Source: Trueperaceae bacterium
GTDB taxonomy: Bacteria > Deinococcota > Deinococci > Deinococcales > Trueperaceae
NCBI GenBank assembly: GCA_965215565.1
Contig: CBDCDZ010000004.1
Location: forward strand, 2,784,001 to 2,848,000
Length of the DNA stretch: 64,000 nt
Reading direction: 5' to 3'
Shown: positions 1 through 64,000 of the stretch, in pieces
Layout: each line of letters opens with the position of its first letter
Numbering within the stretch: position 1 is the stretch's first letter
Program-made: the position numbers and the translations under genes
Notes under the pieces: generated by a model
What the model saw: the letters and a program-made list of their open reading frames with translations, nothing else
Told to the model about the DNA's origin: nothing
Databases searched by the model: none

Positions 1-1915
1 TTGTATCCTCCAACGGTTCCAAAAAGAGGCTTTCGGTGACCTCTAAGCACACGTGTTCGGATGCCAAACCGCTCTCCTCTAAAACCTCGTCCAGCATGTG
101 CGTCAGACCCGCCCTTATCTGCGCCGCCGAGACGTTGACGGCGATGGTGAAGGGATGCCCCTCGCTGCGCCACATTTTCGCCTGCCTAAAGGCGGTGCGC
201 ATGAGCCAGCGGCTCAGGGGTTCGATGAGCCCGGTCTCTTCGGCGAGCGGGATAAAAGTGGCGGGCGCGATCATGCCGCGTTCGGGGTGGGGCCAGCGTA
301 AGAGCGCCTCCGCCCTGACGACGTGACCCGTTTGTAGGGACCAGATGGGCTGATAGTGGACGACGAACTCGCTGTATTCCAAGGCGCGGCGCAGGTCATT
401 TTCCAACTCCAAGCGTTCGACTGCTTGCGCGTGCATCGTCTCTTCGAACAGCGCGGTATGCGCCTTGCCACGTTTTTTCGCCTGGTGCAGCGCGGTGTGG
501 GCGCGGCGCAGCATCTCGGTGGGCGCAATCTCCTCGCCGCTACTGGCGAGCGGCTCGTCCACTAGCGCGACGCCGATGCCGACGCTGAGCCGCTGCTCGC
601 GCCCTTGAATGTAGAAGGGCTGCGCGAACGCCTCGCGTATCCCCTGGCTCACCCGCATGGCGTCTCTTTGAGCGTCCACGCGCGTAAGCAAGGCGAATTC
701 GTCGCCGCTCAGGTGCGCTAAGGTGTCCTCCGGCGGTAGTCCTCCTTTTAAGCGCTGCGCTACCCTTCGCAGGAGTTCGTCGCCGAAGTCGTGACCTAGA
801 CTGTCGTTGATGTTTTGAAAATTGTCGAGGTTGAGCATCAGTAAAGCTTGATTTGCTTGCGCCTCCTCCAAACGCTCCAAGAGGTGCTCGCGGTTGGGGA
901 GCCCCGTTAGGGAGTCGTGAAGCGTGCGGTAACGCAGCTTCGTCTCGGTCTCCTGCCGCGCCGACGTGACCGCGCCCAGTACCAAGCTAATGAGCGTTAG
1001 TGTCATGAGACCGAACTGCAAAGCTAGACCGCCGCTCCCACCGAAAGAAGGTCCGACGACCGCTGCGATAAAGATGTTCGCTAGCAGCACGGCGAACGCG
1101 ACCACTTCGAAGCCGTACCACACCGCCACAGCGATAAGCGGCACGAAGGCGAAGTAGTCGCGGTTGAGGTTGAGCCCCCGCTGACCCTGGTACGCAAGCG
1201 CAACCCCGAGCACGAGAAAGGCGAACAGCAGCACTCCTAGCCACCATTCACGGCGCGTGGGTAGGCGCAGTTCGACCTTGGAATGGGGCGCGTCGTCCGT
1301 CCATAACCACGGGGTTAGCCGTAAGGAGATGAGGAGGGGCGGCGCGAGTAAGCCTATACCCGTGGCGTCGCCCGCCCAAAACTGCATCGTCCTGAGCAAC
1401 CATTCCCGCCACACTTCTGCGCCCGCTAGCGCCAACGTCGTCACGCTGAAAGCGGCGATGACGAGCGGAAAGAGCGTCGCCGAGAAGAGAAACCAGCTCA
1501 CGTCACGCAGGGTGTAGAGGCGTGGGTTGACCTCCAATCTTTTGAGGAAGAGGACCAAAGCGCCGTAGCCTAACGCTTGAACAAAGGCGTAGAGCATGAT
1601 AAGGGCGTAGACGGCCGCGAGAGGCAGCCCAGATTCGGAGACGAGTGAACCTTTAGCGATGAAAGCGGCGAGGGCGACAGCGGGCAGGTAGCGTAGTCCG
1701 AACACCCACAAAATCACGACGTTCAAAGACGCCGCCGGGAACCAAACTGCCACTTCTGCAGCGGGAACAAAAGCGGAAGAAGCCCAGTCGAGAAGCTGAT
1801 AGCTAAGGACGTAGGCGAGGGTGATAACGGCGGCGCGTGCCCACGCAGGTAGTGCGAGCCAGCGGCGTTCTGCCCAGCTTTGAGGTTCCTTGTTTTGTGG
1901 ACGCACTTGAGTCAT
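1..1915 (-). CDS. MASE1-GGDEF-EAL membrane diguanylate cyclase/phosphodiesterase (runs off left edge)
   Basis: Not in ORF track. Manual translation from ATG at 1915: MTQVRPQNK...AVWFPAAS then a hydrophobic MASE1-like region, in-frame LSGDEF (712-695) and AEALLRW near 310. Confidence 0.85.
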   Translation of the reverse strand, partial: MTQVRPQNKEPQSWAERRWLALPAWARAAVITLAYVLSYQLLDWASSAFVPAAEVAVWFPAASLNVVILWVFGLRYLPAVALAAFIAKGSLVSESGLPLAAVYALIMLYAFVQALGYGALVLFLKRLEVNPRLYTLRDVSWFLFSATLFPLVIAAFSVTTLALAGAEVWREWLLRTMQFWAGDATGIGLLAPPLLISLRLTPWLWTDDAPHSKVELRLPTRREWWLGVLLFAFLVLGVALAYQGQRGLNLNRDYFAFVPLIAVAVWYGFEVVAFAVLLANIFIAAVVGPSFGGSGGLALQFGLMTLTLISLVLGAVTSARQETETKLRYRTLHDSLTGLPNREHLLERLEEAQANQALLMLNLDNFQNINDSLGHDFGDELLRRVAQRLKGGLPPEDTLAHLSGDEFALLTRVDAQRDAMRVSQGIREAFAQPFYIQGREQRLSVGIGVALVDEPLASSGEEIAPTEMLRRAHTALHQAKKRGKAHTALFEETMHAQAVERLELENDLRRALEYSEFVVHYQPIWSLQTGHVVRAEALLRWPHPERGMIAPATFIPLAEETGLIEPLSRWLMRTAFRQAKMWRSEGHPFTIAVNVSAAQIRAGLTHMLDEVLEESGLASEHVCLEVTESLFLEPLEDT

Positions 1916-2054
1916 CTGATTCACGTTGCTGCCCTCATACAAACTCCGTATAAATCCGCTGCACCTCAACCATACCCTAAAATTACGCCACACTGAATTC
2001 GGTATTTCAATTTCGAATCTAGCATTTCCAGCCGCGAACGGGTACGCTCGGGCT

Positions 2055-2933
2055 ATGTCTTTTACACTCCGAGGCGTCATTCCTCCCGTCCCCACGCCTT
2101 TTACTAAGTCGGGTGAGCTTGACGTGTCCGCGCTGCAGAGTTTAATCGCGGCGTTAGGGCCCTTTGTAGACGGCTTTCTCATCTTAGGCAGCAACGGCGA
2201 AGCGGTCTTCCTAAGTGAAGAGGAGCGCCGCACCGTGCTGGCGGCGGCGCGAGAGGTCATCCCGAAGGGTAAGCCGCTGATCGCGGGCACGGGCGGCGAA
2301 ACGACGCGGCTCGTGATGGAGCGCAATGAAGTGGCGGCGGAAGTCGGCGCGGATTACGCGCTCGTGTTAGCGCCGCACTACTACAAAGGTGGAATGACGG
2401 AAGAGGTCTTGCGAACCCACTTTGGGCGTGTGGCGGACGAGAGCCCGCTACCGCTCATGCTCTATAACATCCCTGCCGCCACGACGCTCAACCTCTCGCC
2501 TGCGCTTATCGCTACGCTCGCCAAACATAAGAACATCGTCGGGCTCAAAGACTCCTCGGGCAACGTCGGCGCGCTCACCGAGATCATGCGGCTCGTCCCG
2601 GAGGACTTCACGGTCTTTACAGGCAACGCGCCCACCCTCTTAGCGGCACTCTCGCTCGGCGCGAAGGGCGGCATCTTGGCGGTAGCGAACGTCGCGGCGG
2701 AAGAATACGGGCAGATAGTAGCGCACTTTGAAAGAGGTGAGATGGAGCAGGCTCGAGCCCTACAACTCAACATGAACCCGCTCGCCCTAGCCGTCACCTC
2801 TCGCTACGGCGTGCCGGGCTTAAAAGCGGTCTTGAGGCTGCAGGGACACGGGGCGGGCTATCCGCGAGCGCCCCTTCTGGATGTGAGCGAAGAGGTTGTG
2901 AGGGAACTCGAGGGGTTGATCTCGAGCCTCTGA
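2055..2933 (+). CDS. Dihydrodipicolinate synthase (DapA)-family aldolase
   Basis: GSNGE, LYNIP, GLKDSSG motifs. Start moved to ATG 2055, preceded by TACGCT-N6. Confidence 0.88.
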   Translation: MSFTLRGVIPPVPTPFTKSGELDVSALQSLIAALGPFVDGFLILGSNGEAVFLSEEERRTVLAAAREVIPKGKPLIAGTGGETTRLVMERNEVAAEVGADYALVLAPHYYKGGMTEEVLRTHFGRVADESPLPLMLYNIPAATTLNLSPALIATLAKHKNIVGLKDSSGNVGALTEIMRLVPEDFTVFTGNAPTLLAALSLGAKGGILAVANVAAEEYGQIVAHFERGEMEQARALQLNMNPLALAVTSRYGVPGLKAVLRLQGHGAGYPRAPLLDVSEEVVRELEGLISSL

Positions 2934-2949
2934 GAGCCCGCTCAGATTC

Positions 2950-3062
2950 ATGAATCCCCCCTACGAAGCAGCGCTGTATTCGAATTGAGGTGAGACGGCG
3001 CTGTGTAGGGGCAGGTTTCAAACCTTACCCTACGCCGTCCGCGTTGACGGACCCATGCGTGA
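2950..3062. repeat. GTAG-type REP/REPIN-like element, copy 1
   Basis: GTAGGGGCAGGTTTCAAACCTTACCCTAC palindrome at 3005-3033; about 110 bp alignable to 4954-5062. Confidence 0.75.
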
Positions 3063-3184
3063 CGATACGCGGGAGATTTTTGGTGCCCTTACGCTCCTTT
3101 TTCTCATGAGGTAAACTGCGCCATCGCATTCATGAGAGGAGAGTCTATCCGCTTCGGACGAACATCTTTTGAGAGAGGAGCTTC

Positions 3185-4915
3185 ATGAGGTACTTCTGTT
3201 TGGTTTTACTGGTTGTTTTTATGGCGAGTGCCGCCGCGCAGAGCACGCAAACGGGCACGGGCGGCGCAGTCGCCACCGTGGACGAACTCGCCACGCAAGT
3301 TGGCATCCGAGTGTTGGAGGAGGGCGGCAACGCCGTAGACGCGGCGATTGCGGCAGCCGCCGTCATCAACGTCACGCAACCTTTTAGCGCGGGCATCGGC
3401 GGGGGCGGCTTCATGCTGGTATACCTAGCCGAAGAGGACCGTGTGGTCACCATTGATTCGCGCGAGATGGCTCCTCTAGCGGCGACGCCCGACATGTTCA
3501 TCGACGAAGAGACGGGCGAGTCCATCCCTTTTCGTCCAGAGAGAATCTCGAGCGGTCTCTCCGTCGGCGTACCCGGTACCTTGGCGGGCTGGCAAGTTGC
3601 CTTGGAACGCTACGGCACGATCAGCTTGGCGGACGCCCTAGAACCTGCGATTGAGATTGCTGAAGAAGGTTTCGAGGTCAATCAGGTTTTTCATGACCAG
3701 GTAGAGGGAAACTTGGAGAGGTTCGAGGCGTTCACCTCGACGAGTGACCTCTTTTTGGAGGACGGCGCGCCGCCCGAAGTCGGCAGCACCTTCACGAACC
3801 CCGAACTCGCGGAGACCTTTCGCCTGATCGCGGAAGAGGGCACGGATGTTTTGTACCGGGGCGAGCTTGGCGAGGACCTCGTCGCCGCTGTGCAGAGTCC
3901 ACCGACGGTGGATAATCCCCCCTTCGAGGTGCGCCCGCAAGAGATGACGATGGCAGACCTCGACCTCTACGACGCCTTGGTGCGCGAACCCGTGAGCGCC
4001 GAGTATCGCGGCTACACGGTCTACGGCATGGCTCCGCCAACGAGTGGCGGTCTTACCATCGGGCTTATTCTCAACCTCTTGGAATCGCCCGAACTAAGTG
4101 ACTTGCCCGAGGCGGAGGCGCTCCACAGGATGCTCGAGGCGAGCCGCTTGGCCTACTCGGATAGGGGCGCGTATATGGGCGACGCAGACTTCGTGAACGT
4201 CCCCGTGGAGGGGCTTCTCTCCCAAGACTACGCGGACATGAGGAGCGGAGAGATCACGCTCGAGGCGGGCAGCGACCCCGCGCCAGGCAACCCGTTCGAA
4301 TTTCAAGACGACCCGAGCCCGCCCCTCGGACCACCTGATGAAGCCGACACCGAAAGCGAGAGCACCACGCACCTCGTGACGGCGGACGAAGCGGGCAACG
4401 CGGTCAGCTTCACGACGACGATCGAGCAGATTGGTGGCAGCGCCATCGTCGTGCCGGGGCGCGGCTTCTTGCTGAACAACGAACTCACCGATTTCAGCAG
4501 CGATCCGGTAGGACCGAACGCGCCCGAACCGCTCAAACGTCCGCGTTCGTCCATGTCGCCGACGATTGTGCTCGAGGACGGCGACTTGCGCATCGCACTC
4601 GGCACGCCGGGCGGCAGCACCATCATCACAACGGTGACGCAAGTGCTTCTCAACGTGATCGACTTCGAGATGAGCCTGCCCGAAGCCATCAACGCGCCGA
4701 GGCTGTCGCAGCGCAACGGCGACGACACGACGGTTGAGGAGAGCGTGCCCGAGGAACTGCTGACCGAGCTAGGCGTGTTTGGGCACACCTTCAGTGAAAC
4801 GGACGAGCTTGGCGCGTCGGTTGGGCTCTTCTTTACCGAAGAGGGCACGATAGTCGCCGCTGCCGAGGCGGAGCGGCGGGGTGGGGGAACGGCTCGAGTC
4901 GTTTCACCTGAATGA
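3185..4915 (+). CDS. ggt: Gamma-glutamyltransferase (secreted)
   Basis: Signal peptide, GGNAVDAA, GIGGGGF, catalytic TTH, RSSMSP, GTPGG motifs. Confidence 0.95.
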   Translation: MRYFCLVLLVVFMASAAAQSTQTGTGGAVATVDELATQVGIRVLEEGGNAVDAAIAAAAVINVTQPFSAGIGGGGFMLVYLAEEDRVVTIDSREMAPLAATPDMFIDEETGESIPFRPERISSGLSVGVPGTLAGWQVALERYGTISLADALEPAIEIAEEGFEVNQVFHDQVEGNLERFEAFTSTSDLFLEDGAPPEVGSTFTNPELAETFRLIAEEGTDVLYRGELGEDLVAAVQSPPTVDNPPFEVRPQEMTMADLDLYDALVREPVSAEYRGYTVYGMAPPTSGGLTIGLILNLLESPELSDLPEAEALHRMLEASRLAYSDRGAYMGDADFVNVPVEGLLSQDYADMRSGEITLEAGSDPAPGNPFEFQDDPSPPLGPPDEADTESESTTHLVTADEAGNAVSFTTTIEQIGGSAIVVPGRGFLLNNELTDFSSDPVGPNAPEPLKRPRSSMSPTIVLEDGDLRIALGTPGGSTIITTVTQVLLNVIDFEMSLPEAINAPRLSQRNGDDTTVEESVPEELLTELGVFGHTFSETDELGASVGLFFTEEGTIVAAAEAERRGGGTARVVSPE

Positions 4916-4929
4916 TTTGCTGACGCGGC

Positions 4930-5062
4930 GTAGGGGCACATATTTGTCACTGTATGAATCTTCCCTACGGGGTAGCGTTACATTCGGCTACACGTGGTGC
5001 TGATGTAGGGGCAGGTTTGCAACCTTCTCCTACGCCGTTTGCGCCAGCGGACGAATGTTTGA
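4930..5062. repeat. GTAG-type REP/REPIN-like element, copy 2
   Basis: GTAGGGGC...CCCTAC (4930-4968) plus GTAGGGGCAGGTTTGCAACCTTCTCCTAC (5005-5033). Confidence 0.75.
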
Positions 5063-5133
5063 GGCTCGAGAGTCAAAAACCTAACGCCTCATGGCTCACA
5101 TCGCGATTTATATAGCGGCGTTAGGGTCAATCT

Positions 5134-6768
5134 ATGTTCCTGCCCACCTCTTTCCAACGCTACTTGCCGATCGTCAACCAGGTGTGGCGACTTTCCTTGC
5201 CCGTCATCCTGACCTTTTTATTGCAGAGCTTAGTCAACATCGTAGACGTCTTTATGGCGGGGCGGCTCGGTCCTGTTTCAGTGGCTGCGGTGGGCATGGC
5301 GACGACGTTGCGGATGCTCGTCTTCATCGGGATTTTGTCGGTGACTGCGGGCGCGATGGCGCTCGCGGCGCAGGCGAAAGGCTCTCGTGACCCCGCCCAA
5401 CTCTCTTTCGTCGCGAAGCAGTCGCTCTTACTCACCACAATTCTCGCGCTGACATTGAGCGTTCTCGGCTACGTCGCCGCCGAGCCGCTGCTGACCTTTT
5501 TGAACAGCGGCGGCAACCCCGAAGCGGTGGCGCTCGGGACGAGCTATCTACAAATCCTCTTCGTCGGCACGGTTTTTCTCACGGGCAACTTCGCCATCAA
5601 CAGCCTTATGCAAGGCGCGGGTGACACGGTGACGCCGCTTTACCTAAGCGGCGGTACGAACCTGTTCAACATTTTGCTCAGCTACGGGTTGATGTTCGGT
5701 CCTGGTCCGCTGCCTGCTTTTGGACTCGACGGGGCGGCGTTGGGGACGATTCTCGCGAGGATGTTAGCCGTGGGCGTCGGTCTCTACCTCTTGTATTCAG
5801 GTAAGAACGTCGTCAAGATTTTGCCGGGCTCGTACCTGCCTGACCTCTCGATGTTTAGAGACATCCTCGCTATCGGCATTCCGTCAGGATTGCAGGGCGT
5901 AGCGCGCAACGCGGCGCAGCTCTTCGTGATGCGCATCGTGACCTCGACCGCGGCGGGGACGTACGGCGCGGCGGCGCTAGCCATCGGCCTGCAAGTGGAG
6001 TCGTTCGCGTTTATGCCGGGCATCGCTTTGAGCGTCGCGGCGACGAGCCTGGTGGGGCAGTCTTTAGGCGCGTGGCAGCTTGGAGACGCAAGATTGAGGG
6101 GCAATCTGGCGCTCCTCCTCGGCGCGTTGGTCATGTCGGGAATGGCGGTGCCGCTCTTTTTGTTCGCGCCGCAACTCGTCGTGCTGTTCGAGCCGAGCGC
6201 GCATCCGACGGTAGTCTCGGCGGGCGCGTCGTACATCCGTATCAACGCGCTCTTCCAGCCTGTACTAGCAGTTGCGATGGTCATCAACGGCGCGTTACGC
6301 GGTGCAGGCGATACGCGCCCCGGTCTCGTCGGGACGATCATCGGACGGTGGCTCGTGGTTGTGCCGCTCGCTTACGTGCTCGCGATTGTGCTCGGGTTCG
6401 GCGTGCAGGGCGTGTGGTGGTCACTCGTCATCGGCACGTCGGTGCAGGCGCTTTACGTGCTCGTCCGGTGGCGCAGCCGCGTCTGGGTGGACGTGGCGCT
6501 CCACAAGACGAAGCTCTACCGTGACGTGTTGCAACCGCTCCCCGAAAAGGTGCAGTGGCGCTACCTGAACGAAGTGCGCACCCCCTTTATGGCGACGCCC
6601 GATGCGACGGAGCATGTGGACGCGGGCGGCGTGAGGTACGACTTGGGACACAAGACTGTCTACGTCCGCTTTTTCAAAGATGGCTACGAAGTTTTGGATA
6701 GAGAAGAAAATATCAAAGCTAGCGTGAAGGCTTATCCCAGGGTCCAAGTCGCCCCCGCTTACGATTAG
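5134..6768 (+). CDS. MATE family efflux transporter
   Basis: About 12 TM segments, repeated GAGDT motifs, soluble C-terminal extension. Confidence 0.92.
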   Translation: MFLPTSFQRYLPIVNQVWRLSLPVILTFLLQSLVNIVDVFMAGRLGPVSVAAVGMATTLRMLVFIGILSVTAGAMALAAQAKGSRDPAQLSFVAKQSLLLTTILALTLSVLGYVAAEPLLTFLNSGGNPEAVALGTSYLQILFVGTVFLTGNFAINSLMQGAGDTVTPLYLSGGTNLFNILLSYGLMFGPGPLPAFGLDGAALGTILARMLAVGVGLYLLYSGKNVVKILPGSYLPDLSMFRDILAIGIPSGLQGVARNAAQLFVMRIVTSTAAGTYGAAALAIGLQVESFAFMPGIALSVAATSLVGQSLGAWQLGDARLRGNLALLLGALVMSGMAVPLFLFAPQLVVLFEPSAHPTVVSAGASYIRINALFQPVLAVAMVINGALRGAGDTRPGLVGTIIGRWLVVVPLAYVLAIVLGFGVQGVWWSLVIGTSVQALYVLVRWRSRVWVDVALHKTKLYRDVLQPLPEKVQWRYLNEVRTPFMATPDATEHVDAGGVRYDLGHKTVYVRFFKDGYEVLDREENIKASVKAYPRVQVAPAYD

Positions 6769-6934
6769 TCCTCGTTCGCGTAACCTCTTCACAGTGGGTT
6801 GACGGTGGTTCGCCAATGTCCAGCTCGGACCTCTTATCGGAAGCTGTGCTTGGAGCAACAATTTAAGGTAAATTTAAGGTATTTTGGTCATTCGAACATC
6901 CAGAGATTTGTGTGACTCGTGGTAATCTAATCCC

Positions 6935-7969
6935 ATGAGCATGGACGGCGACGGCGCGAATAGACCCCGTAAGTTGGCGGATTACGTGGGGCAAGACAAA
7001 CTCAAAGAGAAGCTGAAGGTGTACCTCGAGGCGACCAAAAATCGCGGCGAAGCCCTCGACCACGTCTTGCTCTACGGTCCCCCCGGACTCGGTAAAACGA
7101 CCTTGGCGCACATCATCGCCTACGAACTCGGCGTGGGCATCCGCACGACGAGCGGTCCTGCGATTGAGAAACCCGGCGACTTGGCCGCCATCTTGACGAA
7201 CGCCATTGACGAAAACGACGTTCTTTTCATCGACGAGATTCACCGCTTAGGGCGCGTCGCCGAGGAGCATCTCTACCCCGCGATGGAAGACTTCAAGGTG
7301 GATATTATCTTAGGACAAGGTCCCGCCGCCCGCACCATCCGCCTCGACTTACCGCGCTTCACGCTTGTAGGCGCAACCACGCGCCCCGGGCTCATCACGG
7401 GACCGATGCGCAGCCGCTTCGGGATTTTGGAGCACCTGGAGTACTACACCACCGAGGAACTCGCGCAAGGGGTGACGAGGGACGCGGAAATCATGGGCTT
7501 TGTTTTAGAACCCGCCGCCGCACTAGAGATAGGACGCCGCGCACGCGGCACCATGCGCATCGCGAAGCGGCTTCTGCGCCGTGTTCGTGACTTCGCGCAA
7601 GTGGCGGGCGAAGAGACCGTCGCGTTAGCGAGAGCGCAGCACGCGCTCAATGAACTCGGCATTGACGGCCTTGGTTTGGACGCAAGGGACCGCCTCATCT
7701 TAGAGACGATGATTTGCAAATTTGCAGGCGGACCCGTGGGTTTAGGCACACTCGCTACGGCAATTGGCGAAGACCAAGCGACGCTAGAAGAGGTCTATGA
7801 GCCCTTTTTGATTCAGCTTGGCTTTATCAAGCGCACGCCGAGAGGTAGGGTTGCCACGGAAAACGCTTACAAGCATCTCGGCTACGCCTACACCCGGAGT
7901 GACCAGCGTGATTTGTTCGAGTTTGACGCGCCCGTAGACGAAGACGACCTCATCAAAGAGGAGAATTGA
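6935..7969 (+). CDS. ruvB: Holliday junction branch migration helicase RuvB
   Basis: [33 protein letters not shown]. Confidence 0.98.
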
Positions 7970-8020
7970 CGTCGAAGCAGCCTAGCGGCGTTTCCGTAAA
8001 AGTCTGAGCCGACGCACTTC

Positions 8021-8054
8021 CTGGGTAGATAAAAACGAAGTTTTATCTACCCAG
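8021..8054. terminator. Hairpin between convergent genes
   Basis: Perfect 14-bp stem CTGGGTAGATAAAA / TTTTATCTACCCAG. Confidence 0.6.
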
Positions 8055-8105
8055 TCTCGTATCTACCCTATTGAAGACATTTGCGAAGTCGTTAGCGGGC
8101 TTTTA

Positions 8106-9950
8106 TCACTCGAGTAGATCGGCGAGGTATACGAGCGCCGCCGAACTCCAGGCCTGTGGGCGGCAGGCGGTCGGGTAGGGGATGGGCGGCGCGTCGGTGC
8201 GCGCGTAGCCTGCAACCAGTTCGGGCGGGCGCAAGTCGGGTTGGCTTGTGCTCAGGTCGAACATTGCTCTGGCAATTCTGAGCGCGTCCGCTTGGAAGCC
8301 GTAACGTCGCAGACCGCCCGCTACGAGCGCGGTGTCGTGCGGCCAGACCGAGCCGTTGTGGTAGGAAACAGGGTTATAGCGTCCTGCGCTTTTACCAAGG
8401 GTGCGCACGCCCCAACCCGTCCAGGTCTCTGGACCCATCAGGCTCTTAATGAGTGCGGGCGCAGTCTCTTCGGGTACGATGCCCGTCCAGAGCAGATGTC
8501 CCGCTCCCGAACTGTGAACCTCGAGGGGGCGCTTCTCGCTGTCCAAGGCCATCGCGTAGGTCTGCAAGTCCTCGAGCCAAAACGCTTCGTGGAAACGCCT
8601 CTTGAGTCTGCTCGCCCGCTCTTGCCAAGTTTGAGCTTGTTTGGTCTCTCCGAGATCGCGGTAAAAGCCCGCCGCCGCCCGATACGCTGCGTAGGCGTAA
8701 CCCTGCACCTCGCACACCGCTAGCTTGCCCCAAGCCAGCGTTCCATCCGCGTGACTCACCGAATCCTCCGAGTCCTTCCAGGACTGAAAGAACAACCCCT
8801 GGTCTCGGCTAGCGCCGGTAAACTCCAAGAAGCCGTCGCCGTCCGCGTCCCCATAGTTGGTTAGCCAAGTAAGCGCAGCTTCCCAGCAGGGACGCAGTTC
8901 TCGTACAAAATCGAGGTCTTTATTCGTTTCATAAAGCTTGCCTAGCACCATAACGAAGAGCGGCGTGGCGTCCACAGTGCCGTAGTAAGGTCCGAAAGGG
9001 ACCTCGCCCGTACGTGTCAGCTCACCCGCGCGCAGTTCGTGCATAATTTTGCCGGGTTGCGCAACGCGGAAGTCGTCTGTTTCCGTAGCCTGATGACGCG
9101 CTAAGTAGCGCAACGTACCCTCAGCCACTTCTGGTGCGCGGGGCAGCAGCATATGCGCAGTTAGAAGTGAGTCGCGCCCGAAAGCGGCTGCGAACCAAGG
9201 GATGCCCGCAGCGGGGATGGTGCCCGCCTCGTTGAAGAGAAGGAGCGCGCGCAAGTCGTTGACCGCGCGCGCTAGCACGCCAGCGTCCGGTGGGTGAGTC
9301 ATCTCTAGGTCAGCGAACTGCTCACGCCAAGCGTCGTAACTTACCGGGTTCATTGCGCCGGTCTCCAGCGGGTTATTAGTGTGAATGTTGACCTCTAGTG
9401 ATCGCTCGCTTTTAGGAGGTAGCTCGAGCCTAAAGACCAGCGCCTCTCCCTCCACCTCGAAAGGCTCGGAGAAGCTGACCTCCACCGCTAGCTCTAGGTC
9501 GTCGGCGGTAGTGTAGGTGAAGCGCACGCGCCCATCTTCAACGTGCTTAGCGGCTGAGCGTGACCGCTTCGGCCAGCCACGCACCTCGAATAAGTCGGCG
9601 AAGTCGTTGTCTAAGGACAGCTCGAGCCTGAGCACCTTTGCGTCAAGTAGGGGATTCTCGAGGGTCAGACGGTCGCTCAGCCAACCATCTCCGATAGCGA
9701 GCTGGCGCTTCACGGCGGCAACCTGGCGGTGGTGGTCAAGCTCTGCGTGGTGCAGCTCGAGCGTGTCTGGGCGTGGGCTATGAACTGAAAGCGTCTGTGT
9801 CTGGCCTGGAAGACGCCATTCGTAGTGACTCAAAAAGCGCGTGTCGCGGTTGTAGAGCCCATGTTCGCCTCCCGCGACGCGCCCTCCAGCGTCACCCACG
9901 AAAAAGGTGTAGTTCTCACTTAAGACTGTGTTTTCGATAACGTTTTTCAC
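8106..9950 (-). CDS. Amylo-alpha-1,6-glucosidase / glycogen debranching family protein
   Basis: AGIPWF..FGRD, YYGTVDAT, WKDS, YHNGSVWPHD, PQAWS; GTG start with AGGAGG SD. Confidence 0.9.
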   Translation of the reverse strand: MKNVIENTVLSENYTFFVGDAGGRVAGGEHGLYNRDTRFLSHYEWRLPGQTQTLSVHSPRPDTLELHHAELDHHRQVAAVKRQLAIGDGWLSDRLTLENPLLDAKVLRLELSLDNDFADLFEVRGWPKRSRSAAKHVEDGRVRFTYTTADDLELAVEVSFSEPFEVEGEALVFRLELPPKSERSLEVNIHTNNPLETGAMNPVSYDAWREQFADLEMTHPPDAGVLARAVNDLRALLLFNEAGTIPAAGIPWFAAAFGRDSLLTAHMLLPRAPEVAEGTLRYLARHQATETDDFRVAQPGKIMHELRAGELTRTGEVPFGPYYGTVDATPLFVMVLGKLYETNKDLDFVRELRPCWEAALTWLTNYGDADGDGFLEFTGASRDQGLFFQSWKDSEDSVSHADGTLAWGKLAVCEVQGYAYAAYRAAAGFYRDLGETKQAQTWQERASRLKRRFHEAFWLEDLQTYAMALDSEKRPLEVHSSGAGHLLWTGIVPEETAPALIKSLMGPETWTGWGVRTLGKSAGRYNPVSYHNGSVWPHDTALVAGGLRRYGFQADALRIARAMFDLSTSQPDLRPPELVAGYARTDAPPIPYPTACRPQAWSSAALVYLADLLE

Positions 9951-10192
9951 GGTTGATTCTAACCTCCTAAGCGCCGCTCGCTTGGGTTTCTGCTCTTCGG
10001 GTTTGACTCGAGCCCTGACAGCAGATATGAGTACGAAGAGAGAAATCTCGCCTAGTCTTACTCACTTCCCTACTAAACTAAACCCTACTGTGATAGAAGG
10101 TCTTTTAAGTCACTAAGCCTGTATCACGCAAGTCTCATCACCGAAAGTGCGTGCTAAACTATGTCTTCTCTCTTCAGATTGGCCCAAACTAG

Positions 10193-11311
10193 ATGAAAGT
10201 GCCCCGCGAAGCGGGTATACCTGCTATAAAAGGCGAACTGACTAAAGGTTCTGTCATGGATGTCTGCCAGCTTATCGCGACGGGGCAGAAGTCCGGCATC
10301 TTAACAGTTAAACAGCCTTACGCTAGAGCGAGGGTGCATTTCGAGATGGGGCGCGTGCAGTTTGCCCACCTCGTCCCCGGCGTGCACTTGGGTGAAGTCT
10401 TAGTGCGCATGAACCTCTTAACGGTGCAAGAGGTTCAGCGTGCGGCGCGGTGCGAAGGTTACGAGGGCGATATTAATAGCAGTAGCTTAGGGCTCAACGC
10501 CTTGCGGCTGAGACTTTTAGACGACGCCGAACTGCAACGCGCCCTAGCAGCGCAGATGATCGAGGTCTTCATCGAACTCATCACCTGGAAGTCGTGCACC
10601 TTCTCCTTCGAGGAGCGCTCACTCTTAGCCTCGCAGGTGCTGACCACCGACTCCACCGACATTATGCAGCTCTTTATGGAGATCACCGGGCGACTCGGCG
10701 ACTGGACTACGGAGCGCGTGAGCGAGAAAGCTGTTTTTGATAAGGCGAGCGATCCGACGAAGCTGGGGCTCTCCGAGTGGGATTGGGAGGTGCTCGGTTA
10801 TGTGGACGGTTCTCGGAGCGCGGCGAGCATTGCCGCCGAGGTGGAGCTACCCGAGCGGCAGGTGTACCATCTGCTCTATAAGTTGGAAAAAGCTGGCGCG
10901 GTCCGTCCCGACGAAGCCGAGGCGCAGCCGCCCTCTGTACTGCTCTTTTCAGCGGACAACCTCACGGGGCGCTTGATGCGCTTAGCGTTGCGCCGCGTCG
11001 CGCTCAAAACCTATTTTGTTCAGTCGACGAGCCCTGAGCGTGGTCTCGTAGCGGTGCAAGAGCGCCGCCCTAAAGCGCTCGTTCTGTATGACGGGGGCGA
11101 CGCCAAGGGTGGGGCGGCGAGTGCGTGGCCGCTCGTGCGTGCGCTCCGTCAGCACCCTGGCCTAAAGCATCTACCCGCTGTGGTGCTGAGCGGCGATGAC
11201 AACGGATTCATGCAGCGTCTACGCCGCCCTAAAGCGACGGTATTAGAGAATCCTTTTACCGAACTCGAGCTGCAACAAACCGTTATGCGTCTGCTCGGAC
11301 GTTCACTATAG
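10193..11311 (+). CDS. DUF4388 (PatA-N-like) protein with HTH and degenerate receiver domain
   Basis: KGEL...QLIATGQKSGIL N-terminus; C-terminal REC-like region (PAVVLS...NPF). Confidence 0.7.
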   Translation: MKVPREAGIPAIKGELTKGSVMDVCQLIATGQKSGILTVKQPYARARVHFEMGRVQFAHLVPGVHLGEVLVRMNLLTVQEVQRAARCEGYEGDINSSSLGLNALRLRLLDDAELQRALAAQMIEVFIELITWKSCTFSFEERSLLASQVLTTDSTDIMQLFMEITGRLGDWTTERVSEKAVFDKASDPTKLGLSEWDWEVLGYVDGSRSAASIAAEVELPERQVYHLLYKLEKAGAVRPDEAEAQPPSVLLFSADNLTGRLMRLALRRVALKTYFVQSTSPERGLVAVQERRPKALVLYDGGDAKGGAASAWPLVRALRQHPGLKHLPAVVLSGDDNGFMQRLRRPKATVLENPFTELELQQTVMRLLGRSL

Positions 11312-11317
11312 CTTTGG

Positions 11318-11494
11318 TAGCAGGTTACTTCGTATAGCTTCGCTCAATCATCTGGTTTGAGTGAACGAAGTTATGCGAAGCAACACGCTCACTGTAGGAA
11401 ACGCCGCTCAGCACGTACGTTCAGAGATGAAATTCTGTTACAGCGAAGCTGTGAAATCTGCGTTCATTTGTCTCAGTATGTTGTGGAACTGCTC
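11318..11494 (-). mobile_element. MITE-like dispersed repeat, copy A
   Basis: Reverse complement reads GCAGTTCCACAACATACTGAGAC...CGTACGTGCT...TACAGTGAG...GTTCACTCAAACCAGATGAT...CCTGCTA, matching copies at 26885, 53436, 56004. Confidence 0.7.
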
Positions 11495-12069
11495 TGGGAT
11501 GGACCCCAAGCCGCTTTTATACCAATTCAGCCAGAGAATGTCGCAGTCTGGCACTCGAGAAGCGGACTGGTGTCAGCAGTGCAATACTTCACATGCTTCC
11601 GTCACCCTTTTTCGGGAAGGGGAAGGGCACTCTCCTCGAACAGCTAACTTAGTTGTCCCAACAGTAACCCAACCTGAAGTAATGAGGTGGAGCGGGGTTA
11701 GGGGCGTCGTTGCGAACCTTTAGCCAAACACTTACATATGGTGGAGAGGTGGACGCAATCTCTCCAACCTCGCAATTTTTGCCCCTCTTTAGCTTTCTCA
11801 TTCATACCTATATACCTTACAGTTCGCATGAAATTCCCTTAACCGTCACCTTTTGCAGCTTGCAAGGGCTATGAGAAAAGTGTTACGCTCATGTCATCAA
11901 ACGACGATAAGCAGGCGTGCGCCCTGCTCAAAACTCAATGACCAGCTAAGTTGAACGCTGCCAACAGCTCAGCGGTTCAACACGTCCAACGCTGTACCTG
12001 AGCACGCTTTAGTTAAGCACCGAGGGCTGTCTGCTATAGTCGCTTTGAAGTCAAAGAAAGAGGTGAACG

Positions 12070-13365
12070 ATGAAGAAAGTTTTGTTAGCCCTTCTCTCGC
12101 TAGGTCTGCTTTTCGGCACGGCCCAAGCGCAAACCATCCGCGTGGCGGGTGGCTCGGTAGGTCAAGAGCTAGAACTCAGTCGTCAGCTCGCGCAGATGTA
12201 CATGGAGCAAAACCCGGACGTCACCGTAGAGATCATTCAGACGCCGGACTCCACCGACGACCGCTTTGCGCAGTACTTGCAGATTTTCGAAGCGCAGTCG
12301 CCCGACATTGACGTGATGCAGCTCGACATCATCTGGCCCGGTCAGCTTGCAGAACACCTCGTCAACCTCTACGACTACGAGGGCGTACAAGAAATCGCCG
12401 ACCAGCACTTCCCCGCTATTGTCGAGGCGAACACGGTAAACGATCAACTCGTCGCCATTCCTTGGTTTACAGACGCGGGCATCCTCTACTACCGCACGGA
12501 CCTCTTGGAGGAGTACGGCTTCGACGGTCCGCCCCAAACCTGGACCGAGTTAGAGGAGATGTCGAATACCATTCAAGAGGGCGAGCGCCAAGATAATCCC
12601 GACTTCAGCGCCTTTGTGTGGCAGGGCAATTCGTACGAGGGCCTCACCTGCGACGCTTTAGAGTGGGTCTACTCAGTCGGTGGCGGCAGCATCATCAGCC
12701 CCGACCAGGTTATCACCATCGATAACCCCGCTGCGGCAGACATTATTAGCCGCGCCTCCGAGTGGGTCGGCACCATCTCGCCAACAGGTGTCACCGGCTT
12801 CGCCGAGGAAGACGCGCGCAACTTCTTCCAGGCTGGCAACGCCGCCTTTATGCGCAACTGGCCCTACGCTTACAGCATTATGAACGCCGACGACAGCCCC
12901 ATCGCAGGTAACTTCGACGTGGCTACTTTACCCGCAGGTGAGAACGGTCAGTCTGCCGCGACCTTAGGCGGCTGGAACTTGGGCGTTTCGCGCTACAGCA
13001 CCAATGTTGAAGCCGCTGTAGACGTCGCCAAGTTCTTCACTTCAGAAGACGCGCAAAAGCTTCGTGCGATTGAGGGTTCGTTCAACCCCACAATTCCTAC
13101 GCTCTACGAAGACCAAGAGGTCTTAGAAGCCGTACCTTTCTTCGGTAGCCTCTTAGACGTCTTCACGAACGCCGTGGCGCGTCCTTCGGCTCCTACGGGC
13201 GACCAATACAACGAAGTCTCCCGCCAGTTCTTCACCGCTGTCCACAACGTTTTAACCGGCAACGAAGAGGCGGATGTGGCGTTGGAACTCCTCGCGCTCG
13301 ACCTGCAAGACCTGACAGGGTTTGAGACGGGCGATCCGCAGACTGAAACTAGCTCAGCGCAGTAA
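12070..13365 (+). CDS. Sugar ABC transporter substrate-binding protein (trehalose/maltose type)
   Basis: Signal peptide, DIIWPG, LYYRTDLL, YEGLTCD, FMRNWPYA, LGGW; GAGG SD. Confidence 0.92.
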   Translation: MKKVLLALLSLGLLFGTAQAQTIRVAGGSVGQELELSRQLAQMYMEQNPDVTVEIIQTPDSTDDRFAQYLQIFEAQSPDIDVMQLDIIWPGQLAEHLVNLYDYEGVQEIADQHFPAIVEANTVNDQLVAIPWFTDAGILYYRTDLLEEYGFDGPPQTWTELEEMSNTIQEGERQDNPDFSAFVWQGNSYEGLTCDALEWVYSVGGGSIISPDQVITIDNPAAADIISRASEWVGTISPTGVTGFAEEDARNFFQAGNAAFMRNWPYAYSIMNADDSPIAGNFDVATLPAGENGQSAATLGGWNLGVSRYSTNVEAAVDVAKFFTSEDAQKLRAIEGSFNPTIPTLYEDQEVLEAVPFFGSLLDVFTNAVARPSAPTGDQYNEVSRQFFTAVHNVLTGNEEADVALELLALDLQDLTGFETGDPQTETSSAQ

Positions 13366-13401
13366 AGGCGTATACAGCGTGGTGAATTAAACGCTTTTGA
13401 G

Positions 13402-13439
13402 AACCGAACTGAGTGCAACGCTCAGTTCGGTTTGTTTTT
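13402..13439 (+). terminator. Hairpin plus T-tract after binding-protein gene
   Basis: AACCGAACTGAG-N7-CTCAGTTCGGTT followed by TGTTTTT. Confidence 0.7.
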
Positions 13440-13480
13440 AGAGATAAGATGAGCTTTATCTAAATCAAGGAGGTATTTTC

Positions 13481-14590
13481 GTGGCTGAACAAGTAACGGT
13501 TGTAAAGCAGCCTAAGTCCAAGGACGGAACTTCGGAGTTAGCCAAGCGTGAAGAGCGCACGGCGTTCTGGCTGCTCGTCCCGACCTTTATCGTGTTGCTT
13601 TTAATCGGCATTTATCCGCTAGGTCAGGTGTTCGTCTCGAGCTTCACCAATCAGCGCTTCGCCGCGGGGGATAGCGCCCAGGGCGAGTTCGTCGGGTTTC
13701 AGAATTACAGCGATCTGCTCTCCGTGACCTTTCGCCAAGTTCCCGCTGAGACAAACGATGCGGGCGAGGTTGTAACGGATGAAGACGGCAACACGGAATT
13801 TGTCAATGAGCGTATCTATCTGCGCCGCCTTGACACCAACCGCCGCTACGACGCAGTAGGCGCGTTCAACCTCTTCGGCAACCGCTACGTGCTGGGTGCC
13901 ACGAACGCCGCCTTTATCCGCGCGACGTGGGACACGATCGTGTTCACGGTAGGCTCAGTTTTCTTCGAGACGGTACTAGGGATGATCATTGCGCTCGCGC
14001 TGTCGGTAAAGTTTATCGGACAGGGCATCATGAGAGCGGCGATGCTCGTGCCTTGGGCGGTTATTACCGTCGTTTCGGCGCGCATCTGGGAATGGATGCT
14101 CCAGTCCACGCGGGCAGGCTTTTTCAACGCCTTCTTTCAAGATATGGGTTGGACAGAGCGCAACATCGGCTTTTTCCAGGACGCCACCTGGCAAATTCCC
14201 AGCATGATCGCGATGGATGTGTGGAAAACAACGCCTTTTATGGCGCTTCTGCTCTTGGCGGGTCTCGCCACTATCCCCAAAGAACTCTACGAAGCGGCTA
14301 AAGTGGACGGCGCAAGCCCGATTCGACAGTTTTTCTCCATTACACTGCCACTTGTAGCGCCGACGCTCGCCGTTGCGCTTATCTTCCGCACGCTAGACGC
14401 CCTCCGGGTCTTCGACGCCTTCCAGGTGGTGCTCGGGCGGCAGCGCTACTCGATGGCGAGTTACGCTCAGGATGTGCTTATCAATCAGCAGCAAGTCGGG
14501 CTTTCGTCGGCGGCGAGCGTGGTGATCTTCGTTATCATCTTCGGGTTTGCCATTGCCTACACCCGCGCGTTTGGAGTTGAAGACTCATGA
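13481..14590 (+). CDS. Sugar ABC transporter permease (MalF-like)
   Basis: WKTTPF, EAAKVDGA; large extracytoplasmic insertion. Confidence 0.92.
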   Translation: MAEQVTVVKQPKSKDGTSELAKREERTAFWLLVPTFIVLLLIGIYPLGQVFVSSFTNQRFAAGDSAQGEFVGFQNYSDLLSVTFRQVPAETNDAGEVVTDEDGNTEFVNERIYLRRLDTNRRYDAVGAFNLFGNRYVLGATNAAFIRATWDTIVFTVGSVFFETVLGMIIALALSVKFIGQGIMRAAMLVPWAVITVVSARIWEWMLQSTRAGFFNAFFQDMGWTERNIGFFQDATWQIPSMIAMDVWKTTPFMALLLLAGLATIPKELYEAAKVDGASPIRQFFSITLPLVAPTLAVALIFRTLDALRVFDAFQVVLGRQRYSMASYAQDVLINQQQVGLSSAASVVIFVIIFGFAIAYTRAFGVEDS

Positions 14591-15432
14591 GTAAGGAAAC
14601 CCGCAAAGTCATCGGTAGCATCTTTTTCTGGCTGCTCATCTTGATCATCTTCGTCTACCTGATGTTCCCCTTCTATTGGGCTACGATTTCGGCTCTAAAA
14701 CCGGAGAGCGAACTGATTCGCACCCCTACGACGTACTACCCACACAACCCGACCTTGCAAAACTTTCAGGCGGTCTTACAGAGTGGCGACTTTTTACGTG
14801 GGCTCCTCAACAGCACGATTGTCGCCTTCTCCGTTACCGTTCTAAGTCTTCTTGTCGGCTCCTTTGCGGGCTACGCTTTGGGCAAGATGCGCTTTCGCGG
14901 TAAGTCGCCCTCCTTGTACATCATCTTGGCGATGACCATGTTTCCGCAGATCGCGGTATTAGCGGGGCTTTACGCGGTGATTCGCCTCCTTTCGCTGCCA
15001 CCAATTTTCAGTATGATCTTGTCTTATATGCTCTTTACGCTGCCCTTCACGGTCTGGGTTTTGACCTCGTTCTTTAGGGGGCTACCTGACTCGCTCCTGC
15101 AAGCGGCGCAGGTCGACGGGGCGAATATGATGCAGACCTTCTGGCGCGTGCTCTTGCCGCTGACGGCTCCTGCGCTCGTCACGACGGGGCTCTTAGCCTT
15201 TATCCAGGCGTGGAACGAGTACCTCTTTGCACTGACGTTCACGGTGACGTCGCCCGAGTCACGAACGGTGCCCGTCGCCATCGCACTCTTTTCAGGGGAG
15301 GTCTCGCGTCAGGAGCCCTTCGGTGAGATCATGGCAGCGGCGGTGATCGTAACCATTCCGCTCGTCGCCTTGGTGCTCATCTTCCAGGGACGCATCGTGG
15401 ATGGGCTTACGGCGGGGGCGGTTAAAGGCTGA
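14587..15432 (+). CDS. Sugar ABC transporter permease (MalG-like)
   Basis: QAAQVDGA EAA-like motif, AWNEY, C-terminal GLTAGAVKG; ATGA overlap. Confidence 0.92.
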   Translation: MSKETRKVIGSIFFWLLILIIFVYLMFPFYWATISALKPESELIRTPTTYYPHNPTLQNFQAVLQSGDFLRGLLNSTIVAFSVTVLSLLVGSFAGYALGKMRFRGKSPSLYIILAMTMFPQIAVLAGLYAVIRLLSLPPIFSMILSYMLFTLPFTVWVLTSFFRGLPDSLLQAAQVDGANMMQTFWRVLLPLTAPALVTTGLLAFIQAWNEYLFALTFTVTSPESRTVPVAIALFSGEVSRQEPFGEIMAAAVIVTIPLVALVLIFQGRIVDGLTAGAVKG

Positions 15433-15463
15433 GCATCTGCTTGCTCGAGTCTAAACAGTTTAG

Positions 15464-15495
15464 AAAAGGAGAGGTGCGTCACCTCTCCTTTTTTT
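15464..15495 (+). terminator. Intrinsic terminator
   Basis: AAAAGGAGAGGTG-CGT-CACCTCTCCTTTTTTT. Confidence 0.75.
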
Positions 15496-15508
15496 GGTAC
15501 AAAAAGGG

Positions 15509-17140
15509 ATGTCTCATTCAACCTATCACCGCTGGTGGCAGACCGGCATCATCTACCAAATCTACCCGCGCTCCTTTCAAGACAGCAATGACGACGGCGT
15601 CGGCGACTTGAAGGGCATTCAGAAGAGGTTGGACTACCTTCAGTCTTTGGGCGTCGACGCCATCTGGCTCTCGCCCATCTATCCTTCGCCCATGTACGAT
15701 TTTGGCTACGATGTGGCGGACTACGTGGGCATCCACCCGCTTTTCGGCACGATGGAGGACTTCGACGCGCTCTTGGGCGAGGTGCATGAGCGCGGGCTCA
15801 AGCTGATCTTAGACCTGGTTCCGAACCACACCTCGACCGAACACGCTTGGTTTCAGGAGTCGCGGCAAAGTCGGGATAACGCTCGGTCCGACTGGTACAT
15901 CTGGCGCGACGCGGCTCCCGGCGGCGGACCCCCTAACAACTGGTTATCTTGCTTCGGCGGGCCCGCTTGGACCTTCGATGAGGCGAGAGGACAGTACTAC
16001 CTCCACAGCTTCGAAACCAGGCAGCCCGACCTCAACTACCACAACCCCGAGGTGGAGAGCGCCCTCTTCGAGACGATGCAGTTCTGGCTCGGTAAGGGTG
16101 TGGACGGCTTTCGGGTGGACGTCATCGAGTTCATGCTGCAAGACCCGCATCTGCGCGATGAGCCCGAAAACAAGATATGGGACGGCGTCGAGCCTTACGG
16201 TAAGCTCAACCACATCTATTCGCGCAACCAACCCGAAGTGCACACGCTCATCAAAAAAATGCGGCGCGTGGTGGACAGCTATAGCGCGCCGGGGCGGGAG
16301 CGCGTGCTGATCGGCGAGATGTTCATCTTCGACGAGACGCTGATGGCGTACTACGGTCTTGCCGACGAATGTCACCTCCCCTTCAACTTCAACTTCATCT
16401 ATAACGACTGGAGCGCGCCCACTGCGCGCCGCATTGTAGAGCGCTACGAGGCGTATCTGCCGCCCGGCGCGTGGCCCAACTACGTGCTGGGCAACCACGA
16501 TCAGCACCGCGTGGCGACGCGAATCGGGTGCGAGCAGGCGAGGGTGGCGCAAACTCTGCTGCTCACGCTGCACGGCACGCCCTTCGTCTACTACGGCGAA
16601 GAGATCGGGATGCACGACGTGGACATCCCCGCTGACAAGGTCAAAGACCCGCCCGCCGTAAATCAGCCCGAAGTGGCGCACCTCTTGGGGCGCGACCCCG
16701 AGCGCACGCCGATGCAGTGGGACGCTTCGCCGAACGCGGGCTTTACGGGCGAAGAGGTGGAGCCGTGGCTGCCGCTCGCGGATGACTTTGTGGAGAACAA
16801 CGTTCAAGCGCAGGCGGATGATGACACGTCGATGCTCTCGCTTTTTAAGAAGTTGACCCAACTTCGAAAGCGTGAACCTGCCCTTAGCATCGGCAGTTAC
16901 GAAGAGGTCGCAGTAGGTGAAGCGGACGGTGACGTGTTTGCCTACCTGCGCTCTGCAAAGGATGCCGATAGCTTTTTAGTGGTGCTGAATCTGAGCGGCA
17001 ACGCGCATACGCTCGAGCTACCCCACTTTCCCCCAAAAGCTGAGATTGCCGTCTCGAGCCACATGACCCGCGCCAAAGAGATTAATTTAAGCAACTTAGA
17101 GCTTGCCGCCCATGAAGGGTTGGTTGTGCGCCTGCGGTAG
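15509..17140 (+). CDS. GH13 alpha-glucosidase / oligo-1,6-glucosidase
   Basis: YQIYPRSF, DLVPNH, QPDLN, DGFRVD, LIGE, NHD, GRDPERTPMQW. Confidence 0.93.
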   Translation: MSHSTYHRWWQTGIIYQIYPRSFQDSNDDGVGDLKGIQKRLDYLQSLGVDAIWLSPIYPSPMYDFGYDVADYVGIHPLFGTMEDFDALLGEVHERGLKLILDLVPNHTSTEHAWFQESRQSRDNARSDWYIWRDAAPGGGPPNNWLSCFGGPAWTFDEARGQYYLHSFETRQPDLNYHNPEVESALFETMQFWLGKGVDGFRVDVIEFMLQDPHLRDEPENKIWDGVEPYGKLNHIYSRNQPEVHTLIKKMRRVVDSYSAPGRERVLIGEMFIFDETLMAYYGLADECHLPFNFNFIYNDWSAPTARRIVERYEAYLPPGAWPNYVLGNHDQHRVATRIGCEQARVAQTLLLTLHGTPFVYYGEEIGMHDVDIPADKVKDPPAVNQPEVAHLLGRDPERTPMQWDASPNAGFTGEEVEPWLPLADDFVENNVQAQADDDTSMLSLFKKLTQLRKREPALSIGSYEEVAVGEADGDVFAYLRSAKDADSFLVVLNLSGNAHTLELPHFPPKAEIAVSSHMTRAKEINLSNLELAAHEGLVVRLR

Positions 17141-17146
17141 ACGTAA

Positions 17147-17182
17147 AAAGGACTCGAGGATTGACTCGAGCCCTTCTCTTTT
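17147..17182. terminator. Hairpin between convergent genes built from two CTCGAG sites
   Basis: AAGGACTCGAG-GATTGA-CTCGAGCCCTT with flanking A/T tracts. Confidence 0.55.
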
Positions 17183-17195
17183 AGCGGTAAGAGAT

Positions 17196-18863
17196 TTAAG
17201 ACGGACCCGCGATGCGCCAGAAGGTATTGGGGTTATCAATATCTGCGCTGACACTGCCCTTACCGTGGAAGTAGTCGTCGTAGTTAGCGTATCTGCTGTT
17301 CGAAACTGGACCCATCACTGCCCATATAACGGAGCTTGGTTGCACCTCTGTTGCAGTTGCCACCCACGCTTGGCGTACCTTCTGGGGCTTTTTGTCTGGG
17401 AACCAACTTATTTTCTTGCCCAACATCTTTTCAGCCAACAGACGCCCTTCGGTTTGATTGTCGAAGCTAACGTTAGCGTAGGCGAGCATCTGGTGGAGTC
17501 CCTTGAACGCGGGCCCCCAACGTTGCGCGAAATTCTTGCCGCCGGAGGTGTGTTGGAGGGGTCCGCAAGCTGCCACGACGAGCCACTCTAAGTCGCGGTT
17601 GCCCCATTTTGCGTCGTTGTAGTGCAAGAAGCCGTCGTCGTTAGTGCCTTCAAAGGTAAAGCCGTCGCCGTCTGCGTGACCCGTGTAGAAGACCATGTCC
17701 ACATCGTCTACATAGGCGTTGTCGGCACCTCCCTTACTTGGGTCTTTGAAATCGCGTTCCCAAGCGGCAGCGTCGCCAAAGTGAAACTGGACCGGGATGC
17801 CCGCGCCGCTCATCGTGTCGCGGAAGCCGCCTGCGTTGTTCTGGGAGCCGCCGAGTCCTTGCGATACGCCGATATATTCGACGCCAACATCCACACGTCC
17901 TAAGCGCTGGGTGCTGAGTGTTGGCGCTTGGCTGACCTCTCTACTATCGGCTGATTGTGCCGCTAACTCAGACTCGCCACGCGTCTCGCCTGTGCTGGCG
18001 TCGAGCATGACCGCCCTAAGTTGCGCGCCGTTTTTGAGCGTATAGTCTTCGCAGACGTAAGAGGGGGTGAGTTCTTCGCCGCTTTGGTCGGGTGAATCCA
18101 CATAGTAGGTGAGTTTCGGTGTACCTGGCAGCACGCCTTCGTTACTTGCATACGCCTCTTCACAAGCTTGCGCCGCTTCACTTGCGGACAAAACAGAGGT
18201 TTCACCGATGGGCTCGAGCCCATAAAGTCCGTAGTAAAGCTGCGTGACCTGACCTTCGGGGTTAAAAACCGCTTTGACCTTGCCGCCGGGTCCGCTCAGC
18301 GAAACGCCGCCTGCTTGCTCCAACCTCAGGTTAAAAAGCACATGCGTATCTACTTCGGTGTCAACGAGCGTTTTGCCTCCGGTGGTCTCTAAACTGAAGG
18401 TGCTTACGTCTGTATAAGGTTCTGCGTTTAAGCCCTCAACGATGGATTCGGGCAGCATCTCCGCGCTGTCTAACGCGCCGAGCACACGCTCCACTGCTTC
18501 GCCTGCATCAAAGGGTTTCACCTCTTGTAGCGCCTCAAAGTCAAACGCTTCAGTGACTACGCTGCCGCCATCTTCTGCGGACTCTTCCTGACCAACAACC
18601 TTGCTCGGCACCGCCATAAAGTTCTCTGTGTCAAGGTAGCTGATTGGCGCAAAGGGATCGGGTTCACCAATGTCTGCTTTGATGCCGAGTTCGTTCATAA
18701 GATGCTGAACTTGCTCGCTCTTGACGCCGTTCTCAGTGAGGCGAAAGACGGGGAGTTGCTCTAAGTCTTGCGTCGAGACTTCGCTCGGGGTTTGATTCAT
18801 GTCGGTGCAAGCCGCTAAGAGCAGGAAAGAGGTTGAGATTAAGCCGATATGTTTGCATTTCAT
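17196..18863 (-). CDS. Lipoprotein with C-terminal DUF6345-like domain (putative His-Cys peptidase fold)
   Basis: Start MKCKHIG with AAGGAG SD; lipobox LAAC; AWERDFKD, VDMVFYTGHA, WLVVAAC motifs. Confidence 0.7.
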   Translation of the reverse strand: MKCKHIGLISTSFLLLAACTDMNQTPSEVSTQDLEQLPVFRLTENGVKSEQVQHLMNELGIKADIGEPDPFAPISYLDTENFMAVPSKVVGQEESAEDGGSVVTEAFDFEALQEVKPFDAGEAVERVLGALDSAEMLPESIVEGLNAEPYTDVSTFSLETTGGKTLVDTEVDTHVLFNLRLEQAGGVSLSGPGGKVKAVFNPEGQVTQLYYGLYGLEPIGETSVLSASEAAQACEEAYASNEGVLPGTPKLTYYVDSPDQSGEELTPSYVCEDYTLKNGAQLRAVMLDASTGETRGESELAAQSADSREVSQAPTLSTQRLGRVDVGVEYIGVSQGLGGSQNNAGGFRDTMSGAGIPVQFHFGDAAAWERDFKDPSKGGADNAYVDDVDMVFYTGHADGDGFTFEGTNDDGFLHYNDAKWGNRDLEWLVVAACGPLQHTSGGKNFAQRWGPAFKGLHQMLAYANVSFDNQTEGRLLAEKMLGKKISWFPDKKPQKVRQAWVATATEVQPSSVIWAVMGPVSNSRYANYDDYFHGKGSVSADIDNPNTFWRIAGPS

Positions 18864-18968
18864 GGTCGTTCTCCTTGAATATTTGCGAGAGTTTTGGACG
18901 GGTGCCCACCTCGAGGCGTAGTAGAGGTGACGCAGTGGGCACATTCGGATATAAAGAGATTTTAGAGA

Positions 18969-19982
18969 TTAGTTGACAGGGATGGGAGTGGGACGAGCGT
19001 CAACGGGAACGGGGGTGGGTCTCGCCCTAAAGAAGACGGGCTGAGGGTCTTCGCTAAGGGTGCCGTGCTTTAACGCACCCTCGATATGCTCATTCATCAC
19101 TTCGTCTAAGAGGTCAGCGTGGACGGGTAAGACGCCAGCGTGCTCGAAGAGGGAAACCTGTACCTCTTCGCTAAAGAGAGATTCGGCGAGCATGGTGCCC
19201 ATCTCTTCACCAACTTTGGTATGAACGGCAACGTTAAGCCCTTGGATAACCGGCGCAACGCCTTCGCCTTGAAGCTGGGTGAGGTTGCCGAGACCCGCTT
19301 CTACTCTGTTGAGACCTGCGTTACCAGTGAAGATAACATCGACTTCGTGGAGATGCTGGATGGCTATATAGCGGTCAATATTCTCTTTTGCTCGCTGTAA
19401 GTGATAGCCCATGCAAGACCTGGAAGCAAAGCAGATAGGACTAACTGAAATGGTTGTTCCTTGACATCCTGCGGGATCACACGTCACTGAGCCTATTCGA
19501 ATGCTCGTATCGACTTCAAAAACTTCCGTAAATACATTGCCCAACTCCTGCTGACTCAACTCGCTCACTTCCTGTAGTGCTAAGTCGTAGCTCATAAGTG
19601 TTTCCGCAAACTCAGGTGTGATGTACGCGCCTTCAAAGTCCCAACCGACGACAGGGGAGAAGTCAACGGGGTCACACCAGCGCGGGTCGCACCAAGGGAT
19701 GGGCCAAGGGCGCGGGTTCCAGGGCCAAGGGTCAATCTCCGGGGGTAGCGGCGTGTAGGAAACTAAACCACCTCCCACTTCGTTATGAACTTCCAAGAGA
19801 TTATCCGGCTCGGTCAGGATAGTCTCGAAGCCCGCTGCACCTAGTCCTTCGGCAATCTGCTCGTTATCCGTGACGATGGGAACGTCTGAAAAACCGGCGG
19901 TGCTGAGTTCCGTCTCTGTGAGGTCGGTGCCGCACGCGCTCAAGAGGGCGATGAGACAGCCAATAAAAATGGTGCGTTTCAT
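18969..19982 (-). CDS. Uncharacterised lipoprotein with Pro/Trp/Cys-rich segment
   Basis: AAGGAG SD, lipobox LSAC, DPWPWNPRPWPIPWCDPRWCDP, C-terminal ARPTP(V/I)PV twice. Confidence 0.75.
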   Translation of the reverse strand: MKRTIFIGCLIALLSACGTDLTETELSTAGFSDVPIVTDNEQIAEGLGAAGFETILTEPDNLLEVHNEVGGGLVSYTPLPPEIDPWPWNPRPWPIPWCDPRWCDPVDFSPVVGWDFEGAYITPEFAETLMSYDLALQEVSELSQQELGNVFTEVFEVDTSIRIGSVTCDPAGCQGTTISVSPICFASRSCMGYHLQRAKENIDRYIAIQHLHEVDVIFTGNAGLNRVEAGLGNLTQLQGEGVAPVIQGLNVAVHTKVGEEMGTMLAESLFSEEVQVSLFEHAGVLPVHADLLDEVMNEHIEGALKHGTLSEDPQPVFFRARPTPVPVDARPTPIPVN

Positions 19983-20135
19983 GGGGTTGCTCCTTTGTCA
20001 AAGCTGAGTGTGTTTCGGGTGTAGGGCTGACGGGTCTGTTTAGTAGGCGTACGCTGGGCTGTTCACCTCACCCCTCCTCTCTTTCGTCCTGGTCGTTTGC
20101 TTGATTAGAACGATGAAAGGATGGTAGGCTGAGCG

Positions 20136-20152
20136 CGTCAACTTTTCGTCAA
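20136..20152 (-). promoter_or_regulatory. 11-bp-period direct repeat upstream of lipoprotein operon
   Basis: Minus strand TTGACG-AAAAG-TTGACG upstream of a TACCAT -10-like hexamer; SARP/BTAD-type spacing. Confidence 0.4.
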
Positions 20153-20337
20153 AAAACTCGAGAAAGCGTGTCCTAAACAAATAAAAACACCATGAATTTG
20201 TTTTCTTGCCTCTACGTCGGCGTACCCTTTCGAACGTTTGAGGACGGTTTGGGGGGTTCGTTGGGTCGCTTGCCCCTTCCTAAAGCCGCGCCTCACCTCT
20301 TCCGGTCAGGCTCTGGTCATGGCTGGTCAGGCACACT

Positions 20338-22947
20338 ATGGACGTGCTTAATCTCACTCTTTTAGGAACGCCGCGCCTGACCTACAAAGGCGCAGACGTA
20401 GGGCTACAAAAAAAGAACTTGGCGCTCGTGTGTTATTTGGCGCTGCAAGGAACGTGTACCCGCGCGGACCTCACCGAACTGCTTTGGGGTGCGGGGCGCG
20501 GCGGCAGTTTGCGCACGGCGCTCTACAAGGTGCGGCAGTTGCCGGGCGCAGAAGACTGGCTCACGGACGGGGAACTCGTCAAGCTAGCCGTGCAGAGCGA
20601 TGTGGCAATGTTGCAGCGCGACAAGGACGCCCCCAATCTCTCCGAAGCGACGTTTGCCCACCTGGATAGTTACTTAGAAAATGACGCGCAAGGGCTTTTG
20701 TTCGGTTTCAAAGCGCCGACGCCCGCCTACAGCGAATGGTTAGAAGAGCAGCGCCAAGCGGTTGCGCTCTTGCTCGAGACCCTCCTCAGACGCGCTGCCC
20801 AAGAGGTATTTGAACGCGGCGAACTGGAGCGGGCAAAGCGCTACGCCGAAGCCCTCATCACCCGCGACCCCTTAGACGAGCCTGCGTATAGGCTGCTGAT
20901 GCGGCTCGAGTTGGGGCGCGGCTATCCCGAAAACACACACCGCACTTTTGGGCGTTTAGTCTCAACACTCGAAGAGGTCGGCGGCGAACCCGACCCGGAT
21001 ACACTCGCGCTGCACCGTCAACTGTTGGGCACGGGGAGCGGCGCACAGGGCGCACGCCTGCACGAAGGAGACGACGTGCCAGGGCGTGCCCCGCGGCTTA
21101 TCGGGCGCGACTCTCTGTTACAAAGTCTCGAGGCAAACCTCACCGGACACCGCTCTGAGCGCCCGGTGTTGCTGCACGGTTTAGGCGGCGTCGGTAAAAC
21201 GGCCTTAGCCGCGGAGTTGGCGTTCAGGTTCCTCCCCAAAGATGAAGTGCTCTGGCTCCAAGCCGGTCTCAGCAGCGCCGCCGAACTCCTCGGCGCAACT
21301 CGTGGGCTATTGGGACTCTCAGGCGCGGCGCAACCCAGTGCGCTAACCCAAGCACTCGGGCGCGTTTCCCTCGTCATTGTTGACGACGTTTGGAACGAGG
21401 GCGCGGTGGCAGCGTTGCGTCACCATCTACCCGAGACTTGTCCGCTGGTCGTAACCTCGAGGCAGCGCATGAGCGGCTTTAAGCGACTCGACGTGAGGCG
21501 GCTCGTGAGAGAGGATGCGCGGCAACTTTTGCGGCTCGAGGCGGGCACTGACCTCTGTAACGCGCAGCTAGAGCCCATCTGTGACCTCTTGGGCGACCAT
21601 CCCTTCGCCCTGCGTGTGGCAGGTGCGAAGCTCAAGCACGACGGGCTCACGCCGCTGCAACTCCTCACGCAGCTCGCCAGCGCGCCCCACACGCTCAGAG
21701 TCCAGGGAAGCAGGGGCGACGCGAACAGCGTCAGCGCCCTCTTGCAAACGAGCTTAGATACCCTCAGTGACGATGCCTATGACGCCTTTTTAGCGGTGGG
21801 CGCACTCGCGTCTAGCACGGTGAGTGCGCCGCTCCTAGCCCGCGCCTTACGCCGCGACGAAGAGGTTGCCGAAGCCGCGCTTATCGAACTGCAAACCCGC
21901 GCCTTAGCCACCCGCACTGCTAGCCCCGGCAGTGACCTCGTGCGCTACACGCTCCACGACCTCTCACACAGCTTTGCGCGGCAAAAAACCACCTTACGCC
22001 CGCAGAGCGTTCTTCGTGCCTGTAGCGATTTGGTACACGCGCATCCTAAAGACTTCGACATTTTAGACGCTGAAATCACCAACGTCATCGGGGCGCTCAG
22101 CCCCTTGCAAGACGCGCAAGAGGTGAAAGGGCAACGTTCGGTGCTTTCGGTCATGGCGAAACTCGTCATCGGTGACGCCTACTTTGCAGCGAGAGGTCAC
22201 ACGCCGCGTTCCTTGAAGCTTTTGGAGGTGGCAGCGAAGTGGGCGGAGGCGCTTGAAGAACTCGTGTGGGCGCATCATTTTGTGACGAAGCTCGGGGACG
22301 CTTACCGCGTGCAATATCACCAGTTTGAAAGGGCGCTCACCTCTTATCAAACGGGGGCGAAGTTGGCGCAGCTAACTGGGGATAAGGCGAGAGAGGCCAT
22401 ATTGACGAGTCTCTGCGGTATTGCTCAGCATCATTTGGCGCGTTCACCTAATGAGACATTTGAGCGAGCCTATCAACTTGCTCGAGAGGCAGATAACCTT
22501 ACGGCTATTGGTCAAGTGCTACAGCATCGCGGTTTTGTTGCTGGGTTCTACGATAACTGGAAGCTAGTGGAAAGCTTGAACATAGAAGCGGGCAGAGTTG
22601 CACGCTCGTTCTCAAATACAACGGATGAAGAACGCACCCGTGCTGACGACCTTCTTTACTTTTCACTTCTCAACTTGGGCGAAGCCAAACGTAAGCTTGG
22701 AAATTTTGAAGAAGCTGTAACCATCCGAAAAGAGGCTTTGGACATTGCAGTTACGCACAAGAATCAAATGTGGCAAGCCTACGCATTGCACGAACTTGGT
22801 GAGATGTACCTCGAGGTGCCTGAGTACGAGACAGCCGAGGGGTACTTGCGAAAGGCTCTCAAGCTTTACAAAACTAATCACGCCGCCGCCGAAGTTACAG
22901 AGGTGCAACAGCTTATTGACAAAAATTCACGCCGAGTTGACGCCTAG
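20338..22947 (+). CDS. BTAD-NB-ARC(STAND)-TPR transcriptional regulator
   Basis: LTLLGTPRL wHTH start, DPLDEPAYRLLMRL (BTAD), Walker A GLGGVGKT, Walker B LVIVDDVW, VVTSR, GDHPFAL, LHDL, C-terminal TPR-like repeats. Confidence 0.88.
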   Translation: MDVLNLTLLGTPRLTYKGADVGLQKKNLALVCYLALQGTCTRADLTELLWGAGRGGSLRTALYKVRQLPGAEDWLTDGELVKLAVQSDVAMLQRDKDAPNLSEATFAHLDSYLENDAQGLLFGFKAPTPAYSEWLEEQRQAVALLLETLLRRAAQEVFERGELERAKRYAEALITRDPLDEPAYRLLMRLELGRGYPENTHRTFGRLVSTLEEVGGEPDPDTLALHRQLLGTGSGAQGARLHEGDDVPGRAPRLIGRDSLLQSLEANLTGHRSERPVLLHGLGGVGKTALAAELAFRFLPKDEVLWLQAGLSSAAELLGATRGLLGLSGAAQPSALTQALGRVSLVIVDDVWNEGAVAALRHHLPETCPLVVTSRQRMSGFKRLDVRRLVREDARQLLRLEAGTDLCNAQLEPICDLLGDHPFALRVAGAKLKHDGLTPLQLLTQLASAPHTLRVQGSRGDANSVSALLQTSLDTLSDDAYDAFLAVGALASSTVSAPLLARALRRDEEVAEAALIELQTRALATRTASPGSDLVRYTLHDLSHSFARQKTTLRPQSVLRACSDLVHAHPKDFDILDAEITNVIGALSPLQDAQEVKGQRSVLSVMAKLVIGDAYFAARGHTPRSLKLLEVAAKWAEALEELVWAHHFVTKLGDAYRVQYHQFERALTSYQTGAKLAQLTGDKAREAILTSLCGIAQHHLARSPNETFERAYQLAREADNLTAIGQVLQHRGFVAGFYDNWKLVESLNIEAGRVARSFSNTTDEERTRADDLLYFSLLNLGEAKRKLGNFEEAVTIRKEALDIAVTHKNQMWQAYALHELGEMYLEVPEYETAEGYLRKALKLYKTNHAAAEVTEVQQLIDKNSRRVDA

Positions 22948-22976
22948 CTCGTATTGTTACTTGTGGAGGAAAACAG

Positions 22977-24377
22977 ATGAAATACATTGCAAGCAGCCTT
23001 CTTTTGACCCTCTTTTTAAGTGCATGTTCGATTAGCGATCCTTCCAACCTCGAGCAGCAGGCTTTCGAAACTATCGACCCAAGCAATCTCATCGGTTTAA
23101 GCGGCGAAGAATTCAGACTCATAAACGAAGATACGGGCAACTGTTCGATTGATGAGATCAAAATACCGGGAGAAGGATTGCGCGCTATGGGTGGTAGTGG
23201 CGGTCTCTTCACCCAACCCTTCTCTATCAGCACCGTACCCGATGACATCAACATCATCAGCCAAGAGGTTCTCAACTTAGCGTCACCCCACTTCGACCAG
23301 CCCACCGCGCTTCTTGTTGTAGATGACTTTGATGGGCAAGGGCTTAATCAACCTGGCGTTTACTTTCCCGATATTAGAGGTCAAGGTCCCCACGGGTCAC
23401 TTGTTTACAACCATACTTTGGCACTTCTCGCAAAAATCGACCAAAGCATGGGAAAAAATCCAAAGTTGAAGCTAAGCCCGGCTGTAAAGATGGACAGCTT
23501 TGAGATACACAAGCCTGCGCGTATCGATCTATTTAATGAGCCTCCTTTCAACTTCGAGCCGTTCTCAGGGCATGTTACGCAGTTTCCCAACCTCAACCTT
23601 ACCGTTATTGCTATTGATACCGAAGATTTCGATACGAGCATCATCGCCGGCCGCATCGCCGCGACGATTCAACGTGCGGCGGACCATTGGAATATCTCGC
23701 GCTTCGCTGCCAATATGAGCTTTGGACTGGTGCCGTGCAGCGTACTCGAGGATTTCACGGCAGTGAAGCAAATGTATCCAACGTTTGAATCTTACCGAGA
23801 TGCGCTTCTCGCTAAGAATAAGCTCAGCGTGACTCAGTTTCATAAAGAACTCACAGAAATCCTCACGACACCTGTAGGTAACGACCCGCTGCAACTCCTC
23901 GCGCAGTTCAATCCAGAAGCGATCTCTGGAAATGTTGACGCCGTGGCATACCTCGCCTCAGCGGGCAACTACGGTATGAACTACTCGCTCTTTCCCGCCC
24001 ACTGGCCCGAATTTGCGAGCGTGAGCGCCTCAGACCTGAGCGTGGACCCAAGCAGACCGCTCGAGATTTCGCATAAAGACGCCGCGTATTCAAATTCGGG
24101 TGAAATCCTCTTGCCGGGTGGCTACTACCAGCTTAACCTCTACTACCCTGGTGGCGGCTGGCAGCCCATCCCTGACATTGCTTTCGCAGGCACCTCATTC
24201 GCTGCACCTGTTTTGAGCGTCTTCACCGCGTTGGACTTTACGAGCAGAGCGCCGCAGTGCCCCGTTACACACGAGCACAGCACGTCGCTCGCACACAACT
24301 ATAGGTACGGTTTAGGACAAGATGAGATGTTGGAGAACGTCATCAACGGGTCGTGCGCTCGTCACTATCGTCCCTGA
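22977..24377 (+). CDS. Subtilisin-like (S8) serine peptidase lipoprotein
   Basis: GGAGG SD, lipobox LSAC, VVDD (Asp), PHG (His), ASAGN (oxyanion Asn), AGTSFAAP (Ser). Confidence 0.8.
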   Translation: MKYIASSLLLTLFLSACSISDPSNLEQQAFETIDPSNLIGLSGEEFRLINEDTGNCSIDEIKIPGEGLRAMGGSGGLFTQPFSISTVPDDINIISQEVLNLASPHFDQPTALLVVDDFDGQGLNQPGVYFPDIRGQGPHGSLVYNHTLALLAKIDQSMGKNPKLKLSPAVKMDSFEIHKPARIDLFNEPPFNFEPFSGHVTQFPNLNLTVIAIDTEDFDTSIIAGRIAATIQRAADHWNISRFAANMSFGLVPCSVLEDFTAVKQMYPTFESYRDALLAKNKLSVTQFHKELTEILTTPVGNDPLQLLAQFNPEAISGNVDAVAYLASAGNYGMNYSLFPAHWPEFASVSASDLSVDPSRPLEISHKDAAYSNSGEILLPGGYYQLNLYYPGGGWQPIPDIAFAGTSFAAPVLSVFTALDFTSRAPQCPVTHEHSTSLAHNYRYGLGQDEMLENVINGSCARHYRP

Positions 24378-24487
24378 GAGGTGAAGCGGGTCAGCATAAG
24401 ATTTGTTCCGATAGACTGACCTGCTCATTCACTTTCTCGTACGTTCTTCTACAATTGAAAGCAATATCAATGCGGAAGGAGGAAACC

Positions 24488-24586
24488 ATGAAGCAGAAAC
24501 TTCGTCACATCTTTGTGCTGGCGCTCATCACCTTACCGTTCTGGAGTAGCGTAGCATTTGCTGGATTGCGCGTTAGGGGCGGCTAA
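24488..24586 (+). CDS. 32-aa secreted propeptide MKQKLRHIFVLALITLPFWSSVAFAGLRVRGG
   Basis: AAGGAGG SD 5 nt before ATG, classical signal peptide ending A-F-A, own terminator. Confidence 0.72.
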   Translation: MKQKLRHIFVLALITLPFWSSVAFAGLRVRGG

Positions 24587-24610
24587 TCTCCAAAACTTTC
24601 TATGCCTACG

Positions 24611-24647
24611 AAGAGAGGTGAAGCTTTCACCTCTCTTTTTCTTTTTT
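24611..24647 (+). terminator. Intrinsic terminator after small peptide gene
   Basis: AAGAGAGGTGAA-GCT-TTCACCTCTCTT plus T-tract. Confidence 0.8.
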
Positions 24648-24727
24648 GTGTTGAGCAAACTGTTTTTATACACCAAACAACCTAGCCTCACGGGACAGCT
24701 TCTGCGGGTAAATTGGGGAAGCAGCGG

Positions 24728-26659
<1,932 letters not shown>

Positions 26660-26837
26660 GTTTAGCCCTCCAGTACGGTTTCAGTTTACCGTGAGGTGCG
26701 CAGAGGTAGAGGAAGAGGGCGAGAGAAAAAAGACAAACGTGGTGGGTTGCGGCGTCGCGAGAGGTCATACCGTTTCCGGATTCCAGGATTTTCCCCAAGG
26801 CGAGATGAAAAAGCGTGGATTAGATCGGCGTATGAAG

Positions 26838-26863
26838 AAAAAAGCACCGCCGTAACGGTGCTT
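26838..26863 (-). terminator. Intrinsic terminator for the beta-barrel gene
   Basis: Minus strand AAGCACCG-N6-CGGTGCTTTTTT. Confidence 0.7.
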
Positions 26864-26884
26864 AGCGTGGGTTTAACTTAACCT

Positions 26885-26995
26885 TGGCAGTTCCAAAACA
26901 TATTGAGACGGATAAGCGTAGATATCATCTCAGAACGTGCGTGCTACATGGTGTTCTCAACAGTGAGAGTGTTTCTAACCAGATGATACCTGCTA
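26885..26995 (+). mobile_element. MITE-like dispersed repeat, copy B
   Basis: GGCAGTTCCAAAACATATTGAGAC...CGTGCGTGCT...ACAGTGAGAGTG...AACCAGATGATACCTGCTA. Confidence 0.7.
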
Positions 26996-27001
26996 CCTCA
27001 A

Positions 27002-27478
27002 TCAGAAGTGCAGGTTCACCCCAGCCCGCGCCCGCACGTAGGGGTCAAAGCCACTCACGAGCAGCCCCGGCTGCACCTCGCCGAACACGCCTAAGCGCCC
27101 GATGCGAAGCTCGCCGCCGCCCACCGCGTGAGCGCCGAAAGGACCGTTGCGCACGTCCGCAAGCTCGTCGGGCTGCTCCTGGAAAAAAACGTCCGCGCCC
27201 GCGCCTAAGTAAACTTTGACACCTGTCAGCGGCACGCCGATGTTATAGAGCAGGTCAGCGCTCGCGACTCTGAAGCGTGAAAAGCCCAGGTTCGTCTCCG
27301 CCGCGCCGCGTACGGTGAAACCTGGTAGCAGCCCGATACCCACTTGCGCGCCCACCCCCAAAGTTGTGTCGTCGGTATTCGTGGGCGGCGCTCCGGTGAG
27401 CCCGACGTAAAGTTCTTGCGCCAGGGCGGATGAGCCTAGAAGCGCGGCGCACATCACTGCAAATATGAATTTTTTCAT
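27002..27478 (-). CDS. Small outer-membrane beta-barrel protein
   Basis: GAGGAGG SD, signal peptide, amphipathic beta strands, terminal Phe (AGVNLHF). Confidence 0.75.
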   Translation of the reverse strand: MKKFIFAVMCAALLGSSALAQELYVGLTGAPPTNTDDTTLGVGAQVGIGLLPGFTVRGAAETNLGFSRFRVASADLLYNIGVPLTGVKVYLGAGADVFFQEQPDELADVRNGPFGAHAVGGGELRIGRLGVFGEVQPGLLVSGFDPYVRARAGVNLHF

Positions 27479-27779
27479 TGACAACCTCCTCGAGTTGTAG
27501 AGAACATAGCCTGAGCCTAATCGTACCTCATGAGTGAACGCTGTGCCTGACGCAGTTTTGCTTCATTAAAGAGATGAAGAAAAAGGCTCATGATTATGTG
27601 GAGTGGGTTTGGCTAGCCCACTAGCGACTCCGTGAACGTATCCGCTCGGACCGAATACAAAATAAAGTTTCGTCATTCAACCGGACATGGAACCACCCGG
27701 AAGCGGTATGAGTCTTTTGCCGACTCTAAAAAATTGCTCACTACCGCTAGATGCTGGGCTAGGGCGTAGACTGTGAGGT

Positions 27780-29633
27780 ATGGCTCAGGCAACGCAACCG
27801 TCCACGAAGCGAACCGATCAGCGGGAGAAGACGCCATCCTCCGGGCGCTCCACGGACTTGTCTCAACTCAGGCGGCTTTTTACCTACACGCGCCCTTACC
27901 GAACCCCGCTTGTTACCGGCATCCTCGCCGTCATCGTGGCGAGCGTGCTGGGCTTCGCCTTCCCGCTCATGGCGAGAGAGCTGTTCGACACGGCGTTCTC
28001 GGGCGAAGGAGGGGCGGGTCTCGGGCTCAACACGATCACCCTAGTCTTGGTGGGCATCTTCGTCGTGCAAGCCCTGTTTAACTACCTTCGCGTCTACTTC
28101 TTAGCGCTCGTCGGGGAGGGCGTCGTCGCGGACCTGCGCCGCGCCTTGTACAGTCACCTCATCGGGCTCTCGGTGCGCTTTTTCGAGGAGCGCAAAACGG
28201 GCGAGATCACCTCGCGCCTCACCTCGGACATCGCCACCGTGCAGGGCGTCGTCTCGCAGGCGTTGGCGCAGTTCGTCAATCAGCTCATCACCCTAGTCGG
28301 CGGCGTCGCCATCCTCTTCTACCTGGACGTAAAACTCACGCTCGTAATGCTCTCCGTCGTACCCGCCGTCGTCTTAGCAGGTGCGTACTTCGGGCGCAAG
28401 CTCAGGCGCATCAGCACCGAGTTTCAAGACCGCGTGGCGAGCGCGAACGCCTCGGCGGAAGAAGCCATTACGGGCATCCGCGTGGTCAAGTCGTTCACGG
28501 CCGAGGGCTTGGAGCGCGAGCGCTACGGCAGCCTCATCCGCGATTCTTACGCCGTTGCACTGCGCCGCGCACGTGTCAGGGCGGTCTTCATCCCGAGCAT
28601 CATCTTCGCTACCTTTAGCGCCATCGCCGTGGTGTTTTGGTACGGCGGACGCTTGGTCCTAAACAGCCAACTGCCCGCGGGCGACCTCATCGCCTTCTTG
28701 CTGCTGACGCTCTTCGTCGCGGGCTCGATTGCCACCTTTCCGGCGCTCTACAGCCAGTTTCAGGAGGCTTTGGGCGCGTCGAAGCGAATTTTCGACCTCT
28801 TGGACGAAGCGAGCGACTTGCCGGAGCCGGCTAAGCCCCGGACCCTAGAGACCGTCCAGGGGCACCTCGCCTTCGAAGGGGTCTCCTTTCGCTACGGGGA
28901 CGCCGAGGATACCTCAAAGGGTAGAGGTAGCGCGCTCGTCTTGAAAAACCTCTCGCTCAGCGCGAACCCTGGCGAGATAGTCGCACTTGTAGGGCCGAGC
29001 GGCGCGGGCAAGAGCACGCTCGTCACGCTCATCCCGAGGTTCTACGACCCGAGTCAGGGCCGCGTGACGTTAGACGGTGTGGACCTGCGCGAGCTGGACA
29101 CGCACGCCCTGAGAGCGCACATCGGCATCGTGCCGCAGGAGACGCAGCTCTTTTCGGGCACGGTGGCGCAGAACATCCGCTACGGCAAACCAGAGGCGTC
29201 GGACGAGGAGCTGAGGGGCGCGGCGAAAGCTGCCAATGCCCACGACTTCATCGAAGAATTCCCGGACGGGTACGAGACCATCGTGGGCGAGCGCGGCGTC
29301 AAGCTCTCGGGCGGGCAGCGCCAGCGCGTCGCCATCGCCCGCGCGCTGCTCAAAAACCCCAAAATCCTCATTTTGGACGAAGCCACCTCGAGCCTCGACT
29401 CCGAGTCCGAAGCCCTCGTTCAAGCGGCTTTAGACACGCTCATGCGGGGGCGCACCGTCTTCGTCATCGCGCACCGCTTATCCACCATCAGAAACGCAGA
29501 CCGCATCCTCGTTTTAGAACGAGGTCAGATCGTACAGAGCGGCACGCACGGCGCGCTCATGGCGCAAGGCGGGCTCTACCGCGACCTCTACGAGACGCAG
29601 TTCCGGGACGAGGACGAGGTGGCGACTGCCTGA
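27780..29633 (+). CDS. ABC exporter, fused permease/ATPase (MsbA-like)
   Basis: 6 TM, GPSGAGKS, LSGGQRQR, ILDEATS, IAHRL. Confidence 0.93.
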   Translation: MAQATQPSTKRTDQREKTPSSGRSTDLSQLRRLFTYTRPYRTPLVTGILAVIVASVLGFAFPLMARELFDTAFSGEGGAGLGLNTITLVLVGIFVVQALFNYLRVYFLALVGEGVVADLRRALYSHLIGLSVRFFEERKTGEITSRLTSDIATVQGVVSQALAQFVNQLITLVGGVAILFYLDVKLTLVMLSVVPAVVLAGAYFGRKLRRISTEFQDRVASANASAEEAITGIRVVKSFTAEGLERERYGSLIRDSYAVALRRARVRAVFIPSIIFATFSAIAVVFWYGGRLVLNSQLPAGDLIAFLLLTLFVAGSIATFPALYSQFQEALGASKRIFDLLDEASDLPEPAKPRTLETVQGHLAFEGVSFRYGDAEDTSKGRGSALVLKNLSLSANPGEIVALVGPSGAGKSTLVTLIPRFYDPSQGRVTLDGVDLRELDTHALRAHIGIVPQETQLFSGTVAQNIRYGKPEASDEELRGAAKAANAHDFIEEFPDGYETIVGERGVKLSGGQRQRVAIARALLKNPKILILDEATSSLDSESEALVQAALDTLMRGRTVFVIAHRLSTIRNADRILVLERGQIVQSGTHGALMAQGGLYRDLYETQFRDEDEVATA

Positions 29634-29684
29634 CTTGATAAGTGAGTAGACGCGGCTAAAGCCTACGCTGTTAGAGGTGCAACT

Positions 29685-30944
29685 GTGACAACGAAATCTA
29701 CGGAAACCGGACCAAGAGGTGACGCAGCAGCGTCCGCGCAGGGTTGTCCTCACAACTCGGAACAATCCGCGCGCAAAACAACCCCACCGGCTGAGAAGCG
29801 CCCTTCAACGTCTCGTTTAGAGCGAGACACGGCGGGTGTGTGGCACGTGCGCGGCTTCGCTGAGGCTAAGACGCTACTGCGCTCAGGTCACACCCGTCAG
29901 GCTGGCTTCATGGCGGAGCAAGTCGCCCTGCTGCCCGACACGATGCGGCCGCCCGTCCTGTTTCAAGAGGGCAAGACGCACCATGAGCAGCGCACGAAGA
30001 CGGCTCGCTTCTTCACGCCCAAAGTGACTGACGAAAACTACCGCGCGTTCATGAACGCCTACGCGGACGACCTCATCGCCGAACTATCAGCACGAGGACG
30101 CGCCGACGTGAGCGAGCTGAGCATGAGGTTGGCGGTGCAGGTTGCCGCTCGAGTCGTCGGACTCACCGACAGCCGCGCGCCCGGCATGGCGGGGCGCATC
30201 GACGCCTTTTTCCAGCAGCGGCAGACGCGAAGCAGAGCCGGACGCTTGCTCCAAGAGGTGCTGGGTCAGTGGCGCACCGCCAAGTTTTTCTTCTTAGACG
30301 TGCAGAGCGCGGTTCGCGTGCGGCGGCGCAACCCCCGAGAAGACCTCATCACGCATCTGATTGAAGAGGGCTACAGCGGCTCCGAAATCTTAACCGAGTG
30401 CGTCACCTTCGCCGCCGCTGGCATGGTGACGACGCGCGAATTCATCGGCGCGGCGGCGTGGCACCTCCTGGAGCACCCCGAGCTTAAAACGCGCTACTTG
30501 AACGCGGAACAAGCGGAGCGCTACGCCTTGCTGCACGAACTCTTGCGGCTCGAGCCCGTCGTCGGTCATATCTTGCGCCGCGCTCAACAGGACATCGAGG
30601 TGGAGAGCGGCGCTCAGCACGTTACGATTCCCGCGGGCGACCTCATCGACGTGCACGTCTACGGCGTCAACGCGGACGAAACGGCGGTGGGGGGCGCGCC
30701 CTTCACCCTGTGCCCCGAGCGCGAGAGGGCGGCGGGTGTGCAGCCTTACGCCATGAGCTTCGGCGACGGTCATCACCGCTGTCCGGGCACGTTCATCGCG
30801 GTTCAGGAGACGGACATCTTCTTGACACGCCTTTTAAAGCTGGAGGGGCTGACGCTCGAGCGCGCCCCTGAACTGAGTTGGAACGACGTGGTGCGCGGCT
30901 ATGAGCTGCGGGAGTTCTGGGTGCGGCTTGAGGGTGAAGATTAG
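29685..30944 (+). CDS. Cytochrome P450
   Basis: AAGMVTT I-helix, ELLR (ExxR), FGDGHHRCPG heme motif. Confidence 0.9.
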   Translation: MTTKSTETGPRGDAAASAQGCPHNSEQSARKTTPPAEKRPSTSRLERDTAGVWHVRGFAEAKTLLRSGHTRQAGFMAEQVALLPDTMRPPVLFQEGKTHHEQRTKTARFFTPKVTDENYRAFMNAYADDLIAELSARGRADVSELSMRLAVQVAARVVGLTDSRAPGMAGRIDAFFQQRQTRSRAGRLLQEVLGQWRTAKFFFLDVQSAVRVRRRNPREDLITHLIEEGYSGSEILTECVTFAAAGMVTTREFIGAAAWHLLEHPELKTRYLNAEQAERYALLHELLRLEPVVGHILRRAQQDIEVESGAQHVTIPAGDLIDVHVYGVNADETAVGGAPFTLCPERERAAGVQPYAMSFGDGHHRCPGTFIAVQETDIFLTRLLKLEGLTLERAPELSWNDVVRGYELREFWVRLEGED

Positions 30945-31085
30945 ATTCTGCTGGGGTTTCATGCTCCTTGCTGAGATACGCCGTACTGAGTAAAGAAGTA
31001 GGGGTAGGAACGTATAGAATCCACACCACGTGGACGTTTCTAGCACACTTCTCGAAGTCACAGGTTTACAGGACCGAGAGGTTCG

Positions 31086-32207
31086 TCATTTTACTCGAGC
31101 CGTAAAAAACGTAAGCATCGCCCGCGTTGCGTCCGGTCCTTTCGGGTCCGTGAACGTTCCCGCTGGGCTACCCCCCGCCCAAGCGTGTCCGGCACCGTGA
31201 ACGCGCCAGTCCTCGAGCATCATTCGTCCCTCCGCGTTCAGATAGCGCGTGCGCGTGTAGGGGCGTCCGCCTTTCGCTTGTCCCTTCTCAACCTCTTTCT
31301 TGTAGCGCTTATTGGCGGAGAGTCCCTTAACGATCTCTTCACCGTTGCGCGGACTCACCGTGCTGTCGCGGTCGCCGTGGAAGACAATCGTCGGCACCGA
31401 ATTCCGTGCCGCGATACCTGCGCCGCAGCCCTGCCGCATCGCCATAAGCGCCGAAGGTAAATCCTTGGCTGCGCCGTGCGGCAGACCGGAATGCACACAG
31501 GCGGCGGCGAACAGCTCGGGATACGTCGCGCCTAAAATCGCCGCCATCGCACCGCCCGCCGAAAGCCCCGCCACGTAAACGCGCTTTAGATCAACAGGAT
31601 AGCGGCGCATCACCTCGCGCGTCATCCCTGCGATGATCGAAGGCTCGCCCGCGTCACAACGTTGGTCGGACTCCTGAAACCAGTTCCAGCATCCGTTCGC
31701 GTTCGCGCCCCTCGTCTGCGCCGGATAGAGCACCAAGCACGGCTCCTCGTCGGCACGAAGGTTCATCTGCGTGCCCGCCGCGAAATCGTCGGGGTCTTGG
31801 GTGCAGCCGTGGAGCATGACGACGAGAGGTAGAGGTTGACCCTCTTTTGCACCCTTAGGGATATAAAGTTTATAGGGGCGCGTGCCTGCGCTATTCGAGT
31901 AGGTATCGGTGAGAAATTGACCCTGGCCTAGCGCGGCGGATGAAACGTTCCTAGTCTGCGGCTGAAACCCGCCCAGGTCGGGCATGAAGTCGCCGAAAGA
32001 CCGAGCGCCCTGTGAGACCTTTTGACGCGCCGCTTCGGGTAGCGCGTGCGCCAACTTCTCCACCACGACGCGTACCTTATCTGCGCCACCCGGTTTACCG
32101 TAAGAGCCTTGCAGCGTCCGCTGAAGCTTTTCCGTCGCCGCTTGCACGTCGCCCGTGCGGGTGAGTTTAGCAGCCTCTTTAAGTGCTGCTTTCATCTTTT
32201 CGTTCAT
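31086..32207 (-). CDS. PHB depolymerase family (LpqC-like) esterase
   Basis: MLHGCTQ, CWNWF, GLSAG nucleophile, HGDRD, GHAW. Confidence 0.9.
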   Translation of the reverse strand: MNEKMKAALKEAAKLTRTGDVQAATEKLQRTLQGSYGKPGGADKVRVVVEKLAHALPEAARQKVSQGARSFGDFMPDLGGFQPQTRNVSSAALGQGQFLTDTYSNSAGTRPYKLYIPKGAKEGQPLPLVVMLHGCTQDPDDFAAGTQMNLRADEEPCLVLYPAQTRGANANGCWNWFQESDQRCDAGEPSIIAGMTREVMRRYPVDLKRVYVAGLSAGGAMAAILGATYPELFAAACVHSGLPHGAAKDLPSALMAMRQGCGAGIAARNSVPTIVFHGDRDSTVSPRNGEEIVKGLSANKRYKKEVEKGQAKGGRPYTRTRYLNAEGRMMLEDWRVHGAGHAWAGGSPAGTFTDPKGPDATRAMLTFFTARVK

Positions 32208-32225
32208 GTTACCCCCCTTTGACAT

Positions 32226-32633
32226 CTAGCGAATCCTATCCGCTAGCGCTTTTTTAACCGCCGAACTCGCGTGCAGCGCACCGAGTACGGTAATGGACTG
32301 AATCGTTTCTAGGGCTAGTTCAGCGCTCACGTCTGGTGCGATGCTCACAAGTCCTAGCACTTGAATCTCGAGCCTCTCTCCCGCATCACGCACCCTCTCC
32401 AAATCCGCTTTGGTGTAATGACGCAGCCCGAGGTCTAAGGTTTTGCGGCTCACGGTCTGCTTCACCACGTCGGCGTGCGCGCTGAGTTGGTTGCGAACCG
32501 CCGTGCGGACGAAGTCGGTGCGGTTCGAGTAGAACCCTTCTTGCACGACAAGGTCGATTTGCCCTAAATCCACCACGCCCAGGTTAATCGTGATCTTCTC
32601 CGTCGTGCCTGCTTTAGGTTGTAAATCGGTCAT
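32226..32633 (-). CDS. CopG-family transcriptional regulator
   Basis: EKITINLGVVDLGQIDLVVQEGFYSNRTDF; family usually found upstream of PHB depolymerase esterases. Confidence 0.85.
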   Translation of the reverse strand: MTDLQPKAGTTEKITINLGVVDLGQIDLVVQEGFYSNRTDFVRTAVRNQLSAHADVVKQTVSRKTLDLGLRHYTKADLERVRDAGERLEIQVLGLVSIAPDVSAELALETIQSITVLGALHASSAVKKALADRIR

Positions 32634-32758
32634 CCTCTCCCTTTCTAGAATCTATGTACCATCTGAATGGATGGCGTATAGATGATAGGTTACACGCATG
32701 GAGGGGTAAAGTCAAGGACGAAGCGTCGGGAGGGGATATGAAGCTCGAGCCACGAAGA

Positions 32759-32786
32759 ACGCCCTCTCCTTTCGAGGAGAGGGCGT
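32759..32786. terminator. Hairpin downstream of osmC
   Basis: ACGCCCTCTCCT-TTCG-AGGAGAGGGCGT perfect 12-bp stem. Confidence 0.6.
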
Positions 32787-32810
32787 CATCTTCACAAGTG
32801 TGAGGGTGAA

Positions 32811-33239
32811 CTAGTTCTCTAAGGTTGCCTCGAGCGTAATGTCTGTCCCTGCGAGCGCTTTAGAGACCGGGCAGACCTCTTTCGCCTGGTTCGCGTGCTC
32901 CTTAAAGGTAGCTTCGTCGATTCCCGGCACCTTGCCCTGCGTGTGCAGCTCGATCTTGCTAATCTTAAAGCCGCCGTTATCCTTGTCTAAGTGGACCCGC
33001 GCTTCGGTATGAACGCTGTCCGGCTCGTGGCCCGCTTCGGCTAGGAGCGCGGAGAGCTGCATCGAGAAGCAGCCCGCGTGCGCCGCGCCGACGAGTTCTT
33101 CGGGGTTCGTCCCTTCGCCCGCTTCGAAGCGCGAACGAAAGGAGTACGCACCCTCGAACGCGCCACTGCCGAGCTTCATGCTGCCCTCGCCCCCTTGCAA
33201 AGAGCCCTTCCACTGTGCATCTGCTGAACGTACTGGCAT
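32811..33239 (-). CDS. osmC: OsmC family peroxiredoxin
   Basis: TNPEEL..AAHAGCF, CPVSKAL; AAGGAGG SD. Confidence 0.93.
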   Translation of the reverse strand: MPVRSADAQWKGSLQGGEGSMKLGSGAFEGAYSFRSRFEAGEGTNPEELVGAAHAGCFSMQLSALLAEAGHEPDSVHTEARVHLDKDNGGFKISKIELHTQGKVPGIDEATFKEHANQAKEVCPVSKALAGTDITLEATLEN

Positions 33240-33407
33240 CTATACCTCCTTGAATGTTGACAGGTTTTATCATCTGTTGAACGACTGTGACAAGCTCTTT
33301 TGCGCCCGCCTATATAGATGACCTTGCCCAAGTTAGGGTAAACCTGCTATGAGGGCTAGTCTAACGTTGTACCCAAAAGCGAACGTTAGCCGGGATTATT
33401 TTCTTCA

Positions 33408-33461
33408 AGCAATGAGCAATGAGTCTAAAGGGTTTCACTCATTGCTCGTTCCTCATTGCTT
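33408..33461. repeat. Heptamer (CAATGAG) palindromic repeat, copy 1
   Basis: AGCAATGAGCAATGAGT...ACTCATTGCTCGTTCCTCATTGCTT; related copy at 58213. Confidence 0.65.
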
Positions 33462-33512
33462 CTTATTCTGACGCAACAGTAAAGCCAGCGTTGCAGGCGT
33501 ACAATAGCGTTT

Positions 33513-35549
<2,037 letters not shown>

Positions 35550-35630
35550 GTTACTCGAGAATTTAACGCCATTGTCACAAGTTCACTTCTGGTTTGCCTG
35601 GACCTAGCTAGAAGCTCAATCGTTAGCTTT

Positions 35631-36347
35631 TCAATTTGGGAGAATCTCCAGAATATCTCTAGGCTTCTCCGCAACCGCGTCAGGCTGCACCTCATCGTCC
35701 GCCCTTGCATTCATTTTCTGCCAAACCGTGCGCAGCCCGAGCACTTTGGCTGGCGCGATATCTTTGCGGAGGCTGTCGCCTATCATCACAACCTTTTCAG
35801 CGGGAAGCTGCCACGCCTCCAAAACCGCCTCAAAAAGTTTCGGGCTAGGTTTGCGAAAGCCGAACGCTGCCGAGGTAATGAAAGGGTCAAAGTGCTCACG
35901 AACGCCGAGCTTGCGGACGATACTCTCGATGAGGTGATGCGAGCAGGTGTTTGACATGACGGCGAGCTTGACGTGCGGCTGAAGAGCGCGAATAACCTCT
36001 TCAATACCTGGCAGCGCGACGCTTCCCTGGATTTCTGGACGGTAGAAGGCGTGCTCGAGCCGCCCCACCTCTTCCTCATCCAGACGAATACCGTACTCCG
36101 TCGCAATCTCAACAAGCGCCTCTCTCGTCGTATTGATCTGCCGACAGTTCTCACCCTCTTTAGGGGAGCGTCGTCGCAGTTCAACCAAGTTACGTGTAAA
36201 CGCCTCACTCTCCAGTTCATAACCCCAACCTCTTAACGTTAGCGCCGCCGCCCAAGCGTTCGCATGTTCGAAGTGCCCGAAGTTCGAATAGATGAGCGTC
36301 CCGCCCACGTCAAAGATAACGCCTTCCACACTTTTATCTAGCTCCAT
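35631..36347 (-). CDS. HAD family hydrolase
   Basis: FDVGGTL, SN, KP, IGDS..KD motifs. Confidence 0.88.
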   Translation of the reverse strand: MELDKSVEGVIFDVGGTLIYSNFGHFEHANAWAAALTLRGWGYELESEAFTRNLVELRRRSPKEGENCRQINTTREALVEIATEYGIRLDEEEVGRLEHAFYRPEIQGSVALPGIEEVIRALQPHVKLAVMSNTCSHHLIESIVRKLGVREHFDPFITSAAFGFRKPSPKLFEAVLEAWQLPAEKVVMIGDSLRKDIAPAKVLGLRTVWQKMNARADDEVQPDAVAEKPRDILEILPN

Positions 36348-36378
36348 AGTGATAGTTTAAGCGCGTGCAAGGTCCGCT

Positions 36379-36987
36379 GTGAACATCGTCCAAAAACCCG
36401 TCTCGCCGAACAACTACAGAGAGGGGCGAGGAGGGCAGCGCCCTAACCTCATCGTGGTTCACGTGACGCAGGGGGAGAAGGGGGCGGTGGCTAGGTGGTT
36501 CAGCAGTCCTAGAGCACGAGTAAGCGCCCACTACCTCATCACACAAGAGGGTGAGGTTTGGCAGTTCGTAGACGAAGCGGATACTGCCTTTCACGCAGGT
36601 GACTACGACGTCAACTTGCGCTCGGTTGGGCTCGAGCACGAGGGCGTTGGACCGAATTACCGTCCAAATGAGGTGCAGTTAGAGGCGTCCGTTAGGTTGG
36701 CCGCGCGGATTTGCAAGCGGTGGAACTTAGAGCCGAACGGCGCAACGATTCAGCCGCACAGGGCGTTTCGCGCGACGCGCTGCCCGGCGGACTTTCCAAT
36801 GGGGAGGTATATCAGTATGGTTGAGCAAGCGGGAGCAGAACAAGAGGTTGGCGAGCCGCAAAATAGAGAGGTGCGCCTCTTCGACCCGCGCACGAACGAA
36901 CCGATTGGCGTTGGAACGTTCATAGCGGGTACGGACAAGGTCTATATCAAATCTCTGAATATCGACTTCACATCTGACGCCAAATAG
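36379..36987 (+). CDS. N-acetylmuramoyl-L-alanine amidase (Amidase_2/AmpD-like)
   Basis: IVVHVT, VSAHY, AFHAG, N.RSVGLE, H...TRCP. Confidence 0.88.
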   Translation: MNIVQKPVSPNNYREGRGGQRPNLIVVHVTQGEKGAVARWFSSPRARVSAHYLITQEGEVWQFVDEADTAFHAGDYDVNLRSVGLEHEGVGPNYRPNEVQLEASVRLAARICKRWNLEPNGATIQPHRAFRATRCPADFPMGRYISMVEQAGAEQEVGEPQNREVRLFDPRTNEPIGVGTFIAGTDKVYIKSLNIDFTSDAK

Positions 36988-37032
36988 CGCCGCCCTTAAA
37001 GACTTCGGAAGAGGTATTTGCTAGGCTGACGT

Positions 37033-39111
37033 ATGACGGACATCAACTTGCGTGACCCGAGCCTCTACTTCAACCGCGAGCTGTCGTGGCTCAAGTTCAA
37101 TGAGCGCGTGTTGGAAGAGGCGGTAGACGAGGACAACCCTCTTTTAGAGCGGCTCAAATTCTTAGCAATTTTTAGCACCAACTTAGACGAGTTCATCATG
37201 ATCCGCTACGCGGGTCTCAAGGAGCAGATATCGGCGGGCATCGTCTCCCCGAGCTTCGACGGGATGACGCCCGCCGAGCAGGTGAAGGCGATCTCCGAAG
37301 AATTGCACCCGATGGTGACGCGCCACAGGCATATTTTGGCGAGGGAGGTCCTCCCCGCTTTAGAAGAGCACGGGCTCTTCGTCGTGCCGATGGAAGGGCT
37401 TACCGACGCGGACTGTGAAGCGGTCAATGCGTACTTCGAGAGTGCGCTCTTTCCCGTCTTGACGCCCTTGGCGGTAGATTCAGGGCATCCCTTCCCGAGA
37501 CTGCCCAACCTCTCCTTCTCGCTCATGTTGGAGCTTTACGACGCGCTGAGGAACGAGAAGAAGACCGCCGTCGTGCAGGTGCCGAGCGTCTTGCCGCGCT
37601 TTTTGCGCTTGCCGAGTCAGCCGGGCGCGCCGCACCGTTTCGTGCTCTCAGAAGAGGTCATCCGGGCGAAGGTGGGGGCGCTCTTTCCGGGTCACGAGGT
37701 CTTGCGGGCGCACGCCTTTCGCCTTACGCGCAACGCGGACATCGAAATCGCCGAGGACGAAGCCGACGACCTCTTGCAGGTGATTCAAGACGAGGTGCGC
37801 AAGAGGCGTTGGGGGGACGCGGTGAGGCTCGAGGTGTCTCAAGACATGCCCGGCGCATGGCGCGAATATTTGCAGGAGACGCTGGAGTTAGAGCCCTCCG
37901 ACGTTTACCGCGTTCCAAACTATCTAAGCGTCGCTGACTTTATGGAGTTGGCCCTGCTCGATATGCCTGAGCTGCGCTATCCACCTTTTAATACACGCCT
38001 CCCTACCGAATACCGGGGTACGAAAGATATTTTCTCGGTGGTGCGCAAGCAAGATGTCTTTATCCACCATCCCTTTCACGCCTTTGACTCGGTTCTCAAT
38101 ATGATCGAGCAAGCCGCCGAAGACCCGAACGTTTTAGCCATCAAGCAGACCCTGTACCGCGTCGGCAGCAAGTCGCCCGTCGTGGCGGCTTTGGCGAAGG
38201 CTGCGGGCAACGGTAAGCTTGTTACGGCCTTAGTCGAACTCAAAGCTCGCTTCGACGAGGAGAACAACATCGTCTGGGCGCGGGAGTTGGAGCAGTCGGG
38301 CGTGCACGTCGTTTACGGGGTCATCGGGCTTAAAACCCACTGCAAAGCGCTCCTCATCGTGCGGCGCGAAGGGGACCAGATTCGCCGCTACGTTCATTTG
38401 GGAACAGGCAACTACAACCGCAGCACCAGCACCATCTATACCGACTTCGCGCTTCTCTCTTCTGATCCTGACCTGGCAGCGGACGTTTCCGAACTATTCA
38501 ACTACATTACCGGCTTCTCTAAGCAACATGACTGGCGCAAACTCTGGATTGCACCTGAGACCTTGCGGGAAAAAGTCTTAGAAGCCATCGAACGCGAGGA
38601 GGCGTACGCAAAAGCGGGAAAAAAGGGGCGAATCGTCGCTAAGATGAACTCACTCGTGGACCCGAAAGTGATTCGCGCCCTCTACCGCGCGTCGCAAGCT
38701 GGCGTCGAAATCGACCTCATCGTGCGGGGGATTTGCTGTTTGCGCCCTGGCGTCAAAGGGGTAAGCGAGCGCATTCGGGTGCGGAGCATCGTGGGGCGGT
38801 TTTTGGAGCACTCGAGGGGCTTCTACTTCTACAATAGCGGTAGGGAAAACCTCTACATCGGCTCAGCGGACTGGATGCAGCGCAACTTGAACCGCCGCGT
38901 CGAGGCGGTCTTTCCGGTTGAGGACCCACGGCTCAAGAAAAAGGTGATGCGGGTGTTCGACTTAGCCTTGCGCGATAATGAGAAGGCAAGGGAGTTGCAA
39001 CCGGATGGATGTTACGCGCCTGTTAAGCGAAAAGTTGGTCAGAAGCGGCTCAACTCGCAAGAGCGGCTTTTAGAGCTGTCGGCGCGGCGTTTGGCGCAGG
39101 TGGGGCGTTAA
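37033..39111 (+). CDS. ppk1: Polyphosphate kinase 1
   Basis: NRELSWLKFNERV, HHPF, LKTHCK, GTGNYN, GRFLEH, SADWMQRN. Confidence 0.97.
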   Translation: MTDINLRDPSLYFNRELSWLKFNERVLEEAVDEDNPLLERLKFLAIFSTNLDEFIMIRYAGLKEQISAGIVSPSFDGMTPAEQVKAISEELHPMVTRHRHILAREVLPALEEHGLFVVPMEGLTDADCEAVNAYFESALFPVLTPLAVDSGHPFPRLPNLSFSLMLELYDALRNEKKTAVVQVPSVLPRFLRLPSQPGAPHRFVLSEEVIRAKVGALFPGHEVLRAHAFRLTRNADIEIAEDEADDLLQVIQDEVRKRRWGDAVRLEVSQDMPGAWREYLQETLELEPSDVYRVPNYLSVADFMELALLDMPELRYPPFNTRLPTEYRGTKDIFSVVRKQDVFIHHPFHAFDSVLNMIEQAAEDPNVLAIKQTLYRVGSKSPVVAALAKAAGNGKLVTALVELKARFDEENNIVWARELEQSGVHVVYGVIGLKTHCKALLIVRREGDQIRRYVHLGTGNYNRSTSTIYTDFALLSSDPDLAADVSELFNYITGFSKQHDWRKLWIAPETLREKVLEAIEREEAYAKAGKKGRIVAKMNSLVDPKVIRALYRASQAGVEIDLIVRGICCLRPGVKGVSERIRVRSIVGRFLEHSRGFYFYNSGRENLYIGSADWMQRNLNRRVEAVFPVEDPRLKKKVMRVFDLALRDNEKARELQPDGCYAPVKRKVGQKRLNSQERLLELSARRLAQVGR

Positions 39112-39142
39112 GCCTTGGCCTCGAACGTGTGACTTCCTATCG

Positions 39143-39253
39143 TAGTGATTTTGTTAGAACACTAGAGCGAACGGCCGCAGGTGTTATCACAAAGGTGTGA
39201 GCCAAACATCGCTTTGTAGAGTGAGAGCGTTTGTGACCAGATAATACCTGCTA
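39143..39253 (+). mobile_element. MITE-like dispersed repeat, diverged copy C
   Basis: 3' end AGTGAGAGCGTTTGTGACCAGATAATACCTGCTA matches the end of copy B; 5' part diverged. Confidence 0.55.
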
Positions 39254-39502
39254 TCACGCCTGAATCGGTCCACGCGGTACGCTCTCCAACTCCTCTTCAT
39301 CCCCATCCGCCACCGCGTACCCCGTCTGCAAGCCCATCAGATAGCCGAGCTTGAGCATGAACATAATCGTGTCGGCGTCCCCTTGCGCGATGCGCTCTAA
39401 AACGTACTCTCTCGTCCCTTCAGGCAACTCTACGTCAGCGATTTCCTCGTCGTGCCGCCCTTTCATCTCCTCTAAAAAGGCGCGGATGGCTTCTTTACTC
39501 AT
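39254..39502 (-). CDS. ddrH: DdrH-like DNA damage response protein
   Basis: LPEG...GD..TIMFMLKLGY..G.Q.GYA...QA resembles Deinococcus DdrH as recalled. Confidence 0.7.
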   Translation of the reverse strand: MSKEAIRAFLEEMKGRHDEEIADVELPEGTREYVLERIAQGDADTIMFMLKLGYLMGLQTGYAVADGDEEELESVPRGPIQA

Positions 39503-39905
39503 TCGTAGCTCCTGCTTCTACTATATCTTGCTCCAACTGCTCCTCCAACCAAGCGATGACCGCCTCAGCACTCCCCAAGTTCGTCGCTAAGGGTATCTCG
39601 TGTACGTCGCAAATGCGCATCAGCGCGGATACGTCAGGCTCGTGCGGCTGCGCGGTCAAGGGGTCGCGGAAGAAGATGACCGCCATGACCTTCTCCTCGG
39701 CGATGCGTGCGCCCACCTGCAAATCGCCCCCTTGCGGGCCGGACATCAGCCTTTCAACCTTTAAGTGACCTTTCGTTTCCAACATGCCGCCCGTGGTGCT
39801 CGTGGCGATGAGGGGGAATTTGCGTAAGATGTCGGCGTGGTCTTTGGCGAAAATGGCAAGGTCCAACTTTTTCTTATCATGTGCGATGAGGGCGACGGCT
39901 TTCAT
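39495..39905 (-). CDS. mgsA: Methylglyoxal synthase
   Basis: ALIAHDKKK, SGPQGGDLQ, DPLTAQPHEPDV, PLATN. Confidence 0.95.
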   Translation of the reverse strand: MKAVALIAHDKKKLDLAIFAKDHADILRKFPLIATSTTGGMLETKGHLKVERLMSGPQGGDLQVGARIAEEKVMAVIFFRDPLTAQPHEPDVSALMRICDVHEIPLATNLGSAEAVIAWLEEQLEQDIVEAGATNE

Positions 39906-40239
39906 GCTCTAGTGTACGGCACTTTGGTTGAGGGGGCTGTCTGTGGAGAAATGGAGAGAGGTTGAGGCTCGAGGTTTTATAGAGGTGGAATCAAGAAATT
40001 GCTACAGTTTCAAGATGTCAGACAAGCAGCTTCCGCTCGTTCGCCCACCGCCACCAACGACAAGCTGACCCGCTGACGTGCTGAGAGGCTACCTAAACGC
40101 CGCCGCCAAACCTCTTGCGCCACCACGTCACTGCAACCCCCAACGAAAGGACTGAATCCTTTTGGTCAAGAGAGGGGAGAAAAGCTGTGTAGGACGGGAA
40201 CGTGAAGAGGTTGACAGGGGGAAATAGGGGGTTTTAGGT

Positions 40240-40269
40240 GGGATAGGGATAGGGATAGGGATAGGGATG
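40240..40269 (+). repeat. (GGGATA)4 GGGATG tandem hexamer
   Basis: Directly visible; five G3 tracts with 3-nt spacers. Confidence 0.9.
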
Positions 40270-40312
40270 TACTCTCTTATCAGTCATTAGTTTTGTAAAT
40301 GGAGATTTTAAG

Positions 40313-40567
40313 ATGACTACTAGCAGAATCGAACGCCAAGCTTCACGTTTTCAACTGTTCCAAGAGGGATTTGTTCCCTTAGAGAATAGTTGGGTTTCGG
40401 GGTACGACCCCGAAACCGGTAGATACAATCGCCACGCGGCGATTGTAAGCGAATCCCCCTCGGGATTTGCCTACTATTTCAACGGATATCATGGAGAAGG
40501 TAAAACCTTCTCCGAAGCTCGAGAGGCTTTCGACAAGGCCTACGAGGAGTATTACAACTCCCACTAG
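40313..40567 (+). CDS. Small hypothetical protein with HicB-like motif
   Basis: GGAG SD; GEGKTFSEAREAF resembles the HicB G.T.EEA motif; own terminator. Confidence 0.55.
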   Translation: MTTSRIERQASRFQLFQEGFVPLENSWVSGYDPETGRYNRHAAIVSESPSGFAYYFNGYHGEGKTFSEAREAFDKAYEEYYNSH

Positions 40568-40603
40568 GCAAAATTTAAGACCTAGTTTTTCCGACTAGGC
40601 ACT

Positions 40604-40639
40604 AAGATACTCAGTTTTACGACTCGAGTATCTTTTTTT
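40604..40639 (+). terminator. Intrinsic terminator
   Basis: AAGATACTC...GAGTATCTTTTTTT. Confidence 0.65.
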
Positions 40640-40775
40640 GTCCTCTTGCTGTGTGTTTCAGATCGTACAAATAGGGTTTAACGCTATCTCCCTAGACTCC
40701 TCCAGGCTTCGCCTCAACCTCTTGGGGCTCGAGGCTCAGTCGTGCAGGGGGTGGGGCTCGAGGCTCTACAGGGTG

Positions 40776-41087
40776 TCAAGTGGACGATTTTAGATGGGAT
40801 TGGAGGGACTCGAGTGACTCGGTGCTCACGTCTGGCGTAGCCGGGGTTCTAGCTTCCAGAAAAGCCCGCACCTCTTCCTCGCTCGCTCTAGGTGTGTCTT
40901 CTAAATAGCTGTGAAACGCTTCTGTCTGCGCCTCAACCTCTTCGTCAGTACGTTTTCTAAGACCAAGAGTGCTGCTTTGAGCGAGGGTGTAGACGACGTA
41001 CTGGTTGAGCGAGACGCCCTCGCGCTTCGCGGCTGCTCTAAGTTGTTCGTGCAAGGAGTTGGGGAGCCTGAGCGTCAAGCGGGTCAT
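40776..41087 (-). CDS. Ribbon-helix-helix (HicB-like) antitoxin-type protein
   Basis: MTRLTLRLPNSLHEQL..AAKREGVSLNQY. Confidence 0.8.
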   Translation of the reverse strand: MTRLTLRLPNSLHEQLRAAAKREGVSLNQYVVYTLAQSSTLGLRKRTDEEVEAQTEAFHSYLEDTPRASEEEVRAFLEARTPATPDVSTESLESLQSHLKSST

Positions 41088-41144
41088 CGTGTGTCACCTG
41101 CCAATCTTTCTACAACTGGAGCTTTATTTCAGACCCAAGGCACC

Positions 41145-41540
41145 TCACCACACTATCTCTACTTCGTACGAGGCGAACAGCGCGTCGCTGGTGACGATGG
41201 GCAGGTGCTCCAACTGCGCCTGCGCGATGAGCATCCGGTCGAAGGGATCGCGGTGATGGCGCGGCAGGGCTCCGGCGCGAAGCGCGTGCTCTGGGGTGAT
41301 GACGAGCACATCCGCTTGGAGCCGCTCTAAGTGAGAGCCGAAGCCCGCTACCACTTGCTCCGCGCCTCCCAACTTGCCGAGCGCGTGCTTGATGGCGATT
41401 TCCCAGGCGCTTACGCTGCTGACTAAAAGCTGCGTGTCAGGGTCGCGCAACCGCTTAAATGCTTCCTGGCTTAGGTCATCTGGTGAGAGCAGGGCCCAGA
41501 GTAGTGCATTTGTATCCAGCAGGAGGCGGGCTATTCCCAA
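41145..41540 (-). CDS. VapC/PIN domain toxin
   Basis: LLLDTN, SAWEI, HRDPFDR, IVTSD. Confidence 0.92.
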   Translation of the reverse strand: MGIARLLLDTNALLWALLSPDDLSQEAFKRLRDPDTQLLVSSVSAWEIAIKHALGKLGGAEQVVAGFGSHLERLQADVLVITPEHALRAGALPRHHRDPFDRMLIAQAQLEHLPIVTSDALFASYEVEIVW

Positions 41541-41752
41541 GCCTCGAGTTCGTCGTCACTTAACGGCTCGAAAAAGCTCGCTGGGACCTCTCCCTCCACG
41601 AAGCCGAACTCGCGCGGCTTGCGCGCTAAGGGTACAAGCTTAGCGTAGGGCTCGCCCCCTTTGGCGAGCACGATCTCCTCGCCTGCCTTGACGCGCTCCA
41701 AGAGCTTTGAGAGGTGGGTCTTCGCCTCGTGCACGTTGATAGTCTCTGGCAT
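41531..41752 (-). CDS. Phd/YefM family antitoxin
   Basis: INVHEAKTHLSKLLERV..GEEIV; GAGGAGG SD before ATG 41752. Confidence 0.92.
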   Translation of the reverse strand: MPETINVHEAKTHLSKLLERVKAGEEIVLAKGGEPYAKLVPLARKPREFGFVEGEVPASFFEPLSDDELEAWE

Positions 41753-42120
41753 TGTGCCTCCTCTTAGTCTACTTAGTTTAGCATAGGTAGCCGCTGCTTC
41801 TCGAGAAAGATAACCGGGGTCTGGGTCCTCTTTAGACTTTGGGCTAGTGGGTTGGGACTCGAGGACGTAAGGCACAAGAGAAGGCACCTCTCAAGGGGTG
41901 TGCCGCAAGAGGTGCCTTCCGCTTCGCTGGGGGAAGCTGAGGTGAGTGTATACCCGTTGCTGTTCTCGTTGTGGCGCTAAGGGCTCGAGGCTGAAAGTTT
42001 TCTCGTTACCTCGCCCTTCGAATCAATCTGGTCACGCTCTTTGTGGCTTCGCTTGTATGTAAGCGGCGATATGTCCATATGAACTTGTAAATACGATGAA
42101 TCTCCCTTACAATTTAAGAT

Positions 42121-42480
42121 ATGGCGACGCTTTGGAAACTCAAATCCTTTTTGGACGAGCACGGGCTGAGCGCTAACGCGGTCTCTGAGCGGACCAAGGG
42201 GAAGCTGGCGCGTAACTCGGTCTATAACCTGCTTAAAGCGCCGCGCAGCGTCCGTTTGGAAACATTGGACGCTCTCATCCCAGCGCTCGAAGAGATGACC
42301 GGGCAGCGTGTGAGCGTGACCGACCTCCTCGAGTACGAGCCCGATAACAGACCGCTGGACGACCCCTTCACAGCGCTTATTGGCGCGTTCGACCATCCGG
42401 GCGCGCCCGCAGACATGAGCACGCGGCACGGTGAATACGCCGCCGCTGCGCTGCAAGAGAGCCTTGACAGGCGTTCTTGA
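42121..42480 (+). CDS. XRE-like HTH protein, putative antitoxin
   Basis: WKLKSFLDEHGLSANAV HTH; C-terminal DMSTRH.EY tail; TTGA overlap with PIN gene. Confidence 0.75.
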   Translation: MATLWKLKSFLDEHGLSANAVSERTKGKLARNSVYNLLKAPRSVRLETLDALIPALEEMTGQRVSVTDLLEYEPDNRPLDDPFTALIGAFDHPGAPADMSTRHGEYAAAALQESLDRRS

Positions 42481-42887
42481 AGGGCTTACTCGTCGATACG
42501 GGCTACCTCATCGGCTTGGTTTCGCCCCGCGACCAATATCACGCGGCGGCGGTGGCGACCCTCAGCGCTCTGCGCAGGCGGCGCGTCAGCGTGCACTGTC
42601 CGCTTGGGTCAGCTCTAGAACTGCATAGAAACCTCCTCTACGTCAAACCGCCACGTATTCAGATGGCGCAGAAAGCGGTAGGGGGCGTTCTCGCTGTCTA
42701 TCCGCTCGCCACGCCCCAAAGGGCAGACGTTGAGGCGGGTCTCGCAGCGTTAGCCCGCTACGGCGACCAGCCCATCAGCTTAGTTGACGCAACTACGGCG
42801 AGCATGGCTAAGCGCGAAGGGCTAGGTGTACTGACGTTTGACGTGCGGCACTACAGGTTGCTAGGGGCAGACGTTTACGAGGAATAA
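42477..42887 (+). CDS. VapC/PIN domain toxin
   Basis: LVDTG, DQYH, SLVDA, LTFD.RHY. Confidence 0.88.
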   Translation: MKGLLVDTGYLIGLVSPRDQYHAAAVATLSALRRRRVSVHCPLGSALELHRNLLYVKPPRIQMAQKAVGGVLAVYPLATPQRADVEAGLAALARYGDQPISLVDATTASMAKREGLGVLTFDVRHYRLLGADVYEE

Positions 42888-43201
42888 AATAGGTTTTACC
42901 TTCTCGGGTTTTAGCGGCTTATCTCAACGCCCTCACGGGTTCTCGTTGGCGTGGCTGAGGGTGCTTGTGGCTTATATTGACCTCGAGAATACAAGGCGAG
43001 CGGTCTGTGCTGCAAGTCGCTAGGGCTGCGTGAGTTTGGGTAAGGTCATGGACCGAAGAGAGACACGCCGCTTTTGCCTAGTGATTAGAGGAGGGAGGGC
43101 AAAAGGAAAGGTACCGAAACGGGAAGTTTCAGTACCTTTTAGGTAGCACGAGGGTAAATCGTAGTACCTGTAGGGCAGCCCGGTTGGGGTGCCCGTAAAA
43201 A

Positions 43202-45748
43202 TTAGTTCACGCGGAAGATCACCTGAACGCAAGGTTCATCACCGATGGGATCGGCTTCTCCCTGCTCTTCAAGAGCAATCACTCCACGGCGCGCATAGAG
43301 GCGCAACAACCGCAAAGAGGTAGACTCGCGGCAGTCCGCGCTCCACCATTCGCCGTCGTTACAGCGCTCTAATAGCGCACGCAACAGCACGTTAGAATGC
43401 TGTTGGTATTCGGGTAAAACGGCCAAATCCGCGATGTAGCGGTTGGCACTATCAAAGGTGGCGTACCCGATAACGCCAGCTTCTTCATGTAGGAGCACAA
43501 GGCTTTGGCTGGTAGCCCCGGCTGTGGACACATAGTCCCAGCCTTCGGGGTACACAGCCTCAGCGATGTACTCGGCAGCGTCGAGGTCCTCCTCCAGTCC
43601 CCCGCGCACCCAGACCATTGACTGGCCTTGGATGATTGCAGGGGCGGAGGGGTTCTCCGCTACCAGAACTTGATTTTTTGAGTCGGAGTAGTCCTCCTCG
43701 CCGTACCCCTCTGGAAGGGGTAGAGCTTCGGTGGCTTCCCACCGACTCAGATCGAGGTCGCTCAGACCTGTGCCGATAGTTACCTTGCGGCAACCTTCAG
43801 CGCAGAGGTGCTGAGCAACCTCTTCATAAATTTGCGCAATGACATTGTGTTGGTTCGGGGACAAGCCCTTCGCCTCCACATTATCAAAGCAAACGGACCG
43901 AAATCCGTCGTGCTGGGTTTGCCAAGCCCAGCTCCCAGCTAGAATTTCGCCGTCCTCTTCGATGACAAACAACTGGCTGAAAACGTCAGCCACGGTGCTC
44001 ACCGCGCAGGCGGCACCGAAGCCCTCGAAATGTTGACAGCAGTTCGTGTACTGTCCAAAAAATCCGACTCTTACGTCGGACCGAGGGAGAAAGCGGCCAA
44101 CATAGCCGCCGACTTCCCAGCGCTGGGTGGAGTCGAACGGCTCAGCCACATTTTGGCCGTCCAGATATATCTGCTCGAAAGCAGAATAATCTAATTCTGC
44201 AACGCCCCAATGAGCGGCTTCTAAGGCAAAAGCCCCATGCCGCTGCCCCACGTACTTGCGGGTGCGGCAGGCCGCCAACAGCTCTTTCCAGGGAAGCTTA
44301 CGCTCCTCCTGGGAGAGGTCAGCCCAGTTCTTGGAAACAATTTCCAATTCTGGTAGGGGGCGCGTGCCATTGCGGAACAGCACATGTTCCAACCCTTTGA
44401 GGGCGGCTGGCCCTTCCCTTTGGGGCAGCCAGTAGGATGCGTCGTGGCCGGAACGGCCTAACGCCGCCTGCTTTCGCAGCCACTCACCCCACCGCTTTCC
44501 GAAGGTCACAGCGAGGTAAAGCCCGCTGTGACCGTACCAAGCTAGGTCGGTCCAGTCGATGTAACTATCCCACTCCTCAGAGTGGAGCGCTTCAGTCGCC
44601 TTCTTCCAAGCACTACTTTTCAGGCCAATGATTTGGCCCGGAAGTGCCGCGAAGGCCAGCGCCTTCACCTGTTCCGGTGGCAAAGCCTTGCCGTGGATGG
44701 CAAAAGCCACCCGACGGCGGGTCGCCTCATTGTCCGGCAGGTCGTTTGCAACGGCAGCTAAGCCACCGTTGCGACAGGCTTCATTGAAGCCGTGCCAGAA
44801 ATTTAGCCGCACCTGGCGGTTACGTCGCCAGTGCGCCGGGCTCACCTCATTGGCGAGGCGGGTGGCAACCGCCACCGCCACGAGGCGCTTTTTGAGTGGA
44901 AGACGCCCTAAACGGACGGACTCCCGCTTCCAAGGACGAAAGACGGGCGACATCCGCCACATAGTCGCCGCCGCGACGAGGTCGCGGGGTCGCCCTGGGC
45001 GGCAGAGGTCCACCGACTCGTTCAGGGCGACTTGCGCCTTGACCCAAAGGGGTAGGCGCTTAAATATCTTCGCTGTCGCTACAGCGAAGACTCTAACGGG
45101 GTCGCTATCCCCCTTGATTTTCTCCTCGAGCTGGAGAAAAGCTCGAGCGTCCTCGCCGGTGCGACACCCGGCAAGGTAGAGTTTATCGACCACCGCCGTA
45201 CTGGGCCTGGGACGGAGTGCGCCGACTATCGCCTGGCGCACTCCGTACTCCTCGCGCAGCTTCCCGAAGTCGGGAAGAGGAAGAAGTTGTACTTCCTCCT
45301 CGAATTCATCTGCCCCGAAGTCTTCTTCGACCTCCTCGGGGTATTCCTCGATTTCCTCGAGATATTCGAAATCTTCGGGGTCTTCTTTGACCCCGTCGGC
45401 CTCCTCGAGCCGACGAAGGTAGGCGTGAGCCAGTACCCACGCCTGTGCGTCTCCCCGGACTATCATCCGGGCTCCAGCTTCGGCCCGTGACAGGCCGAAG
45501 CTGGACATTCCCCTCCTTTCTATCTCCGCCCAAGCGAAGAAGCGCTCCCACGCTTCTTCTGCTGATTGTGCCCTTTGGCACATAAATTTCATGTCAGTGG
45601 CAATGAAACCACCACTGACAATGATCTCCCGCTGGGCGGGAGGTAGGGCAGAGCGTTTTAGAAAATCTTGGATTTCGATATACATAACTTTACCCGCTTC
45701 TACGGCGGGTCCTAATTTAGTTGGTAGCCGTATTGCTACCTCCTCCAC
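43202..45748 (-). CDS. Large uncharacterised protein with C-terminal GNAT acetyltransferase-like domain(s)
   Basis: 2.5-kb ORF; YIADLAVLPEYQ and ADCRESTS GNAT motifs; GQYTNCCQH...CFDNVE domain. Start uncertain: GTG 45748 chosen because the track start lies inside a terminator. Confidence 0.7.
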   Translation of the reverse strand: MEEVAIRLPTKLGPAVEAGKVMYIEIQDFLKRSALPPAQREIIVSGGFIATDMKFMCQRAQSAEEAWERFFAWAEIERRGMSSFGLSRAEAGARMIVRGDAQAWVLAHAYLRRLEEADGVKEDPEDFEYLEEIEEYPEEVEEDFGADEFEEEVQLLPLPDFGKLREEYGVRQAIVGALRPRPSTAVVDKLYLAGCRTGEDARAFLQLEEKIKGDSDPVRVFAVATAKIFKRLPLWVKAQVALNESVDLCRPGRPRDLVAAATMWRMSPVFRPWKRESVRLGRLPLKKRLVAVAVATRLANEVSPAHWRRNRQVRLNFWHGFNEACRNGGLAAVANDLPDNEATRRRVAFAIHGKALPPEQVKALAFAALPGQIIGLKSSAWKKATEALHSEEWDSYIDWTDLAWYGHSGLYLAVTFGKRWGEWLRKQAALGRSGHDASYWLPQREGPAALKGLEHVLFRNGTRPLPELEIVSKNWADLSQEERKLPWKELLAACRTRKYVGQRHGAFALEAAHWGVAELDYSAFEQIYLDGQNVAEPFDSTQRWEVGGYVGRFLPRSDVRVGFFGQYTNCCQHFEGFGAACAVSTVADVFSQLFVIEEDGEILAGSWAWQTQHDGFRSVCFDNVEAKGLSPNQHNVIAQIYEEVAQHLCAEGCRKVTIGTGLSDLDLSRWEATEALPLPEGYGEEDYSDSKNQVLVAENPSAPAIIQGQSMVWVRGGLEEDLDAAEYIAEAVYPEGWDYVSTAGATSQSLVLLHEEAGVIGYATFDSANRYIADLAVLPEYQQHSNVLLRALLERCNDGEWWSADCRESTSLRLLRLYARRGVIALEEQGEADPIGDEPCVQVIFRVN

Positions 45749-45819
45749 CCTAAACCTTTCTCCAACAGCGCGTGAGAATAAGGATAAACAGCGTGCAGAA
45801 CGGCGCAAACCACACAACC

Positions 45820-45854
45820 AAAAAAAAGACACCCCTTTGTAGCGAGGGTGTCTT
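45820..45854 (-). terminator. Intrinsic terminator after Nudix-like gene
   Basis: Minus strand AAGACACCC...GGGTGTCTTTTTTTT. Confidence 0.75.
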
Positions 45855-45938
45855 AATATCCTCTTCCGTAGAGATGAGAGGACGGAGTTTGGTAACGCGG
45901 TGGCTCCTCGTCCGCGCGGATGTTACTTATTCTCTAGG

Positions 45939-46472
45939 CTACTGCCAGGAGAAGTAAGTGGATTTGTCCGGTTGCCGCTCTATGTAACCTCGGGGGTCAT
46001 AGGCTTCAACCGGCAGCTCAACGCTTAGATTGATTACTCGGTATACGCTCACCAATCCAGGATACGAAGGAGAGGTTTTCACCTTCTCCTCAGTATCGCC
46101 CTGCAAGAAGTCGAGAGTACCTGCTATTTCAGCGGATAGTCCCAACTCTTCTTGGAGGGCGCGTTTCGCCGCAGCAAATGGGTCCTCACCTGGCTTGAAC
46201 TTTTCAGCCAAGGCGGTGAGTCCCCGTTCACGGACTCGTCCATCCACGAAAACCTGACGGTCTTCGACCAGTTTCTCCCCGTAGGGAGACTGGATTTCTA
46301 TGGAAACTAAAGAGATAACGCGGCGCAGAACGCCGCCCTCGACTTCGAAAACGGTTTCACCCTCCTCTACCTCTTTCAGGAGGTGAGCTAAGGTTTTCGC
46401 CTCCCCCTTCCCAAAAAGGTTAGGGTTGACGTTGTTTTCGTTGAGTAGAGAGACAAGAGATTTAATATCCAT
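45939..46472 (-). CDS. Nudix-fold protein with divergent Nudix box
   Basis: AEKFKPGEDPFAAAKRALQEELGL resembles GX5EX7REUXEEXGU. Confidence 0.7.
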   Translation of the reverse strand: MDIKSLVSLLNENNVNPNLFGKGEAKTLAHLLKEVEEGETVFEVEGGVLRRVISLVSIEIQSPYGEKLVEDRQVFVDGRVRERGLTALAEKFKPGEDPFAAAKRALQEELGLSAEIAGTLDFLQGDTEEKVKTSPSYPGLVSVYRVINLSVELPVEAYDPRGYIERQPDKSTYFSWQ

Positions 46473-46686
46473 GTTGTTATCCTATATACGTTTCTACACG
46501 TAGTATGACAGGCTCGAGCCCCCCACGCGCAGCTAAGCCAGGGCGCAAATGAGGTTATCCAACACTGCTAGCCCTACCATCCTCTGGTTTAGCCGCCTCT
46601 ACACAGGTCTAAAGCTAAAGGTTGACGTTCTGAATACAGTCCTTTAGGTACATCTCGAGCCTTACCAAAGCCTTAAAGCTGCCACA

Positions 46687-46766
46687 TCAAAGCGGAACCT
46701 CTGCGCAGGTCCCAACCTTTCCAAGGAGAAGTCTGGATGAGACGGGTTGATGAGGTAAGTGTGCTC
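46687..46766 (-). pseudogene. Duplicated 3' fragment of the RES toxin gene
   Basis: 73/80 nt identical to 47588-47667 by manual alignment; encodes EHTYLINPSHPDFSLERLGPAQRFRF. Confidence 0.85.
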
Positions 46767-46821
46767 TTGTAGAAGCGCCACGCAAGCGTTTAGGATGCGG
46801 TAGCTCAAAAGCCGCTGCGCT

Positions 46822-47256
46822 TCACGAGATTGTTGTGCCTTCTGCAGGATATCGCCCCAGCGCCTGCAACGCTTCGCGCTCCAAGAGCCTCTCGCGGATG
46901 TTGAGTTGCAGCAGGCGTTCGGTCACACGAGCTACATCTGTAAGCGGCGCAATGTGCACGCCGCTCAGGTCAAAGTGACTCATCCAGCGATCCTCTCGGG
47001 GGTTGTAAAAGCGGACGAACGCATCGGTGCGCCGGTCGATAGAGCCTACATCGCTCCCCTTGGCACGGTTACAGACTATACAAGCAAGCGCTAAATTATC
47101 CTCTTCGGTCGCTCCGCCGTGCTTCTCGCTGATGATGTGGTCGATTTGCAGCGCGTAGTAGCTATCGTCTTCGTGAATCAAGCAGTATTCGCAGCATTTT
47201 CTCGCCCTATCTGCCACGTACTGGCGCAGGTCAGCAGAGATATACGCTTTACTCAC
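46822..47256 (-). CDS. HNH endonuclease, putative toxin
   Basis: CCEYC, IDHIISEKHGG, NLALACIVCNRAKG, FYNPR; overlaps upstream small gene. Confidence 0.9.
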   Translation of the reverse strand: MSKAYISADLRQYVADRARKCCEYCLIHEDDSYYALQIDHIISEKHGGATEEDNLALACIVCNRAKGSDVGSIDRRTDAFVRFYNPREDRWMSHFDLSGVHIAPLTDVARVTERLLQLNIRERLLEREALQALGRYPAEGTTIS

Positions 47257-47482
47257 CCAGGAGACGCCTAGCCTTCGCCTTCGCTAAACGCATGACGTGC
47301 TCGAGCTGCATGTACTGGTCTAGCTCACGGCGCTCGTCCTCGGACAACCCCTGTGCCCTCTCCCTCTCGACGAGTTCTTCGAGACGCGCCTGCGCCTGTT
47401 CAGAGGGGCGAAAGGAGACGACGCTCGAGGGGTTCGCGCCCGCGATTAGGTCAACGATCTCTTGGTAAGCGAGGATTGCCAT
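47249..47482 (-). CDS. Small helical protein, putative antitoxin of the HNH nuclease
   Basis: FRPSEQAQARLEELV...LSEDERRELD...LAKAKA; TACAAT-N6-ATG start. Confidence 0.75.
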   Translation of the reverse strand: MAILAYQEIVDLIAGANPSSVVSFRPSEQAQARLEELVERERAQGLSEDERRELDQYMQLEHVMRLAKAKARRLLGE

Positions 47483-47559
47483 AGCCCTATTGTACCTTGT
47501 AGCAGGTATGCTCCACCATTCGTTTGCACCATTCAACGATAAGGAAGAGCCCTCAGCCC

Positions 47560-48057
47560 CTACTCCAACAAGCTCACCACCCGCGCGTCAAAGCGGAACC
47601 TCTGCGCAGGTCCCAACCTCTCCAAGGAGAAGCCCGGATGAGCTGGGTTGATGAGGTAGTTGTGCTCCTGGGGTAAGACCGCACTCGGCACGCGCAAGAG
47701 CAACGAAGCCTGCCGCGCCGCCCAGTCGTCGCCTATCTGCTGGGTAAGTTTTGGCGGCGGCGCGTGCCAATTCGGGGGGACCGGCTTGCGGTTCCAGTCC
47801 TCGGGAAGCTGCTCGTCAGAGAGGCGCAAAGCGTCCGCCTCCTCAAAGTGAAATTCGTGGACCCACAATCCTTCTAAGCCGCGCACTGAGAGGGTGTGAA
47901 CGAGCCGCTCCAACGAGGCGAGGGCGAGTGAGCCTGAGGTGTAGACAACGCGGGTGCCGGGGCTGTTCCAGCGCCCCCCGGCCCTGGCTGCGCCAACGCC
48001 GCTAAACGCATCCGCAGCGTGGTGGTAGGGCTCGCTTACCAATCGGTAGCATGTCAG
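47560..48057 (-). CDS. RES domain toxin (NAD-targeting, MbcT/ParT-like)
   Basis: YRL, GGRWNSPG, VVYTS.SLALA.LE, VPSAV, NYLINP; start possibly CTG 48057. Confidence 0.9.
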   Translation of the reverse strand: MTCYRLVSEPYHHAADAFSGVGAARAGGRWNSPGTRVVYTSGSLALASLERLVHTLSVRGLEGLWVHEFHFEEADALRLSDEQLPEDWNRKPVPPNWHAPPPKLTQQIGDDWAARQASLLLRVPSAVLPQEHNYLINPAHPGFSLERLGPAQRFRFDARVVSLLE

Positions 48058-48467
48058 AGCACAACACCCTCAGCAATTTGCCGCAAGTAGCGCTCCACAG
48101 CCTCTAAGCCCGGCGCAGTGCGGGCGAGGGTGAGGGGCGACGTGCCGAGGTTGGGGTTAGGCTCTCTCAGCCAACGCCGTGCGTCCTCAGGATGCCCGAT
48201 GGCTTGCTCAGCCTGCTCGAGCAAACGCCGCACCTCGTACACGCGGCTCGACTCCGCCGCGCTCAGGCGCTTACCGCGCCGCCGCGCCAAGGTGCCGCCG
48301 CTCAGTCCAAGTACATCGGCTAACTCGCGCTGGGTCAGCCCTAAATCCTGCGCTAACGTCTCGAAGGCGGCGAAAGGATAACCCGCCTCAACCTGACTGA
48401 TGAGTTGAGGCAGGGAGGGTTGCGGCTTTGGGCTCACCGCGTTCACGTGCGGTACGAAAACATTCAT
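48054..48467 (-). CDS. Xre/MbcA/ParS family antitoxin
   Basis: HTH plus LSAAESSR and ARRWL.EPN..LG.SP; upstream of RES gene. Confidence 0.9.
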   Translation of the reverse strand: MNVFVPHVNAVSPKPQPSLPQLISQVEAGYPFAAFETLAQDLGLTQRELADVLGLSGGTLARRRGKRLSAAESSRVYEVRRLLEQAEQAIGHPEDARRWLREPNPNLGTSPLTLARTAPGLEAVERYLRQIAEGVVL

Positions 48468-48634
48468 GCCCATATGATAGCACGAAAAGGACCGTTTGAA
48501 TTTTGTATATGAGGTGTGCCTTCGGTGACGGGTACATTCGGACGCTACGAACAGCGAATAGGGACGAATTTCGCCCTGGGTTCCACGTCACCCCGGTCAT
48601 AGGGCTCTAGGGGCGGCTCGAGGTGAGTACGCCG

Positions 48635-49063
48635 CTAAGCAAGGGGCAGCGCGACCTGAGCCAAATCTGTTTGGGAGAAGTCCTCACCGACGAAGGCCAG
48701 CACCTCATCTCGGTTGGCGGCTAGCGCGTAAACGACCACATCGCCGAAGTTCAGCCCTGCCGGGTGCCCCTGCCCCTTGCCGTAACGGGAGTACGCCCGC
48801 TGCGCAAGCCGCGCTTGCGCCGCGCCAAAAGGGACAACTTCCGCGCCGAGTGTATCTAAAAGCGCATCTATGACCGTCTCGGGGTCCTCCTCAGCAACTG
48901 AGGAGCCGCCACGCCTTTGGCGGCCTTTAAGAACGGCGTGTACCTCTACGAGCGACACCGCCGAGAGGGTGAGACGCGGCTGCGAGGCCAAAAAGCGCAG
49001 GCTCTCCTGCCAGCCCGTTTCCCGAAAGACAATATGAATAAGGACGCTCGAGTCAACAACCAT
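48635..49063 (-). CDS. VapC/PIN domain toxin
   Basis: MVVDSS, YGKGQGHPAGLNFGD, GEDFSQTD. Confidence 0.92.
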   Translation of the reverse strand: MVVDSSVLIHIVFRETGWQESLRFLASQPRLTLSAVSLVEVHAVLKGRQRRGGSSVAEEDPETVIDALLDTLGAEVVPFGAAQARLAQRAYSRYGKGQGHPAGLNFGDVVVYALAANRDEVLAFVGEDFSQTDLAQVALPLA

Positions 49064-49086
49064 GTAAGTTCAAACAACTGCGCACG

Positions 49087-49335
49087 CTAAAGCTCGAGCA
49101 GCGCCTCTTGCTCAGCTTTGCTAGGCGCTCTACCTAAGCTCTCTGGTTCGATAAGGGGGTGCAAGCGCTCTCGGGCTAAACGGATGGCGGCGTCGGCTCG
49201 CTTATCAGCCTCTAAGCTCTTCAGGTACAGCTCGAGAGCGTCCGTCAGGGTCTCCGTCTTGCCCCGCTCGGTCAGTTGGGCTGCGCGGTCTAGGAGTTCT
49301 GCCGCTCGAGCGTTCTTGACATTGATCTGTTTCAT
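49087..49335 (-). CDS. VapB family antitoxin
   Basis: QINVKN.RAAEL...TERGKTE RHH-like; upstream of VapC. Confidence 0.82.
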   Translation of the reverse strand: MKQINVKNARAAELLDRAAQLTERGKTETLTDALELYLKSLEADKRADAAIRLARERLHPLIEPESLGRAPSKAEQEALLEL

Positions 49336-49861
49336 AAGGTCAGCTTAGCAAATTTCTATAGAAAAGTCGAGATGTTCTATAACCATACGCGGCTCTCTAA
49401 GACCACTCGACACAGAGCCCACACCCCCGCAAACTCGCACAAGCCCCGTTATAGACGCAAAAATTGCACCCGCAAGAGGTATTCAGCGGCGAGATTTACT
49501 TCGGTCAACCCCTCTGAATGCGCCGCCACCCCTCATTCGCAACAAAACGCCCTTTACCCCGTCCAGCACGCACCTCTTCACCTCAACGAGCTACCCAACA
49601 CGCACCCCTACTACCAGACGAGCCCCATTCACATGCGCCCCGCTGTGAAGCCGCACCGGAGCGAGAAATGCTGTGTAGCACGCGAAAGGTGGGGGTTGAG
49701 GCGGGGTGTTTGGGTTGGGTGAGGTGGGGCTGGGCTCGAGGGTGAGAGTCGTCTCGTCACCTTGCCCCCTCTTCATCCCCGTGGCGCAGCCTAAAGGACG
49801 CGCGCCGCCCCCTCCTTTGCTAAGCTGACGGTGTCGTTTTAGCGTTGGAGGAATAGACGCA

Positions 49862-50095
49862 ATGACAAAAGAAAATGCAAAAGTGCTTCGCTTATTGAAG
49901 CATTACACCAAACGGGGCTGGTACAAGCCATGCTCCGACTTCCTGACTCAGCTAGAGATAGCCAGTCAGGAAAAAGAGGAGATGCAGCAACTGCTGGATA
50001 CCCTCTCCTCTTCAGAAGGTGTAGTGTTCTACTACAACTACTGGAGACTCTCGAGGAAGCTTGATGGGCTGCTCGAGAGAGAAGACCGTGCTTAA
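49862..50095 (+). CDS. Hypothetical protein
   Basis: 77-aa ORF with GGAGG SD and upstream TAAGCT; no recognised motif. Confidence 0.5.
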   Translation: MTKENAKVLRLLKHYTKRGWYKPCSDFLTQLEIASQEKEEMQQLLDTLSSSEGVVFYYNYWRLSRKLDGLLEREDRA

Positions 50096-50193
50096 ACGCC
50101 CGGTTTTAAGGTGAGCCTTCCCAGGTTCACCTTTCTTATTACACTGAACTTATTCCGCCGCCGTTTTTTCATTGGAGTGCCGGGCTGCGCGTT

Positions 50194-51126
50194 TTACTTC
50201 TTCCGCTTAAACCAACCGAAGCGGCTTCCTTTCACCTCTTCTGTCACCTCGGCGGCGTCGCTCTGCGTCTGCTTCACGCGGCTCGCCCGCCCGACTTGGG
50301 GTGGCAGTTGCACGGTGTCGGCGCTGAGCCCGGCGGCTTTGCTAAAGGCGGTGATAAAGTCGCGCACGGTCTTGAAGCGTTTGCTCTGATCGCGCGACAT
50401 GGCTGTTTTGACGACGCTGTTGACGGTGGCGCTTAGCTCGGGGCGGTGATGGCGCAAGTTTTTGGGTAAGCCCGAGAGGTGCGCCATCATCAAGTCTTGC
50501 TGCGTGTTGCCCGTGAAAGGACGCTCACCTGCAATGACCTCATAGGCGAGGATGCCTAAGCTGTACACGTCGCTCTGGACGGTGGCGTTGTGACCTTGAA
50601 AGATTTCGGGAGCCATGTAGAAGGCGGTGCCGACGCGCTCGCTGGACGTTTCGGTCAGGTAGAGCCCGGTGCCGAAGTCGCCTAGCTTGGCCCGGTCCTC
50701 AGCGACGAGAAAGACGTTGGCGGGTTTGATGTCGCGGTGGAGAATCTGGCGCGTGTGGGCGTGCGCGAGCCCTTTAGCCACGTCCATGATGAGCTTATAG
50801 GCAAGCTCTAAAGGGAGTTGACCGCGCTCTAAAAGCCGCTGGTCCAGGGTTCCGCCGGGGCACAGCTCGAGCGCCAAAAACGCCCCGTCCCCGGTAGGAT
50901 GACCGCCCAACGCGCCGACGATATTAGGATGTCTGAGGTTCATCGTAAACTGCACTTCGTTTTCGAACATGCGCCGCAAGACGGGCTGCGCGTGCAGCTC
51001 AGGTCTCGGTAGTTTAAGCGCGACTTCCCCCTGCTTGGGGTGCCCGGCGCGGTAGACGTAGGAGGTCTGACCGGAGCCTAAGAGCCGGAACACTTGATAG
51101 TCAGGGGGGGTGTAGGTGGGTTCCAT
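50194..51126 (-). CDS. Hanks-type Ser/Thr protein kinase
   Basis: LGSG, VALK, HRDIKPAN, DFG, YMAPE, SDVYSLG. Confidence 0.93.
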   Translation of the reverse strand: MEPTYTPPDYQVFRLLGSGQTSYVYRAGHPKQGEVALKLPRPELHAQPVLRRMFENEVQFTMNLRHPNIVGALGGHPTGDGAFLALELCPGGTLDQRLLERGQLPLELAYKLIMDVAKGLAHAHTRQILHRDIKPANVFLVAEDRAKLGDFGTGLYLTETSSERVGTAFYMAPEIFQGHNATVQSDVYSLGILAYEVIAGERPFTGNTQQDLMMAHLSGLPKNLRHHRPELSATVNSVVKTAMSRDQSKRFKTVRDFITAFSKAAGLSADTVQLPPQVGRASRVKQTQSDAAEVTEEVKGSRFGWFKRKK

Positions 51127-51140
51127 AGAGGGGGGTGTCC

Positions 51141-51815
51141 TTAAAGGTCGGTGCTCTCTCCGGGGGACAAGACGGTGCAGCGGCTATCCGTTTGGCTCTC
51201 GACGGAGGACTTGAACGCCTCGGGGTCTTGCTGGATGACCTCGAAGGTGTTGTAGTGAACGGGGATGACCCTTTGAGGCTGGATCATCTTGACGGCCTCG
51301 AGCGCGTCCTCCGGTCCCATCGTGAAGTTGTCGCCGATGGGCAAGATAGCCAAATCGACGCCGCCCCTAGCGATGAGCTTCATGTCGCTGAAGAGCGCCG
51401 TGTCGCCCGCGTGGTAGATGCGCTTGCCTTGGGTCTCGAGGAGAAGACCTGAGGGCATTCCGGCGTAGGTGCCGTCAGGTAGCGAGTTTGAGTGCCACGC
51501 TGGGGTGTAGGTCACTTTGCCGAAAGGAAAGTCAAAGCTGCCGCCGACGTTCATCGGGTGCCCCTGGATGTCTTTTTCGCCCAGATAGTTGACGACTTCG
51601 AAGCTCGAGACCACCGTCGCTCCGCTCCTTTTGGCGATGTTTTCGGTGTCACCGTAGTGGTCGGGGTGCGCGTGCGTCAAGACGATGTGCGAGGGCGAGA
51701 ACTCGTCCGGGCTGTTCACAGCAAGTTCGTTGCCCGAAAGAAACGGGTCAATCAAGATGCTGTGACCGTTTGTTTCGATATGAAAGCCGGATTGTCCTAA
51801 AAAGGTAATCTTCAT
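51141..51815 (-). CDS. UPF0173 metal-dependent hydrolase (metallo-beta-lactamase fold)
   Basis: IDPF, THAHPDH, YHAGDT, LPIGDNFTM, PVHYNTF. Confidence 0.9.
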   Translation of the reverse strand: MKITFLGQSGFHIETNGHSILIDPFLSGNELAVNSPDEFSPSHIVLTHAHPDHYGDTENIAKRSGATVVSSFEVVNYLGEKDIQGHPMNVGGSFDFPFGKVTYTPAWHSNSLPDGTYAGMPSGLLLETQGKRIYHAGDTALFSDMKLIARGGVDLAILPIGDNFTMGPEDALEAVKMIQPQRVIPVHYNTFEVIQQDPEAFKSSVESQTDSRCTVLSPGESTDL

Positions 51816-52100
51816 AATGCCTCCTGCATCTTACCGTACGTTCATCATATGGGGTTGTGAAAGTATTCTAACGTGGGGAGGGGTTCCGAAGCGAATACCG
51901 CCGCGCCTCCTTCTGCTGCCGCTACGCTACGCAATCAACAAGGGGTTTCAACTCCTTGCTTTGACATCATCGCTCCAGACAAAGCCACTGCGAGATACGA
52001 TAATAAGTCGGTTGAGCAAGGTGCTGTGTATGGGGAGGCAGGTCAACTCAACAATAGAGTGAGTATTCGGCGACGGTTAAGGCGGTGAGACACGCACTAC

Positions 52101-53294
52101 CTACACCTCTTGTTCTTGCGGTTCGCTCTGCACGTTCTCGTCTTGTGGGTAGTTCACGCGCCCGGTAATCAGCAAATCTTGCTCGATAAAGTCCGTCGCG
52201 ACGTCGCTCAGCGTGATGGCCTCGTCCATCTCGGTAACGCCGAGACCGCTCAGCGGGCTCGCGCCGCCCCCGCCTAAGAGCTTGGGACCGATAAAGGTAG
52301 CGATCTTATCCACCGCGCGCTGCTCAAAAAAGGACCAGGCAAGGGTGCCGCCGCCCTCGAGCAACAAACTCGCTATCTCTAGGTCGTACAGTTTGGTTAG
52401 CGCCGCGCGAACATCGGTGCGTCCGCGCGTTTCGCCCAGCGTGAACACCTGTGCGCCCTTCTCCTCCAACGCCCTGACCCTCACGGTGGGCGCTTTTTCC
52501 GTCACGAAGAGGATGACCCTGGCGTCTTTTCCTTGCGGGTCTCTTTCAAATAGCTTGGCGTCTACGGGCGTACGTGCGACTGAGTCGAAGATGATTTTGG
52601 TGGGGGTTTGCCCCCCCTCGAGGCGAGAGGTGAGCAAGGGGTCATCGAGCAGCACGGTGTTGATGCCCACCGCCACCGCGTCCAACTCATCGCGCCACAC
52701 CTGAACTAAATCTCTCGCCGCTTGACCGGTAATCCAGCGTGAGCGTCCGGTGCGCGTGGCGATTTTGCCGTCTAAGGTCATAGCGGTTTTGTAGAGCACG
52801 AAGGGACGTCGGTTGCGCTGAACGGTCAAAAACACCTCGTTTTGTCTTTCGGCTTGACCTTGTAAAACGCCCGTGATGACCTCGATGCCCGCGTCTTGCA
52901 GCGCCTTGACGCCGTCCACCTTGGGGTTAGGGTCTACCGCACCGATGACGACGCGGCGCACCTTTGCCGCGATAAGCGCGTTGGTACAGGGCGGAGTGCG
53001 ACCAAAGTGGCTGCAGGGCTCGAGCGTCACATAGACCGTCGCCCCTGCGGTCTCCTCTTGCGCGCCCTCAGCCTCTCTAAGCGCGTTGACCTCCGCGTGA
53101 GGTGCGCCCGCACGTTCGTGCCAGCCTCGCCCAACGACCTCATCGTCTTTGACGATGACGCAGCCCACGAGCGGATTAGGCGAGGTGCGCCCGCGCCCCC
53201 TTTCAGCGAGTTCTAGCGCTTGCACCATGAACTGCTCGTGTAGGGCGAGGGGTTCGCCGCCGCCCGCGCTCACAATTCGCTCCAAGTTGGCATG
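52101..53294 (-). CDS. ribD: Riboflavin biosynthesis deaminase/reductase RibD
   Basis: TSPNPLVG, HAE, TLEPCSHFGRTPPC, TLDGKIA, LLEGG; start uncertain (53285-53309). Confidence 0.95.
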   Translation of the reverse strand, partial: HANLERIVSAGGGEPLALHEQFMVQALELAERGRGRTSPNPLVGCVIVKDDEVVGRGWHERAGAPHAEVNALREAEGAQEETAGATVYVTLEPCSHFGRTPPCTNALIAAKVRRVVIGAVDPNPKVDGVKALQDAGIEVITGVLQGQAERQNEVFLTVQRNRRPFVLYKTAMTLDGKIATRTGRSRWITGQAARDLVQVWRDELDAVAVGINTVLLDDPLLTSRLEGGQTPTKIIFDSVARTPVDAKLFERDPQGKDARVILFVTEKAPTVRVRALEEKGAQVFTLGETRGRTDVRAALTKLYDLEIASLLLEGGGTLAWSFFEQRAVDKIATFIGPKLLGGGGASPLSGLGVTEMDEAITLSDVATDFIEQDLLITGRVNYPQDENVQSEPQEQEV

Positions 53295-53435
53295 TGAATC
53301 AACCTCATAGTGTTAGAGCCGGGCACCAGTGCGCCGAGCCGTACCTCCCTGTGCAGTATACGGTCTTGGGCTGCAGCGCAACTTGTGGCGCACCTTCAGT
53401 CTAGGGCGAATGCACTACCTCTAATTTCATAGGTT

Positions 53436-53846
53436 TAGCACTTCCAAAACATACTGAGACAGAGTGTCGCTTCTCCCGGAGGTGCGCAAAGCCTCCGTCA
53501 GGAAGGGCTAGGCAAACGGTTACGTAAGTTTCCCGTAGGGAAAGTTTTGGCAATGCCAAAGGTCTCAGACGAAGAACTGTTCCGCTAGGTTTCGCCTGAG
53601 AGCGGAGTTTCACCTCACAGCGTGCGTGCTAATTTCTGAAAGCTGCGCAGCAGTCTGAAAGCCCGCAGGGACGAAGTTTTCCGATTACGTAGTTTTTGCG
53701 CAGCAAAAGGAAACAGTGTTTCTACAGTGAGGGCGTCTCTTCGCCTAGCGGCTAGCGGGAGCATATGCGACAGCGGTCCACGCGACTTAACTTTGTTCAC
53801 TCAAACCAGCTCCGAACGTTAGTGAGGCAGGCTTTGATACCTGTTA
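53436..53846 (+). mobile_element. MITE-like dispersed repeat, copy D, expanded by hairpin insertions
   Basis: Family blocks TAGCACTTCCAAAACATACTGAGAC, CGTGCGTGCT, TTTCTACAGTGAG, GTTCACTCAAACCAG, TGATACCTGTTA in order, separated by palindrome-rich inserts. Confidence 0.7.
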
Positions 53847-53987
53847 ATTGATCCGTACCACAGGTGAAGATGGAAGAGAGAAAAGGGTGGCGTCCGAGTC
53901 CGCGGCTAAACCCCTACACACTATTCGAGTGAAAAGCTTCGCCGCGCCTTGATAGACCGCGTTGTTACGCTCGAGTGGGAGGACTAG

Positions 53988-54497
53988 ATGATCAGATTAC
54001 TTTTGGCTTCAGCATTGCTTTTCACTTTAGCCGCTTGCGCACCAGGAATGGAAGGGAGCAGTGCCTCGAGCGCGTTCGACGTGAGGGCGGGGCCTATCGT
54101 GGTCTCTGACGCGGGCAGCTACTACGCTTCTTACCAAGTCGTGCCACAGGTATTTGGGCTCGACCCGGACGATTTTGCCACGGCGGTCGTGAGAAACCCG
54201 AGGAAGGGCAAAAAGACCTCAGCAAACATTACAAACCGCTTTAGCGTTACGAGCGCTTCGGTGCCGGAAGATTGGGAGGTTGCCCTCAACTCGGCGAGGT
54301 TGGTGAAAGAGGTCTCGGATGTGGGCAGCCGCTCGGTAAGCTACTACTACTGGCTCAATCTCACCTTCAAGATCAGTGTACCCGAAGACGTGGACCGCGG
54401 TATTCGGCGTTCGGCAGTGTCCGTTGAAGCGAAAGGGGGAGAGCAAAGGACGATTCCCCTCGACTTCCTCGTTCAGGAGGTCCAAGCTACCCGCTAG
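53988..54497 (+). CDS. Hypothetical lipoprotein
   Basis: GGAGG SD, lipobox LAAC. Confidence 0.75.
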   Translation: MIRLLLASALLFTLAACAPGMEGSSASSAFDVRAGPIVVSDAGSYYASYQVVPQVFGLDPDDFATAVVRNPRKGKKTSANITNRFSVTSASVPEDWEVALNSARLVKEVSDVGSRSVSYYYWLNLTFKISVPEDVDRGIRRSAVSVEAKGGEQRTIPLDFLVQEVQATR

Positions 54498-54511
54498 AGG
54501 GTTGTTTTAGT

Positions 54512-54552
54512 AGATAAAAATAGAGGAGATACGCTCTCCTCTATTTTTATCT
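54512..54552. terminator. Hairpin between convergent genes
   Basis: Perfect 18-bp stem AGATAAAAATAGAGGAGA-TACGC-TCTCCTCTATTTTTATCT. Confidence 0.65.
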
Positions 54553-55926
54553 TTACGAGCTGGACAGTTCCGCCTCTTTCGTCCGCCGCTGCGCCATGTA
54601 GGTATCCGAGACGAGCTTTTCGGTGCGGTCCGCGATCTCGGCAGGTGAGGGCTGCATGTCGGTGATGAGGCGCGCGTGGCGGTCGAAGGTGAGGTAGCCG
54701 TACGCCCAGTTCATAAAGGCGTTGACGCGGTTCTGATAGCCGGGCAGGTAGACGAGGTGTAAGAGAAGCCAGGAGAGCCATCCCATGAAGCCCCGAAAGC
54801 TGAAGCCGCCGAACTCCTCAGACAACTCCGCGACGCCTGCGTTGCGCCCGATGATCGCCATGATGCCTTTGTCGAAGTAGCTAAACGCCTCAGTTTCTCG
54901 CGCTTCGAGGTGCTGCTGAATTTGCTTCGCGGCGTGCTTGCCGCCCTGAATGGCGACTTGCGCGACCTGCGGGTGCATGTTGCCCTCTTCGTCTTTGCTG
55001 CCCGCAGAGTCGCCGATGACAAAGGCGTAAGGATGACCCGGAACGCTCAAATCTTGCTCGACTTTGACGCGGTAGCCGCGCTCGAGTTCCACGTCCATCG
55101 CCTCGACGACGGGGCTCGCGCGAATGCCCGCCGCCCACAAGAGCGTCTGCGTCGGGATGACTTCGCCGCTGTCGAGTTCGACCTCGTCCTCGCGCACCTC
55201 AGAAACGGCGGTGCCTAAGCGAATATCTACGCCGCGCCGCCGCAGCACCCGCTCGGTGTATTCCTGCGACGCCTCCTCGAAGGGACCGAGCAGCGCGTCC
55301 ATCATCTCAATTAAAACGATGCGGGCTCTCGAGACGTCGAGGTCAGGAAAATCTTTAGGCAACACGCGGTCGAACAGCTCCGAGAGCGCGCCCGCCATTT
55401 CCACGCCGGTTGGACCGCCGCCAACTAAGACGAAATTGAGGATGCCCTCGTCGATCAGGCTCGGGTCCGCGTTGGCGCGCTCGAACTGGCGCAGCACGTG
55501 CGAGCGGATGTTGACCGCTTCGGTCAAGCTCTTGAGCATGAGCCCGTGCTTTTTAACGCCGGGGATGCCGAAGTCGTTGTAGACCGCACCCGTCGCCACG
55601 ATGAGGTAGTCGAACGCCACGCTCTCGTCGTCGGCTAGACTAACCTCTTTTTCGTCCCAATTGACGCCGTTGACCGTGCCCTGGCGGAAGCGGAAGTTCT
55701 TCTGGTGGCGAAAGATGGCGCGGACGGTATGCGCAACCTCGTCGGGTTCTAAACCCGCTGTAGCGACTTGGTAGATAAGAGGTTGGAAGGTGTGGTAGTT
55801 GTTCTGATCGATCATCAGGACTTCTACGGGCGCTCTGCGCAGGGCTTTAGCGGCGTAGAGCCCGCCGAACCCTGCCCCGACGATGACTACGCGCGGCTGC
55901 CGACCTGTTGTGAATTCATGGGTCAC
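54553..55926 (-). CDS. ndh: Type II NADH dehydrogenase family FAD oxidoreductase
   Basis: GAGFGG, FQPLIYQVATA, GGGPTGVE, IGD, AQVAIQ; GTG 55926 with GAGGAGG SD. Confidence 0.88.
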   Translation of the reverse strand: MTHEFTTGRQPRVVIVGAGFGGLYAAKALRRAPVEVLMIDQNNYHTFQPLIYQVATAGLEPDEVAHTVRAIFRHQKNFRFRQGTVNGVNWDEKEVSLADDESVAFDYLIVATGAVYNDFGIPGVKKHGLMLKSLTEAVNIRSHVLRQFERANADPSLIDEGILNFVLVGGGPTGVEMAGALSELFDRVLPKDFPDLDVSRARIVLIEMMDALLGPFEEASQEYTERVLRRRGVDIRLGTAVSEVREDEVELDSGEVIPTQTLLWAAGIRASPVVEAMDVELERGYRVKVEQDLSVPGHPYAFVIGDSAGSKDEEGNMHPQVAQVAIQGGKHAAKQIQQHLEARETEAFSYFDKGIMAIIGRNAGVAELSEEFGGFSFRGFMGWLSWLLLHLVYLPGYQNRVNAFMNWAYGYLTFDRHARLITDMQPSPAEIADRTEKLVSDTYMAQRRTKEAELSSS

Positions 55927-56003
55927 GCTTAAACCTCCTCTGGTGATGTTGCGCGGTGACGCTACCTCTCGTAACGCCGTGGAACGAAGCTTCAGTACAA
56001 GTA

Positions 56004-56135
56004 TAGCAATCAACATAAGTACTGATTGGAATAGCGCAAATATCATTCTCAAATGTGCGTGCTGCACGGTGTTCTACATCGTGAGAGCGTTGCTCCGCAA
56101 AACTTACGTACACTCAAACCAAATGATACTTGCTA
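56004..56135 (+). mobile_element. MITE-like dispersed repeat, copy E, flanked by TA
   Basis: TA|TAGCAA...GTGCGTGCT...GTGAGAGCGTTGCT...CACTCAAACCAAATGATACTTGCTA|TA. Confidence 0.72.
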
Positions 56136-56310
56136 TATAACGTGCAACGTGTCGTCACTATTCGTAACAGGGTCTCGGATCACTGAGAGGCTCGAGCCTT
56201 ATGTGCGAAGCGCCAAAGTGCTACCCCGCTCTTCAGCATTCTCGCTACCCAACATAACGTCTAAATGCGCCTGGATTTGTATGCGGTTGCGCCAACGTCG
56301 GACTTCGGCG

Positions 56311-57159
56311 CTAGCCTTCTTGCACCATTTTGAGCGCGATGGTGCGACCTGTCGGCGTATCTGCAATTCCGCCTTCGCCCGTCTCGCGCAGTTCCGGCGG
56401 CAGGCTCCGCCCGACGGACGCCATCGCCGAGACTACCTCATCGGGCGGGATGAAGGACTCCAGACCCGCCAGCGCGAGCTGCGCCGATGAGACCGCGTGG
56501 ACGCTAAAAAAAGCGTTGCGGCTCACGCAGGGCACCTCGACGTAGCCGCCTACCGGGTCACAGACTAAGCCGATGGTGTTCATGAGCGCCATCGCCGCCG
56601 CGTGAACGCTCCTGCGCGCGTCGCCCCCCAAAAGCTCGCAGACCGCCGCCGCCGCCATCGCCGCCGAGGAGCCTATCTCCGCCTGACACCCGCCTGTCGA
56701 ACCGGCGATGAACATCTGCTGTGAGATGATCTCGCCGACGCCCGCCGCGAGCGCGACGGGACGCAGAAGTTGCTCGTCCTCCAAGCCTAGATGGTCCGCC
56801 ACGCCTAAGAGCGCACCGGGCAAGGTGCCCGCGCTGCCCGCCGTGGGCGCGGCGACAATGCGCCCCATACGGGCGTTTTCTTCGTTCACCGCCATCGCGT
56901 AAGCTTGCACGCGCTTGAGGAGCGGGGCGTTGAGTTTGTCGTCTGCGTCATGAAGCGTTTTGGCGTTCCACCCGACCATCCCGGTGCGGCTCTTTTTGTC
57001 TGAAGCCAGTCCTCTTCGCACTGAGTCGCGCATTTCCTTAACTCGAGACCGTAGCGCCCCTAGAAATTCCTCCTGAGCCGCATCATCGCCTTCAAAGGAG
57101 TCCACGAGGACCGCGTCGGAGGCTAGCCCCTCGACTTCAGAAAGCTCGGTTAAGTTCAC
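56311..57159 (-). CDS. sdaAA: L-serine dehydratase, Fe-S dependent, alpha subunit
   Basis: [43 protein letters not shown]. Confidence 0.95.
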
Positions 57160-57162
57160 GCC

Positions 57163-57855
57163 TCACCCCGCATCTCGCCCTGTCACTTCCTGACCTCGCA
57201 TCACCTCGGGTAAAAAGCGCAGCCAGTGGATGTAGGGCACGTGGGTCAGGTAATCCAGCACGTATTGGGAGAGCGCACGGTCTACCTCGACGGACATCAT
57301 AGCGAAGCCGCCGCGCTTGCGCCGCGCGCAGTGCAGCGTGGCGATGTTGACCTCGTCGTCGGCGATGACCCGCGCCACGCGCGCGATCACGCCGGGTTTG
57401 TCCTCGTGTTCTAAGAGGAGCGTGTGGTGTGCGCCCGAAAAATTGACGTCGAAGCCGTTCACCTTGAGGATGCGTACCAGACCGCCCCCTAGACTCGAGC
57501 CCATCACTTGGACCTCTTCGCCAGAGTTCGAGAGTCGGATGCTGACGGTGTTCGGATGCACGTCGCCCAAATCTTTGGTTGCAAAGATAATCTCTAAGCC
57601 CTGCGCCTGAGCAAGGTCTAAAGCGTTTTGAATCCGCGCGTCGTCGGGGTAGTAACCCATCAGGCCCGCCGCTAGCGCGAGGTCCGTGCCGTGCCCCTTG
57701 GCGGTTTTGGCAAAGGAACCGTGCAGCGTGAGCGTCGCCGTTTCAGGTTCACGGATAAGGGTGTGCCGTGCTAAAAGGGCGAGGCGACACGCCCCCGCAG
57801 TGTGGCTGCTCGAGGGCCCTACCATCACCGGACCGATCACATCTAGTAGGCTCAT
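57163..57855 (-). CDS. sdaAB: L-serine dehydratase beta subunit with ACT domain
   Basis: GPVMVGPSSSHTAG, GSFAKT..GHGTD, HPNT, DKPGVIA. Confidence 0.95.
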   Translation of the reverse strand: MSLLDVIGPVMVGPSSSHTAGACRLALLARHTLIREPETATLTLHGSFAKTAKGHGTDLALAAGLMGYYPDDARIQNALDLAQAQGLEIIFATKDLGDVHPNTVSIRLSNSGEEVQVMGSSLGGGLVRILKVNGFDVNFSGAHHTLLLEHEDKPGVIARVARVIADDEVNIATLHCARRKRGGFAMMSVEVDRALSQYVLDYLTHVPYIHWLRFLPEVMRGQEVTGRDAG

Positions 57856-57867
57856 GCTGTCCTAAGT

Positions 57868-58137
57868 TTAGCGAGTGTGCTCCCTTTCGTTTCGCCCCGG
57901 TTTCATCACGAAGTACAAAACGATGGCGATGAGGGGGAAGACGAGCGCGCCTAGTCCCCACATGATTTTCTGTGGACGGGTCAGCGCGCCATTCTTCGAG
58001 GTCTGGTTCGCGATAAAGATAATGATCGCTGCCCACACCGCGATCGCGACGAGCAGAAGAAACACTTCGGTGCTCGTCGCCGGAAAGCTGAGCCCGACGG
58101 TGCCTAAAACAGTTGTGTGGCTGATGGCGTAAAACAT
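57868..58137 (-). CDS. Small membrane protein, PLDc_N-like
   Basis: QKIMW....VFPLIAIVLYF; start moved to ATG 58137 because the track start lies inside a repeat. Confidence 0.6.
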   Translation of the reverse strand: MFYAISHTTVLGTVGLSFPATSTEVFLLLVAIAVWAAIIIFIANQTSKNGALTRPQKIMWGLGALVFPLIAIVLYFVMKPGRNEREHTR

Positions 58138-58212
58138 AAGTATCCCCCAGTAAACTCGAGGATACAGAGGAAAATCAAGTTTTTCTGCCGTCAGCGTTGC
58201 AGTTATAAAAGC

Positions 58213-58265
58213 AGCAATGAGCAATGAGTTGAAAATCAAGGTCTTTTCGCTCATTGCTCGTTGCT
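58213..58265. repeat. Heptamer (CAATGAG) palindromic repeat, copy 2
   Basis: AGCAATGAGCAATGAGT...GCTCATTGCTCGTTGCT immediately after the hup stop. Confidence 0.65.
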
Positions 58266-58267
58266 TT

Positions 58268-58558
58268 TTATTTCACCGACTCCTTGAGCGATTTGCCGGG
58301 TTTGAACGCGGGGTATTTACTTGCTGGGATGTCAATTTTATCGGTGGTGCCGGGTTTGACGCCCGTGCGAGCGCGGCGTTCGCGCACCTCAAAGGTGCCG
58401 AAGCCCGTAAGTTGCACCTTGTACTCTTGGTCTAGATGGGTGCCAATCTGCTCGATCATCGCGTCCACAACGGACTTGACGTCCTTTTTCTTCATGCCTG
58501 TTTCGTCAGAGACTTTGTCCACGAGGTCAGCCTTGGACACGGTTTTCGCCTTCGCCAT
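58268..58558 (-). CDS. hup: DNA-binding protein HU
   Basis: VQLTGFGTFEVRERRARTG, PAFKPGKSLK. Confidence 0.95.
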   Translation of the reverse strand: MAKAKTVSKADLVDKVSDETGMKKKDVKSVVDAMIEQIGTHLDQEYKVQLTGFGTFEVRERRARTGVKPGTTDKIDIPASKYPAFKPGKSLKESVK

Positions 58559-59028
58559 CGTTGTTCCCTCCTTGAATTGTGACTTGGGGCGTACTTTAGC
58601 ACGAGAAATCGCAAGAAAGCAAGTCCCTCACGGGGCATACGAGTTTGGCGCGTCAGGGACGAGCTTTCTGGCACCTCTTCGCCCGAGCGCACCCTAAGTA
58701 AATGTAATAAACGCTGTCCTAGACGCAACTTTAGAGCAAGGTCAGGAAAATGTCAAGAGGTGTTAGTTGCACTGGCTCGAGCGGTGTAACTGTACGGTTC
58801 TATGTTGAGCGGATGCGTCACTATAGTCTGAACTGACCGATTAGGCGTTTACTCGAGCTACAGTCCTTACCTACAATTCGAGGGGGTGGCTCCCTCTGGA
58901 ATGCTTAGGGAATATGAAAGAAGTTGCAGACAAGAAAGAGGTTGTGGTCCCTATTTATTAGCGGGATTTGGATTCCACTTACGAGGTGCGTCGTTCGACC
59001 CTCGCCCACTACCCGATTCGGTTGCTCG

Positions 59029-59676
59029 TCAGCCTGACTCTTCCGCACCTTCAGGCAACAGCGCGTCGATACGCGCCATAAGTTCTTGGGTCAGCACGCT
59101 CATCTCTTCTCTCGAGCGTCCCTGGGGTGCGATAGGTTCACCGAAGGAGACGCGAAAGTTGCGCCCTTCGCGCCAGATAGCAGCGGGTAGAAGCGGCACG
59201 TTCGCGCGTTGTGCCAAAAACGCTGCGCCGCCATGCGCGTCCTTGTTGGCGGCTTTGCGTGTTCCCTGCGGGAAGATGCCCACCGCCAGCCCCTCTTTGA
59301 GGTAGCGCAGCGCCTCTTTGATCGCCCGCATGTCGCTCCGACTCCGGTCTACCGGAAACGCCATCAGATGCTCCGCCAGCCAGCGCATCGGCTGCGACTC
59401 GAACAGCTCTTTCTTCGCCATGAAGTGGACTTCACGCCGCGCGACGGAGCCGATCATGGGCGGATCAAAGGTGGAGAAGTGGTTGCTCGCGATGACCAGG
59501 CCGGGCTTTAAGGGAACGTTTTCGGCGCCGTAAACTTTAAGCCCTAAAAAGAGCCGCGCGTAGTTGCGCACAGCAAAGGCGGCGAAGTAGTAAAACCAGT
59601 GCGTGCGCAGGCGCGCAGGTGAGGTGAGGATGTCGTTTCGAGTCTCCCGCACGTCTCGTCGCGTGTTCGCCTTCAC
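59029..59676 (-). CDS. plsC: 1-acyl-sn-glycerol-3-phosphate acyltransferase
   Basis: NHFSTFD, FMAKKEL, FPVDR, IFPQGTR; GTGA overlap with upstream gene. Confidence 0.88.
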   Translation of the reverse strand: MKANTRRDVRETRNDILTSPARLRTHWFYYFAAFAVRNYARLFLGLKVYGAENVPLKPGLVIASNHFSTFDPPMIGSVARREVHFMAKKELFESQPMRWLAEHLMAFPVDRSRSDMRAIKEALRYLKEGLAVGIFPQGTRKAANKDAHGGAAFLAQRANVPLLPAAIWREGRNFRVSFGEPIAPQGRSREEMSVLTQELMARIDALLPEGAEESG

Positions 59677-60158
59677 CGCTTGCTCCGCTGCCTGTCCAGA
59701 TAAAGTGCGCCCAAAACGCCTACTAAAGCGGTGAGCCCGTGAACGCTCAACCATACAGTGGGCGTGGGGTCCCAGGGAAGGTCAACGGAGAAGAGCCGCC
59801 GCTGCGAGAGCTGCCATACGATCACCTGCGGGATAACGTAGAGCGCCGGCGAGATGACTACGGCGGCGTAGCGCCAGGAGAACTCCAAACCCAGCATGGC
59901 TAAAAGGCTCGAGCTTAGCACGATGGGCAACATAACGAGCCACGCCGTCGTGCCGCTGATGAGCCCGATCGCCGGGGTGAGCAGCGCGGTGGCGTAGGCG
60001 AAGGGCATCCCGGCGAACGCGAACGCTGCGTACGAAGCGAGCAAGATACCCAAACTCCGGTAGAGGATGGGGATGGGTGCGACCGCGCAAACTGCCGCCA
60101 ACAAAAACAGGAAGACGCCGACGAAAAAGATGCGAGCGGGCGGTGCGGTGCGTGTCAT
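59673..60158 (-). CDS. Hypothetical integral membrane protein
   Basis: 161 aa, almost entirely hydrophobic; coupled to plsC. Confidence 0.75.
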   Translation of the reverse strand: MTRTAPPARIFFVGVFLFLLAAVCAVAPIPILYRSLGILLASYAAFAFAGMPFAYATALLTPAIGLISGTTAWLVMLPIVLSSSLLAMLGLEFSWRYAAVVISPALYVIPQVIVWQLSQRRLFSVDLPWDPTPTVWLSVHGLTALVGVLGALYLDRQRSKR

Positions 60159-60171
60159 AAGGTGCAGAGTA

Positions 60172-60310
60172 TAGCAAGTATCGAAGTCAGTCTCCCGCTG
60201 GTCGGCGCGACCCGGCTTTCGCGAAGCGAAAAGTGGTTGGGGTCAGCCTGAGAGGAGACCCTATTTGGCGTATCCGCGAACCTCAGCAAGCGTGTCCTCA
60301 TAGCACTATC
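60172..60310 (-). mobile_element. Possible degenerate MITE-like copy F
   Basis: TATAGCAAGTATC is the exact reverse complement of the copy E end; interior only weakly alignable and hairpin-rich. Confidence 0.35.
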
Positions 60311-60324
60311 TGCAACGGCGCAGA

Positions 60325-63198
60325 TCACGCCGGCGTGAGTTCCTTCAATCTGTCTGCAATCGCTGGGATGCCGCGCAAATATGAACCCGTCGAGGAGGTC
60401 TCGTGCGCCGCCACCGTCTCCGGCGTTCCCGCCGCAACCACCATGCCGCCGCGCACGCCGCCGTCCGGTCCCAGGTCCACGATCCAGTCCGAAGTTTTGA
60501 TCACGTCCATGTTGTGTTCGATCACGACGAGCGTGTTGCCGCCGTCCACTAAACGGTGCAGCACGCCCAAAAGCTTCGACACGTCCTCGAAGTGAAGCCC
60601 TGTGGTGGGCTCGTCTAAAATGTAGAGCGTCTTGCCCGTCGAACGCTTGCCGAGTTCCGAGGCGAGCTTCACGCGCTGCGCTTCGCCGCCCGAGAGCGTC
60701 GGGGAGGGCTGCCCGATCTTGATGTAGCCGAGCCCGACATCTTGCATGAGCTGGAGCTTGCGGGCGATGTTCGGAATGTTTTCGAAAAACTCCGCGCCCT
60801 CGTCCACCGTCATCGCGAGCACGTCCGAGATGGACTTGCCGCGAATCTTGACCTCCAAGGTCTCGCGGTTGTAACGTGCACCTTTACAGACCTCGCAGGG
60901 CACGTAGATGTCGGGTAGGAAATACATCTCGACTTTGACGGTGCCGTCGCCTTTGCACGCCTCGCAGCGTCCCCCTTTGACGTTGAAGGAGAAGCGCCCC
61001 GGCTTATAGCCGCGCTTACGCGCTTCGGGTGCGCGGGTGTAGAGGTCGCGGATGTCCGTGAAGATGCCTGTATAGGTCGCGGGGTTGCTTCTAGGCGTGC
61101 GCCCGATGGGGCTCTGGTCGATCTCGATGACCTTGTCCACGTGCTCGGTGCCCTGAATGTTCCTATGCGCGCCCGGTGTCTCTTTCGCGCGGTAGAGCTG
61201 CTTGGCGAGCGAAGCGTGGAGGATGCGGTGGACGAGTGTAGATTTACCCGAGCCAGACGCGCCCGTGATGCAGGTGAGCGTGCCCAGAGGAATCTCCACG
61301 TCCACGTCTTGCAAGTTGTGCTCGGTCGCGCCGACGATTTTGAGCGATTTGCCGTTGCCGTTTCTGCGCGACTCGGGTACGTCGATTTTACGCTCGCCGC
61401 GCAGGTACGCCGCCGTCAGCGAGTTCTTGTCCTTCATGAGTTTGTCGGGCGTGTTCGACGCGACGACGTGGCCGCCGTGAACGCCCGCGCCCGGTCCCAA
61501 GTCCACGATGTAGTCCGAGGCGCGCATCGTCTCTTCGTCGTGCTCGACGACGATGAGCGTGTTGCCTAAGTCGCGCAGCGAGAGGAGCGTTTTGAGGAGC
61601 CTCGAGTTATCCCGAGGGTGCAACCCAATCGAAGGCTCGTCCAGCACGTAGAGCACGCCCGTCAAGCCGCTACCAACTTGCGTCGCCAGACGGATGCGCT
61701 GCGCCTCGCCGCCCGAGAGCGTGTTCGCGCTCCGGTCCAACGTGAGGTAGTCCAAGCCGACGTTCTCCAGAAAGCCCAAACGAGAGCCCACTTCGCGCAT
61801 GATGGGCGCGGCGATGGCTCCGCCCGGACCCTCTAAGTCCAATGTCCTGAAGAAGTCGCCAGCCTCCAACACCGTCATCCCCGACAAATCCGCGACGTTT
61901 TTGCCCGCCACCGTCACCGCCAAGACCTCCGGCTTATAGCGTGTGCCGCCGCATTTAGGACAAGGCACCAGCGACATGAACGCCTCGATCTTTTCCCGTG
62001 CGTAATCCGAGGTGGACTCTTTGTAACGGCGCTCGAGGTTCGGGATGACCCCCTCGAACTCTGCGTTAAAGCGCATCGTCTCCTTACCGCCGCGCTTATA
62101 GACGACTTCGATAGCGTCATCGGAGCCGTTCAGAACTGTTTTCTGCGCCTTTTTGGGCAAATCTTCCCAGGGCGTCGTGAGGTCGAAATTCATGTGCTCC
62201 GAGAGCGCCTTGAGGCGGTCCCAGTAGAAGACCTTGCCGTCGTTCTTGCCCTGACTCCAGGCGGCGATGGCACCTTTGCCGATCGAGAGGGTTTCGTTGG
62301 GGACGATGAGTTTAGGGTCGAATTCCTGCTTGAAGCCCAAGCCTGTGCAGTGCCCGCACGCGCCGTAAGGACTATTGAAGGAGAAGGCGCGGGGCTCGAG
62401 TTCTTCTAGCGCCGTGCCGTGCTCCGGGCAGGCGAAGCGTTCGCTGAAGAGTTCGTCACTACTTCCGTCAGGGCTCTTGTCGGGCAAAAAGACGCGCATC
62501 AGCCCTTCACCCTTTTGCAAGGCCAACTCGGCGGACTCCGCCATCCTCGAGCGGTCCTCAGCGCTTACCTTGATGCGGTCCACCACCACGTCAATATCGT
62601 GCTTCTCGTACTTCTCTAAGCTGAGCTTGAGCGCCTCATCCAGCGTCTGCACGTCGCCGTCCACGCGAACCCGCGCGAAGCCCTCTTTTTTAAGCCCCTC
62701 GAAGAGCTTCTTGTACTCACCCTTGCGTCCGCGCACAAGAGGTGCGAGGATGAGCGCCCGCTCGCCCTCGAAACGCTCCAGAAGCCTATCGACAATCTCT
62801 GTAGCGGACTGTTTCTCGATGGGGCGTCCGCAGACGGGGCAGTGCGGTTTGCCCGCTCTCGCGAAGAGGAGGCGCAAGTAGTCGTGAATCTCGGTGACGG
62901 TTCCCACCGTCGAGCGCGGGTTGTGACTCGTCGTTTTTTGGTCGATGCTGATGGCGGGCGATAAGCCCTCGATCGAGTCCACATCGGGTTTGTCCATCAG
63001 CCCTAAAAACTGCCGCGCATACGCCGATAAGCTCTCGACGTAGCGGCGCTGCCCTTCGGCGTAAATGGTGTCAAAGGCTAGGGTGGATTTGCCCGAGCCC
63101 GACACACCCGTAAAGACGATAAAGGCGTCTCGGGGAAGCTCGATATGAATATCTTTGAGATTGTGTTCTCTTGCGCCGCGAACGATGAGGTTTTGCAA
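60325..63198 (-). CDS. uvrA: Excinuclease ABC subunit A
   Basis: [17 protein letters not shown], two LSGGEAQR, zinc fingers, LDEPTTGLH. Confidence 0.98.
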
Positions 63199-63459
63199 GG
63201 TGTCTCCCTATAGGGTTGTGCTAGTTTTCTAGGTCGTATGCTCGGCGTGATTTTTTAAGCACGAAACTTCTCGAGGCTGCGCCGAAACGCGCCCTGAGCA
63301 AGTCGCATAAAGGTAAAAAATCTGGGTCATAGCTGTCTGAGTCATAACGTGGGGTAGGCACGTGGGCTCTAACAAATATAGGAGTATACCAGAGCGCGGC
63401 GGGGTAGGGGTAGTCTGTCTGGCACAACCGCGCCGCGCACGCTATAAAAAATGCAACAC

Positions 63460-63491
63460 AAAAACCGACATTCACTCGGGGAATGTCGGTT
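63460..63491 (-). terminator. Intrinsic terminator
   Basis: AACCGACATTC-N7-GAATGTCGGTT with T-tract on the minus strand. Confidence 0.7.
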
Positions 63492-63519
63492 GGGGCTCGA
63501 GCCCTACTTGGTGGTGTTC

Positions 63520-63795
63520 TCAACGCGGTTTCGGTGTGTCTTCCTTTGCGATCACAAACTCGTACTTGAGTAAAAGCGCCCCGACGAAGGCGACGATCAC
63601 GAGCGGCGCGGCCACCATGACGAGACCTAGAACGACGAGCCCGGCGAGCAGCAGCGGCGTGCTGAGGCGCGTTTCGCCCTCCTTATCCTTAACGATAAAA
63701 AGTCTGCGCTCCGTACCCAGACGCGCGTAGATTTGCTGCTCGAGGTCTCTGGCTAGAACGCTTCCGCGCTCCCACATCCTTTTGACTTCGTCCAT
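63520..63795 (-). CDS. DUF4342-like membrane protein
   Basis: RRLFIVKDKEGETRLSTPL followed by a hydrophobic segment. Confidence 0.65.
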   Translation of the reverse strand: MDEVKRMWERGSVLARDLEQQIYARLGTERRLFIVKDKEGETRLSTPLLLAGLVVLGLVMVAAPLVIVAFVGALLLKYEFVIAKEDTPKPR

Positions 63796-63811
63796 AAGCA
63801 CAATCTACCCG

Positions 63812-64000
63812 CTAAACGTCTGTCGGGTTGTCGTATGAAGCGTCGGGCGGCGTCTTGTCCCCGAGACTACCGGACGAAGAGGTCTCTGCCAACTTGACGC
63901 CTTCCGCGCGCCGCTCCACGGACAGCATTAGGTTCGCCGCGAGTGCGGCGATTGCGCCGACGCCCGCCCACACGGGTAAAAGCAGCGCACCGACGACGCC
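63812..64000 (-). CDS. DUF4342-like protein, C-terminal part (begins beyond window)
   Basis: Manual translation GVVGALLLPVWAGVGAIAALAANLMLSVERR...NPTDV*. Confidence 0.6.
   Translation of the reverse strand, partial: GVVGALLLPVWAGVGAIAALAANLMLSVERRAEGVKLAETSSSGSLGDKTPPDASYDNPTDV

Follow-up and report, generated by a model that had tools for sequence, protein, structure and literature searches.

A likely self-amplifying peptide-signalling circuit of Deinococcus-group bacteria involving a subtilase precursor and an AfsR-like regulator

The locus described here likely encodes a self-amplifying peptide-signalling circuit of Deinococcus-group bacteria, as judged from sequence comparison and structure prediction. 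We give a probability of roughly 0.55 to a reading in which a seven-residue unit, either cut from an S8 protease or separately secreted, is taken up by the cell and activates a regulator that in turn drives the protease, resulting in autoinduction. The five genes named in an earlier note on this DNA, namely two divergent lipoproteins, a regulator, an S8 lipoprotein and a 32-aa ORF, were all recovered by ORF and family searches of the window, that is, the whole 64,000-nucleotide stretch analyzed. The features of the locus are as follows.

17196..18863, minus strand: LP1, a 555-aa lipoprotein with a C-terminal DUF6345, second in the divergent operon
18969..19982, minus strand: LP2, a lipoprotein of 337 aa that belongs to no known family, first in the divergent operon
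20121..20152, minus strand: predicted SARP-type box of LP2-LP1 with a -10 element, direct 7-mer repeats at an 11-bp period, 8 bp before TACCAT
20304..20329, plus strand: GGTCA in three direct repeats at distances of 11 and 10 bp, just 5' of the regulator start
20338..22947, plus strand: AfsR-like regulator, 869 aa, with SARP (wHTH and BTAD), NB-ARC STAND and C-terminal TPR regions
22926..22957, plus strand: predicted SARP-type box of the S8 gene with a -10 element, overlapping the last codons of the regulator
22977..24377, plus strand: S8 subtilase lipoprotein, 466 aa, lipobox C17, with D116, H139, N331 and S407
23175..23195, plus strand: embedded seven-residue unit, S8 residues 67-73, in a loop of low confidence where the pro/mature junction is modelled
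24428..24455, plus strand: candidate sigma-70-like promoter of the peptide gene, a 9/12 match of a kind found at chance-level count
24488..24586, plus strand: 32-aa propeptide gene, predicted Sec signal peptide at residues 1-25 and one unit at 26-32
24610..24647, plus strand: intrinsic terminator after the S8 and peptide genes, a 13-pair hairpin plus T-run

The tail of the small peptide and the unit within the S8 protein are identical at five of seven residues and 17 of 21 nucleotides, and the sharing of this unit is more than chance. On a matrix derived from other S8 units, the tail scored 15.3 bits, compared with 5.3 for the next best of the genome's 41 small signal-peptide-like ORFs, and three foreign S8 units matched the window peptide better than the window's own S8 unit did. 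In the S8 alignment the unit shows up as an indel of exactly 7 aa, present in one to five copies among relatives. From 137 further family members 96 could be parsed, and 52 of these carry two to five copies, with an identity of at least 5/7 in 49 cases; Gly1 of the unit occurs in 84 and Gly6 in 89 of the 96. The register of the repeat is that of the predicted mature peptide.

The S8 lipoprotein had been credited with all catalytic motifs, and this description held on analysis. Its Pfam S8 match is weak (E=0.0085, under the cut-off); the Asp/His/Ser triad and the oxyanion Asn are invariant in alignments of 16 and 36 S8 sequences, all four motifs are kept in 116 of 137 relatives, and the model adopts a predicted subtilase fold (Z 17.3, rmsd 5.6, 261 aligned). 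Alignment ranges to unprocessed pro-subtilisins map the pro/mature junction near residues 53-90, where autoprocessing may take place: in the model, the part that aligns with the propeptide end begins at 52-53 and the mature core at 87-90, and the pLDDT falls below 50 at residues 62-74. The protease could be an enzyme that matures or degrades the signal, as previously suggested, but its role is probably not just that, with the unit at its own modelled pro/mature junction and a SARP box upstream of its gene.

The tiny ORF is preceded by the strong Shine-Dalgarno sequence ascribed to it (AAGGAGG, 24476-24482), and rule-based prediction agrees with a signal-peptide-like region (basic N-terminus, hydrophobic core, A-x-A at 23-25) followed by a seven-residue tail, encoded at 24563-24583. 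The hairpin and T-run described as its own terminator are present, but they are not exclusive to the peptide gene because they also form the first terminator after the regulator and the S8 gene; sigma-70 and terminator scans overall returned chance-level counts. Across 128 genomes, the 32-aa protein as query retrieved nothing but itself below E 0.05. A tail-before-stop pattern, which also let in a Trp codon, matched 57 places in 48 of the 128 genomes, the level of a reversed-pattern control, and among the 50 places inspected only that of the window was a signal-peptide ORF.

The identification of the regulator as an AfsR-like STAND-TPR protein was borne out by its profile, whose best PDB match is AfsR (E=8e-57, positions 5-559). 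The protein has the layout of AfsR-like large SARPs, with SARP (ODB and BTAD), NB-ARC NOD and C-terminal TPR; its BTAD (E=4e-8) and TPR_12 (E=4e-10) matches are both over the Pfam cut-off, and the AAA_16/NB-ARC match is just under it. Walker A (281-288), Walker B (D349) and the HD latch (H540-D541) are intact, with G281, G284, G286, D349, R375 and H540 invariant in 45 sequences. The TPR region, at about 560-869, has R685, N779, N809 and W812 as conserved residues. Repeats resembling the GGTCA set also occur in the same-genus locus L035. A paralog of the regulator in the same genome has neither an S8 nor a peptide gene beside it, and the genome contains six SBP_bac_5 genes.

The proposed control of the lipoprotein genes is in line with a predicted SARP-type box upstream of the divergent operon. 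The putative target promoters follow the SARP rule of 11-bp direct repeats 8 bp before the -10 element (PMC10936776), and strict matches to the box number three in the 4.49-Mb genome and zero in ten spacing controls; they lie before the S8 gene, before the divergent lipoproteins and at the paralog of the regulator. The S8 box with 8-bp spacing recurs in six other loci (L034, L035, L036, L140, L142 and L148), and a box precedes 18 of 36 S8 genes beside close regulators, compared with 1 of 46 others and 11 of 404 other ORFs. No SARP box was found in front of the peptide gene itself. A "conserved RRVDA C-terminus" was rejected as a protein motif, since it arises from in-frame reading of the DNA box. 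LP1 matches PF19872 (E=1e-74; DUF6345 at 0.94 in Atlas clusters) and has a homologue adjoining the regulator in locus L036. LP2 found no match in Pfam, NCBIfam or Atlas searches; homologues of it lie divergent from the regulator paralog and in locus L034. The module is an accessory cassette, gained or lost whole, and Rfam gave no match over 16500-28000.

An AfsR-like SARP-STAND-TPR gene lies directly upstream of 53 of 86 S8 genes, 72 of which have at least 1.5 kb of upstream sequence, and about 20 S8 genes, some of them repeat-bearing, have no regulator nearby. Short propeptide genes beside regulator homologues, which a synteny search had been expected to reveal, were found in four to five of 84 loci, with the propeptide ending in the unit in four, and in most loci not at all, within flanks of 6-8 kb. 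The proposed pairing of small ORF and regulator recurs at some loci, but the constant partner is the S8 gene. Propeptide and receptor share the window's locus but are not adjacent, being about 1.5 kb apart, and the closest homologues, in G001, G005 and G009, showed no such small ORF nearby, including downstream of S8. Among 23 signal-peptide-like ORFs in the 84 loci, five scored at least 12 bits, all 20-125 bp from a regulator or S8 gene, and the next best scored 7.1; small lipoprotein ORFs of L207 were rejected as units (5.6-7.1 bits). The four unit-ending propeptide genes occupy four different positions, adjoining the receptor (-60 to 400 bp) in L036, L142 and L200. Pairing each propeptide with its local S8 gave the best of 24 permutations for the four loci, in which peptide and S8 unit are identical at four to five of seven positions and never at all seven.

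Unit similarity correlated with TPR, NB-ARC and SARP similarity at Spearman 0.27, 0.13 and 0.10, respectively (partial 0.35; 35 pairs), values that ignore kinship, one outlier and the fact that the end encoding the TPRs is physically linked to where S8 starts. It is therefore suggestive only that the unit may track the TPR region more than NB-ARC or SARP. Per-column covariation of regulator and unit was not significant (p=0.24) and was partly due to one outlier.

In the proposed circuit, a predicted signal-peptidase cut would free the seven-residue unit of the small precursor outside the cell, and trimming during maturation of the protease would release that of S8. The free unit would be re-imported via an oligopeptide ABC transporter and bind the TPR sensor of the regulator, thereby activating it. 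Once active, the regulator is predicted to turn on both the protease gene and the divergent lipoprotein genes via the SARP boxes, which would close a positive-feedback, quorum-like loop. The S8-embedded unit may be the standard signal source, with the small gene as an optional extra source or variant.

A similar arrangement was seen in a distant S8 subfamily (hhalign 40%), where a TPR-protein match is close by in all 22 genes and junction repeats are present in 21. Propeptide tails match the units at 8/8, 7/8 and 8/8 positions in three of 21 loci, and tail and S8 unit change together between G000 and G001. A broader reading, which we offer tentatively and at slightly under even odds, is a peptide language of Deinococcota with secreted subtilase zymogens as pheromone precursors, cytoplasmic TPR sensors with varied outputs and recurrent stand-alone propeptides that add to or rival the protease as a source; junction units would be released on maturation, and the outputs would comprise NLR-like SARP-STAND activators and HD-GYP enzymes.

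The unit might instead be an autoprocessing, folding or docking element of the protease, with the small peptide as a substrate mimic tuning S8 activity and the regulator sensing something else and merely controlling S8. Its location at the modelled junction, the fact that the peptide always adjoins an S8 gene and the existence of repeat-bearing S8 genes that lack a nearby regulator suit this explanation, which we nevertheless consider unlikely, since the propeptide-end alignment starts upstream of the low-confidence unit and a free copy number of one to five is easier to reconcile with released peptides than with a single ligand in the cleft. Furthermore, a cytoplasmic TPR neighbour, differing in output type, is kept in both S8 subfamilies, and unit similarity weakly tracks TPR. 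A two-peptide switch, in which the S8 unit is the inducer and the small-gene peptide the inhibitor on one TPR, as with cCF10 and iCF10 on PrgX (precedent in PMC7117660), would explain why peptide and S8 unit differ at two to three of seven positions in all four loci and why the peptide gene, lacking a SARP box, may have its own promoter. It appears quite improbable given the identical or nearly identical tails of the distant subfamily and a window peptide that equals the family consensus; drift of the S8 copy fits, because contigs of a related strain carry Arg, the residue of the peptide there, at S8 codon 71.

Least plausible is that a partial duplication of S8 left the small ORF behind without a function, or that the ORF encodes an unrelated small membrane peptide, for example a type I toxin. 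The nucleotide identity to the S8 unit suggests duplication, and the gene is rare, with no homologue in 127 other genomes (best E 0.05). However, independent genes of the same design, each with a strong Shine-Dalgarno sequence and two units, occur in three other genomes, and a hairpin with T-run follows three of the four genes. The Sec-type signal of the ORF is also unlike the lipoprotein signal of S8, the ORF has no Pfam, NCBIfam or Rfam match, and propeptide-like genes stand beside 11 of 20 HD-domain genes versus 15 of 150 random windows.

Under the broader peptide-language reading, a bacterial transcription factor of the AfsR/NLR type would for the first time have a peptide ligand that its own cell makes. 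For the signal that naturally activates AfsR-type STAND regulators, which is still being sought, the locus offers a specific seven-residue candidate ligand; it also suggests where this ligand would come from, a predicted box in the DNA and a feedback loop. Cytoplasmic peptide signalling would then reach beyond Firmicutes, the protease zymogen itself would be a new kind of pheromone precursor, and dozens of natural receptor-peptide pairs would be available for study or engineering of NLR-like switches. A literature search, with most subscription journals and supplements outside its scope, found no account of such a system.

The circuit is not an RRNPP member, although by analogy it would work like one. 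As in RRNPP(A) systems (Rap-Phr, NprR-NprX, PlcR-PapR, PrgX, Rgg/ComR and AimR-AimP), a small exported propeptide with a seven-residue product accompanies a cytoplasmic TPR protein, here with TPR_12 over the cut-off; repeated mature units in precursors (PMC9765709) and pathway subtilases, with Epr, Vpr and AprE making CSF (PMC8767453), are described there too. RRNPP(A) propeptides have 10-100 aa and a Sec signal, compared with 32 aa and a signal assigned from rule-based features here. However, RRNPP(A) receptors have 285-473 aa when validated, within a range of 250-500 aa (PMC10075063), unlike the 869-aa SARP-STAND-TPR protein; their propeptides are adjacent (-60 to 400 bp) rather than 1,541 bp away; the unit here is mainly encoded inside the protease; and RRNPPA matches are reported in Firmicutes in the part of PMC9765709 available, in contrast to Deinococcota. 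In the cCF10/iCF10-PrgX system of Enterococcus pCF10, one heptapeptide likewise comes from a lipoprotein and one from a small gene, with Opp uptake and one receptor (PMC7117660), but cCF10 derives from the signal peptide of the lipoprotein via Eep, whereas the unit here lies behind the lipobox at the zymogen junction. GmSubPep of soybean is also a signal hidden inside a secreted subtilase (PMC6770897), but it is a single-copy plant peptide in the PA domain with an unknown receptor, and the accessible text describes no stand-alone copy or feedback promoter. The FxSxx-COOH system TPR protein (NF040586) similarly places NB-ARC-TPR beside a short peptide gene; the match is weak, at 93 bits against a cut-off of 300, and the locus differs in having no RiPP maturase and a SARP output domain. 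A RiPP cluster was rejected, with no maturase among the ORFs and 29 of 1125 bits for HaaT. Finally, AfsR/afsS of Streptomyces shares the SARP-NOD-TPR layout, the HD latch, the 11-bp repeats 8 bp before the -10 element and a small gene nearby. The accessible part of a 2026 preprint does not name the signal that naturally activates AfsR, and the words "ligand" and "peptide" are absent from it; here, in contrast, secreted lipoproteins are the predicted targets, and the locus itself encodes a candidate for a secreted ligand.

The window region encodes two divergently transcribed lipoproteins, an 869-residue regulator and a 466-residue S8 lipoprotein, followed by a 32-codon ORF that has a strong SD as well as a terminator; this is the gene set claimed by an earlier note on this DNA (divergent lipoproteins, STAND-TPR regulator, S8 lipoprotein and tiny ORF):

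17196-18863, minus strand: lipoprotein LP1
18969-19982, minus strand: lipoprotein LP2
20338-22947, plus strand: regulator
22977-24377, plus strand: S8 lipoprotein
24488-24586, plus strand: 32-residue propeptide P0001
24610-24647: shared terminator

Residues 26-32 of the propeptide, which follow the predicted signal-peptidase site, match residues 67-73 of the S8 protein at five of seven residues and 17 of 21 bases. This seven-residue stretch, here called the unit, is an exact seven-residue indel in the S8 alignment. Two to four copies were found in 38 of the 60 parsed S8 genes of the loci set, and a further set of 137 S8-family proteins (96 parsed for the unit and 41 not parsed) showed two to five copies in 52 of the 96, with 49 of these 52 alike at at least five of seven positions. 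Glycine occupies position 1 in 84 and position 6 in 89 of these 96 proteins, and the register of the S8 repeats is that of the predicted mature peptide. The window S8 falls below the Pfam cut-off, yet D116, H139, N331 and S407 are kept and its predicted structure is a subtilase (pLDDT 85), in agreement with the catalytic motifs claimed previously. In this S8 model, pLDDT drops below 50 in two segments, one of them residues 62-74. Unprocessed pro-subtilisins align to the model from residue 52-53 onward (62 and 69 in their own numbering), and mature enzymes from 87-90. One of the compared propeptides has 69 residues and the other, by its entry title, 77; at these lengths the unit is predicted, from the range ends, to fall between the propeptide-end equivalent just upstream and the mature core.

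Small secreted ORFs near regulator homologues, which the earlier note had suggested looking for, were scored against a matrix derived from the units of other S8 proteins. Of small ORFs in this genome, 41 are signal-peptide-like, and among these the P0001 tail reached 15.3 bits and the next 5.3; in 84 loci, five of 23 such ORFs reached at least 12 bits and the next 7.1, and all five lie 20-125 bp from a regulator or S8 gene. The unit is the C-terminal end in four of them (the window and loci L036, L200 and L142), while the L218 ORF carries it after the signal peptide but has a longer tail. The propeptide gene lies behind S8 in the window, between regulator and S8 in L036 (opposite strand) and L200 (same strand), and before the regulator in L142; the latter three propeptides contain two units each, one immediately behind the signal peptide and another at the C-terminus. 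Peptide unit and own S8 unit are never identical in the four loci, and three foreign S8 units fit the window peptide better than its own; of all 24 permutations, however, the cognate pairing fits best, and the cognate S8 ranks among the top 1-4 of 60. Related-strain contigs have Arg at S8 codon 71, as in the peptide. Stand-alone propeptides are recurrent yet optional. No small ORF lies behind S8 in the closest homologues, which was initially counted against the earlier note. A P0001-like tail pattern run on 128 genomes gave no other signal-peptide ORF at the 50 of 57 matched places inspected. At L207:7964-10459, three near-identical lipoprotein genes (52-57 aa) follow an S8 of the window-type family.

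The regulator has BTAD and TPR_12 domains above cut-off and AAA_16/NB-ARC slightly below; for a profile of 45 sequences, AfsR was the top match of known structure (E=8e-57, over positions 5-559), and Walker A, Walker B and the His of the HD latch are invariant, bearing out the proposed AfsR-like STAND-TPR regulator. Its start lacks an SD and is immediately preceded by three GGTCA copies (window 20304-20329), and similar repeats occur in the same-genus locus L035. A 51% identical paralog (L001:5592-9647; G000 C4:1629600-1633650, in the same genome) has its own box variant and, on its divergent side, an LP2 paralog together with a classical S8; behind it, neither S8 nor peptide gene was found. 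Elsewhere in this genome, a 59-aa signal-peptide ORF (L003:4817-4996) is convergent with another NB-ARC-TPR gene.

A SARP-type box (7-mer direct repeats, 11-bp period, 8 bp before the -10 element) lies 5' of S8 and overlaps the regulator's last codons in the window and six close homologues, matching the SARP promoter rule as outlined in PMC10936776. A strict pattern, partly shaped on the very sites matched, has three matches in the 4.49 Mb genome (one before S8, one before LP2 and one before the LP2 paralog that neighbors the regulator paralog) and zero with ten altered spacings. By an independent rule, a box precedes 18 of the 36 S8 genes that neighbor close regulators, 1 of the remaining 46 S8 genes, and 11 of 404 ORFs of other kinds, mostly with lipoprotein-like N-termini. 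Given this placement of the boxes, the regulator probably switches on the unit-bearing protease, and the predicted box before LP2 agrees with the divergent lipoproteins as candidate targets. The box search of the window found none directly before the peptide gene. The terminator that had been assigned to the tiny ORF is present but is common to S8 and peptide, and transcription read through to it would take in the peptide gene. L200 has seven SARP-type boxes in the 13 kb surrounding one regulator, and most lipoprotein genes nearby are preceded by one.

The regulator–S8–peptide module is an accessory cassette. In the same-genus genome G002 its flanking genes (window sequence ending at 17133 and resuming at 24758) adjoin, 68 bp apart, and a contig of sequencing run X3 joins the same two flanks; a contig of run X1 spans 23279-24797 with zero differences and is not independent, because it possibly comes from the source sample itself. 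The S8 profile matches 69 of 128 family genomes and some Chloroflexota records. In a survey of 84 loci with 6-8 kb flanks, a regulator homologue lies directly upstream of 53 of 86 S8 genes (72 of which have at least 1.5 kb upstream), and S8 is the fixed partner of the regulator. An intergenic element of ~110 bp (window 26887-26996), with dozens of copies in G002 and another genome, G001, is likely a dispersed repeat or MITE.

Building on the observed genes, shared unit, repeats, regulator–S8 pairing, boxes and cassette, we favor autoinduction from unit to regulator to protease, at a probability of roughly 0.55. The unit would be exported and released outside, re-imported and bound by the regulator TPR, and an ADP/ATP switch as described for AfsR (PMC10936776; bioRxiv 10.64898/2026.09.02.748808) would activate the regulator, followed by feedback. 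Six peptide-ABC binding proteins are encoded in the genome, and conserved Arg, Asn and Trp residues of the TPR region are as would be expected for a peptide groove. Over 35 regulator–S8 pairs, unit similarity correlates with TPR similarity at Spearman 0.27 (NB-ARC 0.13, SARP 0.10; partial r 0.35); per-column enrichment in these pairs was not significant (p=0.24). The pairs include non-independent relatives and one outlier, and physical linkage ties the end of the TPR region to the start of S8.

That the unit acts on the protease and not the regulator is unlikely in our estimate. An inducer/inhibitor peptide pair appears somewhat less probable still. Least probable is a small ORF that is a by-product or toxin. 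As read from its sequence, the locus is a real, accessory, AfsR-like regulon that encodes one specific candidate peptide ligand in two places.

A second S8 subfamily, remote from the first (hhalign 40%), shares the design of junction repeat, TPR and propeptide. The same genome encodes a classical subtilase with four junction repeats, flanked on one side by a TPR+HD gene and on the other by a propeptide whose tail is that repeat. Across 21 loci picked from search hits and not randomly, a TPR-protein match lies close by in 22 of 22 S8 genes, 21 of which have junction repeats, and three of the 21 loci contain a matching propeptide (8/8, 7/8 and 8/8). Between this genome and G001, S8 repeat and propeptide tail change jointly. 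In this assembly, that classical S8 gene (L243:5299-6900; C4:1214298-1215900) carries a frameshift close to the 5' end; its G001 orthologue is intact, as is the matching L243 propeptide gene. Another group of signal-peptide genes, encoding 38-45 aa and having strong SDs as well as terminators, lies beside genes with an HD-GYP-type domain fused to an unknown N-terminal domain (L244, C4:982404; L245, 1236684; L246, 1578082; L247, 3312936 and 3313205; L248, 3831278; also L308-L327). A signal-peptide gene lies within 1.5 kb of 11 of 20 HD-GYP-type genes in five genomes, versus 15 of 150 random windows, and these pairs are possibly another peptide-receptor class. GGCAACC direct repeats, spaced at periods of 22 and 11 bp ahead of a -10-like hexamer and shared by the peptide genes at C4:982404 and C4:1216112 in their 5' regions, form a putative second SARP-type box.

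A literature search of main article texts found no published description of a regulator–S8–peptide system, and the consulted passages of a Deinococcus review (PMC6300522) mention none. In soybean, a known signal is hidden inside a subtilase (PMC6770897). The window system departs from the RRNPP definition in receptor length and propeptide–receptor adjacency, two criteria outlined in PMC10075063. Despite this, the candidate circuit may work like RRNPP systems, which, as far as the cited texts describe, also have precursors with repeated units (PMC9765709), subtilases as maturases (PMC8767453) and heptapeptides either lipoprotein-derived or stand-alone (PMC7117660), and it represents a candidate new form of peptide signaling.
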